A stretch of 54,300 bases of DNA, from positions 1 through 54,300 of the forward strand of contig PLYL01000006.1 of NCBI GenBank assembly GCA_003151795.1, given 5' to 3'. Each line of letters starts with the position of its first letter. Position 1 is the first letter of the stretch. The translations under genes were made by a program, and so were the position numbers. The DNA comes from Candidatus Yanofskybacteria bacterium (GTDB taxonomy: Bacteria; Patescibacteriota; Minisyncoccia; 2-02-FULL-40-12; GWA2-44-9). This document shows, piece by piece, positions 1 to 54,300 of the stretch. The notes under the pieces were generated by a model, which was not told the origin of the DNA, did not search any database, and saw only the letters and a list, made by a program, of their open reading frames with translations.

Positions 1-146
1 CGCTGACTTGGCCGAGTCCAAGGCAAAATCGAGCATTCGACTAAGTCATATAGACATATGGCGAAGGGGAAGCGGAGATTTTAACGAAGGAATCGACCAA
101 GAGCCTGCTTAAGGGCCAGAAGGCCCAGCAGAGCGGTCAGCAAGTT

Positions 147-1493
147 CTATTCGGCGCCAGCCAAGAGTCCAAGCACCAGCCAAAATATCAGTCTCCCAGC
201 TTGAATGGTCCATAAATAATGGTCGAAGAGGCCCATAATTAAAACTGCAATGATAACCAGACTGAATGAGAAATGGTAAAGTTTTTTGAAACCCAAACGT
301 TTATAAAAATCATGGAGCAAAAATGTCAGGAAGAGTAGAAACAATGCGAGACCGATAATCCCCACTTCCGCGTAGATCAGCAAATAAATATTATGCACCG
401 GCTGGTACACTTCCCGATCGAGATGCAGGTTTTGGGTCATCAGCCACGGCACAAAATTGCCCATCCCGAGGCCGAAGACATTGTGCCCGCTGGCGATAGA
501 TTCGTGATTATATAAAACCCGAAACTGGACGGCTTCGTCAGCCGACGAAATCACCGATCGATTCGCGACGTACGGCCAATAGGCCGCGATAAACAAGACG
601 CCCACGGCAATTGTCGTCCAAAATATCTTCAAACTCCGCCGGCGCATTTCTTTGTCGTCCCAGAATTCTTTACGGAACCGAGGATAGAATCTGATTAATA
701 TCGAACGGATGATAAACGTAATCAGCCACAACCCGATAATCGTGCGGGAGAATGTCAGCAGAAACGCCCAGAGAATTAAAATGTGAAATATATGCCACCA
801 CCAATCGCTTTGCGCAATTTTCAATTTCTCTCCCTTCGGGAGATCTTTACGACAATTTTCAATTTCCAAAAAATAAAAAGTATTGAGAGCGACAAATAAA
901 TACAGCGCCAGCACGTTCGAATGGGGCGTCGTGCCATAGGCCCGCATGACTTTAATGCCGTTCACGTAAAACGCGGCAATCCCGCTCATGGCCGGTGCCA
1001 ACGGACTCTCACCCAAGTATTTCAGCCCCAGACCCCCCTGCGTCATGAACTGCGCAATGGCAATCACCGCCTGAAACGCTCCGCCCAGAACCAGCGCCAC
1101 GAAACCTTTGGACAACGAAAACCGTTTGAGCGCGTAATCTTTAATATAAAAATACAACGCCACGCCCTCAATTAATTTAACCCACTGAAAAACCGCCGTT
1201 TGGACATCGTGAGCGTTTATTATAGATAAACCGGCAACGACGACAAAAGCCAGCAAAAACCAATCGGCTGGTTTAGTTATCAGTTTCCATTTTCCAGTTT
1301 TCAATAAGTTATCAGTTTTCCAATTTACAAACCAGAAACCAAACAAAACTAACAGGAGCAAATCCGTGCCGTAAATGTACACCGCCGTCCATTCCACAAA
1401 ATTAAACGGCTCATACCAAAAAATATGCCTCACCGAAATCGGAATGGCAAATAAAAAAATATAGAACGCCCAGTTTTCGAGTTTTTTTAACAT
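147..1493 (-). CDS. O-antigen ligase / Wzy-like polytopic membrane protein
   Basis: 448-aa ORF with many hydrophobic helices and one larger loop, the general layout of the Wzy_C family. A weak hairpin (GGGCC-AGAA-GGCCC, 113-126) lies downstream. Confidence 0.55.
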   Translation of the reverse strand: MLKKLENWAFYIFLFAIPISVRHIFWYEPFNFVEWTAVYIYGTDLLLLVLFGFWFVNWKTDNLLKTGKWKLITKPADWFLLAFVVVAGLSIINAHDVQTAVFQWVKLIEGVALYFYIKDYALKRFSLSKGFVALVLGGAFQAVIAIAQFMTQGGLGLKYLGESPLAPAMSGIAAFYVNGIKVMRAYGTTPHSNVLALYLFVALNTFYFLEIENCRKDLPKGEKLKIAQSDWWWHIFHILILWAFLLTFSRTIIGLWLITFIIRSILIRFYPRFRKEFWDDKEMRRRSLKIFWTTIAVGVLFIAAYWPYVANRSVISSADEAVQFRVLYNHESIASGHNVFGLGMGNFVPWLMTQNLHLDREVYQPVHNIYLLIYAEVGIIGLALFLLFLTFLLHDFYKRLGFKKLYHFSFSLVIIAVLIMGLFDHYLWTIQAGRLIFWLVLGLLAGAE

Positions 1494-1505
1494 TAACGAG
1501 TACTT

Positions 1506-2264
1506 CTATTTCTTTGAGACGTAATCTATTACTTTGTCCCAATCAAGATTGTCTTTAGTATAAAAAAGCTCTACGACTTCCCTGGTCATTTCATTAATCT
1601 TTTTAATATACAATTCTTTGAATACTTCGTCTCTCTTTTTTGCTTCTTTTCCAAGCGGTTGAATTATTTTTTTATACAACTGTTCATCACCTGAAATTAA
1701 ATCCCAGAAAGACTGCCCGCATATTTTATGATAACTAAGATCAGGATTCTTACTCACTTTGTGGGGCTTATTATCGCGTCCGTAAATACAGCCGTTAACA
1801 GATATTATGTTAGTTTTATTTAATTCCGCTCGCAAAAGTTTTTTCGCAATTCTAAAATTTCTTTTCATCGTATTTATTTGGTCTGAATTCCCCCAATTTG
1901 GACCAGATTTGATACCTACTATATAAGTTTTATTATCGCGCTCAAATATTAAGTCTACACTTCGATATTTTTTCTCTTCGGCTTTCTTGCCATTAAATAC
2001 TTCTTCGCAAACGTGAATAGCAAGATTTTCCATTAAGTCACCAAAAATTGTCTCTTCTTGAGATGATAAAAATGCATCAAGAATACTTTTAGCCAAATCT
2101 CCAGCCATTTCTATGTTCTTTGCCTTAAATAAATAGGGATTCTTTCTTTTTGAAATAGTTGATAGCTTTGCTAGCTCGAGTTGGGCAAGCCTAATATCGT
2201 AAAATGGTTTAATGACATCGGAATCTATAAATGTATTTAATTTTTCGTAGTTTAAATTTTTCAT
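1506..2264 (-). CDS. putative type II restriction endonuclease (partner of the adjacent methyltransferase)
   Basis: The ATG at 2264 (MKNLNYEKL) lies 1 nt after the methyltransferase stop. The track ORF start at 2333 would overlap the MTase. The gene is AT-rich like the MTase. A possible PD-(D/E)XK-like core is VDLIFERDNKTYIVGIKSG. The family could not be named by eye. Confidence 0.5.
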   Translation of the reverse strand: MKNLNYEKLNTFIDSDVIKPFYDIRLAQLELAKLSTISKRKNPYLFKAKNIEMAGDLAKSILDAFLSSQEETIFGDLMENLAIHVCEEVFNGKKAEEKKYRSVDLIFERDNKTYIVGIKSGPNWGNSDQINTMKRNFRIAKKLLRAELNKTNIISVNGCIYGRDNKPHKVSKNPDLSYHKICGQSFWDLISGDEQLYKKIIQPLGKEAKKRDEVFKELYIKKINEMTREVVELFYTKDNLDWDKVIDYVSKK

Positions 2265-2265
2265 A

Positions 2266-3138
2266 TTATATTGTTTGTTTATTAATATTATCAAAAGCCA
2301 GTTTATGATATTCTTCCTGAATTTCAATACCAATAGAATTTCTGTCTAAATTGAAGGCAACTATAGATGTTGTGCCCGAACCTAAGAATGGGTCCAAAAC
2401 AGTATCACCAGGCTTTGTAAAAAGTTTAATAAACCATAAAGGAAGCTCTTTAGGAAAGACGGCGCTATGGCTTTTATTAGAGCTTTCAGTTGCCATCAAA
2501 AGTACGTTGGTCGGATATGCTAATTCACGACCAACCCATTTGGAAACATTTTTTCCAAAGCCACTACCAACTCTTGAATTGTCTCTTCGTTTATCAGTTT
2601 CGCTAAGATTTTTTAGTCGACTCTTGGCCCAGTCGCCCATAGGTACCCGTACTTCATCCTGGTACATATTAAAATCTTTTTGTTTATTGAATTGAAGAAG
2701 CCGTTCCCAGGAATCCCGGAAACGGTTAGGCCATTTTCCTGGAAAACAATTTTTCTTATGCCAAATGAACTCTTCTGTCCAAAACCAGCCCTGTTTCCTC
2801 ATTGCCACGATCAGCTCCATAACGTAGGTGTGTCTCTCGCTATTAACAACTTTTTCTTTTATATTCAAAACAAATGTTCCTTTTGGTTTTAATACACGTA
2901 GCAATTCTTTTGTTATAGGTAAAAACCACTCGACATATTTATCAGGGCCAACTCCTCCGTATGTACTTTTCCTTTGATCAGCATAAGGGGGTGATGTAAT
3001 AATTAAATCTACAGAATTATCTTCTAGATTTTTAAGAACATCAAGAGAATCACCGAGAATTATATCGGCTTTTATTTTCGTCCTTGCCTTCTGGTTAAAT
3101 AAGTCGTTTTTTAGGATGGTGTTAATGGTCATGAGCAA
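2266..3138 (-). CDS. DNA methyltransferase, beta-class N4-cytosine/N6-adenine (SPPY type)
   Basis: Motif IV (TSPPYADQR) is near the N-terminus and motif I (DPFLGSGTT) near the C-terminus. The order IV then I defines the beta class. SPPY rather than DPPY leans towards N4-cytosine. Confidence 0.85.
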   Translation of the reverse strand: MLMTINTILKNDLFNQKARTKIKADIILGDSLDVLKNLEDNSVDLIITSPPYADQRKSTYGGVGPDKYVEWFLPITKELLRVLKPKGTFVLNIKEKVVNSERHTYVMELIVAMRKQGWFWTEEFIWHKKNCFPGKWPNRFRDSWERLLQFNKQKDFNMYQDEVRVPMGDWAKSRLKNLSETDKRRDNSRVGSGFGKNVSKWVGRELAYPTNVLLMATESSNKSHSAVFPKELPLWFIKLFTKPGDTVLDPFLGSGTTSIVAFNLDRNSIGIEIQEEYHKLAFDNINKQTI

Positions 3139-3165
3139 ATTCTAACTTATCTAATACTTCTGGCA

Positions 3166-3200
3166 AGAACAAGAGAGCCCAATCTGGGCTCTCTTGTTCT
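3166..3200 (-). terminator. perfect 15-bp hairpin overlapping the stop codon of the DUF3892 gene
   Basis: AGAACAAGAGAGCCC (3166-3180) pairs with GGGCTCTCTTGTTCT (3186-3200) around a 5-nt loop. There is no clear U-tract. Confidence 0.45.
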
Positions 3201-3474
3201 AAATCTCTTCCAAAGAAAGCAAATTATCATTCCAATACCCATCAGCATAAGTTCGTAGATAAGGAGCCTTTCCTGGGTCATTTCTCACAACAGCTACTTC
3301 AACACGCTTCCTGTTTTGGGGATCAATAACATAAAAAGTGTCTGTGCGAGTATCTATTCTTCTTATCGCATCTTCCCTAGTCAATATCCACCCCACCCCA
3401 CCAACATGGGTTATATGCTCATGTGAACTAAAGCGATTCGGTTTCCTGATTCCAGTTATTTTTACGTCTGCCAT
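3199..3474 (-). CDS. DUF3892-like small protein
   Basis: 91 aa with HITHVGG, FYVIDP and a C-terminal YLRTYADGYWNDNLLSL, which matches my memory of the DUF3892 signature. Confidence 0.6.
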   Translation of the reverse strand: MADVKITGIRKPNRFSSHEHITHVGGVGWILTREDAIRRIDTRTDTFYVIDPQNRKRVEVAVVRNDPGKAPYLRTYADGYWNDNLLSLEEI

Positions 3475-3611
3475 TTTATTGAATCTTGAATATTTTTATT
3501 TACCCTTCGACCGATTTGAAATCCGTTTAGGTTACCTTAAATATAGCAACCGTATTTTATCCGTCAAGAGTGTCAAGTGGATAATTGACTAGACTATTAA
3601 TAACCTCACAG

Positions 3612-4742
3612 TTACTGTACAAACAGGAAATAAACAACCCCCACACTGAAAACAGTAATAAGTACATATAAAAGCCACGTAGGGATATTCATGCTGTATT
3701 CGGGAATACGGTCGCCTTTGGATTTGGCTTTGGCGTAGAGGAAGACGACCAGGATTTGTTCGATGGCCAGGGCGACACCGCCGGCGAGACTGATAATGCC
3801 GATGAAGGTGCGGATGCCGGCCAGGAACAAGACCATCGGCGGAGCGACAACCAGGAGCCAGGCGTTGAAGCGATGAATTTTAAAATCCTGATGAAAAGTG
3901 CTGGTCATCGCCGAAGCGAGCATCAAAAATGAAGTCGTGATGGCAAAGGCGCCAAAGAGCGAAATCAAGATGGTAATATTGCTTCCCAAAAATTGATACA
4001 AACCGGAAACCGCATCGGACGTAGTCGTCAGGCCGGAAACACCGACGACCGTCGTGGCAAAGACGGCGTAAAGGCCAGCCGTGAATAACACCGCCAAGCT
4101 GATGGCCGACCAGAGTTTGCGTTCCTGGCCGACGAGAAGCTGGCGCTGAATCGGCACGGCCAGTAATCCCCCGAAAGCAAAAAGCAAGACGCCATAAGGC
4201 AAAGCGAGGTTAGCTCGGTTAAAACCGGTGAAATTGGACAAATGAATCGAATGCCAGCCCGCAAACAAAATGAGGCCCATTACCGCGACAAATAGTCCGC
4301 TGAAAAATAATTCCACGTGGGAAACCGTTTTAATCCCCCGCAAAACCGCCAGCGAGAGGACAACGCCGAAGAGTACGCTGTATGTGGCCACGGGGGCATA
4401 GAAAAAAGGCGAGAGAAGCGTATTTAAAAAACCGCCGGAGATGATGATCGCGGCTAAGAGGCCGACATAACCCATCAGTACGGCCGAGAAAAAAAGCAGC
4501 CGCTGGGCAGACGGGCCGAGATAGAGCCGAGCGTAGCCCATAATCTGATGCTGGGCGTGCGTCCGCAGAATCACCTCGCCGTACATCAAATCAATCAGCA
4601 GGGTCGCCAAGCCAATCGCCACCAATAACCCCATCCCCACCCCAAAACCCGCTTGAGCAAAAGCGTACGGCAATCCGAAAATCCCAACTCCGACCATGCT
4701 TCCCACCAACACCGCGGTGGCATAAAAGAATTTTTTATTCAT
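3612..4742 (-). CDS. amino acid permease (aromatic amino acid / AAAP-like transporter)
   Basis: About 11 TM helices. The N-terminus MNKKFFYATAVLVGSMVGVGIFGLPYAF is typical of amino-acid transporters. I chose the start at ATG 4742 (M32 of the track ORF) because the terminator of the upstream gene lies at 4783-4814. Confidence 0.7.
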   Translation of the reverse strand: MNKKFFYATAVLVGSMVGVGIFGLPYAFAQAGFGVGMGLLVAIGLATLLIDLMYGEVILRTHAQHQIMGYARLYLGPSAQRLLFFSAVLMGYVGLLAAIIISGGFLNTLLSPFFYAPVATYSVLFGVVLSLAVLRGIKTVSHVELFFSGLFVAVMGLILFAGWHSIHLSNFTGFNRANLALPYGVLLFAFGGLLAVPIQRQLLVGQERKLWSAISLAVLFTAGLYAVFATTVVGVSGLTTTSDAVSGLYQFLGSNITILISLFGAFAITTSFLMLASAMTSTFHQDFKIHRFNAWLLVVAPPMVLFLAGIRTFIGIISLAGGVALAIEQILVVFLYAKAKSKGDRIPEYSMNIPTWLLYVLITVFSVGVVYFLFVQ

Positions 4743-4782
4743 ACTGAAAATAGTATACCAGTCAGACCCATAAAAAAGAAAC

Positions 4783-4814
4783 TGCCGAACGAGACCACTT
4801 GGTCTCGTTCGGCA
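4783..4814 (-). terminator. intrinsic terminator of ORF 4825-6132
   Basis: A 14-bp stem (TGCCGAACGAGACC / GGTCTCGTTCGGCA) with a 4-nt loop, followed in - sense by GTTTCTTTTTTA. Confidence 0.75.
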
Positions 4815-4824
4815 TGACACTTGT

Positions 4825-6132
4825 TCATCCTGCAAACGGTCTGCAGATTGCCCGCTTCGTTTCGTAGTAGCGGAGACGAAGCGTGCGACGTTCGGGCGGC
4901 AACGCCTTCAAGGTCGCTGCATAAGAAGCCTCTGCCGACGTGGGGCATGTGAGGTACCGATACGCATCATTGATGCTTCGTTCAGCCCGCTCTTCTGCGA
5001 GCCGCTTCTGTTCAGACTTGTACTCCGCAGTCTTCTGGTATTCGAGTTGCCGAAGACCGAGCCAGATCGACAGAGCCACGACGGCTACACTTGCTACCAA
5101 TATGGCTCCGAGGGTCAGGCCAATCTTAACCAACAGGACCCACCCCAGCAGTTTCAGTTCCAAAGCCAATTGGAAAAAAAACTTCGCTGGAGCCCACAGA
5201 ACCACCATGAGAGCCGATAGATACCCGATATCCAGTCGCTCGTGTACGATGTGGATAGTGGCGAAATAGAGCAAGAATGCCGCCGGGCTGATCAATAAGC
5301 GAAAAGGAACCCACTTACCGTCGGCACGTTGAACACTCCACGCGCTTCGCATGTGGATTAACGGACGTTTGAACCCATACTGGGGCATATAGACCGTCGG
5401 CCAGATCTCGTCGATGTCGCCAAGGAAAACTTGCCGCCAGTCCAAGTCTCTCGCGACAACGAGCGCCGAACCGAGAAAAACCGCCATGCGAACGACGGCT
5501 TTGACTGTCCACCAGAATAGCATCACAATGAGCTGATAAGTGAACGCGCCAATCATTCGGCGGCGGAACGCGCACTGATCTACAGGCGCGAAATCAAACC
5601 ACAGATTGACGTAGCGTTGCAACCACTGGGACGGTTCTGCGGCAAAGTGGCCCTTGTCCACCTCGACCTCAAGCGGGTCAGCTTGAGGTAGCTTGGAAGC
5701 GCCGAACGGAACCGAGGAAAAGTACTCCTTAATTTCGGTTCGGTCGGCGTCCAGTATGTCCTCCTCGTAGTACCTAGAATTTCTCCGGGATAGCACCTCT
5801 TTGCGAAGTTTCTTCATCTGGTTCGAATACGGCCAGATGAGACGGGCAAAGATCAAGTGCTTGCCAGGGAACCGGAAGCCAACGTACGTCATGGCTTCCT
5901 CGAACGGGCGGAGTTGGCGGTCTTCCGCGCCGTTTTCGTAAGCAACGGTGATCAGGACTTGCACTTGCGTCGCCTTTACTTCGAGAAGCTTGGCTCGATC
6001 GGAAGGGTCGATGCACCACCGAAGAGGGATGGTTGGATTATCCAGCCCTCCTTTGTCTGTAAGCAATCTCAACATGACTACCTTTTCTGCTACTTTCGGA
6101 TGATATCCGTGGCGTAGCGCCAAAATTTTCAA
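4825..6132 (-). CDS. hypothetical membrane protein: soluble N-domain, about 5 TM helices, charged C-tail
   Basis: 435-aa ORF, GC-rich (about 57% in a hand-counted line). It has its own promoter and terminator. The start is uncertain: TTG at 6132 or ATG at 6075. No family recognised. Confidence 0.5.
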   Translation of the reverse strand: MKILALRHGYHPKVAEKVVMLRLLTDKGGLDNPTIPLRWCIDPSDRAKLLEVKATQVQVLITVAYENGAEDRQLRPFEEAMTYVGFRFPGKHLIFARLIWPYSNQMKKLRKEVLSRRNSRYYEEDILDADRTEIKEYFSSVPFGASKLPQADPLEVEVDKGHFAAEPSQWLQRYVNLWFDFAPVDQCAFRRRMIGAFTYQLIVMLFWWTVKAVVRMAVFLGSALVVARDLDWRQVFLGDIDEIWPTVYMPQYGFKRPLIHMRSAWSVQRADGKWVPFRLLISPAAFLLYFATIHIVHERLDIGYLSALMVVLWAPAKFFFQLALELKLLGWVLLVKIGLTLGAILVASVAVVALSIWLGLRQLEYQKTAEYKSEQKRLAEERAERSINDAYRYLTCPTSAEASYAATLKALPPERRTLRLRYYETKRAICRPFAG

Positions 6133-6160
6133 GTTACTGAATCTGCTCCTGCTAGGCCAT

Positions 6161-6189
6161 ATAATACAACATGAACACTAATTTAGCAA
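6161..6189 (-). promoter_or_regulatory. sigma70-like promoter for ORF 4825-6132
   Basis: In - sense: TTGCTA, 17-nt spacer, TATTAT. Confidence 0.5.
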
Positions 6190-6220
6190 ATCAAAAAGAT
6201 TTAAAGAGTGGACCGAGCGA

Positions 6221-8551
6221 TTACTTGAGAGCCACCTTTAGCACTTCATCCATCGTCTTCACGAAGAAGAATTTGATGTCGCGTTGGATTTCTTTAGGGA
6301 TATCGATAAGGTCTTTTTTGTTTTCGAACGGCGCGATAACGGTTTTGATGCCGGCCCGATGGGCGGCGAGAACTTTTTCTTTCAATCCGCCGATGCCGAG
6401 CACTTTGCCGCGCAACGTGACCTCGCCGGTCATGGCCACTTCTTTGCGGACAAGACGTTTGAGGAATAAAGAAACCAGAGTCGTGGTAATGGCGATACCC
6501 GCCGACGGACCTTCTTTTTTGACCCCGCCGGACGGCGCGTGCAGATGGATATCTTCCTTGCGCAAATCTTCCTTAACGCCATTGCGCGCGGCGTAGGCCC
6601 GGGCCCACGAGAGCGCGGCTTGAGCTGATTCTTTCATCACGATACCCAGCTGGCCCGTCAAGATTAGTTTTCCGGTGCCCGGCATACGGATGGCTTCGAT
6701 GTTAATCAAGTCTCCGCCGACGGGCGTCCAGGCCAAACCGGTCGCTCGGCCGATTTCATCCTTCTGCTCGGCCACGTCGTAGGTGAATTTAATCGGGCCA
6801 AGATAGGTCTCAATGGCTTCTTTGCCGACGCTGATGGTTTTGGTCGAAGATGATTCCACCAGTTTGCGGGTAATTTTGCGGATAACAGTGGCGAGCTGGC
6901 GTTCGAGCTCGCGGACGCCGGCTTCGCGGGTGTGATTGCGGATGACGTCCATCACCGCCGAGTCTTGGAAAGTTAAACTGCGCTTTTTTAAGCCGTGGTC
7001 TTTGAAAAGCCGCGGCAAAAGGAAATTCTTGGCGATATGGAATTTCTCCTGTTCGGTGTAGCCTGGGAATTCAATAATTTCTAAGCGGTCGCGCAAGGCC
7101 GGCGGAATCGTATCGAGGCGGTTGGCTGTGGCGATGAACAATACATCGGACAAATCAAACGGCACTTCCAGATAATGATCCGAGAAGGCGTGGTTCTGTT
7201 GCGGGTCGAGAGCTTCGAGCAAAGCCGAAGACGGGTCGCCTCGGAAATCCGAACCGACTTTGTCGATTTCATCGAGCATAAAGACGGGATTTCTGACTTT
7301 GGCGGTTTGAATGCCCTGAATCAACCGGCCGGGCATGGCGCCGACATAAGTCCGGCGGTGGCCGCGGATTTCGGCTTCATCCCGCAAACCGCCCAGCGAG
7401 ACGCGGGCAAATTTACGGCCGAGGGCGCGAGCGATGGACTGGCCGACCGAAGTCTTGCCCGTCCCTGGCGGACCGACCAGACAGAGAATCGGGCCCTTTA
7501 ATTTGCCGACTTGTTTTTGGACGGCGAGGTATTCCAGGACGCGTTCTTTAACTTTCGGCAAACCGTAGTGGTCTTCGTTGAGGATTTTCTCGGCTTCTTT
7601 TAAATCAATTTTTTCTTTGGTTTTCTTGGCCCAGGGCAATTCACTCAATAAATCTAGGTAACTGCGGATATACGAACCTTCGGGATTGAAGGCCGGCATC
7701 TTACCCAATCGGCCCAATTCTTTGAGGGCTTTTTCTTGGACGTCTTTAGGCATGCCGGCAGACATAATCTTGGCGCGGATGGAGACCAGCTCGTCTTTCT
7801 CATCATCGACGCCGAGTTCTTTTTCGATGCTCTTTAATTGCTCGCGGAGAAATAACTCTTTCTGCATCTTGCCGATTTGTTTTTTAGTTTCTTTGACGAC
7901 GCTCTTTTCGGTTTCCAGAATCTGGACTTCGCGCGAAAGATACATATTGAGCTGGCGCAAAATATCAAGCATGCTTTCCAGTTCCAGGATGCGCTGCTGA
8001 TTCTCGACTTCCAAATTCAAATTTACCGTCATCAGGCTGGCGATGTGCTCGGTGTCTTTGAGCTGGGACATCATATAAATAATTTCGGGCAGGATGGTCG
8101 GGAAAGAACGGGCTTCGGAAATAACTCGAAATTGCTCAATCGCTCGGCGCAGGATAGCCTTTTCGTCCAGGCTGTCGCGGATAATCAGGGCCATCGGTTC
8201 GGCATTCACCCGCAGAAACGGCTCTTCAGACACAAAGTCAGTAATGCGCGCTCGAACGAGACCTTCAACGTCAATCTTAGAGGAACCGTCGGGCAGTTTA
8301 AAAACCGAAACAATCCGGCCGATGGTGCCAACCTCGAATAAATCATTGCGAGAAATATCGTCTTCGCTATTCTTTTGGGTTACAAAGAGAACGAGCCGGT
8401 TGTGGGCCTGGGCGAATTCCAGCGCCCCGATCGATTTCGGACGCTGAATAATAATCGGGATGACGATCTTGGGGAAGAGCACGGTATTCTTGAGGGCAAT
8501 CACCGGCAATTCCTCGGGGATAATAATGTTGTTGATTTTGAATTCGGACAT
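6221..8551 (-). CDS. lon: ATP-dependent Lon protease (LonA)
   Basis: 776 aa. It has an N-terminal LON domain, the Walker A motif GPPGTGKTS, and a C-terminal protease with the PSAGIA serine motif. Confidence 0.95.
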   Translation of the reverse strand: MSEFKINNIIIPEELPVIALKNTVLFPKIVIPIIIQRPKSIGALEFAQAHNRLVLFVTQKNSEDDISRNDLFEVGTIGRIVSVFKLPDGSSKIDVEGLVRARITDFVSEEPFLRVNAEPMALIIRDSLDEKAILRRAIEQFRVISEARSFPTILPEIIYMMSQLKDTEHIASLMTVNLNLEVENQQRILELESMLDILRQLNMYLSREVQILETEKSVVKETKKQIGKMQKELFLREQLKSIEKELGVDDEKDELVSIRAKIMSAGMPKDVQEKALKELGRLGKMPAFNPEGSYIRSYLDLLSELPWAKKTKEKIDLKEAEKILNEDHYGLPKVKERVLEYLAVQKQVGKLKGPILCLVGPPGTGKTSVGQSIARALGRKFARVSLGGLRDEAEIRGHRRTYVGAMPGRLIQGIQTAKVRNPVFMLDEIDKVGSDFRGDPSSALLEALDPQQNHAFSDHYLEVPFDLSDVLFIATANRLDTIPPALRDRLEIIEFPGYTEQEKFHIAKNFLLPRLFKDHGLKKRSLTFQDSAVMDVIRNHTREAGVRELERQLATVIRKITRKLVESSSTKTISVGKEAIETYLGPIKFTYDVAEQKDEIGRATGLAWTPVGGDLINIEAIRMPGTGKLILTGQLGIVMKESAQAALSWARAYAARNGVKEDLRKEDIHLHAPSGGVKKEGPSAGIAITTTLVSLFLKRLVRKEVAMTGEVTLRGKVLGIGGLKEKVLAAHRAGIKTVIAPFENKKDLIDIPKEIQRDIKFFFVKTMDEVLKVALK

Positions 8552-8560
8552 GGGGAAAAA

Positions 8561-8676
8561 GAATTAAGAAGTTAGAATTAAGAATTACGAATCAGGCCAA
8601 CCAATTTATCATATTCTACACTAATTTTTAAATAAAAGCAAACAGGCCTTAATTCTTAATTCGTACTTCTTAATTC
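8561..8676 (-). repeat. 26-bp-arm inverted repeat spanning almost the whole LOG-lon intergenic region
   Basis: GAATTAAGAAGTTAGAATTAAGAATT (8561-8586) pairs with AATTCTTAATTCGTACTTCTTAATTC (8651-8676). The pairing is 12 bp, a 2-nt mismatch, then 12 bp. Confidence 0.8.
8613..8641 (-). promoter_or_regulatory. sigma70-like promoter for lon, inside the loop of the inverted repeat
   Basis: In - sense: TTGCTT, 17-nt spacer, TAGAAT. Confidence 0.55.
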
Positions 8677-8683
8677 TGGTTTT

Positions 8684-9430
8684 CTAGTAGAAGAAGTCTT
8701 CGCGGGCGGGGGCGGTTTTGACGATTTCAAAAGCTTCTTGAGCGGTGTCGACAATGGTGTAGAGTTTCAAATCAGCCTCATCAATGGCGTGCAACTTGGT
8801 AAATATTTCTTCGGCCAGCCATTGGTGGATCGGACTCCAAAATTCTTTGCCGACCAGCACCACGGGAATTTTGTCGGATATTTTCTTGGTCTGAATGAGG
8901 GTCAGAATTTCAAAAGCTTCGTCGAGCGTGCCCAAACCGCCTGGGAAAAATACATAAGCTCGGGCGGCGTACGAAAGCATCAGTTTACGGACGAAAAAAT
9001 AATGAAAAGCGGATGATTCTTTGACGTACGGATTGATGCGCTGTTCGGCCGGCAGTTTTATGTTGAGCCCTATCGAGACCCCGCCGGATTCGGTCGCGCC
9101 TTCATTGCCCGCCTGCATAATGCCAGGGCCGCCGCCGGTAACAATACCGAATCCTTCCCCAACCAGCAGTTTGCCGAGAGTGCGCGCTTCTTCGTACCAT
9201 TTATCGCCGGGCTGGAACCGGGCCGAGCCGAAAAAGGTAATCGTTTTTTTGTAATCGGCCAAAAACTGCCAGCCGTCGATAAATTCGGCGATAATCCGAA
9301 AAACCCGCCAATGCAATGATGACCGAAAATCATCCGGCTCGCGGCTCGACGGCAATTTCGACGCCGGCACGTTCATATTCCCCTGGCTCGAAACCGGAGC
9401 GCTAGCTGGTTGAGTGTCTTCTGTTGGCAT
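8684..9430 (-). CDS. LOG family / TIGR00730 Rossmann-fold protein
   Basis: The motifs GGGPGIMQAGNEGA and PGGLGTLDE are present. Confidence 0.8.
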   Translation of the reverse strand: MPTEDTQPASAPVSSQGNMNVPASKLPSSREPDDFRSSLHWRVFRIIAEFIDGWQFLADYKKTITFFGSARFQPGDKWYEEARTLGKLLVGEGFGIVTGGGPGIMQAGNEGATESGGVSIGLNIKLPAEQRINPYVKESSAFHYFFVRKLMLSYAARAYVFFPGGLGTLDEAFEILTLIQTKKISDKIPVVLVGKEFWSPIHQWLAEEIFTKLHAIDEADLKLYTIVDTAQEAFEIVKTAPAREDFFY

Positions 9431-9454
9431 AGTTATATTATAGCGACTTTTATT

Positions 9455-10813
9455 TTATAATTCCACAGTTTGGTCGGGCGCGGGGACGAGGGCAGGCACG
9501 TGGAGGGTGGCGGTGATCAGTCCAGCCAGAGTGGCGGCGGAAGCGGTCTCGCCTTGAACGGCGAAGACTTTTTTGAGATGGCCGGCCTCGGCCCCTTGGG
9601 CCACCCAATTTAATAGCGTGGGCTGGTCGGCGTGGGCGGAATAACCGCCGATGGCTTCGACCCGGCAGCGGACGGGAATTTTTTCGTCGAAAATACTGAC
9701 TTCTTTGGCGCCGTCAAAAATTTTCCGGCCGAGCGTCCCATCGGCTTGGAACCCGATAAAGAGTAGCGTGGAATTCGGATCCGAAAGATAGCGCCGTTCG
9801 TGATGGAGAATCCGTCCGCCGGCGGACATCCCCGAACCGGCGATGATCACCTTAGGCCCGATGACATTGTTAATACTCTTTGACTCTTCGCTGGTCCGAC
9901 AGTAGCGCAGACCCGGGAAATTAAATAAGTCTTCGCCCGAATCAATAATGTACTTCGTCTCCTTATTAAAATATTCGGGATATTTTTGGTAAACTTCGGT
10001 TAGTTTGATGGCTAACGGCGAATCGAGAAACATCGGCACGTCCGGAATTTCTTTGCTCTTGTGCATTTCTTCTAATTCAAAAAGCAACTCTTGCGTGCGT
10101 TCCATCGCGAACGACGGAATCATCAGCGTCCCGCCTTTGAGGATGGTCTCCTTGACGATTGAGCGGAGTTTTTCTTTACGGGTCGAGCGGTCTTCGTGAA
10201 TCCGGTCGCCATAGGCGGATTCGACGACGATATAATCGGCGCCGAGGGGGTACTCGAACGGCCGTAAAAGCGGGGTCGGCGGATTGCCCAGATCGCCGGA
10301 GAAATAAATCTTTTTGCCTTCGAACCGAAATTCGATAATCGCCGAACCTAGGATATGGCCCGCGTCGTGAAGCACAGCCGAAAAATCCGGACCGAGGTGA
10401 ATCTCTTCGCCGTAACTCACGCCCTTGGCCAAACCTATCACGCCCTCCAAATCCTTCTGCGAGAAAAACGGCGGATGGCCTGCTCGCTTGGCTGAATCAA
10501 TCATCAAAGACAAATTATCCGGCAAAGCGATAAAGGCCATGTCCAGCGTCGGCGGGGTGGCGTAAAGCGTGCCTCGGAAACCTTCGCGATACAGTTTCGG
10601 TAAGCGACCCGTGTGGTCGGCGTGGCTGTGGGATACGAACACGGCCGAAAGCTCGGCCGGATGATAGGGAAACTTCCCATAATTCTTTTCTTCAGCATCG
10701 CTCGAACCCTGGAACATTCCGCAATCAACGAGAACTTTAATATCTCCCACTTGCAAAAGGTAATTGGAACCCGTTACCGATTGCGCCCCGCCGTAAAATG
10801 TAAGTTTAGCCAT
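9455..10813 (-). CDS. MBL-fold metallo-hydrolase with beta-CASP / RNA-metabolising domain
   Basis: Contains the HSHADHTG metal motif. The 452-aa length and C-terminal region are typical of RNase J/CPSF-like enzymes. Confidence 0.8.
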   Translation of the reverse strand: MAKLTFYGGAQSVTGSNYLLQVGDIKVLVDCGMFQGSSDAEEKNYGKFPYHPAELSAVFVSHSHADHTGRLPKLYREGFRGTLYATPPTLDMAFIALPDNLSLMIDSAKRAGHPPFFSQKDLEGVIGLAKGVSYGEEIHLGPDFSAVLHDAGHILGSAIIEFRFEGKKIYFSGDLGNPPTPLLRPFEYPLGADYIVVESAYGDRIHEDRSTRKEKLRSIVKETILKGGTLMIPSFAMERTQELLFELEEMHKSKEIPDVPMFLDSPLAIKLTEVYQKYPEYFNKETKYIIDSGEDLFNFPGLRYCRTSEESKSINNVIGPKVIIAGSGMSAGGRILHHERRYLSDPNSTLLFIGFQADGTLGRKIFDGAKEVSIFDEKIPVRCRVEAIGGYSAHADQPTLLNWVAQGAEAGHLKKVFAVQGETASAATLAGLITATLHVPALVPAPDQTVEL

Positions 10814-10820
10814 GGCTTAT

Positions 10821-11654
10821 TTATACGATTAACAAAGCGATAACGTAACCAATCAGAGTCATTGTCGCAATCGGAGGCAAGGCCGCCATGGGCTGGCGTT
10901 TGGGCTGGCTGACGAAGATAACATGGGTCAGAAGCAAGCCCAGGAGCGCGAAGCACGCCACGATAATCGCCTCCGGCAATGATTGGCGGACCAAGGAGCT
11001 CACAAAAATTACGGGCAAACCAATATCGCCCGAACCGAGAATCATAAAATCTTGGCCGATGCGATGCTTGGCTTCATGGCGGGAGGCCATAAAGTGCCGA
11101 AAACTCGAAGGGATAATCAACCCGAACACGGCCCCGGAACGAATCATGCTCTCCGCCATCCGGACCATATGCCGGGTCTTATACACGGCGATGATATCGT
11201 AAAAAGACAGCAACACTAAAGCCAGGATGCCGACCGCCGGCGTAATCATGATGCCGATTGCGGCGCCGATGCCGGCAATGGCCAGAATAATCGCTAAATC
11301 GTGCACAATCACGTTATGGACTAGAAGAAAAATCGCCAGAATAAACAAAGCGCCGATAATATCGGTCGGGAATGGCGCCATCGAGGCAATCACAATCTGG
11401 GCGCCGGAGAGGATGATAATCGAGAGAAAAATCCAAAACATCCAGCTCGCTAGCCGAGGGGTCCGGCTAATGAACCAAACGGCGGCGAGGATGAAGGCAA
11501 ACCCGGCCAAGTCCCCGAGGGTGATGGAAGAGGGCTGATAAATTTCAACGCTCGAGAGCAGAAGCACATACCGATAGGCCACGAACAAACCCAGCGCGAG
11601 AGTCGCGCCGAACATCAACGCCTCTTTTAAAAAAAGACTTGGCTGGATTTTCAT
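10821..11654 (-). CDS. presenilin / signal-peptide-peptidase-like intramembrane aspartyl protease (A22-like)
   Basis: Polytopic protein with a YD motif (LLSFYDIIAVY), a GxGD motif (ILGSGDIGLP) and a PAL-like AALPP near the C-terminus. I set the start at ATG 11654 because the track extension is translation of the repeat arm. Confidence 0.6.
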   Translation of the reverse strand: MKIQPSLFLKEALMFGATLALGLFVAYRYVLLLSSVEIYQPSSITLGDLAGFAFILAAVWFISRTPRLASWMFWIFLSIIILSGAQIVIASMAPFPTDIIGALFILAIFLLVHNVIVHDLAIILAIAGIGAAIGIMITPAVGILALVLLSFYDIIAVYKTRHMVRMAESMIRSGAVFGLIIPSSFRHFMASRHEAKHRIGQDFMILGSGDIGLPVIFVSSLVRQSLPEAIIVACFALLGLLLTHVIFVSQPKRQPMAALPPIATMTLIGYVIALLIV

Positions 11655-11791
11655 CCCGCACATAACAAGCACCAACTGCTTAGGCAATACAAATGTTTGT
11701 ATTATCCAAGATTATCAGTGCTGCATGGTTAATATTATTTATATACAGACAGTGACATAATCGTATTGCAAGTGCTCGTTATGTGCGGGAT
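11653..11791 (-). repeat. type-1 palindromic intergenic element, copy 1 (139 nt)
   Basis: Arms 11653-11672 and 11772-11791 pair at 19/20 positions, with G.U at the exception in - sense. The element spans exactly from the stop TAA (11793-11791) to the ATG (11654-11652). Confidence 0.85.
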
Positions 11792-12072
11792 TAGTAATTC
11801 AGCCACGGCCGATCCGGATACTGGTGAATAAAATAGTTGTAGCCTTGGCCGGGCGGGATGGCAATATTATTATCTTTAATCCACTGGGCAATCAGCTGGC
11901 GCTCGGTTGAAGACATCGATTTCACTTGAGTGGCGGACGCGTCAAGGACAATCTGGTCGGAGTCATAGTTTTTAATCGCGATAAATAAAATGCCGGCCAT
12001 AAACATCGCCATCAAAGAAATAAATACCGCGCCCATTCGGGACTCGACTTGCATTGTCAGCGGATTGGTCAT
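11791..12072 (-). CDS. hypothetical small membrane-anchored protein
   Basis: 93 aa with one N-terminal TM helix. No family recognised. Confidence 0.4.
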   Translation of the reverse strand: MTNPLTMQVESRMGAVFISLMAMFMAGILFIAIKNYDSDQIVLDASATQVKSMSSTERQLIAQWIKDNNIAIPPGQGYNYFIHQYPDRPWLNY

Positions 12073-12101
12073 AATAATTTAAAAAATAAAATATACTTAA
12101 C

Positions 12102-12566
12102 TTAGCGGACAATAATCGTGCCCGTCTGGTCGCTGTTATGGTTATTGCGGTAGCTGAATGTCCCGCGCGCCGCGAAGGTAAACGAGAAAAAGCTCCCCTG
12201 CGGGACGTCGCCGATGCTGTCAAAACCCACTAAATCATCAGATATGATTCTAATAGGGAAAATGCTGTCGTTTTTGAATCGGACCGTATCGCCGGCGTGA
12301 ATACGGAGGTTGGTCGGACTGAACACGCCCGAATCGTACGAGATAGTATAGATACGAGGCTGGACTAATGGCGTCGTACTGTTATCGCCGGGCGTCGTCG
12401 GCAACGGACTGACGGCCGGCTGAAGATTGCCGAAATGGATAACCGCGAAAGCCGAGATAACCAAAAGAAGAATCACAACCAGCCAGGAGATACCTGGCGC
12501 GTGGGCGGTTCTAAACGGCGGACGATCATTCTTGCCCGCTAATTGTACTTCAACCTCTTCGGACAT
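12102..12566 (-). CDS. membrane-anchored protein with a cupredoxin-like beta domain (no Cu ligands seen)
   Basis: An N-terminal TM helix is followed by LRIHAGDTVRFKN...GTFSYRNNHNSDQTGTIIV, which resembles a cupredoxin fold. The Cys/His/Met ligand set is absent. Confidence 0.35.
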   Translation of the reverse strand: MSEEVEVQLAGKNDRPPFRTAHAPGISWLVVILLLVISAFAVIHFGNLQPAVSPLPTTPGDNSTTPLVQPRIYTISYDSGVFSPTNLRIHAGDTVRFKNDSIFPIRIISDDLVGFDSIGDVPQGSFFSFTFAARGTFSYRNNHNSDQTGTIIVR

Positions 12567-12604
12567 GGCTTAATAATAGCAAACTTTGTCTACGTAAAAC
12601 AAGC

Positions 12605-13876
12605 TTAGCGGGTGAGGAAGCTTCGAGCAATATCCCGGTCTGACCAGGGAATCTTTTTATTGCCGGCGACGGCCATGGAAATTTCCGAGCCTTTGCCGGT
12701 CATGATTACAACATCGCCGGCTTGCGCTATTGATATGGCTTTCCCGATAGCTTCTTTGCGATCAAGGATGACTTGGAGATGCTCGTGGCGCTTAATCCCC
12801 GCTTTAATTTCTTTAATAATTTCCATCGGGCTTTCTTCGTAAGGGTCTTCGTCGGTCAAAATAATTTCATCGGCTAAGCGGTCGGCAATCGCGCCAAACT
12901 CCGGCCGTTTCCATTTATCCCGCCCGCCGCCGCACGCGCCGAGCACTACAATCAATCGCCCATTCAAAGGCTTAAGCGTTTTGTAAATTATTTCTAAAGA
13001 ATCAGGCGTATGCGCGTAATCCACCACGACCGCAAACGGTTGGCGTTGCACGAATTCTAGACGGCCGGGAATCGTTTCCAATTCTGAAAGGGCTTTAGCG
13101 ATAATTGGCGGCTCAACATCGTACGCCGTGGCTACCGCCCACGCGCCCAGAGCGTTGAGAATATTAAACACTCCGCCGATATTTAAATGCACTTTTTGCC
13201 CATTCACTTTAAATTCCGACTCGCTTTCGCTGGCCAATACATCAGTGGGGCGGATATCGCCTTGATTGATGCCAAAAGTAATTTTCTTATCGGCGGGGAA
13301 TTTATTAAAGTCGGCAATCCGCGCGTCATCCGCGTTCAGCACATGGACATGCTTCGTGATTTTAAATAATTCCTGTTTGGCCTTGATATAATTTTCGAAC
13401 GAGCCGTGATTCTCCAAATGCTCGCGATGAATATTCACGAACACGGCCGTATCAAATTTGGTCCCCAGATGCCGATACTGCTTGATACCTTCCGAGGTCA
13501 CCTCCAGGACCACGAAATCACAGCCCGCCTTTTTCGCTTCGGCTAAGAATTTCTGCAACCGAAATCTCCCAGGCATCGTCTGTTTCAATGTATTCGGCCA
13601 CTCTTTGTCCTTAATCTTGAATCCCAGCGAGCCGATGGCCGCCACTTTCGCGCCCGACGCTTCGAGAATCTTAGTAATCATATAGACCGTGGTCGATTTG
13701 CCCTTGGTGCCCGTCACCCCGATTAATTTCATGCCATGCGACGGAAATCCGTACCGCATCGCCCCGCCCCACGCCAACAGCCGATGATACGCCGGCTGAA
13801 AAAACTCAAACACCGACTTGGGAATAATCTTCTTCACCTGATATAAAATTTTATCCAACAATGTTTCGTGAATCAT
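12605..13876 (-). CDS. murE: Mur ligase, MurE-like (short form)
   Basis: GVTGTKGKSTT P-loop, DYAHTPDSLE and GACGGGRDKWKRP motifs. At 423 aa it lacks the usual N-terminal domain. Confidence 0.75.
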   Translation of the reverse strand: MIHETLLDKILYQVKKIIPKSVFEFFQPAYHRLLAWGGAMRYGFPSHGMKLIGVTGTKGKSTTVYMITKILEASGAKVAAIGSLGFKIKDKEWPNTLKQTMPGRFRLQKFLAEAKKAGCDFVVLEVTSEGIKQYRHLGTKFDTAVFVNIHREHLENHGSFENYIKAKQELFKITKHVHVLNADDARIADFNKFPADKKITFGINQGDIRPTDVLASESESEFKVNGQKVHLNIGGVFNILNALGAWAVATAYDVEPPIIAKALSELETIPGRLEFVQRQPFAVVVDYAHTPDSLEIIYKTLKPLNGRLIVVLGACGGGRDKWKRPEFGAIADRLADEIILTDEDPYEESPMEIIKEIKAGIKRHEHLQVILDRKEAIGKAISIAQAGDVVIMTGKGSEISMAVAGNKKIPWSDRDIARSFLTR

Positions 13877-14310
13877 TTAAAGTATTTCTTTAAGAGGCCT
13901 AATCCTTTTTCGTGTTCCTTGAAAACTTCTCTTAAAACATAGTTTAAATTTGAACCATGAGGCACTTTACCTCTAACTTTATTACCCTTGGGTTTGATAA
14001 TATTCTGGACAAGTGTTTCCACATCTTTAATAAATTTTTGCTGAATAAGAAAAATTCTGAACGAATCCCATTTCCCAGCATGATGATCCCAGCCGGTATG
14101 ATGACGGACCCTCCAGTGAAGATCTCCACTTAAACCAACATAATAAAGTTTATCTCTTTTATACAAAGCGTATATACCAGATTGTCCTCTCATTATTTTT
14201 TTCAACTTATCTCTAAAAACTGGGTCATCAAGAATCTCGCTGGGTAAATTTCCAGACATGCCTTTTATGAGTGTGCCTTTCGAACTTTTAAATTTTTTAT
14301 TTTTAACCAT
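13873..14310 (-). CDS. GIY-YIG nuclease domain protein
   Basis: GIYALYKRDKLYYVGLSGDLHWRVRHH. AT-rich. The ATG at 14310 is preferred over the TTG at 14337. Its stop overlaps the murE start (ATGA). Confidence 0.7.
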   Translation of the reverse strand: MVKNKKFKSSKGTLIKGMSGNLPSEILDDPVFRDKLKKIMRGQSGIYALYKRDKLYYVGLSGDLHWRVRHHTGWDHHAGKWDSFRIFLIQQKFIKDVETLVQNIIKPKGNKVRGKVPHGSNLNYVLREVFKEHEKGLGLLKKYFK

Positions 14311-14326
14311 AATTCGTTTCTTGCTT

Positions 14327-14349
14327 TGATAAATCAAAGTATCAAAGTG
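14327..14349 (-). promoter_or_regulatory. 23-nt operator-like box, copy 1
   Basis: TGATAAATCAAAGTATCAAAGTG, identical to 14766-14788. It lies 17 nt upstream of the GIY-YIG ATG. Confidence 0.5.
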
Positions 14350-14355
14350 GTTTGA

Positions 14356-14763
14356 TTATTTATTTTTTAATAAATTCATCAGTAAGTGTCGGGCTGGGTA
14401 CTTCTTTCCAATACTTGGCGGAGTTAATGTCTTGCTGTTTTTGCGTGTAAGCATAGTCTTCTCTAATTCTTGAACGGCTCGCTCATATCCTTTGACTTCA
14501 TCATCAAGCCAGCGATGAACGCGCATGATAGTGTCAGGACCAACTTTTAGTTCTGCGATTATTTGTGCATAAGAATAGTCCTTCAGTAGATATTGAGCGA
14601 TGAGAATTCTCCGCCCAATCATAATCCGTTCGCTCTCCGTCAAAAGATCCTTGAGAAGATTTTTTATTTCTTCTTTAGATTTTAAAGAAGAAATCGTCGT
14701 ATACAAAGTATCTAAGTATTTTATACGTTCCTCATCACTAATTTTTCTTGATCTCAGTTTCAT
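14356..14763 (-). CDS. TrpR/YerC-YecD-like DNA-binding protein
   Basis: LTESERIMIGRRILIAQYLLKDYSYAQIIAELKVGPDTIMRV resembles the TrpR-family HTH. Confidence 0.6.
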   Translation of the reverse strand: MKLRSRKISDEERIKYLDTLYTTISSLKSKEEIKNLLKDLLTESERIMIGRRILIAQYLLKDYSYAQIIAELKVGPDTIMRVHRWLDDEVKGYERAVQELEKTMLTRKNSKTLTPPSIGKKYPARHLLMNLLKNK

Positions 14764-14765
14764 TA

Positions 14766-14788
14766 TGATAAATCAAAGTATCAAAGTG
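14766..14788 (-). promoter_or_regulatory. 23-nt operator-like box, copy 2
   Basis: A perfect direct repeat of 14327-14349. It starts 2 nt upstream of the TrpR-like ATG and contains tandem CTTTGAT heptamers in - sense. Confidence 0.5.
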
Positions 14789-14807
14789 TTAGTTTAAGTA
14801 TACTGGT

Positions 14808-15719
14808 TCAGAATATTTTGCGCAATACTTTATATACCAAAAACCAGAAACGGCGGATAGGCATATCAAACGCGCCGGGATATTCGATTTGGCGGCCGCC
14901 CCAGCCGAGTTTGAAGCGGGTAACACCTGGGTACCTCTGTGCATCAATGCCCCAAAAGTCGTAATATTTCATGCCATACCCCTTCGCTGTCTTTATCAGT
15001 TCCCATTGCATTAAGTACGGCGCCATCATCGGTTTGTATTTCGGATTCCGGTCCATCGCGCCGTGCAAATAATATGCCGTATCGCCATAAGCCAGCCATA
15101 TCGCGCCGGCAATCGATGTGCCTTCGTGCTCAACAAAGACAGTTTCTGCCACAATGCCAGTGGTATTGCAGAGTTTTTCGTAATATTCTTTAGAATGGGT
15201 AGAGAAATTATCGTTCTTGGCGGTGTGCTTCAATAATTTCCAAAAAGCATCGATGTCTTTGCGAAAAACAAGTTTCAAATTATTTCTCTCCGCGACTTTA
15301 ATGTTGTATCGGGTCTTATGGTGCATCGCCGCCAATAATTCTTCTTCGGATTTTTCCAAATCCATAATTACCGACCGATGAGGCTGAACTTCTTTGGATG
15401 ATTTTTTAAATCCGGCGCCGTAGAGCAATTCAATGGTGCTATCCTGAAGCGGTTCTATTTTTATAAAAATAGACTTTTGTTCTCGGGCCAGATTTTTTAA
15501 ATATGTAATAAATTTTTCAAGTTCGTTCTTAATCCCACTACCCATTTCATCAAGTTTCAATTCCGGCCCGTGCGGAATATATAAATAATTCATCCCAAAT
15601 GGCAAATCATGCTGGATGATATTGGCGATAACTTTCCCATCGTTATATGAAAAAGTCTTTCTTCCAATAGAACTTTGAAACTTTAACCACTCATCAGATT
15701 GTAGGAAAGACTTTTTCAT
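14808..15719 (-). CDS. FemAB-family peptidoglycan bridge-forming aminoacyltransferase (FemX/MurM-like)
   Basis: 303 aa. The N-terminus MKKSFLQSDEWLKFQSSIGRKTF and the overall length fit FemAB. A GGAG SD lies 9 nt upstream. Confidence 0.75.
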   Translation of the reverse strand: MKKSFLQSDEWLKFQSSIGRKTFSYNDGKVIANIIQHDLPFGMNYLYIPHGPELKLDEMGSGIKNELEKFITYLKNLAREQKSIFIKIEPLQDSTIELLYGAGFKKSSKEVQPHRSVIMDLEKSEEELLAAMHHKTRYNIKVAERNNLKLVFRKDIDAFWKLLKHTAKNDNFSTHSKEYYEKLCNTTGIVAETVFVEHEGTSIAGAIWLAYGDTAYYLHGAMDRNPKYKPMMAPYLMQWELIKTAKGYGMKYYDFWGIDAQRYPGVTRFKLGWGGRQIEYPGAFDMPIRRFWFLVYKVLRKIF

Positions 15720-15756
15720 ATCAAACCGCTCCCGATTTCGCCCAAGCGAAGCTTGG

Positions 15757-16023
15757 CTACGAAATCGAGGATCCTCGATTTTTATTAAATATTAATTTTT
15801 CAATTGCGTTTCTACTTTTCCAGGACTTTATTTGACGTTCACGAGCTATAGCATCTCCTTCGTCTTGAAATTCTTCAACATAGGATATCTTCCACGGTCT
15901 TAAATTTTTTGTTGCAACAACATTTCCTGAATTATGTGCCTTGAGCCTCAACTTAATGTCAGAAGAATATCCTATGTAGTATCTAGAATTTCTATCAGAT
16001 TTCAAGACGTAAGTATAGTACAT
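15757..16023 (-). CDS. GIY-YIG nuclease family protein (UPF0213-like)
   Basis: MYYTYVLKSDRNSRYYIGYSSDIKLRLKAHNSG. Start at ATG 16023. Confidence 0.8.
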   Translation of the reverse strand: MYYTYVLKSDRNSRYYIGYSSDIKLRLKAHNSGNVVATKNLRPWKISYVEEFQDEGDAIARERQIKSWKSRNAIEKLIFNKNRGSSIS

Positions 16024-16039
16024 TGAAAAAATTAATATT

Positions 16040-16117
16040 TTAAAAATCGGGACAGGCCTTCCGCCCAATCGATTTCTGAAATTCTAACCATGCGGCTGTT
16101 TGGAGAAATGACTTCAT
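16040..16117 (-). pseudogene. 5' stub of a second femX-like gene
   Basis: MKSFLQTAAWLEFQKSIGRKA, then CPDF and a stop. 15 of the 21 aligned residues are identical to the N-terminus of ORF 14808-15719, but the DNA is diverged and GC-richer. Confidence 0.55.
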
Positions 16118-16143
16118 TTGCCTTAAAATATCACATTTTCCAT

Positions 16144-16174
16144 AAAAAAACGAGGGCCGCGTAGCACGACCCTC
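16144..16174 (-). terminator. intrinsic terminator of the small ORF 16191-16370
   Basis: In - sense: GAGGGTCG, a 7-nt loop, CGGCCCTC, then GTTTTTTTA. Confidence 0.65.
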
Positions 16175-16190
16175 TGAAGCTCGGGTTGCT

Positions 16191-16370
16191 TCAATGATTG
16201 CATTTGACGACTCGCCCGCCGAGTTTCGTCGCGGTCTGACACTCCGGACATTGCCCACCCGGCCACTTGGCGTGGCGTCGATCTTTCTTCCAATTGATAG
16301 CGCACCAGATCACCCAGACAAGCATCCCGAAGATATAAACGATCCACGAACCATCAATAGGTTCTGTCAT
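16191..16370 (-). CDS. small TM plus zinc-ribbon-like protein (59 aa, below the ORF-track cutoff)
   Basis: MTEPIDGSWIVYIFGMLVWVIWCAINWKKDRRHAKWPGGQCPECQTATKLGGRVVKCNH. An AAGGAG SD lies 8 nt upstream of the ATG and a terminator follows. Confidence 0.5.
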   Translation of the reverse strand: MTEPIDGSWIVYIFGMLVWVIWCAINWKKDRRHAKWPGGQCPECQTATKLGGRVVKCNH

Positions 16371-16594
16371 GCCAATTTCTCCTTAAATTTAAAGTACCAC
16401 AAACCAATATAAAAACAAGAGCGAGCGAAAGATAAACCTCAGCACGAAGTCGCGCAAACCCCGAAGCTAGGCTGATGCCGATGGTTTCGGAGGCAGAAGC
16501 CGAGGTGCTTGGTGAGGGGTTGAGCGTCTAGATAAAAACCTGCCGCAGGAGCAGGTTTATTATCGGTCGTGATGAGATTTATCTAAGCGAGCGC

Positions 16595-17173
16595 CTATTT
16601 CTTGCCCAAAATCTTCAGCGCCTCCCGCACCCGCTCCTGTAAGGTTTCAGCTTTGGTGTCTTTGAGAGCTTCTTTGGCTTGAGTGGCGTTGTAGCCGAGC
16701 ACGAGCAAAGCTTCGGTGGCTTGTCCGTCTTGGCCGAGGTCGATGCCGGTAGTGTCGCCTTCGAGGTGATCAATTTTGCCTTTTAATTCCAGAATTAAAC
16801 GTTGAGCGACTTTGGGTCCGATTTTTGAAACTCGTTTCAAATAATCGGCGTCTTGATTGATGACCGCCGCTTTCAAATGCGACGGTTCCACCGAAGATAA
16901 GATATTTTGGGCGCCCTTTGGTCCGATGCCGGACACGGTGGTAAGCAGATGAAACAGGTCCAAATCTTCTTTTTTATCAAAGCCGTACATATCAAAAGTG
17001 CCCTCGCGCATGTTCATTTGAGAGTGAATGTGGAGTTTGACTTTGCCCTCGCTTTTTGCTACAGTAGTCAGTACTCTGGGGGATAGTATCACCTTATACC
17101 CTATACCCCCCGTGTTCAAAACGACGTATTTGTCGCCTTGATGTTCAATAGTTCCTTCGAGAAAGCTAATCAT
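16595..17173 (-). CDS. ruvA: Holliday junction branch migration protein RuvA
   Basis: 192 aa with an OB-fold N-terminus, HhH motifs (SGIGPKGAQ, SKIGPKVAQ) and a C-terminal domain III. Confidence 0.9.
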   Translation of the reverse strand: MISFLEGTIEHQGDKYVVLNTGGIGYKVILSPRVLTTVAKSEGKVKLHIHSQMNMREGTFDMYGFDKKEDLDLFHLLTTVSGIGPKGAQNILSSVEPSHLKAAVINQDADYLKRVSKIGPKVAQRLILELKGKIDHLEGDTTGIDLGQDGQATEALLVLGYNATQAKEALKDTKAETLQERVREALKILGKK

Positions 17174-17198
17174 GGGTAAAGAATAACAACTCGTTCAT

Positions 17199-17231
17199 AA
17201 AAAAGAAAGGAGCCGACGTAATGCCGGCCCC
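17199..17231 (-). terminator. intrinsic terminator of the small ORF 17250-17465
   Basis: In - sense: GGGGCCGGC, a 5-nt loop, GUCGGCUCC (two G.U pairs), then UUUCUUUUUU. Confidence 0.6.
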
Positions 17232-17249
17232 AGAGACTGAGCGATTGAG

Positions 17250-17465
17250 CTACTCGTTTAACTTGATGATGTCGATGATTACCTGTTGAGCTGCGAAGTC
17301 AGCTCCTGCATCAATGCAGGTAAGAGCTGCGAAGACCCCGACGGCTCCCCAGGAATCACCGAAGTGATAACCTGTAGCCACCGCCACCAAGAGGCCCACC
17401 AGCCAAACGACTGCGCAACGGCTTTTCTGTGATTCTGCCACCAATCGCTTGTCATGTTTCGTCAT
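17250..17465 (-). CDS. small hydrophobic protein (two TM helices)
   Basis: MTKHDKRLVAESQKSRCAVVWLVGLLVAVATGYHF... The ATG at 17465 has GGGGG 10 nt upstream, and the gene has its own terminator. Confidence 0.4.
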   Translation of the reverse strand: MTKHDKRLVAESQKSRCAVVWLVGLLVAVATGYHFGDSWGAVGVFAALTCIDAGADFAAQQVIIDIIKLNE

Positions 17466-17518
17466 TTGTCCCAACCCCCATTGTTTTTATGATAGCACAT
17501 AAATAGCATAAAAGTCAA

Positions 17519-19516
17519 ATGTTCAAACTTGTATCAAAATTCGAACCAACGGGCGACCAGCCGGAAGCAATCAAGAAACTCGCCAAGGGTTTAAAGACCG
17601 GCCAGAAGCGCCAGGTGCTTTTGGGTGTGACCGGTTCGGGCAAGACCTTTACGATGGCGAAAGTCATCGAGCAATACAAAAAGCCGACCTTAATTATTTC
17701 TCACAACAAGACCCTGGCCGCCCAGCTCTATAAAGAATTCAAAGAATTTTTCCCCAATAACGCCGTGCATTATTTCGTCAGCTATTATGACTACTATCAG
17801 CCCGAGGCGTATATCCCCCACAGCGACACTTATATAGAAAAGGATTCTAAAATCAACGAAGAGCTCGATCGCTTGCGCCACGCCACCACCCAAGCTCTCA
17901 TGAGCCACGACGACATCATCGTGGTCGCTTCGGTTTCTTGTATCTATAACTTGGGTAATCCCGATGAGTACAAAGATTTAGGTCTGGAATTATTCGAAGG
18001 TAAGAAAATAAAGCCATCGGACTTTATCCGCGGTCTGATGCGGTTGCAATATATCCAAGACATCGAATTAAAGCGGGGCGCGTTCCGCAAAACCCCGACC
18101 GAAATTGAAATCGTCTCGCCGGCGGGGCAAGAAGTGACTAAGGTCGTGTTCAAGAACGATACCATCGTCCGCATGTATCGCGCCCTGCTCGCTGACCCCG
18201 AAGAATTAGAAACCAAATATTTAAACTACGAAAAAATCGTCCATACGATTATCTTCCCCGCCAAGTATTGGATTACGACCGACAACAAAGTCGGCTTGGC
18301 CATCGAGAATATCAAAAGTGAACTCCAACAGCACGTGAAGTATTTGAAAAAGATTGGCAAGAATCAGGAAGCCTCGCGCTTGCAAGAGAAAACTATGCGC
18401 GATATCGAAATGATGCGCCAGACCGGTTACTGCCACGGCATTGAGAATTATTCCCGCCATTTGGATTTCCGCAAGCCCGGCGAACCGGCCTTCTCGCTTT
18501 TAGACTTCTTTAAATCAAAAGGTGAATTTTTAACTATCATCGACGAGTCCCACATTACCCTGCCCCAGCTCCGCAGTATGTACAAAGGCGACCACTCGCG
18601 CAAACAGACCCTCATCGACTACGGATTTCGTCTGCCTTCGGCCATTGATAACCGGCCGCTTAAATTTGATGAATTTGAAAAACGAGTGCAAAAAGTCGTC
18701 TATGTCTCGGCCACGCCGTCCAAATTTGAAATGGACGAAGCCGGCCCGGACAATATCGCCGAACAGCTCATCCGTCCGACCGGTTTGCTCGATCCGACCG
18801 TAGAAATTGTGCCCACCAAGAACCAAGTCGAACATCTCATCGGCCGAATTAAAGAACGTATCGCCAAGAACGAACGCGTCATCGTTACGACCCTCACCAA
18901 GCGCATGGCCGAAGATTTGTCCGAGCACTTGGCCCGCAACGGCATCAAAGTCAATTATCTCCACTCGGAAATTAAAACTCTCGACCGCGTTAAGATTATC
19001 AAAGACCTGCGCTCGGGTATCCACAATGTTATCGTCGGCGTGAACTTGCTCCGCGAGGGCTTGGATCTTCCGGAAGTGTCCCTCATCGCTATCCTCGACG
19101 CCGATAAAGAAGGCTTTCTCCGCAACGCCACGACTTTGATCCAGACCATGGGCCGGGCCGCCCGCCATAAAGACGGCCATGTCATCATGTATGCCGACAA
19201 AGTCACGAAATCCATGGAAGCGTCCATCGGCGAGACCCAGCGCCGGCGCGTCAAACAGACCGCTCACAATTTAAAACACGGCATCACGCCCATCAGCATC
19301 GCTCGTTCCACCGGCGGCTTTGAAATGGCCACGGGCAAGAAACCCGAACAACACTACGGCGAAGGCGACAGCGAGATTATTTATTACGGCAACGGCACCA
19401 AACAAAAAGCCATCAAACAGCTCCAGCGCATGCTCGACACGGCCATCCGCAAATTCAACTACGAACAAGCCATCGGTATCAAAGAACAAATTAGGAAATT
19501 AAGAGATAGCTTATAA
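17519..19516 (+). CDS. uvrB: excinuclease ABC subunit B
   Basis: 665 aa with GVTGSGKTF, helicase motifs and a C-terminal UVR domain. Confidence 0.95.
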   Translation: MFKLVSKFEPTGDQPEAIKKLAKGLKTGQKRQVLLGVTGSGKTFTMAKVIEQYKKPTLIISHNKTLAAQLYKEFKEFFPNNAVHYFVSYYDYYQPEAYIPHSDTYIEKDSKINEELDRLRHATTQALMSHDDIIVVASVSCIYNLGNPDEYKDLGLELFEGKKIKPSDFIRGLMRLQYIQDIELKRGAFRKTPTEIEIVSPAGQEVTKVVFKNDTIVRMYRALLADPEELETKYLNYEKIVHTIIFPAKYWITTDNKVGLAIENIKSELQQHVKYLKKIGKNQEASRLQEKTMRDIEMMRQTGYCHGIENYSRHLDFRKPGEPAFSLLDFFKSKGEFLTIIDESHITLPQLRSMYKGDHSRKQTLIDYGFRLPSAIDNRPLKFDEFEKRVQKVVYVSATPSKFEMDEAGPDNIAEQLIRPTGLLDPTVEIVPTKNQVEHLIGRIKERIAKNERVIVTTLTKRMAEDLSEHLARNGIKVNYLHSEIKTLDRVKIIKDLRSGIHNVIVGVNLLREGLDLPEVSLIAILDADKEGFLRNATTLIQTMGRAARHKDGHVIMYADKVTKSMEASIGETQRRRVKQTAHNLKHGITPISIARSTGGFEMATGKKPEQHYGEGDSEIIYYGNGTKQKAIKQLQRMLDTAIRKFNYEQAIGIKEQIRKLRDSL

Positions 19517-19562
19517 AAACAAAGTGCCCGCGGGCGGCACAGTGTTTGCTCGCCAACGGGCA

Positions 19563-19874
19563 TTACATGATTTGAGGTTGACCGGTTCTCATTGCTTTGG
19601 CAGCGAGTGATTCCCCGAGACCCACTGCTTCTTTACCGTCCCAGACCGCACATCCTTCCGCGCCGGTCTCACAGAAAGCATTCATCTTCTTGAGAGAAAA
19701 GTGATACCCTGCATGTACCAGCTTCTCTTTCGGGTCTCCTTCGACGAATCCAACGGCCACGAAATCACCGGGGACGATTGGCTCCTCGCAGACAAAGCAC
19801 GGCGTCACTTTGCCTTCCTGAATGGCTTTCCTTGCCATTCGCTTCCAGAAAAAATACGCGATGAACTTCGGCAT
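19563..19874 (-). CDS. small Cys-rich hypothetical protein
   Basis: 103 aa starting at ATG 19874, with an AGGGAGG SD 4 nt upstream. Contains CFVC and C...C pairs. GC-rich. Confidence 0.5.
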   Translation of the reverse strand: MPKFIAYFFWKRMARKAIQEGKVTPCFVCEEPIVPGDFVAVGFVEGDPKEKLVHAGYHFSLKKMNAFCETGAEGCAVWDGKEAVGLGESLAAKAMRTGQPQIM

Positions 19875-19915
19875 TGATCCTCCCTTAACGAGTTTATACA
19901 CCACTTATCGATTGC

Positions 19916-19944
19916 TTGCAAATAAATTAAACTTACTGTATTAT
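19916..19944 (+). promoter_or_regulatory. sigma70-like promoter of rpsT
   Basis: TTGCAA, 17-nt spacer, TATTAT. The ATG lies 12 nt after the -10 box and there is no SD. Confidence 0.6.
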
Positions 19945-19956
19945 ATAGAAACAAAT

Positions 19957-20220
19957 ATGCCAATAACCAAATCAGCCAAAAAGGCCCTGCGACAAAGCAA
20001 ATCCCGACGAGTCGGGAATTTGAAGCGGATTAACGGCTACAAGAACGCCGTCAAACAGTTCAACAAGCTCGTTGTTGCTGGTTCTGTGAAGGAAGCCGAA
20101 GCCATGCTCGATAAGGTCTACCAATCCCTCGACAAGGCCACCAAAGCCGGCGTCATCAAAGCCAACAAAGCCTCCCGCCTCAAATCCCACGCCATTCTCT
20201 CTCTTTCGAAGAAGGCGTAA
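19957..20220 (+). CDS. rpsT: 30S ribosomal protein S20
   Basis: MPITKSAKKALRQSKSRR... is typical of bS20. Start at ATG 19957 (M46 of the track ORF). Confidence 0.9.
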   Translation: MPITKSAKKALRQSKSRRVGNLKRINGYKNAVKQFNKLVVAGSVKEAEAMLDKVYQSLDKATKAGVIKANKASRLKSHAILSLSKKA

Positions 20221-20240
20221 AGTTTATCCAAGTTTTCAAA

Positions 20241-20311
20241 TTCTCAAAAACGCGCCTAGAAGCGTTTTTGAGAATGGTTTAAAAAACTACCATATGGTAG
20301 TTTTTTAAACC
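20241..20311. terminator. two tandem bidirectional hairpins between convergent rpsT and ftsW
   Basis: TTCTCAAAAACGC/GCGTTTTTGAGAA (20241-20274), followed by a perfect 36-nt palindrome GGTTTAAAAAACTACCAT/ATGGTAGTTTTTTAAACC (20276-20311). Confidence 0.7.
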
Positions 20312-20320
20312 ATTCTGTTT

Positions 20321-21394
20321 TTAATCCTTGGCGACATTAAAGACAATCCCCAATCCCGCGAGCAGAGCAATCATGGCCGTCCCGCCGTAGCTGATAAATG
20401 GCAGAGGGATGCCGGTCAACGGGGCGAGGCCGGAGATGGCGGCGATATTAATGAAGGCTTGGGCCATAATCCAAATATTGATACCGCTGACAAATAAACG
20501 CCCAAATGGATCAGTCGTGGCCATGGCAATTTGGGTGAGAGTAAAACATAGGGCAATAAATAGGCCGATGGTAAATAACGCGCCAACCAAACCCAGCTCT
20601 TCGCCGATGATGGCGAAAATTGAATCCCCGACCGGCTCGGGCAAAAAACCGAACTTTTGGGTGCTATGGCCAAAGCCAACTCCAAACAAGCCCCCCGAAC
20701 CAATGCCAATCATCGCCTGATTCACCTGATACGAAATCCCCCGCGGGTCGTTTTGGGGATTAAGATAAGAGCGAATCCGATCAAACCGATACGGCTGAAG
20801 AATTACCAAGAGACCGAGCACGGCCACGCCTAGGCCAAGAATCACGGCCAGATGTTTCAAATTTACGCCGGCCACGAAATACATCCCCAGCGCGATGAAG
20901 CCGACGACGATGAGCGTCCCAATGTCCGGCTGAAGAGCGAGTAACAAAGCGGCGAATCCAAGGACAATAAAAAATGGCGCCGCGCCATAGAGCCAATGGC
21001 TCGTCCGTTCATGCCGCCCGCCAAACCAGGCCGCGAGATAAATCACCAGCGAGAGTTTGAGTATTTCCGCCGGCTGAAAAATAATTCCGCCGATGCTTAG
21101 CCACCGCGTCGCGCCTTTAGTCCCGAAACCGAAATGGGACACAAACACCAGCGTCATTAAACCCAGCGCCCCCAAAAGAATAAATAACGAAAGCTTCCGC
21201 CAAAGTTTATAGTCAATCCTCGAAAGCACGTACGCCAGAAAAACCCCCGGCCCGATGCCGTAGAGCAATTGGTGAAAGAAATAATAATAGGCCGACCCGA
21301 ATTTCTTCTGCGCGTCCACAATCCCCGCCGAAGACAGCACGGCCAAGCCGAAAATTATCAATACCGCTAGAATCCAAAAAAGCCTTTTCCGCAT
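20321..21394 (-). CDS. ftsW: SEDS-family peptidoglycan polymerase FtsW/RodA
   Basis: 357 aa, about 10 TM helices, with SEDS-like conserved loops. It lies next to mraY. Confidence 0.8.
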   Translation of the reverse strand: MRKRLFWILAVLIIFGLAVLSSAGIVDAQKKFGSAYYYFFHQLLYGIGPGVFLAYVLSRIDYKLWRKLSLFILLGALGLMTLVFVSHFGFGTKGATRWLSIGGIIFQPAEILKLSLVIYLAAWFGGRHERTSHWLYGAAPFFIVLGFAALLLALQPDIGTLIVVGFIALGMYFVAGVNLKHLAVILGLGVAVLGLLVILQPYRFDRIRSYLNPQNDPRGISYQVNQAMIGIGSGGLFGVGFGHSTQKFGFLPEPVGDSIFAIIGEELGLVGALFTIGLFIALCFTLTQIAMATTDPFGRLFVSGINIWIMAQAFINIAAISGLAPLTGIPLPFISYGGTAMIALLAGLGIVFNVAKD

Positions 21395-21413
21395 GCCAAT
21401 ATTGTAGCACTTT

Positions 21414-22478
21414 TTATTTAAATGGCGGGAGTTTGCTGTCGATGAGGAAGAGGACCAGGCCGATAATGGCGCCGATGGCGTTGATCATCCAGAAACGCAT
21501 GGTGATTTGGGTTTCGGGCCAGCCCATGGCTTCGAAGGTGTGGTGAATCGGCGTCGAAGGAAATATTTTCTTCTTCCGGATTTTTTTTGAAATAGTTTGG
21601 AGAATGACCGAGCCGGACTCCATCAAAGGAATAATGGCGATAATCGGCAAGAGCAATTCAGTATTCGTGAGCAACGCCACGACCCCGACCGTAAAACCCA
21701 GGGCCATCACACCGGTATCGCCCATGAAAAACTTGGCGGGATAAATATTGAACCACAGGAATCCAATCAGCGCGCCCATAATCGCAACGAGAAAAATCGT
21801 GAGATCAAAACGGCCCTGGTCAAACGCAATCGCGGCCAGCGCGCCAAAGATAGTGAGAAACACTCCGCCCGATAAACCATCGAGGCCGTCGGTTTCATTC
21901 ATTGAGAATGCTGTGGCAACCATAATAAAAATAAAATAAGGGATGTACCACCAACCAATCGTATATTCTCCCAGAAACGGCACCGTAATCGTCCGAATGT
22001 CGAGCTTAAAATAAAACCACCACGCGCCGATAGCCGCCACGCCAATAAAAAATAACAGGCGCTTGCTCAATTTTAGACCTCCGCGCTTTAAAACACCCAC
22101 CATGTCATCAGCCATGCCGACCAAGCCCGCGAGAATTAAAAAGCCCAATGGGAGCAAGGTCTGGCTTCGGGAAAGAAAATTAATCCGACCCCAGATACCG
22201 CCAAATAAAGTGGCGAGTAACCAGCACCCGAGAGTGATTATCGAAACGGTCAGCCAAATCGGCAAACCGCCCATCGTCGGGGTGCCTTCTTTTTTGCGAT
22301 GGAGACTATTAAAGATGGGTGTATCCGAGCGCTCAATGGCCTTGCCCGGTTTAAAGCGAGTGAACAAAACCTTAGTCCAGAAGTGGGTGATGATGAGATT
22401 TAAAAAGAAGGCCGTCGTGGCAATCACAAACAGCCGGACGACGTTAAATATATTGAGGCTTTCGAGAGGAATCGTCAT
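21414..22478 (-). CDS. mraY: phospho-N-acetylmuramoyl-pentapeptide transferase
   Basis: MGDTGVMALG, NETDGLDGL and other MraY motifs. Start at ATG 22478. Confidence 0.9.
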   Translation of the reverse strand: MTIPLESLNIFNVVRLFVIATTAFFLNLIITHFWTKVLFTRFKPGKAIERSDTPIFNSLHRKKEGTPTMGGLPIWLTVSIITLGCWLLATLFGGIWGRINFLSRSQTLLPLGFLILAGLVGMADDMVGVLKRGGLKLSKRLLFFIGVAAIGAWWFYFKLDIRTITVPFLGEYTIGWWYIPYFIFIMVATAFSMNETDGLDGLSGGVFLTIFGALAAIAFDQGRFDLTIFLVAIMGALIGFLWFNIYPAKFFMGDTGVMALGFTVGVVALLTNTELLLPIIAIIPLMESGSVILQTISKKIRKKKIFPSTPIHHTFEAMGWPETQITMRFWMINAIGAIIGLVLFLIDSKLPPFK

Positions 22479-22615
22479 CCCGCACATAACAAGCACCGAC
22501 TGCTTTAGCAATACGATTGTTCGTATTAACCAAGCTTATCAGTACTGTATGATTAATTATTATTAAATATGCATAGTCCCGCAGTAGTATTGCCAGTGCT
22601 TGTTATGTGCGGGAT
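22477..22615 (-). repeat. type-1 palindromic intergenic element, copy 2 (139 nt)
   Basis: Arms 22477-22496 and 22596-22615 are perfectly complementary (20/20). The element spans exactly from the stop TAA (22617-22615) to the mraY ATG (22478-22476). Confidence 0.9.
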
Positions 22616-23541
22616 TATTGCCAGCGATAGGCCTGCTTGGCCCAAGAAATTAAGTTTTTCATGTCGCCGAAGCGGTCGTGGGAACCAAGAATAATGGCGA
22701 TGATGCGATCGCTTTGATTCGGCGCGTCTACAATCAGAATCATACACCCGAGAGCGCTGTCTGTATACCCGGTTTTTCCACCGACAATATCCGAAAGGAC
22801 GCCTAAAAGCTGATCCGTGCTCTTGATTTCGTGGGAGATTTTACCGTCCGCCGAGACAATCGTCGCGCTGGATTGGCGGGAAAAACTCCAGAGGGCATCG
22901 TAGCGCAAGGCGTAAGCCACACCCTTTACCAGGTCGCTCGCTGTCGAGTAGCCCAGGTCGTTCAGCCCGGCCGGATCGACAAAGTGGGTGTCGTGCATCC
23001 CCAACGCGGTCGCCTTAGCGTTCATCTCCGCCACCAAGTCAATACTATGGCTCGCGGCATAGTCGCGCAGGGCGTAAGCGGCGTCGTTGGACGACTCGAT
23101 GAACATCATCTGCATTAAATCATGCACTGAAAGCGTTTCGCCGGCGTAGAGGTCTTTGCGCTGGCCGTCGACCTCGACTGCCGAAGACTGAACCGTGACG
23201 ATATCGTTGGGACTGAATTTTTCCCAGACCACGACCGCGTTCATGACTTTGGTCAGCGAAGCGATGGATAATTTATCTTTGATATTTTTCTCAAAAAGAT
23301 TGCGGTCGGATTTCACGTCATAGAGGATCGCGGACTTCGCGTCCAAAGGAACTTCATTCGCCGAGGTATCGAGAATGGGCAAATAACTGATGGGCTGGGA
23401 CGGAAAAATAAAAGCCTGATTGTCGTGAAATACCGCGCTCGGCCCATCCAGCGGCGTGCGATAAATCGTAATAAAAAAATAGGCGTTCGCTAACACCAAG
23501 ATTGCGACGACTATTGTCAGGCCGGCCAACTTTCGATCCAT
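22615..23541 (-). CDS. D-alanyl-D-alanine carboxypeptidase (S11, PBP5-like)
   Basis: SIASLTKVM (SxxK), SSN (SxN) and KTGYT (KTG) motifs. There is an N-terminal TM anchor. Confidence 0.8.
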   Translation of the reverse strand: MDRKLAGLTIVVAILVLANAYFFITIYRTPLDGPSAVFHDNQAFIFPSQPISYLPILDTSANEVPLDAKSAILYDVKSDRNLFEKNIKDKLSIASLTKVMNAVVVWEKFSPNDIVTVQSSAVEVDGQRKDLYAGETLSVHDLMQMMFIESSNDAAYALRDYAASHSIDLVAEMNAKATALGMHDTHFVDPAGLNDLGYSTASDLVKGVAYALRYDALWSFSRQSSATIVSADGKISHEIKSTDQLLGVLSDIVGGKTGYTDSALGCMILIVDAPNQSDRIIAIILGSHDRFGDMKNLISWAKQAYRWQ

Positions 23542-23553
23542 GCTTAATTAAAA

Positions 23554-24870
23554 TTAAGGAGTTAATCTATTAAGGTCGCGAGGGAAGAGTATCGCCTCTT
23601 TGACATTGTTTAAGCCGATAGTTTTTTCTACAAACCGATCGATACCAAAACCGCAACCGCCATGAGCTGGAAGGCCAAATTTAAAAGCCTGCAGATAGTA
23701 TTTATATCCTGGGTGTTCCGGGTCAAGCCCAGCTTTAACCATTTGCTCGACAAGCTTTTTGTAATTATTTTCTCGCTGCGGGCATGTGGCAATCTCAATC
23801 CCGCGAAATAACAAATCCGCCCACATGACCGTCGATGGGTCGGCCGGATTTATTTTATGATAAAATTTCATGGCTTGGACTGGGAATTCGGTCACAAAAA
23901 CCGCCTCGCATCCTTTTTCTTTTTTTGCGTGTTCACAAATCCATTTTTCCTCGTCAGGCACGAGATCTTTTTCATGCTCTGTACTTTTCCCTGTCGCTTT
24001 TGAATACATCTCATGAACCTGCGCCACTGTGAATATTGGAAATTTATTTTTTAAAACTAACTGCGGAGCATTTAGACTTTTTAATTCATCCTTAAACTCT
24101 TCATAAGCGCTAGTGAGGGCGTGATAAGTCATGTCTTGAACCATATCAAGAACATCCTGGTGTCCAGAAATAAAGCCCATCTCAATATCAAGCATGGTCA
24201 CTTCGGACACATGGCGCGTGGTGGCGCTTGTCTCGGCGCGGTAAGCCGGCGCGATTTCAAAAACCCGCTCAAAGACGCCGACCATAATTTGCTTGTAAAA
24301 TTGGGGGCTCTGGGCGAGGACGGCCTCTTTTCCAAAATAATCAACCTTGAATACTTCTGCTCCGCCTTCTGTCGCGCCGGCAAGAATTTTAGGGGTATTT
24401 ATTTCTATAAACTCGTTCTTATTTAGAAAATCTCGAATATAACGCTCTAGTCCCGCCCGTATCTTAAAAATTTTACCTTCTTGGACATTCCGCAATCCTA
24501 TCACTCGATATTCAAAAAGAGTATCGAGATTTTCCGAATCATGGCTTAAGGGCTTGTCAATCTCAATTGGCGGCACTTCTGTCACGGGCATATCAATTGT
24601 AATTTTAGGATTATGAATCTCTACTCCATTAGGGGCTCTTTTCTCTTCAACTACCATCCCCAAAACGGTCAGGACTGTACCCTGGTGCAAGCCTTTTAAT
24701 TTTTCAGTTTCGCTAGATTTATCATCCAATATCTGGGTTAGGCCATGCCGATCTCGTAAAACCAAAAAGGTCATCCCGCCAAGTTCGCGTTTCTTATAAA
24801 GCCAGCCCTCAAGCTTTATTTTCTTGCCTATAAAATCCTTGAGCTGTGATGATAGTATTCTCTCCTGCAT
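23554..24870 (-). CDS. aspS: class IIb aminoacyl-tRNA synthetase, most likely archaeal-type aspartate--tRNA ligase
   Basis: 438 aa with an OB-fold N-terminus, motif 2 (YRAETSATTRH) and motif 3 (GGCGFGIDRFV). I cannot separate Asp from Asn specificity by eye. Confidence 0.7.
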   Translation of the reverse strand: MQERILSSQLKDFIGKKIKLEGWLYKKRELGGMTFLVLRDRHGLTQILDDKSSETEKLKGLHQGTVLTVLGMVVEEKRAPNGVEIHNPKITIDMPVTEVPPIEIDKPLSHDSENLDTLFEYRVIGLRNVQEGKIFKIRAGLERYIRDFLNKNEFIEINTPKILAGATEGGAEVFKVDYFGKEAVLAQSPQFYKQIMVGVFERVFEIAPAYRAETSATTRHVSEVTMLDIEMGFISGHQDVLDMVQDMTYHALTSAYEEFKDELKSLNAPQLVLKNKFPIFTVAQVHEMYSKATGKSTEHEKDLVPDEEKWICEHAKKEKGCEAVFVTEFPVQAMKFYHKINPADPSTVMWADLLFRGIEIATCPQRENNYKKLVEQMVKAGLDPEHPGYKYYLQAFKFGLPAHGGCGFGIDRFVEKTIGLNNVKEAILFPRDLNRLTP

Positions 24871-24936
24871 TTATGCATCTTAACACAAAAATCCGCCCAA
24901 ACAAGACGGATTTTGTGGGTTAATCCTTATCGTCCT

Positions 24937-25107
24937 CTAGGTGCCCTTTTTGTGGCCGGCCTGCTTGTGAAGCTTCATCACTGTGCGGGCGGCGACTTCG
25001 GTGGACCGCTTGCCGTAAATTTTTGATTTTTCCATACTCTTCTTGATGGCCTCGTACTGGCGCTGTTCCTTGGGACCGACTCCGCGTAAGTGTTTTCCTT
25101 TTGGCAT
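24937..25107 (-). CDS. small basic protein (56 aa, below the ORF-track cutoff)
   Basis: MPKGKHLRGVGPKEQRQYEAIKKSMEKSKIYGKRSTEVAARTVMKLHKQAGHKKGT. A terminator hairpin at 24887-24914 follows it. Confidence 0.45.
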   Translation of the reverse strand: MPKGKHLRGVGPKEQRQYEAIKKSMEKSKIYGKRSTEVAARTVMKLHKQAGHKKGT

Positions 25108-25172
25108 GGGATTGAGGTTAAATTTATTGATTTAATTATACTCTTTATTTTTTAAAGTACGCCAGAGAATAA

Positions 25173-25201
25173 TTGATTGGAGGCAATAATCATGGTATAT
25201 T
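25173..25201 (+). promoter_or_regulatory. promoter of tRNA-Lys
   Basis: TTGATT, 17-nt spacer (ending TGG, an extended -10), TATATT. The tRNA starts 12 nt downstream. Confidence 0.55.
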
Positions 25202-25213
25202 ATAGCCTACCAT

Positions 25214-25286
25214 GCGCCCGTAGCTCAGTTGGTAGAGCAGCTCCCTTTTAAGGAGACGGTCATAGGTTCGAATCCTATCGGGCGCA
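25214..25286 (+). tRNA. tRNA-Lys (anticodon UUU)
   Basis: A 73-nt cloverleaf: acceptor GCGCCCG/CGGGCGC, D arm GCTC-AGTTGGTA-GAGC, anticodon loop CTTTTAA, T arm ATAGG-TTCGAAT-CCTAT. CCA is not encoded. Confidence 0.9.
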
Positions 25287-26552
25287 CTAAGAAATACTCT
25301 GTTTGATAAGTTTGTGAATCTTCGAAGCGTTGTTGTAGACAATGCGTCGGTCGCCGAGAATGGCAACGCGGAGGGCCAGATAGCCGTTCAGTTCGCCGCT
25401 CATGCCCGCGAAGTATTCGGGCTGGCTTTTTTGGAGCGAGAGGATTTTGCCTTCGTCGTGGTACGAAATATCTTCAGGGATGAATCGGCGTGTTGATAAT
25501 GTCGGAACCGCAAATACGGTATGAGCCGGAATATCGATAGCTTGAGCAATTTTTTCTTCGAGAACCTCAAGGGCTTGAGGCGAAGAATGTTTTATAATTT
25601 TATTGAAGAATTCTTTGGTCTCGCCAATGACTTTAATCTCCTTGCCCGCGAGACGCTCGCGAAATTGCGAGGTCTCAATCCGAAAGACCAAGCCCGTGCT
25701 GGGGAGATTGCGTTGCATGTAAGCCGTATACAAAAACTTCAAGCGTTCATCGGAATCCATATATATCTTAGCCAGGAGCTCGTGGTCGTTGAGCGTCCAG
25801 AGTTCGAGCGGATTGACACGGTGAATCGAAAGCCAGAGCATAATCATCTTCTGCAAAAACCTTTGGGCAATCAGCGAGGACTTGTGGAGATGGACTTCTT
25901 TGTACATATACAGATAGAGGCGCTGAATTTGTTTGGCCGATTCCAGAGACTTCTTATCGATTACCATTTCCCCTTTCAGGTACGTCAGATAATTAAATAC
26001 GCTTTCCAAATCCGGGCGCTGCCCGAAACCGGTGTGAAACACGTCCCGCTCAAGATAGTCGAGCTTATCCATGCCCAAATTTTTGTCCATGATGATTTTG
26101 GAAAGCGGGCTCTTGTGGGTGAATAGTTTTTTAATAAACGGCGCATCTCCGCCGGATTTTACAATTTCTTTTTTCATTTCGTCGATAATCTTCGCGCCGT
26201 TCTTGTCATGATTGTACGGCGTAAGCTCTTCAATCAAATGCGAGAATGGGCCGTGGCCGATATCGTGAAGCAGACCGAAGAGCGGAACGTTTTTGGCCTC
26301 AAAGCTCGTGAGAAATCCCTCCTCCAGCATTTTCGCGCAGAAACGCTTGGCTTTGCTGTACACGCCCAGCGCGTGCTCGAAGCGATTGTGCGACGCCCCA
26401 GGAAAAATAAAAATAGTCGTCCCGAGCTGGGAAACGTGCCGAAGCCGCTCAAACCTCGGATGATTGATAATCACCTCAATCGGCCGAATATCAATCGATT
26501 CCCCCGGCGGAATCCGAATATATTTTTTGTAGTATTTAGATGCCATGTCCAA
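25287..26552 (-). CDS. HD-domain dNTP triphosphohydrolase-like protein (dGTPase/SAMHD1-like)
   Basis: HNRFEHALGV and LLHDIGHGPFSH motifs. 421 aa. Confidence 0.7.
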   Translation of the reverse strand: MDMASKYYKKYIRIPPGESIDIRPIEVIINHPRFERLRHVSQLGTTIFIFPGASHNRFEHALGVYSKAKRFCAKMLEEGFLTSFEAKNVPLFGLLHDIGHGPFSHLIEELTPYNHDKNGAKIIDEMKKEIVKSGGDAPFIKKLFTHKSPLSKIIMDKNLGMDKLDYLERDVFHTGFGQRPDLESVFNYLTYLKGEMVIDKKSLESAKQIQRLYLYMYKEVHLHKSSLIAQRFLQKMIMLWLSIHRVNPLELWTLNDHELLAKIYMDSDERLKFLYTAYMQRNLPSTGLVFRIETSQFRERLAGKEIKVIGETKEFFNKIIKHSSPQALEVLEEKIAQAIDIPAHTVFAVPTLSTRRFIPEDISYHDEGKILSLQKSQPEYFAGMSGELNGYLALRVAILGDRRIVYNNASKIHKLIKQSIS

Positions 26553-26577
26553 AAGCTACCATATTCCATAAAAAACA

Positions 26578-26606
26578 AAAGCCGTCCGTGAGAAACGAAC
26601 GGCTTT
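26578..26606 (-). terminator. intrinsic terminator of the ATPase operon
   Basis: In - sense: AAAGCCGT, loop, ACGGCTTT, then TGTTTTTTA. Confidence 0.65.
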
Positions 26607-26621
26607 GAACAACGGAAGAGA

Positions 26622-28265
26622 CTATTTGGAACCGAGCGCTTCTTCGAGAATCCTCTTCAGTTCGGCGGTATCGATTTTTTTCTTGGGTCCGCGAGAATCG
26701 TTTTGGTTGGCCAATTTGTTTTTGGATTTCTGGCTGCGAAAATCAACGGTCGTAGCGACAGGGTTGCCATCCACGAGAGAATCAAGAGAGACGGCGGGTT
26801 TGGCTTCGTCTTTGGGTGGGGCGGGGGGGCGGGACAGCGGTTGCTGGAACCGAGGCGGATTATTAAGAGCTCGAGGACCCGTCTGCTGACGAGGCGGCCG
26901 AGAGCCTTGATAGCCACCGCGTGACGGACCGTAATCTCCCGGCGGACGGCGGTCACGGGGCGGCGAGGCCGGTTCAATCGGGGTCGCCCACTGGGCGACG
27001 TCTTTCTCTACGTCGTCTCGGTCGGAGGCATAGTGCGCGCGCGAATAGGCGATGACTTCGTCCTGGTGGGATTCTTCCATCGCCGTCAAGGAATCGCTGG
27101 TCCGGGCGGAAAAACCTTTGGACGTAATGCCGTCAACCATCAATTTAATGTACATCTCGCGCTTGCCGAGGTTGACGATATCGGCGGCCATGAAATCCGG
27201 CGCGTACCATTTTTCCAAAAACTCGGCGTCTTCCGCGCCGACCCGGAAAGTCACCAGCGTGCCGACGTTGCCGAAGACAGCATCCCGGACCTCTTCTTCC
27301 ATTTGGGTGATGTACTGGTGAGCCACGACCAGATTCAAGTGGTATTTGCGGGCTTCCGATAGAATATTAGCGAACGATTCGGTCGCAAAATTCTGAAACT
27401 CGTCGACGTAGAGGTAGAAATCGCGGCGTTCCGGTTCCGGCGTATCGACGCGGGACATGGCGGCCAGCTGAATCTTGGTAATCAGCAAGGCGCCGAGGAG
27501 GCGCGAGGCGTCCTCGCCGATGGCGCCTTTGGATAAGTTGACGATGAGAATCTTGCCCTCATCCATGATTTTGCGGATATCGAGCTTGGAATGAACCTGG
27601 CCGATGATATTGCGGATGACGTTGTTGGATGAGAATTGGCCGACTTTGTTTTGAATAGCGGCCGTCGCTTCGCTCGCGAATTTATCCGAGTACTTCGCGA
27701 ATTCTTCGGTCCAGAAGGCTTTGACAATCGGGTCTTTCAAATTATCGACGACTTTCCTGCGATATTCTTTGGACGCCATCAAGCGGTTAATCCCCAAAAG
27801 GGTCGAGTCCGGATATTCAAGCAAAGCGAGAATCGTATTGTTTAAAATGTATTCCATTCGGCCGGACCAGGCCTCCACGCCCCAGAGTTTTTTAAACACG
27901 CCCAAAAGTCCCGACGCAATCAAGTGGCGATATTCGTATTCGACTTTTTCCAGCACGTTAAACGCAATCGGATTGGTCAGGTCGCTCGGGTCAAAATAGA
28001 TGACGTCCTTGATGCGGTGCTCGGGTATAAAATTAATCAAAGCTTGAGCCCCGTCGCCGTGGGGATCAAAATAAGCCAGCCCGCGGCCCTCTTCGATATC
28101 CTGGATGGCCATGTTTTTCAAAAACTCGGACTTGCCCATGCCGGTCGAACCGACCACGTACATGTGCCGGCGCCGGTCGTCGGTCTTAATGCCAAAACGC
28201 TTCTTCTCGTTTCGGAAGTTTGTCTCGCCCAGAATAAGAATTTGATTGTCCGTTGGTAATGCCAT
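26622..28265 (-). CDS. VirD4/TraD-like (type IV coupling protein-like) P-loop ATPase with a low-complexity Pro/Arg/Gly tail
   Basis: Walker A (VVGSTGMGKS), Walker B (FYLYVDEFQNF) and VVAHQY. The C-terminal roughly 110 aa are rich in P/R/G/Q. Confidence 0.6.
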   Translation of the reverse strand: MALPTDNQILILGETNFRNEKKRFGIKTDDRRRHMYVVGSTGMGKSEFLKNMAIQDIEEGRGLAYFDPHGDGAQALINFIPEHRIKDVIYFDPSDLTNPIAFNVLEKVEYEYRHLIASGLLGVFKKLWGVEAWSGRMEYILNNTILALLEYPDSTLLGINRLMASKEYRRKVVDNLKDPIVKAFWTEEFAKYSDKFASEATAAIQNKVGQFSSNNVIRNIIGQVHSKLDIRKIMDEGKILIVNLSKGAIGEDASRLLGALLITKIQLAAMSRVDTPEPERRDFYLYVDEFQNFATESFANILSEARKYHLNLVVAHQYITQMEEEVRDAVFGNVGTLVTFRVGAEDAEFLEKWYAPDFMAADIVNLGKREMYIKLMVDGITSKGFSARTSDSLTAMEESHQDEVIAYSRAHYASDRDDVEKDVAQWATPIEPASPPRDRRPPGDYGPSRGGYQGSRPPRQQTGPRALNNPPRFQQPLSRPPAPPKDEAKPAVSLDSLVDGNPVATTVDFRSQKSKNKLANQNDSRGPKKKIDTAELKRILEEALGSK

Positions 28266-28267
28266 GG

Positions 28268-29575
28268 TTAAACAGTTGGAATTCCGGCCGGGGCTTCGCC
28301 TTTCTTGGTTTCGATGCGGGGCAAGGATGGCGTCTTCACGCCGACGTCGGGCACATGAAATATGGTCGTCAATTCTTCGGTATTCAAAACCAAAGGCTTA
28401 TCGGGGAAGGCGCGTTCTCGATAGCGTTTATATATTTTTTTCTTATTTTTTAAGGCTCGAACGGCTTTATTGAAGCCCTTGGTGATATCAGTCGAAATGC
28501 CCGGCTTGAAACCATTGAGAGCCTGAGTGGCGAATTGTTTGAACGCGCCGGCGACACTGCGCATCCGACCGTCGTCATATTTATCGAGCGGAGCGATATA
28601 AACCATCCGAATGCCGGCTTCAAAGGCTAGTTTGGCCGTGCCTTTTTCAATTGTTTTAACTATCTCCTGAATGCCAGGGTTGAGTTGATTGAATGGTTTG
28701 TCTTCTTTCTTTTTTTCTTCCTTTTTATCTTTTGGTTCGGCCGGCTCATAAATCGCGCCGGCGACGGAGCGGGCGCCGCCCTCAATGCCGGCAAAGACCG
28801 AATCGGCAAAATTTGTCTTTTTCTTTTCTTCTCGGCCCATCAGCTTGTCCACGGCCGGCTGGCCCTTTTTAACCCAGGCGTCCCCGGTCGAGCGGGCCAA
28901 AATCTGGATTCCGAAAAATTCCGAGAGACCCAGCGCGCCCAAAGTCTCGGCAATCGGGGCCAAAGGGTCAATCCGGCGGACGTCGTCTTTACCGGCGCCT
29001 TCTTCCTCAAATTCCGGATAGGTCTTGATGGGGAAAATATCTTCTTTGATGAAGACCAATTCGAGGGCGTTGACATTGACCTCGCCGTAAGACAGCGCGG
29101 CCGGAAAACGCGACATGTAATCCGCCACTGGCGTTAATTCCGATTCGGGATATTGGGCGTAAACCTGGGCTTCGACCAAACTTTTATACTTCTCGATGGC
29201 TCGAATGTAAAAATGAATCTCTCCGCCCGAACCGACCATTTCCAGCGCGAGCCAGTCCGGCACCTTGCCTTTAAAGAAGGCGTCCCGCCATTTTTTATAT
29301 TTTTCCCAGAGATTTTTGGCGGGCGACGATTGCCCGACGACGTGAAAGCCGGCGAAAATCTGCTCCATCGCCTTTAAGCTCTTATGGGCGTCAATGGGAA
29401 TCTTGAGCTCATAAGTAATCCACTTCAATCCGGCCTTGTAGACTTTTTTATTGTATTCCTTAAGCGCTTCCGCGTAGACGAAAATGAGGATGATGGGCGC
29501 CCAAAGCCACCAGTAGGCAAACATGAAACCCAAAGCCGTCCAAGTCGAGCCCAGGGTGTTTAGGATTGGATCCAT
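28268..29575 (-). CDS. membrane-anchored hypothetical protein, operon partner of the ATPase
   Basis: 435 aa starting at ATG 29575, with an N-terminal TM segment and a KKEEKKKEDK linker. Its stop lies 2 nt before the ATPase start. Confidence 0.5.
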   Translation of the reverse strand: MDPILNTLGSTWTALGFMFAYWWLWAPIILIFVYAEALKEYNKKVYKAGLKWITYELKIPIDAHKSLKAMEQIFAGFHVVGQSSPAKNLWEKYKKWRDAFFKGKVPDWLALEMVGSGGEIHFYIRAIEKYKSLVEAQVYAQYPESELTPVADYMSRFPAALSYGEVNVNALELVFIKEDIFPIKTYPEFEEEGAGKDDVRRIDPLAPIAETLGALGLSEFFGIQILARSTGDAWVKKGQPAVDKLMGREEKKKTNFADSVFAGIEGGARSVAGAIYEPAEPKDKKEEKKKEDKPFNQLNPGIQEIVKTIEKGTAKLAFEAGIRMVYIAPLDKYDDGRMRSVAGAFKQFATQALNGFKPGISTDITKGFNKAVRALKNKKKIYKRYRERAFPDKPLVLNTEELTTIFHVPDVGVKTPSLPRIETKKGEAPAGIPTV

Positions 29576-29710
29576 CCCGCACTTAACGAGCATCTGGCTT
29601 CTAGTCTCGCTCATCGTCTATGACGATATGCGCGCCAATGCTTATTATATTATATACAATATCTGGATACGCCATCACTTTAGAGACTAATGCTCGCTTA
29701 AGTGCGGGAT
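29574..29710 (-). repeat. type-1 palindromic element, copy 3 (137 nt, diverged)
   Basis: Arms 29574-29593 and 29690-29710 pair with one bulge. A second stem is TAGTCTC (29602-29608) / GAGACTA (29683-29689). The element ends at the ATG (29575-29573). Confidence 0.8.
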
Positions 29711-29748
29711 CCATTATGCTATTAGTATACTCCTTCCTAACATTACAT

Positions 29749-29775
29749 CAAAAGAGGCCTGGCGGGCCTCTTTTG
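29749..29775. terminator. hairpin terminator downstream of ORF 29785-30849
   Basis: CAAAAGAGGCC, a 5-nt loop, GGCCTCTTTTG. Confidence 0.6.
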
Positions 29776-29784
29776 ATGTGGAAG

Positions 29785-30849
29785 TTATTTCTTGAGATTA
29801 TAGGTGCCGTCAGGATTCTTCGTAAAAGTTTTGGAATCCTGAAGATTGAGCAAGATGGTATTTTCTTTGACCATGCGGGCGTCTTTGACTTTGGCCATCA
29901 GCGCGGCTTTCGCGAGAGGCTTATTCGAGGATTTGAGAATATCGACGAGCACGTCTTTGACGGTCCCGGCGCGATAACCCCATTCGGATAAGGCGTACAT
30001 TCCGCGGCCGACGAGGATAAAGCGGTCGTCTTTGATTAATTCATTATGGACGGTCTGGATGTTGGCTTTCTTATTATTGAAGCCGGAGGCGTTAATCAGG
30101 GACGCGATATCGCTGAAGTGCTGGGGCTTGGTGGATTTCTTAAGGACCAAGAAGGCTTTATCGCGGACGCCCTTGGGTTTGATTTCGGACCAGGAAGCCA
30201 AGCCGACTTCGTTGAAGATATTAGTGCCTAGATTCTTAGAAACGGCCATCACGAGATTAATGTCGGCTTCTGACAGCGGCTTCCCGCTCGTCGAAAAACT
30301 CGGCACGGCGTGTTTCTGGGCCAAGAAAGCAAAATCGGAATTAGAAACGACGCGGCCGGCTTTTTCCAGAACTTTGATTAAAGAATCGGTCGTCGCGGTG
30401 AAGGAAGCCAGGGTCGCGTTATCGACGGCCCAGAAAGAATTGAAATCATCGTTCTCCGGAGAACGGGCCAGCTCGTTGCTCAAGGTTAAAAGAAAGACCA
30501 GCGAACTGTTATTGATACTGTCGCTATCGCTGCCGCTGAAAGATTTGAAAAGGTCGCGCTCTTTGATGACGCCGCCGCGTTCATTCAAAATATCGCGGGC
30601 CAAAACGATGTAGCGCTTCACGTCCGGATGGCCGGCGGCGGCGAGACGGAGCTGGGCCAGGGTTGATTCCTCAATCTGGCGGACGCGTTCGCGGGTAATG
30701 CTGTAGGAAGCGCCGATGGACTCCAGGGTTTCTTTCTGGCCTGTTTTCAAGCCAAAACGGCGGGAGATGATGTCCTTATTGCGAGCCGAGGTGTTCTTAA
30801 GCAAATCGGCGACGGTTTTTTTGATATTGACTGATGTATTGGTGGCCAT
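29785..30849 (-). CDS. DNA-binding protein with an N-terminal sigma-70 region-4 HTH and a C-terminal HARE-HTH-like domain
   Basis: LESIGASYSITRERVRQIEESTLAQLR matches region 4. HFSDIASLI...VHNELIKDDRFILVGRGMYALSEWGY is HARE-HTH/delta-like. Confidence 0.55.
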   Translation of the reverse strand: MATNTSVNIKKTVADLLKNTSARNKDIISRRFGLKTGQKETLESIGASYSITRERVRQIEESTLAQLRLAAAGHPDVKRYIVLARDILNERGGVIKERDLFKSFSGSDSDSINNSSLVFLLTLSNELARSPENDDFNSFWAVDNATLASFTATTDSLIKVLEKAGRVVSNSDFAFLAQKHAVPSFSTSGKPLSEADINLVMAVSKNLGTNIFNEVGLASWSEIKPKGVRDKAFLVLKKSTKPQHFSDIASLINASGFNNKKANIQTVHNELIKDDRFILVGRGMYALSEWGYRAGTVKDVLVDILKSSNKPLAKAALMAKVKDARMVKENTILLNLQDSKTFTKNPDGTYNLKK

Positions 30850-30897
30850 AATTGGTTCTATCCCTAGGTTTTCGACGCCTTAAGATATGATTAATGA

Positions 30898-30926
30898 ATT
30901 ATATAACATTTATAAAAATACGTCAA
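30898..30926 (-). promoter_or_regulatory. near-consensus promoter of ORF 29785-30849
   Basis: In - sense: TTGACG, 17-nt spacer, TATAAT. Confidence 0.6.
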
Positions 30927-30940
30927 CTACCTTATCCACT

Positions 30941-31822
30941 TTAGCCCTGTTTGGTCCACCAGACCAATAACGGCGCAGCCACGAAAATCGATGAATACGC
31001 GCCCAAGAAAATACCAATAATCAGAGCCAAAGAAAAGTACTTAATGCTTTCCCCGCCAAAAAAGTAAATCGCGAACAGCGACAGAAGCACGGTGAAAACG
31101 GTATTCAAGGAACGGGCCAAAGTCTGCATGACACTGCGATGCACCAGCGCGCCGAATTGGGCTTTGCTCCCCCCGCGGATGATATTTTCCCGAACGCGGT
31201 CGAAAATCACGACGGTATCCGACACCGAGTAGCCGAGAATCGTCAGGGCCGCGGCCACGAACACGCCCGTAATTTCAATGCCGTAGAAATGCCCCAGCAC
31301 CGCGAACACGCCCACCGGAATCGAGACGTCGTGGACGAGCGCGATAATCGCCGCCAGACCCATCGCCCAGGGCGAGGTCGTTCGGCCGATCTTTCTAAAG
31401 ACAAAAGCAATGTACAAGATAACAAAGAAAAGGACAAGGAGAATGGCGATGATACTTTTTTGTTTTAATTCATTGCCGAGAACCGGCCCGACCGAGCTGA
31501 ACTGTTTTTCCTGCAAGCCCGCGCTGGGAAAGGCGGCCGTAAGGGCTGTGAGCGCGTCTTGGTGCTGAACTTCGGTTAATTCATGGGCTCGGACAATCAA
31601 GCCCGCGTCCCCTTCGGAGCTTAATTCGACATCGCCAATTTTGGGCGTTAGGACTTTTTGAATCTGAACGATATCCGGCCGTTTATTAAAGCTTAATTCA
31701 AGGACGCTCCCGCCTTTGAAATCGACGCCCAATTTCAAACCGAAGACGCCGACGGCGATAATCGACAACACGACCAGGGAGATCGAGAACCAGAACATTA
31801 ATTTGTAGACTTTTGGAAGCAT
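30941..31822 (-). CDS. secF: protein translocase subunit SecF
   Basis: SecF topology and motifs. It lies directly after secD. I chose the ATG at 31822 to avoid overlapping the secD stop at 31831. Confidence 0.85.
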   Translation of the reverse strand: MLPKVYKLMFWFSISLVVLSIIAVGVFGLKLGVDFKGGSVLELSFNKRPDIVQIQKVLTPKIGDVELSSEGDAGLIVRAHELTEVQHQDALTALTAAFPSAGLQEKQFSSVGPVLGNELKQKSIIAILLVLFFVILYIAFVFRKIGRTTSPWAMGLAAIIALVHDVSIPVGVFAVLGHFYGIEITGVFVAAALTILGYSVSDTVVIFDRVRENIIRGGSKAQFGALVHRSVMQTLARSLNTVFTVLLSLFAIYFFGGESIKYFSLALIIGIFLGAYSSIFVAAPLLVWWTKQG

Positions 31823-31830
31823 TGTAAATT

Positions 31831-33219
31831 TTACCGGAATAGCCATTGCTTGCGCTCGAACCATTTGGTGGCAACCAGATTCAAGAACGTGCGGGTCACC
31901 ATCGTGGCGGTGAACAGACTGGTCAGGACGCCGATGCCGAGAGTCAGGGCAAAACCTTTGACGATTGAGCTCGTGGTCGCGTAGAGCACCACCGCGCCGA
32001 TGAGCGTCGTCACGTGGCTGTCCCGAACCGACAACCAGGCGCGCGAAAAGCCCTCGTGCATGGCCACGTGCAAGGACTTGCCTCCGGCGAGTTCTTCTTT
32101 CATGCGCGCGAAAATCAGAATATTGGCGTCTACCGCCATCCCCAGCGACAGAATAAATCCGGCGATGCCGGCCAGGGTCAGCGTGACGGGAATTAATTTA
32201 TACAAAGAAAGTACAATCAGGACATAGATAAGCAAAGCTATAACCGAAATGACCCCCGGCAAACGATAAAATAAGATCATAAAAAGTGCCACGAAAATCA
32301 AGCCGTAGACGCCGGCTTTCAAACTGCGAGCCAAAGAATCCTGACCGAGACTGGCGCCAATCGTCTGCTGGCTGACCAACGCAATCGGCACCGGCAGAGC
32401 GCCGGAATTCAAGCGCTCGACCAGGGTCTTAGCTTCGTCGGGCGTGAAGTTGCCGCTGATAACGGCGTGACCGTCGGTAATGGCGCTCTGGACGGTCGGG
32501 GTTGAGATGGGCAGGCCATCCAGATAAATCGCGACGGTCTTACCCAGGTTGGCTTGGGTAATCTCGCCGAATAGTTTGGCGCCTTGCGCGTTTAGTTCCA
32601 GACTGACTTGGGGAGACAGAGATTGATTATTAAAAGATACTTGGGCAGTACTTAAACCGGAACCGTTCAAACCCGAAGACTGATAGCATGGGTCAACTTT
32701 AAAGGCGAGCAGGAATTGATTTAAAGTCGCGGCATTCGCCGGCGCGCAGAGAACCGCCGCGGTCAGGCCTTGAGCCTTGGCCCCGAGCACTTGCTTGATA
32801 ATGGCGTCGCCTTGGGCGGTCGGGAGGATGGTTTTAAATTCGAGGAATGGCGTCTGACCAATCAACTGAATGGCTTGGTTCACGTCATGGATGCCGGCCA
32901 AATCGACAATTAAACGATCAGTGCCCGAAATCTGAACCACGGGCTCCGAAACGCCGAATAAATTCACCCGCCGCTCGACGACGTCGCGCACGCCCTGCAT
33001 CGCGTCGCCCGCCGAACCGGCTACCTTGGAAAGATCAGCCTGATAAATAAGATGCGTACCGCCCAAAAGATCCAAACCCAAATGAAAAGCGGGCGCGGAA
33101 ATATTAACTTTCGGGATGTGGAGTTTTTGAGCCGCTTTGTTTATCCATTGCGGGGCCACAAAAGCCAAAAGAAGAAGTGAACCGAGAATAGTTGCGATTA
33201 GGAATAAATTTTTCCGCAT
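31831..33219 (-). CDS. secD: protein translocase subunit SecD
   Basis: 462 aa with a periplasmic P1 domain and a C-terminal 6-TM SecD/RND-like block. Confidence 0.85.
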   Translation of the reverse strand: MRKNLFLIATILGSLLLLAFVAPQWINKAAQKLHIPKVNISAPAFHLGLDLLGGTHLIYQADLSKVAGSAGDAMQGVRDVVERRVNLFGVSEPVVQISGTDRLIVDLAGIHDVNQAIQLIGQTPFLEFKTILPTAQGDAIIKQVLGAKAQGLTAAVLCAPANAATLNQFLLAFKVDPCYQSSGLNGSGLSTAQVSFNNQSLSPQVSLELNAQGAKLFGEITQANLGKTVAIYLDGLPISTPTVQSAITDGHAVISGNFTPDEAKTLVERLNSGALPVPIALVSQQTIGASLGQDSLARSLKAGVYGLIFVALFMILFYRLPGVISVIALLIYVLIVLSLYKLIPVTLTLAGIAGFILSLGMAVDANILIFARMKEELAGGKSLHVAMHEGFSRAWLSVRDSHVTTLIGAVVLYATTSSIVKGFALTLGIGVLTSLFTATMVTRTFLNLVATKWFERKQWLFR

Positions 33220-33242
33220 ATTTATAGTAGATAAGATTTAAC

Positions 33243-33312
33243 ATGCCGAGTAGTGTAAGTCAAGCGTTTGCTAAATTGCCGAAGGCAACTTGACTTTCTA
33301 CTACTCGGGCAT
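33243..33312 (-). repeat. 70-nt imperfect palindrome upstream of secD
   Basis: ATGCCGAGTAGTGTAAGTCAAG (33243-33264) pairs with CTTGACTTTCTACTACTCGGGCAT (33289-33312). The apical part forms TTGCC-UUCG-GCAA in - sense. Confidence 0.7.
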
Positions 33313-33356
33313 AGTGGATTTTTTATGTCAATCACTCTCGCTTAATTTTTCCATTC

Positions 33357-33385
33357 TTTACATGATTAGCCATCTATTGTATACT
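33357..33385 (+). promoter_or_regulatory. promoter P1 (paralogous to P2)
   Basis: TTTACA, 17-nt spacer (ending TTG), TATACT. The 5' UTR contains ATGGGTAGGGAGGCC. Confidence 0.6.
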
Positions 33386-33415
33386 ACTTGCATGGGTAGG
33401 GAGGCCCTTTGCACA

Positions 33416-33658
33416 ATGGCCATCGGGACTCTTAAAAAAGATAGGCCACAAAAAGAACCGCCACATTCGAAACCGCCAAAGAAGAGAAAAATCTTGCGCC
33501 GATACATCGGCGCGTGGAAAGTGAGATTCAGTTGCGGTGAGACCGACTATCATCCGGAGGCGGCATCAAATCAAATCGGTGAACTGGCTTGTAATGTTCA
33601 TCGGCTCAGCCACCCACGCTGTCACCCGACATACTTCACTCGCAGATTCAGCCAGTAA
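33416..33658 (+). CDS. small basic Cys/His-containing ORF (80 aa); coding status uncertain
   Basis: An AGGGAGG SD lies upstream of ATG 33416. Sequence: MAIGTLKKDRPQKEPPHSKPPKKRKILRRYIGAWKVRFSCGETDYHPEAASNQIGELACNVHRLSHPRCHPTYFTRRFSQ. It is followed by the same 3' box as the next gene. Confidence 0.35.
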   Translation: MAIGTLKKDRPQKEPPHSKPPKKRKILRRYIGAWKVRFSCGETDYHPEAASNQIGELACNVHRLSHPRCHPTYFTRRFSQ

Positions 33659-33659
33659 C

Positions 33660-33715
33660 GCCCGCGACGGCGCGCACCAAACGAGGTGCCCGTCGGACGC
33701 GGGCACTTTGTTTTT
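33660..33715 (+). terminator. conserved 18-nt 3' box plus intrinsic terminator (copy 1)
   Basis: GCCCGCGACGGCGCGCAC (33660-33677), then GTGCCCG, a 7-nt loop, CGGGCAC and TTTGTTTTT. Confidence 0.7.
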
Positions 33716-33759
33716 ATCTGTGCTCAAAAGTGTCCGTACGGACACTTTTGAGCACAGAT
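33716..33759. promoter_or_regulatory. perfect 44-bp palindrome (operator-like or cruciform)
   Basis: ATCTGTGCTCAAAAGTGTCCGT (33716-33737) is the exact reverse complement of ACGGACACTTTTGAGCACAGAT (33738-33759). Confidence 0.8.
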
Positions 33760-33779
33760 CAATCGAGAGATTCTTTTTC

Positions 33780-33808
33780 TTTACTTATTTACTTAAATAT
33801 TGTATAGT
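33780..33808 (+). promoter_or_regulatory. promoter P2 (paralogous to P1)
   Basis: TTTACT, 17-nt spacer (ending TTG), TATAGT. The 5' UTR contains ATGGCTCAGGGAGGCC. Confidence 0.6.
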
Positions 33809-33835
33809 ATTCTATGGCTCAGGGAGGCCTAAGGT

Positions 33836-34468
33836 ATGACTAGACAGGAGCTCTTAGACAAGGTGACCCCAAAACGGACAATCCCGTTTTTTGGGACTCT
33901 CGACAACGATCTCTACGTGGTAGTCCGTAATGCCATCATGGCGATGGACGCGGAAACAACGGCGCCGATTACGATCGTCTTCGACAGCCTGGGTGGAGGC
34001 GCTTTCATGTCTTTTCAAGTCGGAGACATACTCAGGATGACCAAGTCAGAGGTTATCGGAATTGCCCTTCAGGCAAATTCAGCCGCCCTGACTGTATTGC
34101 AATACTGCGACCGACGGATACTGGTTCCCTCGGGGAGTGTCCTTATTCATTCCGCGCAGGCCAGATCAGAAGACCTAGCGGGCTACAAACATGACGAGTA
34201 CTGGCGGAGTAGAATGGAGTTGATAGATGCCAACCTCACTCACTACGACCGTAAGCTCCAAAAACTGTTTTCGGAGCGGACGGGAGCGAGTCAAGAGCGA
34301 ATCCTGGAACTCATGAAGCGGGGCGACAATCTCAGTTGGCCCATCTTCGCCGAAGAAGCGCTGGAGCTGAAGTTCGTCGACTCGATTCTTCCGGCAGACT
34401 ACAAGCTCTTCTTTCCGCCGGCATTCCCGAAACCAGCAACACCGGCCGAAGAAAAGAAAGAACTCTAG
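33836..34468 (+). CDS. ClpP/crotonase-fold serine peptidase-like protein (orphan, divergent)
   Basis: 210 aa. ITIVFDSLGGGAFMSF...GIALQANSAALTVL...SVLIHSAQ aligns by eye with ClpP YINSPGG...GQAASMG...IMIHQP, so a candidate Ser and His are present. Confidence 0.55.
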   Translation: MTRQELLDKVTPKRTIPFFGTLDNDLYVVVRNAIMAMDAETTAPITIVFDSLGGGAFMSFQVGDILRMTKSEVIGIALQANSAALTVLQYCDRRILVPSGSVLIHSAQARSEDLAGYKHDEYWRSRMELIDANLTHYDRKLQKLFSERTGASQERILELMKRGDNLSWPIFAEEALELKFVDSILPADYKLFFPPAFPKPATPAEEKKEL

Positions 34469-34523
34469 CCCGCGACGGCGCGCACGACAAAAAGTGCCCG
34501 CGACGTCTGCGGGCCCTTTTTTT
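34468..34523. terminator. conserved 18-nt 3' box plus bidirectional terminator (copy 2)
   Basis: GCCCGCGACGGCGCGCAC (34468-34485), then GCCCGC, a 7-nt loop, GCGGGC, CC and TTTTTTT. It overlaps the stop of the convergent nuclease gene. Confidence 0.7.
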
Positions 34524-36003
34524 AATCGTCGAGCGACTCTTTTTCTTTCAGCTTGGAGGGCTTTTGATCGGCCAGCCAATCTTTGATGCGCATCGTGGCG
34601 CGGACGTCGTCTTCGTTGTAGCGGAGGATTTTTTTGATGATAGCCGGGTCCCCTTTTTCGAGCCATTCTTTGTACCAGAGAATAGATTCAGCCCCGCCGG
34701 CGTGCGGGTCGTCCCATTTGTAATTCAAATACGCGCCCACGTCTTTTAATGAATAAAAATAAATCGGCAGGACGGCCGAATCGACGAGTTTGGTGTGCAG
34801 GTCAATCGTGTTCTCCCTGAATTTTTCTAAGAGGCTAGTCGGCGCGCCGTAGCGAGTCGCGAGGCGTTCGAAGACCTGGCGCTCAAAGAAAGCATAATGA
34901 TAAATCACGAAATCTTCGAGCGAAGCCAGATAATCTAAAAACTCCAGCCATGCTTTCGGCTCTTCTTCTTTGCTCTTGGCCAGACAGTATTTATACTCGA
35001 CGGTGTCCTTCTGCGTGTCTTTCACTAAAAATCCCAGTAAGTAATCAACGCCGTTGAGCGGGTCGGATTCGATATCAAAATAAACTTCATAGCGGACGGC
35101 GGGGAAATTCGGCTTGCGCGTAATCATGGGCTGGCCGTTGGTCAGCACTTTAGCCTGATTCGAGAATCGGACAATTTTGTCGAACGGCCAATCTTCGAGT
35201 TTTTCTTGAAGCTCGCTCGGTTCGGCTGAAGCCAAAGCGTCCACGGTTTTGATGCCAATTTCGTAGAGTCGGCGCTGATCGGCTTGGCTGATACGGTAAA
35301 TCAGCGAGACGTCGTTACAGCCCTGCGTCTCGGCCACGCACAATGAGTACCACGGCGTGCGCTTGCAGCCGGCTTTCAAAAACGGCGCGGGCTTTTCGCC
35401 GTTCAGGATTTTTTCGATTTGCTGGCGCGTGAGATGGAATTGGTCGATATATTCGGCGATAGTAAATCCGACTTCGTGGCCCTGCGCGTCGATGATATAC
35501 GCCTGCTCGGGCCGAACGCCCTGGATGCGCTCAAGAATTAAACTATAAAAAATTAATTGAAACTTGTACTCATCGCGCATGTCGAGCGAATTCTGGGCGT
35601 CATAGACGACATAGTAGTGGTCGCCGAACACGGAGTGTTCGTCCCGACCGGAGCGTCGGGACAGTTCCGCTACTGGCCGAGCCTCGAGGAAATCGGGCAT
35701 ACCCACCCAGTCTTCGGACATCAGCACGCCATGATAGATATTCTTGCCTTGCTTCATCAGCTCGACTGTGGCAATGAAGGCTTCGTCTAGGTCTTTAAAT
35801 AAATCCGGATTAATCTGCTCGAATTTTTTGTGAGCGGCCAGACCCTTGTCCACGTCCATCATCTTGCCCTTATAAATCATATCCAACAGCGGCGGCACCT
35901 CCCGCTTATACTGCCCATCCCCATAAATGTCATACCAAATCCAATGCGGACACTGAAAAAATTTATAAAAATAATCTCCGTAGAGTTTGGATTTAGAATC
36001 CAT
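34522..36003 (-). CDS. TM0106-family RecB-like nuclease (PD-(D/E)XK N-domain plus RNase-H-like C-domain)
   Basis: The N-terminus FFQCPHWIWYD is Cas4/RecB-like, and VYFDIESDPLNGVDYLLGF is typical of the RNase_H_2-like half. Start at ATG 36003. Confidence 0.6.
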   Translation of the reverse strand: MDSKSKLYGDYFYKFFQCPHWIWYDIYGDGQYKREVPPLLDMIYKGKMMDVDKGLAAHKKFEQINPDLFKDLDEAFIATVELMKQGKNIYHGVLMSEDWVGMPDFLEARPVAELSRRSGRDEHSVFGDHYYVVYDAQNSLDMRDEYKFQLIFYSLILERIQGVRPEQAYIIDAQGHEVGFTIAEYIDQFHLTRQQIEKILNGEKPAPFLKAGCKRTPWYSLCVAETQGCNDVSLIYRISQADQRRLYEIGIKTVDALASAEPSELQEKLEDWPFDKIVRFSNQAKVLTNGQPMITRKPNFPAVRYEVYFDIESDPLNGVDYLLGFLVKDTQKDTVEYKYCLAKSKEEEPKAWLEFLDYLASLEDFVIYHYAFFERQVFERLATRYGAPTSLLEKFRENTIDLHTKLVDSAVLPIYFYSLKDVGAYLNYKWDDPHAGGAESILWYKEWLEKGDPAIIKKILRYNEDDVRATMRIKDWLADQKPSKLKEKESLDD

Positions 36004-36433
36004 ATTTTTTATTAAAATCAGCCATAGCAATCATAGCAAACTGATCAAAATAAGATTGTAAAGAATTTAAATCGCTCTGATATTTAGTCCCGCCAGTCAC
36101 CGCGTCTAGGAATACGTCCTGGGCCCGGGCGATTTCTTGCCGACGGCCATGCCATCTCTTGTCGACCAACGTCAAATAGAATAGCTCCAGTGCTCGCTCA
36201 ATCGCGGCCTGAAAGCGTTTTTTATCCTTCCCCTGCGCTTTCGCCGCCCGAGACACCTCGCTTCCGATATTCCCCATCTGTTCGGCCAATGAAAACTTAA
36301 ACCATCGACCTGCTGCGGCTTCTTTGTGTATAAAACTATTTGAGGCAAGCTGCTCTTCCATAATCTTTTTTAACTCGGCTCGAGTGATTGGTTCTTTGAT
36401 AATTACAATATCCATATTTCTAGTATATGTCAT
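35993..36433 (-). CDS. hypothetical all-alpha protein (possibly a degenerate MazG-like four-helix bundle)
   Basis: FSLAEQMGNIGSEVSRA...AIERALELFYLTL. It overlaps the nuclease start by 11 nt. The start is uncertain. Confidence 0.3.
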   Translation of the reverse strand: MTYTRNMDIVIIKEPITRAELKKIMEEQLASNSFIHKEAAAGRWFKFSLAEQMGNIGSEVSRAAKAQGKDKKRFQAAIERALELFYLTLVDKRWHGRRQEIARAQDVFLDAVTGGTKYQSDLNSLQSYFDQFAMIAMADFNKKYGF

Positions 36434-36512
36434 TTTTATGAAAATTAAAAAAGGGTCAGGGGACACATACGTTCCCCCGCCCTTGTGTGCTAGCCGGCCT
36501 TGCCGGCGCCGA

Positions 36513-36884
36513 CTACTTCTTCCGACCGGCCTTCTTCGCCTTGCGCCGCTCGGCCCAGAGCTTCCTCATCCGAACGGAGATGGCCTTGCGGGCCGACGCG
36601 GACAAACGGCGCTTCCGAGGCTTGGGTGGCAAGCCAGGTTTTGGCGACAATTGGCGCACGGTATTTTTTGCCACTTGGGCAGACCATCCTAGATCACGAA
36701 AATACTTGATGACGTTACTGTCCGTCTGGCCAGTCGGAATCTTCAGAAAGGCCGAGGACAAGCGCGCCGCCTCTTCATCCGACATCGACTTGATCCGCTG
36801 CTCTTCGGCGGTGGCGTTAGATCTGACCAGCCGGATAGCGGCGGACCAAGCCAGGTCGGCAATCGTCTCATATTTCTTCTTCAT
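36513..36884 (-). CDS. hypothetical protein with a strongly basic C-tail
   Basis: An AAGGAG SD lies upstream of ATG 36884. The C-terminus is PKPRKRRLSASARKAISVRMRKLWAERRKAKKAGRKK. GC-rich. Confidence 0.45.
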   Translation of the reverse strand: MKKKYETIADLAWSAAIRLVRSNATAEEQRIKSMSDEEAARLSSAFLKIPTGQTDSNVIKYFRDLGWSAQVAKNTVRQLSPKPGLPPKPRKRRLSASARKAISVRMRKLWAERRKAKKAGRKK

Positions 36885-36923
36885 CTTTTTCCATGCTCCT
36901 TGTAAAAGTAACTGTGAATTATG

Positions 36924-36951
36924 ATTATAGTAGATATTCATAACATGTCAA
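36924..36951 (-). promoter_or_regulatory. near-consensus promoter of ORF 36513-36884
   Basis: In - sense: TTGACA, 16-nt spacer, TATAAT. Confidence 0.6.
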
Positions 36952-36961
36952 TGATTTTTTG

Positions 36962-36996
36962 AAAATAAAAACGGGGCCCCCACAGGCAGGGCCCCG
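36962..36996 (-). terminator. intrinsic terminator of ORF 37034-37531
   Basis: In - sense: CGGGGCCC, a 9-nt loop, GGGCCCCG, then TTTTTATTTT. Confidence 0.7.
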
Positions 36997-37033
36997 ACTT
37001 TCCTGTTGACTTGTCGACGCCGGCGTCGTTGTT

Positions 37034-37531
37034 CTACTGCTTCAATGCAACGCGCGTCGGCGTGTTCGTGGCGATCTGCATCGCTTGGCGCTGCGCGCCG
37101 ATCTGCTTCTGTAACTCGGCGACGAATGCCTTCGCGGCTTCGTTGATCAGATACTTGTCGTCGTTCAGCGCGAGCGGCTGAATGATGCTCCTCGCGCCGC
37201 CGGACTTGACCGCGATGCTGTATGAAATCTTGTCGGCCTGGAACAGTCGCGCCGTAATCGTCAGGGCGCGCATCTTGCCGACCTCCGACTCTGTCCACGT
37301 CGTCGTGATCTCCATCATCATGCCGTCGGTCTTCACGAGCATGCCCTGGTTGAACAGCGCTCCTTCGATGACGCCCTGCGTGTAGGCGAGGCGCGTCACG
37401 TCGGTGTCGCCCGCGACCTTGATGGCCTTGACCTTGAACGGCGTGATGTTACCGGCGGCGTGGGCGGGCGAGCTGAAGGACAAGATGGCAATCGCCAAAG
37501 CGATTGCAGTTCCCGAAAACAGTTTGCGCAT
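37034..37531 (-). CDS. secreted hypothetical protein
   Basis: Signal peptide MRKLFSGTAIALAIAILSFSSPAHA. A GAGGAG SD lies 7 nt upstream. About 57% GC in a hand-counted line. Confidence 0.5.
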   Translation of the reverse strand: MRKLFSGTAIALAIAILSFSSPAHAAGNITPFKVKAIKVAGDTDVTRLAYTQGVIEGALFNQGMLVKTDGMMMEITTTWTESEVGKMRALTITARLFQADKISYSIAVKSGGARSIIQPLALNDDKYLINEAAKAFVAELQKQIGAQRQAMQIATNTPTRVALKQ

Positions 37532-37587
37532 GCAGACTCTCCTCTTCGAAGAAACGGGTGAATGAAAGGTACTAGTTGACGGATGCC

Positions 37588-37616
37588 ATTCTAGCACCCT
37601 ATGAAAAATTAGTCAA
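37588..37616 (-). promoter_or_regulatory. near-consensus promoter of ORF 37034-37531
   Basis: In - sense: TTGACT, 17-nt spacer (ending TGC, an extended -10), TAGAAT. The -35 box overlaps the stop of the upstream nuclease gene. Confidence 0.6.
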
Positions 37617-38343
37617 TAACTTCCCTTTTATCTATATTTTTAGGCACCGAAAAGTACTTGCTGGCTTGTTGAACATAAATGCAGTGAGGGCAAGGGAGGA
37701 TGACTTCGGGCGGGGTGTCGAGGCGGGCGATGGCGACGGCTTGTTCAAAGACATTGGCGACCCAGGACTTATCGGCGCGGACGGCTTTGAGAGATTCGAT
37801 AAACGGCAAAGCGTTTTGAAATCCCCCGCCGGTCTTATCGACTTGGTAAAAGACGAAGTAGGCTTCGGTATGAGTTTTAAATCCGTTGCGGTCGAGGAGG
37901 TAGGTGTAAATATCCATCTGCTTCTGATAATCATCATAAATTTTAATCTCGCGGGAACCGGAAGATTTGTAATCAATGACCGCGAGCGAACCATCGGCTA
38001 ATTGCAGAACATCGTCCACCGCACCATAGAGCAGAGCGTTTAAATCCTCGTCGAAATACTGGACACCTTTGAAGTTGTTGCGCCAATCAGTCAATTCGGG
38101 GCCATTATAGAGCTTGGCGTCGCCGGCCAGGTGCCGGGCCAACACGGGCGGGAGCGTCCCCTGCTGGCGGTATTTATCAAATTCCTGCTTCACCAAAAAA
38201 TCCACCGCCGATGACAGCGTGTAGGGAAAACTCGGCGGCCGTTTAATCTTGTGATGGACATCCAGCCAAAAGCACCTCGGACAATCCTGAAATAACTTCA
38301 GTCCCGACCTCGAAATCTTTAGTGATGAAAATTTTGCGGGCAT
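37609..38343 (-). CDS. Cas4/RecB-like PD-(D/E)XK nuclease with a 4-Cys cluster
   Basis: CPRCFW near the N-terminus, VIDYKSSG, YQKQMDIYTYLL, and a C-terminal CPHC. Start at ATG 38343. Confidence 0.7.
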   Translation of the reverse strand: MPAKFSSLKISRSGLKLFQDCPRCFWLDVHHKIKRPPSFPYTLSSAVDFLVKQEFDKYRQQGTLPPVLARHLAGDAKLYNGPELTDWRNNFKGVQYFDEDLNALLYGAVDDVLQLADGSLAVIDYKSSGSREIKIYDDYQKQMDIYTYLLDRNGFKTHTEAYFVFYQVDKTGGGFQNALPFIESLKAVRADKSWVANVFEQAVAIARLDTPPEVILPCPHCIYVQQASKYFSVPKNIDKREVID

Positions 38344-38390
38344 TGACCCATAATACCTTTTAATGTTAAAAACCCGCAAGGAGGATTGCT

Positions 38391-38615
38391 GTGCCCATAG
38401 AGAAGACGGAGCTACTGGTCGATCCAGCGAACCTGCCAAGCATGGTCAAATGGACCAGTGGCAATATCACAGAAACGGTCTGCTGGAGACATTTTCAGGG
38501 AAATTTTGCAGAGGACCCCACCAAGCCCGGCCGTTGGGTCTTCCGATATCAGTACCTTGAAAAGGTTGAGCCCGTCGATGACCCTGCGGCCAAGTGTTGG
38601 GACTGCACGCACTAA
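38391..38615 (+). CDS. small Cys-containing hypothetical protein (GTG start)
   Basis: An AAGGAGG SD lies 7 nt upstream of GTG 38391. 74 aa ending KCWDCTH. GC-rich. A terminator follows. Confidence 0.5.
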   Translation: MPIEKTELLVDPANLPSMVKWTSGNITETVCWRHFQGNFAEDPTKPGRWVFRYQYLEKVEPVDDPAAKCWDCTH

Positions 38616-38636
38616 ACCTGACCGAGATCCGACTGA

Positions 38637-38670
38637 AGAGTCTGGCTTCGGCCAGGTTCTTCTATTTTTT
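38637..38670. terminator. bidirectional terminator between ORF 38391-38615 and pepF
   Basis: AGAGTCTGGC-TTCG-GCCAGGTTCT, then TCTATTTTTT. Confidence 0.65.
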
Positions 38671-40473
38671 ACTTCTGAGCCACTTCTTATAATTCTCCGC
38701 CATATCTTCAAAACTCTTTTTATTATCAGAGATAACTTTTTTGCCGTCTACCATTCTAATAGTAGCATTTAAATCTATTGGGCCTTTCTGTAATGGCACA
38801 GTTTTCATGCGTTCAATTTTTATCTTGGCTTTCTTTATGACTTCAGGTAATTTCATGGTCATGCTACGCAAAATAGATTCAGGAGATAACTTTTTACCAG
38901 TCGCCAAAACGACCATTTCGCTAAACGTTTTCGCCGAACCGAGCTTCCAGACCTGAGCCATTTCTTTGCCAACTTCAGGATTATCGACGATGTATTCGTA
39001 TTTTTTGTAGAAATATTCTCGCCATTGGCTCAACGCGAGTTCAGCTAAGCCATAGCCATGGTAGGAACAGGCGTTATCGCCCGAATAAATATGGGGTACC
39101 CCCAGAAGCATTACGGAGTCCTCGCTTCTGTCAAAGTATTTTCGGAAAGACTTTTTGGCAAGCTCGATGACTTTCGCCGGAGTCAATTTCTTGGTTTCGT
39201 ACACGTGACGTTCAAAATCTGAAACAAACATAATACTATTGAGGCCAAGCGGACGAAGTGAATATAACTTTTTAATCTTTCGCTCAAACAAACTAAATGG
39301 ATAGAACTGGCCTTCAGAATTCTTCGCATACCGAGTGCGCCATTCGATACTGCCTCCCAGAGTATCGATAAACATACTTTGGGTTTCTGCCCATGAAGCC
39401 GTCGATGGCGGGTACTCGGTAGCGAGACAGACATCTACTTGTTTGATATTCAGGTAGTGAGCCGCGTGGCCACCTTCATGGAAGAGCGTGTCGAGACCTT
39501 GGTGGCCTGACCCAATCTGATTAGGCACCACACAACAGGTAAAATTTGAGCTTCCCGATGTCCAATGGCCGTCCCTAAATAAAACTGGATCAGGCCAATG
39601 GCAAAAGCCGTTATTATACTTGCCCTTACGGTCAAGTAAGTCGAGCTGAAGCGTCCCGCCCTGAAAATCAATTCCGAGAGCCGAGAATGATGTGCCCCAG
39701 CGGAGGAGCGCGTCACCAAATTGGAAATATGGATCTTCTTCTTTGGTAAAATCTCCCGACATCATATAGCCAAAGTTCCACGGCTTACGCAGATTTGGTA
39801 TTTTTTTCTCGAGTTTCTTAATGCCTTTGAAAGCGTATTTAGTTTTTTTATAAATATCATCAAAAATTCCAAAAAGCTCTTGCTTGGTCATGCCGTCTTC
39901 TCGCTGAACCTTAAAATCATAAAAATCCTGATAGCCAAGCTTGCGAGCGTATTGATTTCGTAAACCAACCAACTGAACGTAATCTTTCACAAACAAGACG
40001 CAAATCTTTTCATACGAATCGAAACAAGCTTTTCGAATCTTTTCATCGGGATGAGTGCTCATCATGGTTCTCATTTTTACCGTTGAAGCGACCACGAACT
40101 TTTTGGTGTAGGGGTCGACATAGCCCTCTTTACGAGTGGCTCGATTTTTGTGAATCACTGTCTCGAGCTTGCTAATCTTATCATGAATCGGAACTGCGGA
40201 TGGTGGAGTTTGGTAACAGGCAAAGAAATGAAGCCATGACTCAAGGCGCTTTTTAATATCCGGCGAAACGGTCTTCATCAGCTCATTCAACGTCGCGGTA
40301 AATTTGGGGTTGGCGCAAAACGCGTCGCGCTTGGCAAGGGCTTTGTCTTTTTTCTTATTCACCGAATGGTCGCCCATGTAAGAAATCCAAAAGAGATCTT
40401 CATATGTTTTATGAAGTAGTGTGTATTCCTTATTGAGCTTATCTAAAAATTGTATTGCTGGTAGTTTAGCCAT
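38662..40473 (-). CDS. M3-family oligoendopeptidase (PepF-like)
   Basis: 603 aa with the zinc motif HEGGHAAH. The length and layout fit M3B. Confidence 0.75.
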
Positions 40474-40479
40474 ATGTCT

Positions 40480-40815
40480 CTATTTAATTTCTAGAGCGAT
40501 GATACCATATTTCTTTATTTTGTCTTGATATGACGGCCAGGCAAAGTACATGTCACGGAGTTCGTTTTCGTTTTTTAAATCAGGAGCGATGTCTTTGACT
40601 TTATAATCTTTTAGCATCGCTTTGATGGTTCGGTATTTGGTGGCTTCTTTAATTGTTTTCTTCAGGCTCTGTTTCCCGCACACAAAAACAACTTCATCTC
40701 CTGTCTGCATTTTTACATTTCTAGGCGTCGCAGCTCGAGTTTCAACTTTCTTCTTACCCGATTTAATCGCTTCAAAAATATATTTATCTGTTGCCCTGAT
40801 TTTTAGGATATTCAT
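40480..40815 (-). CDS. ASCH (PUA-like) domain protein
   Basis: 111 aa. FEAIKSGKKKVETR...GDEVVF is typical of ASCH. Confidence 0.55.
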   Translation of the reverse strand: MNILKIRATDKYIFEAIKSGKKKVETRAATPRNVKMQTGDEVVFVCGKQSLKKTIKEATKYRTIKAMLKDYKVKDIAPDLKNENELRDMYFAWPSYQDKIKKYGIIALEIK

Positions 40816-40841
40816 GACTTTTGGTACGATTTATGGTTGCT

Positions 40842-40870
40842 TTGACACTTTGATTAAAGTATGCTATAAT
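40842..40870 (+). promoter_or_regulatory. perfect consensus sigma70 promoter
   Basis: TTGACA (40842-40847), 17-nt spacer, TATAAT (40865-40870). Confidence 0.7.
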
Positions 40871-40888
40871 TCAAATTGAGGTGTCTGA

Positions 40889-41023
40889 ATGAAGTACCTG
40901 TACCTGACCTACAAGATCGGTGAGATCGTCGCCTACCTCGGGATCATGTGGATCCTGCGCAAGCCGGCGATGAACTACTTCAGGAGAGGTCTGGGTGGCA
41001 CGAACCGTCGTCGCCACGCCTGA
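40889..41023 (+). CDS. 44-aa single-TM miniprotein (below the ORF-track cutoff)
   Basis: A GAGGTG SD lies 5 nt upstream. Sequence: MKYLYLTYKIGEIVAYLGIMWILRKPAMNYFRRGLGGTNRRRHA. A terminator follows. Confidence 0.5.
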   Translation: MKYLYLTYKIGEIVAYLGIMWILRKPAMNYFRRGLGGTNRRRHA

Positions 41024-41036
41024 CAGAAGGCCTCAA

Positions 41037-41070
41037 GCCCACCGGATTATCCGGTGGGCGCCTTTTATTT
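41037..41070 (+). terminator. intrinsic terminator of the miniprotein gene
   Basis: GCCCACCGGA-TTA-TCCGGTGGGC, then GCCTTTTATTT. Confidence 0.75.
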
Positions 41071-41161
41071 CTGGGCCATCAATCGTTGGTGTTCCTCAAT
41101 ATTCAACAGACCACATTTTTTGTATTTCTTGCCGGAACCGTCCTCCAGAGGCGGACTTCGC

Positions 41162-43858
41162 TTAGTTTTTACGGTGATAAGGCGCATTAATCATCCCACA
41201 TTTCTTATACTTATAAACTTGACCAGTAGCTGGATTAATCGCGCCACAAGGGCAAGGGTCATTGCGACCAATATTGTCTTCGGCGGTGTTGTAGACGACA
41301 GTGGTGCGTTCAGATTCTTTCTCAACGATAGTCTCCCCTTCTATATTAGCTCGACCTTCGATGGCTTTGGGACGTTCTGGTTGGCGCATCATGCTGACTT
41401 TAAATATCGCATCGACAACCTGAGCTTTGATGGTCTCAAGGAGCTGGGCAAACATACGCTGACCCTCGACTTTGTATTCCGCAAGCGGATCACGCTGACC
41501 ATAGGCTCGTAAACGGACGGAACCACGGAGATATTCCATATCGGAAATATGCTCAACCCAAATGTCATCGATAGTGCGAAGCATGACTAATTTCTCGAGC
41601 ATGCGCATCTGGTCGACACCGAGTTCTTCTTCACGCAAAACGTAACGCTTCGCGATATATTCATGCGAAAGCGTACGCAAACTTTCAACATCGCGATTTT
41701 CAGCAATCTCGGTTATTTTTTGACCAATATCAGAGCCAGCACCCACAATAGCTTCAAAGCCAGTGATTAATTCCTTTGAGTCCCATTCGTGACCGGCAGT
41801 ATGGAATTGAATCATGCGGTCAACGACATCGGTAATATATCCTTCGATGAGAGGTTTGGAACTTTCATCAAACAAAACCTGGCGGCGCAAACCATAGACG
41901 GTCTCGCGCTGTTTGTTCATGACGTCGTCGTATTCGAGAATATATTTGCGCGAGTCGAAGTTGTAACCCTCGATGCGCGTCTGGGCCTGCTGGATGGCGT
42001 TAGAGACGAATCGGTTTTCAATCACATCGTCTTCGCCAACGCCCAAGCGTTCCATGATGTTTTTGAGGCTGTCGCCGCCGAAACGCCGAACCAGCTCGTC
42101 TTCGGTCGAAACGAAAAATTGGGACGAACCCGGATCGCCCTGGCGGCCGGCCCGGCCCCGCAACTGGTCGTCAATTCGGCGGGCTTCATGACGCTCGGTG
42201 CCGATGACATGCAAACCGCCCAGGCCGATGACTTTTTCCTGCATGGCCTTATCGGGCGGATTGCCGCCCAGGATAATATCCACCCCGCGCCCGGCGATGT
42301 TGGTGGCGATGGTCACGGAGCCGTGCCGGCCGGCTTGGGCATGGAGCTCGGCTTCTTTTTCGTGGTTCTTTGCATTTAATAAAGTGTGGGGCACGCCCTC
42401 GCGCTGAAGCATCAAGGACAAGTATTCGTTCTTATCAATCGAAACCGTCCCGACCAGCACCGGCTGGCCGGTGGCATTACGGGCTTTGATTTCTTGGACG
42501 ATGGCGCGGAACTTGCCGGCTTCGTTTTTGAAAATCTTGTCGGGCAAGTCTTTGCGGATGTTTGGCCTATTTGTTGGAATGGTAATCGCGTCCAACTCGT
42601 AGACTTTATGGAATTCTTCGGCCGAACTCTGGGCGGTTCCGGTCATGCCGGCCAGTTTTTTATAGAGGCGGAAATAATTCTGAAACGTAATCGTAGCCAA
42701 GGTGCGGGATTCTTTTTGAATCTTGACGCCTTCTTTGGCTTCGACGGCTTGATGAAGACCCTCGGACCAGCGCCGGCCCGGCATCAACCGGCCCGTGAAT
42801 TCGTCGACGATAATCACTTCGCCGTCTTTGACGACGTAGTTCTGGTCCCGATGGAAAATAATCTGGGCTTTGAGCGCTTGCTCGAGATGGTGGACGTATT
42901 TGACCCCGCCTTCATCGTAGATATTCTTCACGCCCAGCAACTGCTCGACTTTCTCAATCCCAGTTTCGGTAATTGAAACCGCTTTTTCTTTGATATCAAC
43001 AGCGTAGTCTTCAATATCTTTTAATTTCGGCGCGATTTTGGCGAACGTCGCGTACAATTCGCCCGAATCCTCATCGGGCGCGGAAATAATCAACGGCGTG
43101 CGGGCTTCGTCAATGAGAATCGAGTCGACTTCGTCGACAATCGCGAAGTTATGCCCGCCCTCGTCGGCCGAGCGCTGGGACATCTGCTCCGGCGAATAGG
43201 CCATGTTGTCGCGCAAATAATCAAAACCGTATTCGTTATTCGTGCCGTAAGTAATATCGCAGGCGTAAGCCTGTTTTCGGGTAATGGGGCGAAGCAATTC
43301 GTGGACGACTTTGAAACCGCCTTCGGTGTCTTCTTCCTTATCTTGTTCTTTAGTGATATGCGAGGCGTCGTACTGATAGCTCGCTTCATGATTGATAGTG
43401 GCGACAGTCAAACCTAAAGCATCATAAATCTGGCCCATCCAAGCCGCGTCGCGCCGAGCCAGATAATCATTGACCGTAACCATATGCACACCCTGACCCG
43501 TCAGCGCGTTCAAATACACCGGCGCCGTGGCCACGAGGGTCTTACCTTCACCGGTCCGCATTTCTGTGATTGTCCCGCGATGCAAGGCAATCCCGCCAAC
43601 GAGCTGAACGTCATAGTGACGCTGACCCAAGGTGCGCTTAGACGCCTCGCGAACCGCGGCGAACGCTTCGGGCAATAAATCATCCAATGTCTCGCCGTCC
43701 ACGAGGCGTTTCTTGAATTCGGCCGTCTTTCCCTTCAATTGCTCATCCGAAAGCGCCACGAAATCTTTTTCGAGGTCATTAATCTTCTGAATTGTCGGAT
43801 CTAGGTCTTTGATGTACCTAGAATTTGCATCGCCGAATATTTTAGATATGAAAGACAT
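41162..43858 (-). CDS. secA: preprotein translocase ATPase SecA
   Basis: About 898 aa from ATG 43858 (MSFISKIFGD). It has DEAD-motor motifs and a C-terminal zinc-finger tail, CPCG...KYKKCG...H. Confidence 0.95.
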   Translation of the reverse strand: MSFISKIFGDANSRYIKDLDPTIQKINDLEKDFVALSDEQLKGKTAEFKKRLVDGETLDDLLPEAFAAVREASKRTLGQRHYDVQLVGGIALHRGTITEMRTGEGKTLVATAPVYLNALTGQGVHMVTVNDYLARRDAAWMGQIYDALGLTVATINHEASYQYDASHITKEQDKEEDTEGGFKVVHELLRPITRKQAYACDITYGTNNEYGFDYLRDNMAYSPEQMSQRSADEGGHNFAIVDEVDSILIDEARTPLIISAPDEDSGELYATFAKIAPKLKDIEDYAVDIKEKAVSITETGIEKVEQLLGVKNIYDEGGVKYVHHLEQALKAQIIFHRDQNYVVKDGEVIIVDEFTGRLMPGRRWSEGLHQAVEAKEGVKIQKESRTLATITFQNYFRLYKKLAGMTGTAQSSAEEFHKVYELDAITIPTNRPNIRKDLPDKIFKNEAGKFRAIVQEIKARNATGQPVLVGTVSIDKNEYLSLMLQREGVPHTLLNAKNHEKEAELHAQAGRHGSVTIATNIAGRGVDIILGGNPPDKAMQEKVIGLGGLHVIGTERHEARRIDDQLRGRAGRQGDPGSSQFFVSTEDELVRRFGGDSLKNIMERLGVGEDDVIENRFVSNAIQQAQTRIEGYNFDSRKYILEYDDVMNKQRETVYGLRRQVLFDESSKPLIEGYITDVVDRMIQFHTAGHEWDSKELITGFEAIVGAGSDIGQKITEIAENRDVESLRTLSHEYIAKRYVLREEELGVDQMRMLEKLVMLRTIDDIWVEHISDMEYLRGSVRLRAYGQRDPLAEYKVEGQRMFAQLLETIKAQVVDAIFKVSMMRQPERPKAIEGRANIEGETIVEKESERTTVVYNTAEDNIGRNDPCPCGAINPATGQVYKYKKCGMINAPYHRKN

Positions 43859-43878
43859 AATTGATTTATTCGCGCCTG

Positions 43879-43955
43879 CCCCGTCACTAAACGAGCATCT
43901 TTTCTGAAGCCTCATGCGTAAGCATGTATTGGCTTATGCTCGTTTTAGTGCGGGG
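43879..43955 (-). repeat. type-1 palindromic element, short form (77 nt)
   Basis: Arms CCCCGTCACTAAACGAGCAT (43879-43898) and ATGCTCGTTTTAGTGCGGGG (43936-43955). A second stem is AAGCC/GGCTT. The element lies 20 nt upstream of the secA ATG. Confidence 0.75.
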
Positions 43956-44026
43956 TCCCCAAAGATACTAGATAAAAACGCCATAATTTAGCTATTCTAG
44001 CATTATTTTCTACTAAAATATATAGT

Positions 44027-44056
44027 TTGACAAATATGTAAATGTTATGTTATAAT
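44027..44056 (+). promoter_or_regulatory. near-consensus promoter of ORF 44099-44629
   Basis: TTGACA, 18-nt spacer, TATAAT. An AGAGAGG SD lies 7 nt before the ATG. Confidence 0.6.
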
Positions 44057-44098
44057 TCACACGTTACTTAACCTGTTCATTACAAAGAGAGGTACCTA

Positions 44099-44629
44099 AT
44101 GTTGAAGCTTTTTTGGGAGTGTCTGACCGTCTGGTCGGTGCCCCCGACATCGCTTCAGGGGGCACAGGCAATCATTGTACATGCAGCCGGGGAGAACAGC
44201 CCGACCGACCCGGGCGATGTAAATCGCTACAATGCCGAGATTGTTAGGAACTTGTACCAAAGGTTCAAAATTCCGGTAATAGTCCAGGGTGAAATCGCCC
44301 CATGCCTCAAGGACATTCCCTTGTTTGCAGTGAGTCACCTCCAGGCCGAAGTCACGCCTAACTATCTGGAGTCAGAGGACATCGTGCTTTGGCACAAGGA
44401 GGAGTGCGATCGGATCGGTGCCACAAAAGTGATTCTTGTCTCGTATGGCAACCACTACTGGAGAGCGATGAAAGCGACTGAAAAAGTCGGCCTCATTGTC
44501 CTCGTACCGGAAGGGATAGCGTATGTCCACGACTCACGCAACAGCCAATGGTGGGCAAAGTACGAAACCCCGAATCGGTTCTATGAGGTTGCTCAAAGAT
44601 TCCGGTACCTAAAGAAAGGCTGGATCTAG
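44099..44629 (+). CDS. hypothetical protein, possibly DUF218/YdcF-like
   Basis: AIIVHAAG...ATKVILVSYGNHYWRAMKA resembles the DUF218 pattern. Confidence 0.35.
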   Translation: MLKLFWECLTVWSVPPTSLQGAQAIIVHAAGENSPTDPGDVNRYNAEIVRNLYQRFKIPVIVQGEIAPCLKDIPLFAVSHLQAEVTPNYLESEDIVLWHKEECDRIGATKVILVSYGNHYWRAMKATEKVGLIVLVPEGIAYVHDSRNSQWWAKYETPNRFYEVAQRFRYLKKGWI

Positions 44630-44630
44630 C

Positions 44631-44671
44631 GCCCGCAACAGAGTTGAACTCTGTTGCGGGCGTCGTTTTTT
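44631..44671. terminator. bidirectional terminator between ORF 44099-44629 and hpf
   Basis: GCCCGCAACAGAGT-TGA-ACTCTGTTGCGGGC, then GTCGTTTTTTA. Confidence 0.75.
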
Positions 44672-44996
44672 ATTTACTAGGCTTGCGAGACAAGTCTTTT
44701 TTCTTTTCTTTGAGCTTTTTGATTTGGAGATGGAGTTCGTCGCGAGCTTCGTCGATGGCGGTGCGGAGATCCTTGTGGGTCGCTTCGCCGCGCAAGAGCG
44801 CGCCGCCGACTTTTAGATTTACTTCGGCATAAAATACGGGACCAGAACGATGGCGGAGCGAAGGCTTGCCGATTTCCACACTCGCACTGACTGGGCCCTT
44901 CTGAATAAACCTCTCGAGACTGCCTATCTTCTGTTCCGTAAATACCCGCAACGGCGCGTCGAGGGTGATGTTTTTGGCGGTAATATTTATTTTCAT
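44670..44996 (-). CDS. hpf: ribosome hibernation promoting factor (short HPF/RaiA)
   Basis: MKINITAKNITLDAPLRVFTEQKIGSLERF... is typical of HPF. 108 aa. Confidence 0.85.
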   Translation of the reverse strand: MKINITAKNITLDAPLRVFTEQKIGSLERFIQKGPVSASVEIGKPSLRHRSGPVFYAEVNLKVGGALLRGEATHKDLRTAIDEARDELHLQIKKLKEKKKDLSRKPSK

Positions 44997-45066
44997 CCCG
45001 TTAGAAGTTGCCAGCCCGAGGCCCTGCGGACTGCACTCAAAGTGCAGGCTGGACTCTAAACGGGAC
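44995..45066 (-). repeat. type-2 start-codon-abutting hairpin element (72 nt)
   Basis: TCCCG/CGGGA and CCAGCC/GGCTGG stems enclose a CTGCAC-n5-GTGCAG hairpin. The element ends at the hpf ATG (44996-44994). Confidence 0.75.
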
Positions 45067-45107
45067 AGGTCGTATTTCCCTCATCATACCCCTCGTGTTT
45101 ATAAAAG

Positions 45108-45134
45108 AAAGAGGGACGCGGCGCGTCCCTCTTT
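45108..45134 (-). terminator. intrinsic terminator after the 21-codon ORF
   Basis: In - sense: AAAGAGGGACGCG / CGCGTCCCTCTTT, then CTTTTAT. Confidence 0.65.
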
Positions 45135-45142
45135 CGAACAAT

Positions 45143-45208
45143 CTATCTCTTTCTCTTCTTGGTTGCTTTCTTTTTGCCTTTTTTTGCGGCTTTGCGTTTC
45201 TTTGCCAT
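45143..45208 (-). CDS. 21-codon polybasic mini-ORF (speculative)
   Basis: ATG 45208 to TAG 45143 encodes MAKKRKAAKKGKKKATKKRKR. A strong terminator follows. No SD is visible. Confidence 0.25.
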   Translation of the reverse strand: MAKKRKAAKKGKKKATKKRKR

Positions 45209-45367
45209 AGATTTATTTTTGAAGACAATAATCTTTTTTGTAAAAAATTATTTTCCCCATCATTCCTTACGATTTTTAGAATAACAGTCGACCGTCTGTT
45301 TTCATTGCCTTAATTTTAAAACTAATAAAATAATTTTGATAATAAAAAAGTTGATAAGTCTAAAAAG

Positions 45368-47044
45368 TTATTGGGTGATGTCGGGACCGATTTTATAAAA
45401 ATTGGATTCGAGATTGTTCACGATAAAAACAGAATTCCAATCGCGATAGGAATCGGTGAAATGCTGGGCGGTCATGTTGAGCCAATGCTTCGTGCCGTCG
45501 GGCCAAACCGCGTAAACCTTTTTCTCGTCTATCGCGCGAATATAGTTGGAAGGCATATACGATTGAAATATTCCTTCAGGAACCGTAATAGCAGTGGAAG
45601 CATCGAGGCTGTAGAACTTTAAAACATCCAATGCAAGATAGCGTTTATAGGTTCCCCAGACGACATAGATGTCCGGCGTGCCGGCGTGGACGATTAACGA
45701 ACCGTCATTAAGCGCGGGCGCGAGGACGGCGGTTGTTTGAGGCTGGGTCGTGTATTGCATTGAGAGAACAATCGCGCTCGGAACTTCACTCGCACCGAAG
45801 TTGATTGTCTGATAATCATTTACCGGCATCAAGAGAAAACTTCCGGCGGCGGGCGGGATAATGATGTCGCCATTACTAACACGATGTTCAACCCCGGCGG
45901 CATCGGCGTAATACACCTGAAACCCGGAACCTTGCCAGCTGATTTTAATATTCTCGCCAGCGGCGGAAGAATCCGTCCTGAATTGATACCATGATGGTTG
46001 CCACGGCTTTAACGAATACGGATAAGAATTGGGGGCTTGAGCGGTAAGCTGTTCGGTGTCCGTCGGCGGGACATGGATTGTTTGCAGATTGGGATTCGCG
46101 TATCCGAACGCGGGATTTTGAGTCTGATTATTAAAATAGTTCGCCCACTCCCAATCGGCAAAGACATCGCTGAATTGTTCGTTGACTTGATGGCTGGTCA
46201 AATACTGGTTGATGGACGCAATACCGATGAGCGGACTCTGGCCCGTGTCGGCAAGGATGCTTGGCCCGAATCGGCCCGCGAGATATTGGCCAAATAATGT
46301 CGCCGAAGCGTAATCCAGATTCGTGTTCGGCCATTCAGTGAGACTGTCAATTGGATTACTTAAAAAGGTCTGCATCCTCTGGAAAAGGTCGGAGCCTTGA
46401 AAATTATCATTGTAGCCGACGAGCGTAATCGCGTATTGAGAGCGCAATTCATTTAACCAGGTATCTTCGGAAACATTGCGCAAAAGTTCTTTTTGATTAA
46501 ACGAGATGAGATGCTGAAACTCATGAGAAATAAATACCTTAAATTGGTTGGTGGCCACCGAGAGCACGTTCCCGGTAATCATTTCGCGCTGATTGCTGGT
46601 CGGGGCTTGGGTTACGGGATATTCATTCGTACTATCGAAGTAGCCGCCGGTCCCTTGATTGAGTCTCTCGAGCAGAATCGTAATTTTGGGATCGTTATCG
46701 ATGCCCGGGTTGGCTTCCGAGCCCCAAAAGGCAGTCTCTTTGGGGTAGACATTATTATCGAATTCCTGCGCCGAGGAAGTGATTTGCTGGTCGAACTGGG
46801 CGCGTTCAAACGGCCTTAGATTATTGAGATATGAATCTTCGACGTAAAAATAGGCGTGGGTGCTGACGTACTCCAGCGTGACCGGCACGCTGGTCCGGCC
46901 CGTGGCGTCATAGGCTTGATTCACGAAGAATGTGTGGTGCTCGCCGATGGTGTCCGCGAAAGCTTTGCCAGCGCCGAACTGGCCCAGCACAAGAACGGCT
47001 AGAACAATAAGCAAAATTCTGAAGCGAAATGATAAGCGATGCAT
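45368..47044 (-). CDS. secreted zinc metallopeptidase-like protein
   Basis: Signal peptide MHRLSFRFRILLIVLAVLVLGQFGAGKAFA and the HExxH motif HEFQHLI. Confidence 0.55.
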   Translation of the reverse strand: MHRLSFRFRILLIVLAVLVLGQFGAGKAFADTIGEHHTFFVNQAYDATGRTSVPVTLEYVSTHAYFYVEDSYLNNLRPFERAQFDQQITSSAQEFDNNVYPKETAFWGSEANPGIDNDPKITILLERLNQGTGGYFDSTNEYPVTQAPTSNQREMITGNVLSVATNQFKVFISHEFQHLISFNQKELLRNVSEDTWLNELRSQYAITLVGYNDNFQGSDLFQRMQTFLSNPIDSLTEWPNTNLDYASATLFGQYLAGRFGPSILADTGQSPLIGIASINQYLTSHQVNEQFSDVFADWEWANYFNNQTQNPAFGYANPNLQTIHVPPTDTEQLTAQAPNSYPYSLKPWQPSWYQFRTDSSAAGENIKISWQGSGFQVYYADAAGVEHRVSNGDIIIPPAAGSFLLMPVNDYQTINFGASEVPSAIVLSMQYTTQPQTTAVLAPALNDGSLIVHAGTPDIYVVWGTYKRYLALDVLKFYSLDASTAITVPEGIFQSYMPSNYIRAIDEKKVYAVWPDGTKHWLNMTAQHFTDSYRDWNSVFIVNNLESNFYKIGPDITQ

Positions 47045-47209
47045 GTTTAACGTGTACGTTTAGGAATTGATTTTATTATATCATTATTAGGAGTAATATA
47101 AGCGTAAAGGTTCTATGGGTACCCGCCGGCTACTGCCGCAGGGCACTGCGCTCCCCTTCGGTCGCTTGTTGCATTATTCTAAAAATATGGTATTATAGAC
47201 GCATCGTCT

Positions 47210-48520
47210 ATGCGTAAACCCACTCTCTTATTCATCGATATCGTCCTTCTCTACGGCTCCCTTTTGGCCATGCTGGCCTTGCGTTATCATGGCCATTTTT
47301 ACGAAGAATACCAAGTCCACTTTCTTCCGTTTAGTATCATCTTCATCATCTGGCTCATTGTCTTTTACATTGTCAATCTCTATGACCCGCGCACTCTTCG
47401 CAACGGCATCTATTTTTATTCCCGACTTTTTGAAGCCATCATTGTCGCCTCTATCGTCTCGATAAGCTTTTTCTACCTAATCCCTTTCTTCGGGATTGCC
47501 CCAAAGACCAACCTGGCCTTATTCATCGCCATCTTTGCCGTGCTAGAATTTGGCGGCCGCTCTCTTTTTAATAATATCGCCGAAACAAAATTTAAAAAAC
47601 TGACTCTCGTCGTCGGCGATAATATCCAGACCCGGGAATTAGCCGAATTTATCAAAGAAAATCCCCAGCTGGGCTACGCGCTCCTCGAAATCATCGACGC
47701 CCGAGAAATCTCCCGCCTTAAAGAGGCTCTGCTGACTCCGAATTTGGATACGATCGTCATCAGCCCCGACGCGTACCATCTTTCGGAAATTACCAACACT
47801 TTCTACAAAGCGTTGGACCGGAAAATAAATTTTTACAGCCTGGCCACGTTTTATGAACGGCTGACGGGCCGGGTCCCGCTCGACGCGATTGACCAAATTT
47901 GGTTCCTGGAAAATTTGAGCGAAGGCAACAAGCGCGCTTATGAAACGCTCAAGCGCGCCGGCGACATCGTGTTCGGATTTATTTTTGGAACCATTTCGCT
48001 TATTTTTTATCCCTTTGTCATCTTGGCGATGAAACTCGATTCGCGGGGCCAGACTTTTTATATCCAGATTAGAATCGGCCAGCACGGCAAAACATTCAAG
48101 CTCATAAAATTCCGAACCATGATTCCCGACGCCGAATCAAAAACGGGCGCGCTGTGGTCGCCGGACAACGATCCGCGCGTCGGCCAAGTCGGACGATTTT
48201 TGAGAAAGACCCGACTTGACGAAATCCCCCAGTTTTGGAATATCGTCCGCGGTGAAATGTCACTGGTCGGTCCGCGGGCTGAACGGCCGGAATTCCACAA
48301 CACGCTTAAAAACGAAGTGCCTTTCTATGAAGAACGCTACCTTATCAAGCCGGGCCTTTCCGGCTGGGCCCAGATTAATTACCCTTACGGCGCTTCCGTC
48401 AAAGACGCGGCTGAAAAACTAAAGTATGACTTGTATTATATAAAGAACCGCTCTTTTTTGCTCGACCTTGGAATTATTCTCAAGACTATTCGAACAGCCC
48501 TCTCTCAAGCAGGCAAGTAA
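47210..48520 (+). CDS. polyprenyl-phosphate sugar phosphotransferase (WbaP/EpsB-like bacterial sugar transferase)
   Basis: N-terminal TM helices and a C-terminal catalytic domain with DEIPQFWNIVRGEMSLVGPRAERPEF. Confidence 0.85.
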   Translation: MRKPTLLFIDIVLLYGSLLAMLALRYHGHFYEEYQVHFLPFSIIFIIWLIVFYIVNLYDPRTLRNGIYFYSRLFEAIIVASIVSISFFYLIPFFGIAPKTNLALFIAIFAVLEFGGRSLFNNIAETKFKKLTLVVGDNIQTRELAEFIKENPQLGYALLEIIDAREISRLKEALLTPNLDTIVISPDAYHLSEITNTFYKALDRKINFYSLATFYERLTGRVPLDAIDQIWFLENLSEGNKRAYETLKRAGDIVFGFIFGTISLIFYPFVILAMKLDSRGQTFYIQIRIGQHGKTFKLIKFRTMIPDAESKTGALWSPDNDPRVGQVGRFLRKTRLDEIPQFWNIVRGEMSLVGPRAERPEFHNTLKNEVPFYEERYLIKPGLSGWAQINYPYGASVKDAAEKLKYDLYYIKNRSFLLDLGIILKTIRTALSQAGK

Positions 48521-48527
48521 AAAGCGA

Positions 48528-48553
48528 CGCGGGAGTCTCTTCAGACTCCCGCG
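48528..48553. terminator. hairpin shared by convergent genes; the U-tract is only in - sense
   Basis: CGCGGGAGTCT-CTTC-AGACTCCCGCG. In - sense it is followed by TCGCTTTTTA. Confidence 0.6.
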
Positions 48554-48565
48554 GTATCGCAAGAC

Positions 48566-48754
48566 CTACCGAATCGGAATCGCTCCGCGGACCGGAGCCT
48601 GTGCTTCTTCGTCTGGTTCATCCTGAGTACCACGGACAGAAAAACAACCAGAACGGCGAGCGAACATTTCTCGAGCGACCTTTTGTCCACGCTGTGTCTG
48701 AAGAGCGGTCTTGTCAGCGATACGAGAACTTCTGGATTTTTCTGACTTATCCAA
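48566..48754 (-). CDS. small hydrophilic hypothetical protein (TTG start)
   Basis: A GGAGGTG SD lies 7 nt upstream of TTG 48754. 62 aa. A terminator follows. Confidence 0.4.
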   Translation of the reverse strand: MDKSEKSRSSRIADKTALQTQRGQKVAREMFARRSGCFSVRGTQDEPDEEAQAPVRGAIPIR

Positions 48755-48883
48755 TCTCTCACACCTCCGTGAAAGGGGAACTAACTTAATAATAAAATAT
48801 TTTTATCAATCGGAGAACAAAAAACTGTTTATAACTCTAAAAATAAAAAACTAGTCCGCTAAGCCGGGCTAGTTTTTTATTTT

Positions 48884-51103
48884 CTACCAAGTTCGGCCGA
48901 GTTTCTGGACAAAGAGTTTGGCGTCGGCTTCAAAGCTAGGATCGATTTGGGCGGTAATGTGCGCTTGGGCGATAGCATCGTCAATCCGGCCGACGCTGGC
49001 GTAAGCAGCCGCCAAAGAAGCGTGGTACTGGGGGCTGTTGGGAACTAATTTGACTAATCCTTCATATACTGTCACGAGGTGCTGGAAATCGTTGCGCTTG
49101 ATATAAATGTTGGCAAGATTTAGATAATCGTTCTCGGCTAATGTGTATCCTTTCTTAATTGCTTCATCCATGTTAACCAAGGCTTTGTCGGTCTCGCCGG
49201 CTTGCATCTCAACGGCACCGAGATACCAATATGAAATACCGACATCGGGATTAAGGTCAACCGCTTTCTGGAAGGCGACTTCAGCCTTCGGATAATCCTT
49301 TTTGTTAAGATAGGCCTGGCCGACTTCATAATAGGTGCGGACGAATGTCGGCGAATAACTCAACGCCTTTGTGGAATGCTTCAAGGCCTCGTCATTATAC
49401 GGCGAATTAGGGTCTGATTTGCCAAGAATAATGTTTAAGCGGGATAGGTATAGCTCCGGCAAATAATCTTCAGTGTTCTCCGCCGCATTTTTTTCTTCCA
49501 AAGCAATAATTTCTTTAAAAATATCGGCTACTTCCGGCGTTATTTTATTACTATTACTATAGTCCAGCAGGAACTGGGCAAATTGGTTTCGATATTCATA
49601 TCGGCCATTTCCGTCGAAGGAAACGGCATCCCGGTAAGACGCGACCGCGGCGGTGAAATCATTGTTGTAGCCCGCGATAATGCCTCGGGTCGTGGCGTAA
49701 TTGGCAATGGCCGTCCGAACATTCGTCTGATACGCCAAATAAACGGCGCCGACGATAACGATAGCACCAAGCACGAACGTTAATCCTCCGGAAACCGGCC
49801 GGCCCGTTTTTGTTTCAATTCTCGGAGATTCCGGCCGGTTCAAAAACGAAATGTAGCCCAAGGCGCTGAAGAAGACCAGAAAATTCGCCGAAGTGTCGAA
49901 TATAAACGCGTTGTGAATTATATACGCGATGACCATGGAGATAAGGCCAATGGCCGGAACGCGGAATCCAGGCTTATTTTTTAAACGCCACAGCGCCCGG
50001 AATATCACGCCAAATAACGCTAGGTAGGCCAGAAACCCAAGCAGGCCCATCGTGACGAGAATTTCGACAAACATGTTGTGAGCTCGGTCAAACATGGTTT
50101 CTGAACTGGGGCCATTAAAGAATTTGGGATTGAAATATTTTGAAAACGGAATATTAAAATTTTCCGGGCCCCAGCCGAAAATAATTCTTTGGGGGCTCTC
50201 GCTCCAGCCTTTCAAACCGGCTTGCCAAGCCCAGAACCGGGTTTGGACGGTATAACTGGAGAGGGAAAGATCGGTCACCCGGCGCAAATATTGGGAGTTT
50301 TGAACAATTGCGCTATTTTTGAAAGCAAAAGCAAACCCGACGAACAGCACAACAAAGACCAGCATGGAAATCAAGACTTTTTTAGCCAGTTTTGAATTGG
50401 TTTGGGCAAAATACAAAAAAACAAAAACAAGAAAACCAATGCTTATTCCCAAAATAGAACCGCGGACCACAGTCATAAATACCGCCAGACTCATAACGGC
50501 CGCGGAAATTAGGAAAAAATTACGCTTGCTCTTTACGGCAGCCCCGAATCCTAGAATCAGCGCCAAGAAAACATTCAGAATCTGATAGCCGGCGAAAAGA
50601 GCCGGATTGCCAATCGTGCCGAAAATACGCTCCCGACCGCCGGAACCGATAAAGAAAGCTATATTAGTTCGTTGGCCAAATCCATACAGCGCCGAGAGCA
50701 CGCCGACGCCCACTGTAATTTCTAAGAACCTGAACCAGTCGTCTTTGGTTCGAAGAACCGAAGTTAGGATGATATAAAAGATGAAATAGTGCCAGAAGCT
50801 ATAGAGGCCACCCATGCGTTCAAGGGTGCCCCAGAAACTCTGATAGACATTTATACTCGTAAACGTCGTGACAGTGAAGGCGAGCGTGAAACTAAGAAAA
50901 GCCCAAAAGAAGATGTCGCGCCGAGGTAAAAAGGACCGATCCTGCCAGATTAAGACCAGGTAGAGAGCCAGCATAATCTCAACTAGACTTCTAAAGAGAA
51001 CTATTTTCCCAAAATGAAACGGCGAAATATACTGTGAAAAAATAACCAGCGGCATAAACGCGGCCGCGTAGACGCAATACTTCAATATTTTGTGGATATT
51101 CAT
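48884..51103 (-). CDS. O-antigen-ligase-like polytopic membrane protein fused to C-terminal TPR repeats
   Basis: 739 aa. The N-terminal roughly 440 aa are multi-TM and Wzy_C-like. The C-terminal part has TPR-like repeats (AYLNKKDYPKAEVAFQKAVDLNP and others). Confidence 0.7.
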   Translation of the reverse strand: MNIHKILKYCVYAAAFMPLVIFSQYISPFHFGKIVLFRSLVEIMLALYLVLIWQDRSFLPRRDIFFWAFLSFTLAFTVTTFTSINVYQSFWGTLERMGGLYSFWHYFIFYIILTSVLRTKDDWFRFLEITVGVGVLSALYGFGQRTNIAFFIGSGGRERIFGTIGNPALFAGYQILNVFLALILGFGAAVKSKRNFFLISAAVMSLAVFMTVVRGSILGISIGFLVFVFLYFAQTNSKLAKKVLISMLVFVVLFVGFAFAFKNSAIVQNSQYLRRVTDLSLSSYTVQTRFWAWQAGLKGWSESPQRIIFGWGPENFNIPFSKYFNPKFFNGPSSETMFDRAHNMFVEILVTMGLLGFLAYLALFGVIFRALWRLKNKPGFRVPAIGLISMVIAYIIHNAFIFDTSANFLVFFSALGYISFLNRPESPRIETKTGRPVSGGLTFVLGAIVIVGAVYLAYQTNVRTAIANYATTRGIIAGYNNDFTAAVASYRDAVSFDGNGRYEYRNQFAQFLLDYSNSNKITPEVADIFKEIIALEEKNAAENTEDYLPELYLSRLNIILGKSDPNSPYNDEALKHSTKALSYSPTFVRTYYEVGQAYLNKKDYPKAEVAFQKAVDLNPDVGISYWYLGAVEMQAGETDKALVNMDEAIKKGYTLAENDYLNLANIYIKRNDFQHLVTVYEGLVKLVPNSPQYHASLAAAYASVGRIDDAIAQAHITAQIDPSFEADAKLFVQKLGRTW

Positions 51104-51179
51104 CCCGTTAGAAGTAGCCCCGCCAAGGTCCTCCGGACTCGTCCAGCCTTCGGCGGACGAGCGAGACTTCTAACGGGAT
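51102..51179 (-). repeat. type-2 start-codon-abutting hairpin element (78 nt)
   Basis: ATCCCGTTAGAAGT (51102-51115) is perfectly complementary to ACTTCTAACGGGAT (51166-51179). The element ends at the ATG (51103-51101). Confidence 0.8.
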
Positions 51180-51190
51180 TCATTGATTAT

Positions 51191-51218
51191 ATTCTACGCT
51201 CTTCAACGGCGGGGTCAA
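51191..51218 (-). promoter_or_regulatory. promoter immediately upstream of the type-2 element
   Basis: In - sense: TTGACC, 16-nt spacer, TAGAAT. The predicted start site is only a few nt before the 5' arm. Confidence 0.5.
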
Positions 51219-51240
51219 CCCCTCACTTGAAAAGCAATGA

Positions 51241-52584
51241 TTAAGTCGTCGCCGAAGGCGATTGCTTCTCAAGTGAGGGATCCAGGTGGGCCAGAAGATA
51301 AAAGAAGGACGCCAGGTGAGAAATCGTGAACCAGCAGGTAACCATGATCACGGCCCCCCAGACGCCAAAATGGCTTATCAGGTACAACCCGCCCGGAATA
51401 CCGATACCGAGCGTGATAGTGTTGATAAGAATGGAAATTTTGACCTTATTGATGGCCCGCCACATCGGCCCCAGGCCGACTCCGATACCAAGAAATGCTC
51501 CATAAATTCCCAAGCCTAGAATATACTTCACGCCGGAAATAAAATTTGCGCCATACAAAATCCGGAGCGCGATAGGCGACACGACTAGAGCCCCAGCCGT
51601 CAGTATCACCGAACCCAACAAAGAATATAGAGAAACTCGGATAAAATTTTTGCGTAACGCCCGGGGGTCTTCTTCACGCATTCGCGGTAGTTCGACGTTT
51701 AAAAGAGTGGAGATGGGCCCCATCAAACCAATCACTAAATTGACGTAGGCCAGGGAGATTTTGAAATAGGTCACTTCGGTCGTGGAAACATACAGCGCCA
51801 CCATCAATATCGGCAAAAGATTATAGAGGGTGGCAATATTCTTATCCAACGCGATCCAGGCGCTGAAACTCAAATGTTTTCTGACGTGGCCGGGACCGGT
51901 GGGAGCGATTAATTCCCGAAAGGATGGGAAGGCTATATCGCTCCGGCGGATGTGTTCCCAGACAACTATCGAGACAACCAGCATTATCAGCGCGCCCACT
52001 AAATGGCCGGTCATCGCGCCAGTAATGCCGAAGCCAAGCGCCGCCAGGGAAAGGGCCAGAATATTGCGCACGATTTGGTCAGTGAAAGTGAGCACGGCCA
52101 TTTGTTTTATCTTGCCGATGATCTGATAGGCCAAAGTCGAGAAATTCAGGAACGTGTTAGATATAAAAGAGGCAATAATCAGAATGCCCGCGTACCAGCC
52201 GATTAGAGAGTTGTGATAGATCTTTGAGGCCAAGGACGGCGCCGCCAGAGCAGCGATAACGGACAGGAAACCAATGACAAATGTCATCTTGGCCATAAAC
52301 ATAAAGGCCTCGCGAGTGGCTTGATGGTCCTGGCGGGCATGAGTCCCGCCGACTATCGTCGTGACTGCGTCTTGGACGCCCAAACTGACAATGAGCACCA
52401 GCAAGCCGGCCAAGCTGAAAGCAATCGCGTAGATTCCGAATAACTGGGGCTGGAGAAGGCGGGCGATAATGATGCCGGCCACGCCTTGGACCAGCGTGCT
52501 CCCAAAATTTCCAATTTGAAGCGTCGCGACATTTTTGACGAATCGGTTTTGACTGAAATAGGTTATATGTTCCTTTACGCTCAT
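51241..52584 (-). CDS. polysaccharide/oligosaccharide flippase (Wzx, MOP superfamily)
   Basis: 447 aa with about 12-14 TM helices. It sits in a glycan-gene context. Confidence 0.65.
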   Translation of the reverse strand: MSVKEHITYFSQNRFVKNVATLQIGNFGSTLVQGVAGIIIARLLQPQLFGIYAIAFSLAGLLVLIVSLGVQDAVTTIVGGTHARQDHQATREAFMFMAKMTFVIGFLSVIAALAAPSLASKIYHNSLIGWYAGILIIASFISNTFLNFSTLAYQIIGKIKQMAVLTFTDQIVRNILALSLAALGFGITGAMTGHLVGALIMLVVSIVVWEHIRRSDIAFPSFRELIAPTGPGHVRKHLSFSAWIALDKNIATLYNLLPILMVALYVSTTEVTYFKISLAYVNLVIGLMGPISTLLNVELPRMREEDPRALRKNFIRVSLYSLLGSVILTAGALVVSPIALRILYGANFISGVKYILGLGIYGAFLGIGVGLGPMWRAINKVKISILINTITLGIGIPGGLYLISHFGVWGAVIMVTCWFTISHLASFFYLLAHLDPSLEKQSPSATT

Positions 52585-52648
52585 CGCGGGAGATAAATTA
52601 AGACCTTATAGTAACACGGATAACGCTTACTTTCTAGAATGATTTATA

Positions 52649-52690
52649 ATCTAAAACCTCTCCGACAATATCGTCGGAGAGGTTTTAGAT
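52649..52690 (-). terminator. perfect 18-bp hairpin downstream of ORF 52708-53697
   Basis: ATCTAAAACCTCTCCGAC, a 6-nt loop, GTCGGAGAGGTTTTAGAT. There is no clear U-tract. Confidence 0.5.
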
Positions 52691-52707
52691 TAAGTTAACC
52701 TTAACTG

Positions 52708-53697
52708 TTATCGAGAATAGTTAGGAACTTGATTCACGGAAGTGTAATCGGCCCCTTTTGGATACCAGTTAAATTCTCTGGTGTTAATACAGAACACCTT
52801 CTTAAAGAAATTAGCGTCATCGGCGACGGCTTGCGCGCCGGAAGTATTAACCCAATGGAGAGTGCCTGTGTCTTCGCCGGTTACCTGGATGCCGTAAACC
52901 TTTTGGTCATTAGTTTCGCAGTTTCGGAAAAGTCCGGACGTCACCATTTTGTCCCGGTTTGCAGCAGTTATGTTTTTGACACCTTTGAATCCCCCGGTAA
53001 GCTGACCGTACATATTGAATATGGCCGGATTGAGGAATAAGCGCTTGTAGCCGTATGCGTTGGGAATATACACATCGGGATCGCTTGAACCGGGAGAGCT
53101 AATAGTATCGCCTTCTTTCAAACCTATGGCCGACAAGCTGGCAAATCCACGTGATTCCGGGGTGACCAAGTTGGACACGACCGGTGTACTCGTTGGAGTC
53201 GGAGTAACAGTCGGGGTCGGAGTCACTGAAGATGTCGGGGTTGGGGTAGGGGTAACATAATAGCCACCACCACCGCCGCCACCTGATGAGCCACCACCGC
53301 TACCTGAAGAGCACTGAATAATCTGAGTATTCGGCGTCACGGTGACAACGAGACTCGTGGCTGAAGTCAAGGTTAACGAACTCACTCCATTAATACATGT
53401 GCTTGAGAATGTTGTACCTTGGTCGGTATCCAATCGATGATGATCGGGTGATGTGACGGTAAAGGTTTCTCCGGTATTGATTGTAACGGCAAAGGAGGTC
53501 GTATTGACGGTAACGGAATCCGCGTCAGAACCGCCGGATATAGTATACGTAGCGCCAGTGCCGGACAAGAAGATGGATGTGTCTTGAGGGAAATACGCAT
53601 TCCCGACCGCATAAGCACTTCTAACGCTACCCAAGAGAATCATACTGAACAGAGCAAGGCACAACAACCCATATTTTAGATATCTAGTAATTATCAT
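52708..53697 (-). CDS. secreted protein with a Gly-run and a Thr/Pro linker
   Basis: A signal/TM N-terminus, then SSGSGGGSSGGGGGGGYYVTPTPTPTSSVTPTPTVTPTPTSTP, and a C-terminal globular domain. Confidence 0.5.
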   Translation of the reverse strand: MIITRYLKYGLLCLALFSMILLGSVRSAYAVGNAYFPQDTSIFLSGTGATYTISGGSDADSVTVNTTSFAVTINTGETFTVTSPDHHRLDTDQGTTFSSTCINGVSSLTLTSATSLVVTVTPNTQIIQCSSGSGGGSSGGGGGGGYYVTPTPTPTSSVTPTPTVTPTPTSTPVVSNLVTPESRGFASLSAIGLKEGDTISSPGSSDPDVYIPNAYGYKRLFLNPAIFNMYGQLTGGFKGVKNITAANRDKMVTSGLFRNCETNDQKVYGIQVTGEDTGTLHWVNTSGAQAVADDANFFKKVFCINTREFNWYPKGADYTSVNQVPNYSR

Positions 53698-53709
53698 GAA
53701 TGGTACAGT

Positions 53710-54300
53710 TTAACGGCAACTCGTGGTGCTGATGAGGAAGTGCGCTGACCCGGCGCTGTTACTGGCAGAAGCAGTAGCGCCAGTTCCGATACGAATATAG
53801 ACATTGGCTCCATTCTGATCTCTCATCTGGAGACACGTACCCTTAAAAGAGCCGCCAAAGAGAACACTGGTGCTGGCAGTAGTGCTCGGGCTCTTGAATT
53901 CAGCGGTATATGCCGTGCCTCCGGCGCTTGTGCTTGAAACCGGTCCACCAATTACAATCCTAGAAGCCGAGGCATAGCCACCCGCTTCAAAGTTAGTAGA
54001 AAGAGAAGCGTTAGTACCAGACAATCGAGAGCTTAGAGTAGTCACGCCGGTAACTGTGAAGGCACCGCCTACGCTCGCATAGCCGACCGCTTCAAAGTTG
54101 GTAGAAAAAGAAGCGCCAGTACCGATAAGGTTCGCGCTCAACGTGGTAACTCCGGTTACGGCCATTGTGCCAGTCGTTGAAAGGTTAGTCCCAACCGTAC
54201 TGGCCGCCATCACCGCACCATAAACGACGAACATGCTCAACGCCACGACCAGGGCGAGAGTTAAAACACTATACTTTTGGGACTTATATACATTGTAACA
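53710..54300 (-). CDS. Ser/Thr/Gly/Ala-rich surface-type protein with an internal repeat of about 35 aa (5' end may lie beyond the window)
   Basis: The reading frame stays open to the window edge. The repeats are VTGVTTLSANLIGTGASFSTNFEAVGYAS and VTGVTTLSSRLSGTNASLSTNFEAGGYAS. Confidence 0.4.
   Translation of the reverse strand, partial: CYNVYKSQKYSVLTLALVVALSMFVVYGAVMAASTVGTNLSTTGTMAVTGVTTLSANLIGTGASFSTNFEAVGYASVGGAFTVTGVTTLSSRLSGTNASLSTNFEAGGYASASRIVIGGPVSSTSAGGTAYTAEFKSPSTTASTSVLFGGSFKGTCLQMRDQNGANVYIRIGTGATASASNSAGSAHFLISTTSCR

Follow-up and report, generated by a model that had tools for sequence, protein, structure and literature searches.

A hairpin at the start codon of a Wzy-type gene in Yanofskybacteria is very probably a copy of a small non-autonomous transposon family

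The window (the whole stretch of DNA analysed, 54,300 nt) carries on its minus strand a Wzy-type gene that is preceded by a predicted promoter and by a long hairpin whose foot contains the start codon. The existing gene call for this Wzy_C/TPR gene gives 696 aa and is truncated by 43 residues. The start at 51103 agrees with the N-termini of ~40 homologues (MNI.KILKY...), and the ATG at 51103–51101 is thus the conserved start of the family. The features of the locus are as follows.

48884–51103, minus strand: host gene, 739-aa Wzy_C (O-antigen-ligase-like) protein with TPR repeats
51191–51218, minus strand: predicted sigma-70-type promoter TTGACC-16-TAGAAT (promoter scan, 10/12)
51181–51183, minus strand: original start codon ATG, now an upstream copy, 0 or 1 nt downstream of where transcription is predicted to start (the empty site of relative L003 reads tatttaatATGAATATACAG)
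51179–51182, minus strand: target-site duplication TGAA, 5' copy (from flanking-repeat comparison)
51103–51178, minus strand: 76-nt copy of the type-2 element, a probable MITE, TCCCG...CGGGA
51178–51166 and 51115–51103, minus strand: helix P1 of the 76-nt copy (alignment columns 1–13/64–76)
51165–51161 and 51123–51119, minus strand: helix P1b of the 76-nt copy (alignment columns 14–18/56–60)
51160–51139, minus strand: P2 hairpin of the 76-nt copy
51138–51128, minus strand: P3 hairpin of the 76-nt copy
51118–51116, minus strand: 3-nt bulge GCU of the 76-nt copy
51099–51102, minus strand: target-site duplication TGAA, 3' copy, which with the element's terminal A (51103) rebuilds ATGAA
51100–51183, minus strand: element-spanning uORF of 27 codons (MNPVRSLARPPKAGRVRRTLAGLLLTG*), whose stop TGA (51102–51100) overlaps the main ATG (51103–51101) as ATGA

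The initial annotation had described a perfect 14-bp helix, and with the minus strand as the coding strand we recover exactly this pairing between ATCCCGTTAGAAGT (51179–51166) and ACTTCTAACGGGAT (51115–51102); the 3' arm overlaps the ATG at 51103–51101, and the AU of the start codon lies in the helix as had been claimed. The 96-nt region folds with an energy of -45.5 kcal/mol (z = -4.96), which none of 200 shuffles equals. The promoter TTGACC-16-TAGAAT is likewise found by the scan, with 10 of 12 positions matching and 0.4 matches expected per shuffle, and the hairpin does lie directly between promoter and AUG, nearly the entire 5' UTR being type-2 element. The AUG is SD-less, as had been noted, which is normal for the source genome (SD-like motif in 6 of 53 genes). 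A second ATG (51183–51181), missed in that description, immediately precedes the hairpin and lies where transcription is predicted to start. The -10 box (51196–51191) ends 7 nt 5' of this upstream ATG in a leaderless geometry; the spacing is identical in the empty sites of relatives L001 and L003, and a -10-like box stands at the same distance from the start in 14 of the 53 window genes. The 14-bp helix itself is made up of a 13-bp terminal inverted repeat and 1 bp from the flanking TGAA/TGAA direct repeat. Of the two interior pairings proposed earlier, CTCGTCC/GGACGAG is real, being helix P2, and covaries across the type-2 family, whereas for the pairing of CCGCCAAGG with CCTTCGGCGG even a 6-nt complement is present in only 4 of 46 family members, and we reject the pseudoknot or switch that had been built on it. 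Other identities are rejected as well: no terminator is called at 51102–51179, where the helix is followed by UGAAUAUCC and no U-tract; Rfam gives no known RNA family or ribozyme at gathering thresholds (E-value mode yields spurious hits only, of at most 21 bits against thresholds of 36–75); and ARAGORN and Rfam find a tRNA-Lys at 25214 as the sole tRNA of the window.

The two closest orthologous Wzy loci (L001 and L003, 74–75% protein identity) carry no hairpin and have an intact site, ATGAATAT, with the target reading ATGAAG in L001 and ATGAATATA in L003; the gaps between the flippase and Wzy genes are 15 and 38 nt in these relatives. A leader dedicated to this gene, as the initial annotation had supposed, is contradicted by the absence of the hairpin from close relatives with the same gene structure. 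Since these relatives do without it, the comparison demonstrates, at the level of sequence, that the helix arises from the element's ends as a by-product and did not evolve as a leader for the Wzy-type gene. We accordingly regard a 5'-UTR regulatory structure (stabiliser, pseudoknot or riboswitch-like switch) that evolved for this gene as extremely improbable: the fold is stable and abuts both promoter and AUG, and conservation of the 5'-end-dependent exonuclease RNase J in CPR genomes makes stabilisation a plausible side effect, but the same sequence precedes unrelated genes in many genomes, it is flanked by a target-site duplication, its alternative pairing is not conserved and no Rfam family matches. 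As CPR genomes generally retain RNase J and RNase III, the latter in at least 90% of them (PMC12641178), the 5' hairpin could nevertheless protect the mRNA.

The designation as a type-2 element proves to be that of a genuine repeated family. A first search gave 50 matches in 47 loci of Patescibacteria MAGs, and a second, with only the 5' half as its pattern, gave at least 120 further matches with at least 95 non-redundant full copies; pooled, the two independent searches give 135 non-redundant copies among the matches listed, and neither pattern included the ATG. Copies are 70–76 nt long (71 nt in 37/50 and 91/97 among the matches listed) and are bounded by 13-bp terminal inverted repeats, TCCCGTTAGAAGT...ACTTCTAACGGGA, with all 13 arm pairs formed in 85 of 97 independent copies among the matches listed, the 3' arm lying outside the search pattern. 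A perfect 4-bp flanking duplication is present in 81 of the 135 copies among the matches listed and one with a single mismatch in 19 more (p ~1e-157); its consensus is T-N-N-A, and 15 different tetramers occur among the matches listed, including arbitrary ones such as TGCG, CGCA and CGCG. Copies are dispersed, with two of type 2 in the 54-kb window, and single MAGs (MGJA01, CAYHQI01, JACOZW01 and JBBTRD01) have 4–6 matches spread over separate contigs. Presence/absence polymorphism with intact empty sites, as expected of a MITE, is seen for the Wzy, HPF and DUF8128 copies in relatives L001, L003 and L053. The element has no transposase coding capacity and the small size of a MITE. A scan of 0.47 Mb, the first part of ~1.26 Mb of related DNA, gave no transposase between matching ends 0.3–4 kb apart, the long-distance end pairs there being separate small elements. 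Carriage by phages is rejected, viral contigs having given 0 matches. We conclude that the hairpin very probably belongs to a family of non-autonomous DNA transposons (MITEs) in Yanofskybacteria-like Patescibacteria, one copy of which inserted here at a start codon. The Wzy-type copy entered the tetranucleotide TGAA within ATGAAT, the start region of a gene of leaderless type. In the 5' duplicate the original ATG survives beside the promoter, and the terminal A together with the 3' TGAA rebuilds ATGAA and leaves the ORF intact, so that the element's own terminal base restores the codon it interrupted, an elegant survival route in 91%-coding genomes. Among ultra-small bacteria of the Yanofskybacteria type the element family is common.

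The exact 14-mer and a diverged second type-2 copy occur within the window, together with related elements.

44996–45065, minus strand: second, older type-2 copy of 70 nt, with an imperfect outer stem and no recognisable duplication, ending at the HPF ATG (gene 44670–44996)
29575–29709, minus strand: 135-nt element with TCCCG/CGGGA termini and a TGGA duplication, ending at the ATG of the ORF 28268–29575
22478–22614, minus strand: 137-nt type-1 element, flush between the D-Ala-D-Ala carboxypeptidase TAA and the mraY ATG
11654–11790, minus strand: 137-nt type-1 element, abutting the TAA of a 93-aa ORF on one side and the signal-peptide-peptidase ATG on the other

Empty sites exist for the 70-nt copy before HPF (in L003), for the 135-nt element (in L053) and for the mraY type-1 copy (TAAtATG and TAAatATG in relatives). 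Both type-1 copies of the window are without a 5' duplicate, which counts against the MITE reading. Size classes with the same termini and unrelated interiors stand at the start-codon position in 8 of 11 and 4 of 5 cases, and the interior is thus not needed for the site bias.

The type-2 family shows a strong preference for start codons. TG directly follows the element in 96 of the 135 copies (71%) among the matches listed, against an expectation of 1/16, and in these the terminal A and the TG-initial duplication form an ATG that usually opens a gene; the null expectation for start-codon sites is 1.7% from the window's tolerated sites and 17% if TGRA sites only are considered. Orientation at start codons is 96 sense to 1 antisense, whereas elsewhere it is 30:22 relative to neighbouring genes (both among the matches listed), and the same start codons have been hit repeatedly in different lineages. 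This sense-only persistence at start codons implies selection on the transcript. Read-through does not explain the orientation bias and is rejected, since the frame of the upstream ATG is stop-free in 27 versus 28 of 34 copies in the two orientations; oriented integration or replication-linked orientation is rejected on the occurrence of both polarities away from starts (TTGA/TCAA and TAAA/TTTA, the same 30:22 among the matches listed). A classification of the non-start copies as stop-codon insertions finds no clear support, their contexts being mixed on crude ORF-based gene maps. A further reading holds that the element is translated from the original start as a tolerated N-terminal extension, with the rebuilt ATG an unused internal Met. 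The arithmetic is favourable, 71 nt plus 4 nt giving 75 nt or 25 codons, with 48 of 67 upstream-start copies among the matches listed open and in frame and gene callers predicting such fusions (P0059, P0243–P0263). Yet this is excluded for the Wzy-type copy (76 + 4 = 80 nt, its uORF out of frame and stopping at ATGA), is inapplicable to 48 of 96 start-site copies among the matches listed, and leaves unexplained both the exact start-codon position, where a spread over the first few codons would do, and the sense-only orientation, as both strands are equally open in frame; as a general account it is improbable.

The interior of the element forms a three-way junction with 10 compensated pairs (RNAalifold), and in the independent second sample changes in the 3' arm, which the pattern left unconstrained, covary with those in the 5' arm. 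Conservation is 95–99% for the GCU bulge and the CUYG junction at positions outside the search constraint, the C-GNA-G loops are conserved too, and P3 contains an AGGA/GGAGGA motif. Older copies are retained before the same gene with compensatory changes in P2 while the 5' duplicate decays. G.U versus A.C mispairs were tried as a strand test and are rejected as uninformative (20:13, not significant); in 34 of 46 copies the sense RNA has an advantage of ~2 kcal/mol in stability, a weak effect owed mostly to one shared U.G pair. By inspection, no convincing outward promoter or correctly spaced SD is present in the element. It is conceivable, at rather long odds, that the sense transcript is competent for initiation at its own 3' edge, by a processing signal or a ribosome-positioning fold, and that the family is a start-codon specialist; if true, the family would be a mobile element that has made the start codons of SD-poor, leaderless-rich CPR genomes its niche. 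The stricter version, in which the sense fold has been exapted and selected as a portable SD-independent cassette that recruits or positions the ribosome (as an IRES-like or standby platform), would account for the extreme start-codon enrichment and sense-only orientation and would suit the conserved junction with its invariant unpaired nucleotides, the P3 motif, the SD-poor genome and the old copies with P2 compensation. We nevertheless think it quite unlikely: the closest relatives express the same genes without the element, the size classes with unrelated interiors are also mostly at starts, the AGGA motif is 25 nt from the AUG and base-paired, and Rfam offers no match.

The question raised in the initial annotation, how initiation can occur at a helix-foot AUG, remains valid and is sharpened by the data from the whole family; that annotation overlooked the upstream ATG and the 27-codon uORF, which offer a concrete loading route. 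In the Wzy-type copy the transcript would begin with the upstream AUG or 1 nt ahead of it; a ribosome would start on this AUG in the leaderless manner, possibly while the 3' arm is still untranscribed, translate the element uORF while melting the helix, stop at the UGA overlapping the real AUG (as AUGA) and then reinitiate. Because the upstream ATG lies at the predicted transcription start and the uORF TGA overlaps the real ATG, we infer leaderless initiation with termination-reinitiation to be the likeliest loading route for this copy, although as a tentative proposal that falls short of even chances. The 13-bp helix begins 5 nt after the upstream AUG and, once folded, could hinder leaderless initiation there. 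The ATGA overlap is not a family design, the Wzy-type copy being the only one with it among the 67 upstream-start copies (among the matches listed). Furthermore, 48 of the 96 start-site copies among the matches listed have no usable upstream start and their stems are intact, and erosion of the stem in copies that need the embedded AUG was looked for and none was detected; another route to the embedded AUG must thus exist for the 48 copies, and it may also operate in the Wzy-type copy. One candidate for such a route is a cut by RNase III or another endonuclease in the coaxial P1/P1b stack (13 + 5 bp, with the 3-nt bulge on the 3' strand), which would leave the rebuilt AUG with a short leader free of structure or with an almost leaderless 5' end. 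The asymmetry of the bulge would account for start codons tolerating the sense orientation only (96:1 at starts), and the copies bound to the embedded AUG with unweakened stems, the conserved GCU and CUYG and the wide presence of RNase III in CPR genomes are in line with it; against it, a 10–13 bp intermolecular duplex would still cover the leader after the cut, RNase III usually prefers a helix of ~20 bp, and the high conservation could reflect young copies. On balance such processing appears unlikely. Whatever the route, at least 48 natural cases, one essential ribosomal protein gene among them, appear to use an SD-less helix-foot AUG below a fold of ~-40 kcal/mol and in one orientation only, which offers a ready sense/antisense comparison for initiation in organisms whose ribosomes are reduced and which hardly use Shine-Dalgarno sequences.

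Like bacterial MITEs (Neisseria Correia, enterobacterial ERIC, pneumococcal RUP/BOX/SPRITE), the type-2 element is small, non-coding and multi-copy, has hairpin-forming terminal inverted repeats, and shows target-site duplication and presence/absence polymorphism. It differs from other bacterial MITEs in its TCCCG...CGGGA termini, 4-bp T-N-N-A duplication, length of 71–76 nt and three-way-junction interior, and in that ~71% of type-2 copies (among the matches listed) rebuild a start codon in near-absolute sense orientation; a literature search found no published description of a start-codon-restoring transposon or of a CPR MITE. Correia (CREE) elements have a TA duplication, ~26-bp inverted repeats and a length of 100–155 bp, and identity with them is rejected on the 4-bp T-N-N-A duplication, 13-bp repeats and 71–76 nt of type 2. 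REP/REPIN sequences (RAYT-mobilised) make no target-site duplication and are extragenic, mostly downstream of genes, whereas type 2 has a clear 4-bp duplication and 71% of copies at gene starts (among the matches listed), so this identity is rejected too. Mycobacterial MIRU were reportedly described by Supply et al. in 1997 as intercistronic and operon-oriented, with short ORFs that overlap the flanking stop and start and suggest translational coupling. The ATGA overlap of the Wzy-type uORF and the type-1 copies flush between TAA and ATG recall this arrangement; MIRU, however, are tandem and minisatellite-like, without inverted-repeat ends or target-site duplication, and the type-2 ATGA overlap is confined to one copy. 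Some bacterial MITE copies fuse to gene 5' ends, and Neisseria REP2 and the IR repeats of Borrelia plasmids sit directly in front of genes and extend over the ATG (PMC3184786). These last two bring their own promoter and ribosome-binding site and have no described duplication, whereas type 2 brings only the A of the ATG. Rickettsia palindromic elements (RPE), cited in PMC3184786, are mobile palindromes readable in frame as extra peptide segments of host proteins. Type 2 resembles them in its 71 + 4 = 75 nt and in an upstream-ATG frame without stops in 27 of 34 unique 71-nt copies (the +1 frame being equally open), but RPE are scattered within coding regions, while type 2 is concentrated at the first codon, rebuilds the start, and in many copies is untranslatable from upstream.

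In Patescibacteria MAGs the element causes systematic errors of gene calling: in the window the Wzy-like protein is called 43 residues too short and MraY 3 residues too long. In an independent peptide census (a concatenated query with 24 candidates, incomplete in that P0059 is absent), the predicted proteins begin in 20 of 24 cases with MNPVR...G, after which come a Met and the normal protein; L36, S17, SecE and YidD are among them and, with others, bear a spurious 25-residue MNPVRSLAR... prefix. A simple mask for the element would correct hundreds of N-termini.

On the minus strand, the start of the Wzy-like gene reads TTGACC-16-TAGAAT (51218-51191), ataatca, ATGAA, TCCCGTTAGAAGT...ACTTCTAACGGGA, then TGAATATCCAC..., and the window carries five elements.

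51103-51178, minus strand: 76-nt type-2 element (the hairpin), just 5′ of the Wzy_C/TPR gene (48884-51103, minus strand)
44996-45065, minus strand: second, older type-2 element, before the HPF gene (44670-44996)
11654-11790, minus strand: 137-nt type-1 element
22478-22614, minus strand: 137-nt type-1 element
29575-29709, minus strand: 135-nt element, before the DUF8128-like gene

The perfect 14-bp helix and the TTGACC-16-TAGAAT promoter (10/12 score) of the initial annotation are both present, and folding of the 96-nt region yields -45.5 kcal/mol (z = -4.96), with 0/200 shuffles as stable. Its placing of the start codon at the helix foot is borne out by homologues: translation from the ATG at 51103 gives 739 aa, including a Wzy_C domain and TPR repeats, and the N-terminus MNIHKILKYCVYAAAFMPLVIF matches those of dozens of ∼740-aa homologues, and thus the start codon is correct. 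Homologues of named source place the organism within Candidatus Yanofskybacteria (Patescibacteria/CPR).

The reading of the hairpin as a bespoke leader of this gene fails, as the two nearest orthologous loci, L001 (75% protein identity) and L003 (74%), have no such hairpin, and the same element stands before many other genes. Both loci keep the gene order of the window, with 15 and 38 nt, respectively, between flippase and Wzy, and L003 reads tatttaatATGAATATACAG whereas the window reads ataatcaATGAA-element-TGAATATCCAC. A relative likewise offers a clean empty site for the HPF copy, and for the 135-nt copy the empty and filled sites read TATACT-gataagca-ATGGCAGAC and TATACT-aatagcata-ATGGA-element-TGGATCC. 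At a distant orthologue (L004, 56% identity), another element subfamily occupies the identical start codon, and the gene call fuses element to protein (MNPVRSLARALGASPKDLGGATSYG-MKEP...). Within the window, a 14-mer of the hairpin arm recurs at 44995, and the diverged whole-element copy there ends in the ATG of the HPF gene. The three longer elements (135-137 nt) have the TCCCG...CGGGA ends of the hairpin, and each stops exactly at the ATG of a housekeeping gene (signal-peptide peptidase, MraY and DUF8128-like protein); all five elements (5/5) lie sense to the gene behind. Both type-1 elements sit flush between an upstream TAA and the downstream ATG and lack the 5′ copy of a target duplication; the mraY junction in relatives is TAAtATG or TAAatATG, and candidate origins are loss of one duplicate or another insertion route. 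Beside the first of these, a 93-aa ORF without Pfam match (11791-12072, minus strand) separates the cupredoxin-like and signal-peptide-peptidase genes, which are 17 nt apart in the syntenic locus L053, where the ORF is absent; it looks like a lineage-specific insertion.

The extent of the family was assessed by two pattern censuses. The first, using a 3′-half pattern ending before ATG in species-representative genomes, gave 50 matches at 47 loci, almost all in Yanofskybacteria or other Patescibacteria MAGs, with copies on as many as six contigs per MAG. The second, using a 5′-half-only pattern in metagenomes that left P3, the 3′ arm and all downstream sequence free, gave at least 95 non-redundant full copies, of which 85 of the 95 listed retain 13/13 outer pairs. 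Among the 135 non-redundant copies listed across the two censuses, a perfect 4-bp direct repeat abuts the ends in 81, with one mismatch in a further 19. The tetramers are TGAA (38), TGGA (15) and TAAA, TTGA, TCAA and TGTA (4 each), with TGCG, CGCA, CGCG and CTAA among the rarer ones; the consensus over these 135 copies is T-N-N-A. TG directly follows the element in 96 of them (71%), such that the terminal A of the element completes an ATG, and 60/69 rebuilt ATGs among the metagenome matches listed start a reading frame that is 50 or more codons long or runs past the contig end. Under a generous null model from the window, in which 91% of the sequence is coding, each of the 392 intergenic TNNA sites is tolerated and 14/53 genes start xTGNA, start-codon/sense insertions are expected at 1.7%, or at 17%, both orientations pooled, if limited to TGRA sites. 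As an orthogonal check, a peptide census placed the element-encoded peptide at the extreme N-terminus in 20/24 predicted proteins containing it, followed by Met and a normal start (L36, S17, SecE, YidD, trigger factor and others); it is internal in P0248 (GatC-like) and C-terminal in P0264. Other copies lie within long ORFs (L009/L056, L024, L029, L046 and others; 17 sense, 4 antisense), apparently as in-frame internal insertions (71 + 4 = 75 nt). Tandem or nested copies (L046 846-1057, L019 1559-1756, L027 about 6480-6560) have one 4-bp duplication in common, e.g. ...ACGGGA-CGCA-TCCCG..., which shows that elements insert beside or into each other.

Tiny size, inverted-repeat ends, a fixed-length duplication, dispersed copies and empty sites are what defines a MITE, and the hairpin is thus a MITE copy, i.e. 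a mobile-element insertion. The one testable MITE character not found is the parent IS: no autonomous parent with matching ends occurred in 0.47 Mb of related DNA scanned, and no phage copies in the viral contigs searched. REP/REPIN was ruled out as the element has a duplication, and a known RNA family as an Rfam search of the hairpin gave no match; a Correia element and a terminator were also ruled out. At some genes the subfamily differs from genome to genome (Wzy, the MEKILIKP gene and the MNTQ gene; for Wzy, 76-nt TTAGAAGT in the window versus 71-nt TACGAAGT in L004), which indicates repeated independent insertions into the same start codon. Further gene sets hold a single subfamily, whose P2 has changed in a compensatory way and whose 5′ duplicate is decaying (ATGGA, ATGAA, ATTGA, ACGTA), as expected for old, retained insertions.

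The 46 unique first-census sequences aligned without difficulty, and their RNAalifold consensus is a three-way junction made of P1 (13 bp), a 3-nt bulge on the 3′ strand, P1b (5 bp), a variable hairpin P2, P3 (GUCC-GNA-GGAC) and a 4-nt joiner (CUYG), with compensatory double changes at 10 pairs. In the independent sample, with the 3′ half free, the arms of the copies listed covary (T:A/A:T 61/25, A:T/C:G 58/25, A:T/G:C 79/9), and the P3 3′ strand, bulge and joiner are 95-100% conserved. The window copy adopts the consensus fold at -41.7 kcal/mol versus an MFE of -43.0; the alternative interior pairing that had suggested a pseudoknot or switch is not conserved across the family. C-GNA-G loops are classic stable DNA mini-hairpins. 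The sense RNA is ∼2 kcal/mol more stable than the antisense in 34/46 copies and G.U versus A.C mispairs number 20:13, data compatible with a fold acting either as RNA or as single-stranded DNA.

Given that both ends are T...A, an ATG would be rebuilt in either orientation, yet start-codon copies among those listed comprise 96 sense and 1 candidate antisense. At sites other than start codons, non-palindromic duplications are seen in both polarities, and the copies listed lie 30 on the same and 22 on the opposite strand relative to neighbouring genes (Fisher p = 4e-11, at versus away from starts). This mixture indicates that integration is probably not oriented and that antisense start-codon insertions are probably lost through selection; the sense transcript probably permits expression and the antisense does not. 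Read-through does not account for the bias, as the frame from the upstream ATG is open to the same degree whichever way the element lies. The other size classes, whose interiors are unrelated, occupy start-codon sites in 8/11 and 4/5 cases, which attributes the site bias to common ends, duplication and selection, and ties the orientation rule to the interior.

Shine-Dalgarno sequences are scarce in this genome (an SD-like motif at 6/53 window genes), and 14/53 have a -10-like hexamer (TATAAT, TACAAT, TATTAT, TAAGAT...) ∼6-10 nt before the start codon, a leaderless spacing; in many genes the box ends ∼6-7 nt ahead of the ATG. This suggests that the organism depends mainly on leaderless or SD-independent initiation. 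The Wzy-like gene has leaderless geometry in the window, L001 and L003. After insertion, the promoter faces the duplicated upstream ATG (51183-51181), which in the 76-nt copy opens MNPVRSLARPPKAGRVRRTLAGLLLTG*, its TGA overlapping the real ATG as ATGA. From this geometry and overlap we infer the most economical route: ribosomes would initiate leaderless at the 5′-terminal AUG, translate through the element, melting the helix, and reinitiate at the real ATG after termination. This route is not a family rule. Among the 67 start-site copies listed that keep the upstream start, 48 have a stop-free path in frame with the gene (71 + 4 = 75 nt, a possible 25-residue extension), 14 stop within the element, and the window copy alone has the ATGA overlap. 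The upstream ATG is ATT in 13 copies listed, a state that in the infA-element-rpmJ set (ATGAA in L012 and L045, ATTAA in L023) is derived. In all, 48/96 start-site copies listed must start at the helix-foot AUG, and no weakening is seen in the stems of these copies. Since RNase III and RNase J are kept in CPR genomes (PMC12641178), both cleavage of the P1/P1b duplex and 5′-hairpin protection of the mRNA are plausible.

Small ORFs of MIRUs overlap flanking stop and start codons, a precedent for part of this behaviour. RPEs, as in-frame repeats, are a precedent for the read-through part, BOX/RUP/SPRITE repeats lengthen the 5′ ends of genes, and Neisseria REP2 and Borrelia IR repeats also include an ATG (PMC3184786). 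In the literature covered, which was incomplete, we found neither a MITE family described in CPR bacteria nor an orientation-locked MITE occupying and rebuilding start codons, which is absence of evidence only; this start-codon property is experimentally tractable.

The elements also cause miscalls, which involve the proteins P0001, P0121, P0059 and P0243-P0263. The database call for the Wzy-like protein (696 aa) is 43 residues short and that for MraY (21414-22478) has 3 residues too many; in public databases, a spurious 25-residue MNPVRSLAR... prefix is borne by many small housekeeping proteins. Three intergenic zero-spacer palindromes, perfect or near-perfect with 23-25-nt arms (20271-20316, 33713-33762, 52647-52692), may represent a further class of repeat or serve as bidirectional terminators. 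Just upstream of the HPF gene, a 21-residue lysine-rich ORF (45143-45208, minus strand; MAKKRKAAKKGKKKATKKRKR*) followed by a terminator-like hairpin is conserved in L003 (15868-15933; MAKKRKAAKKGKKKVAKKKRV*) and may encode a tiny ribosome-associated protein.
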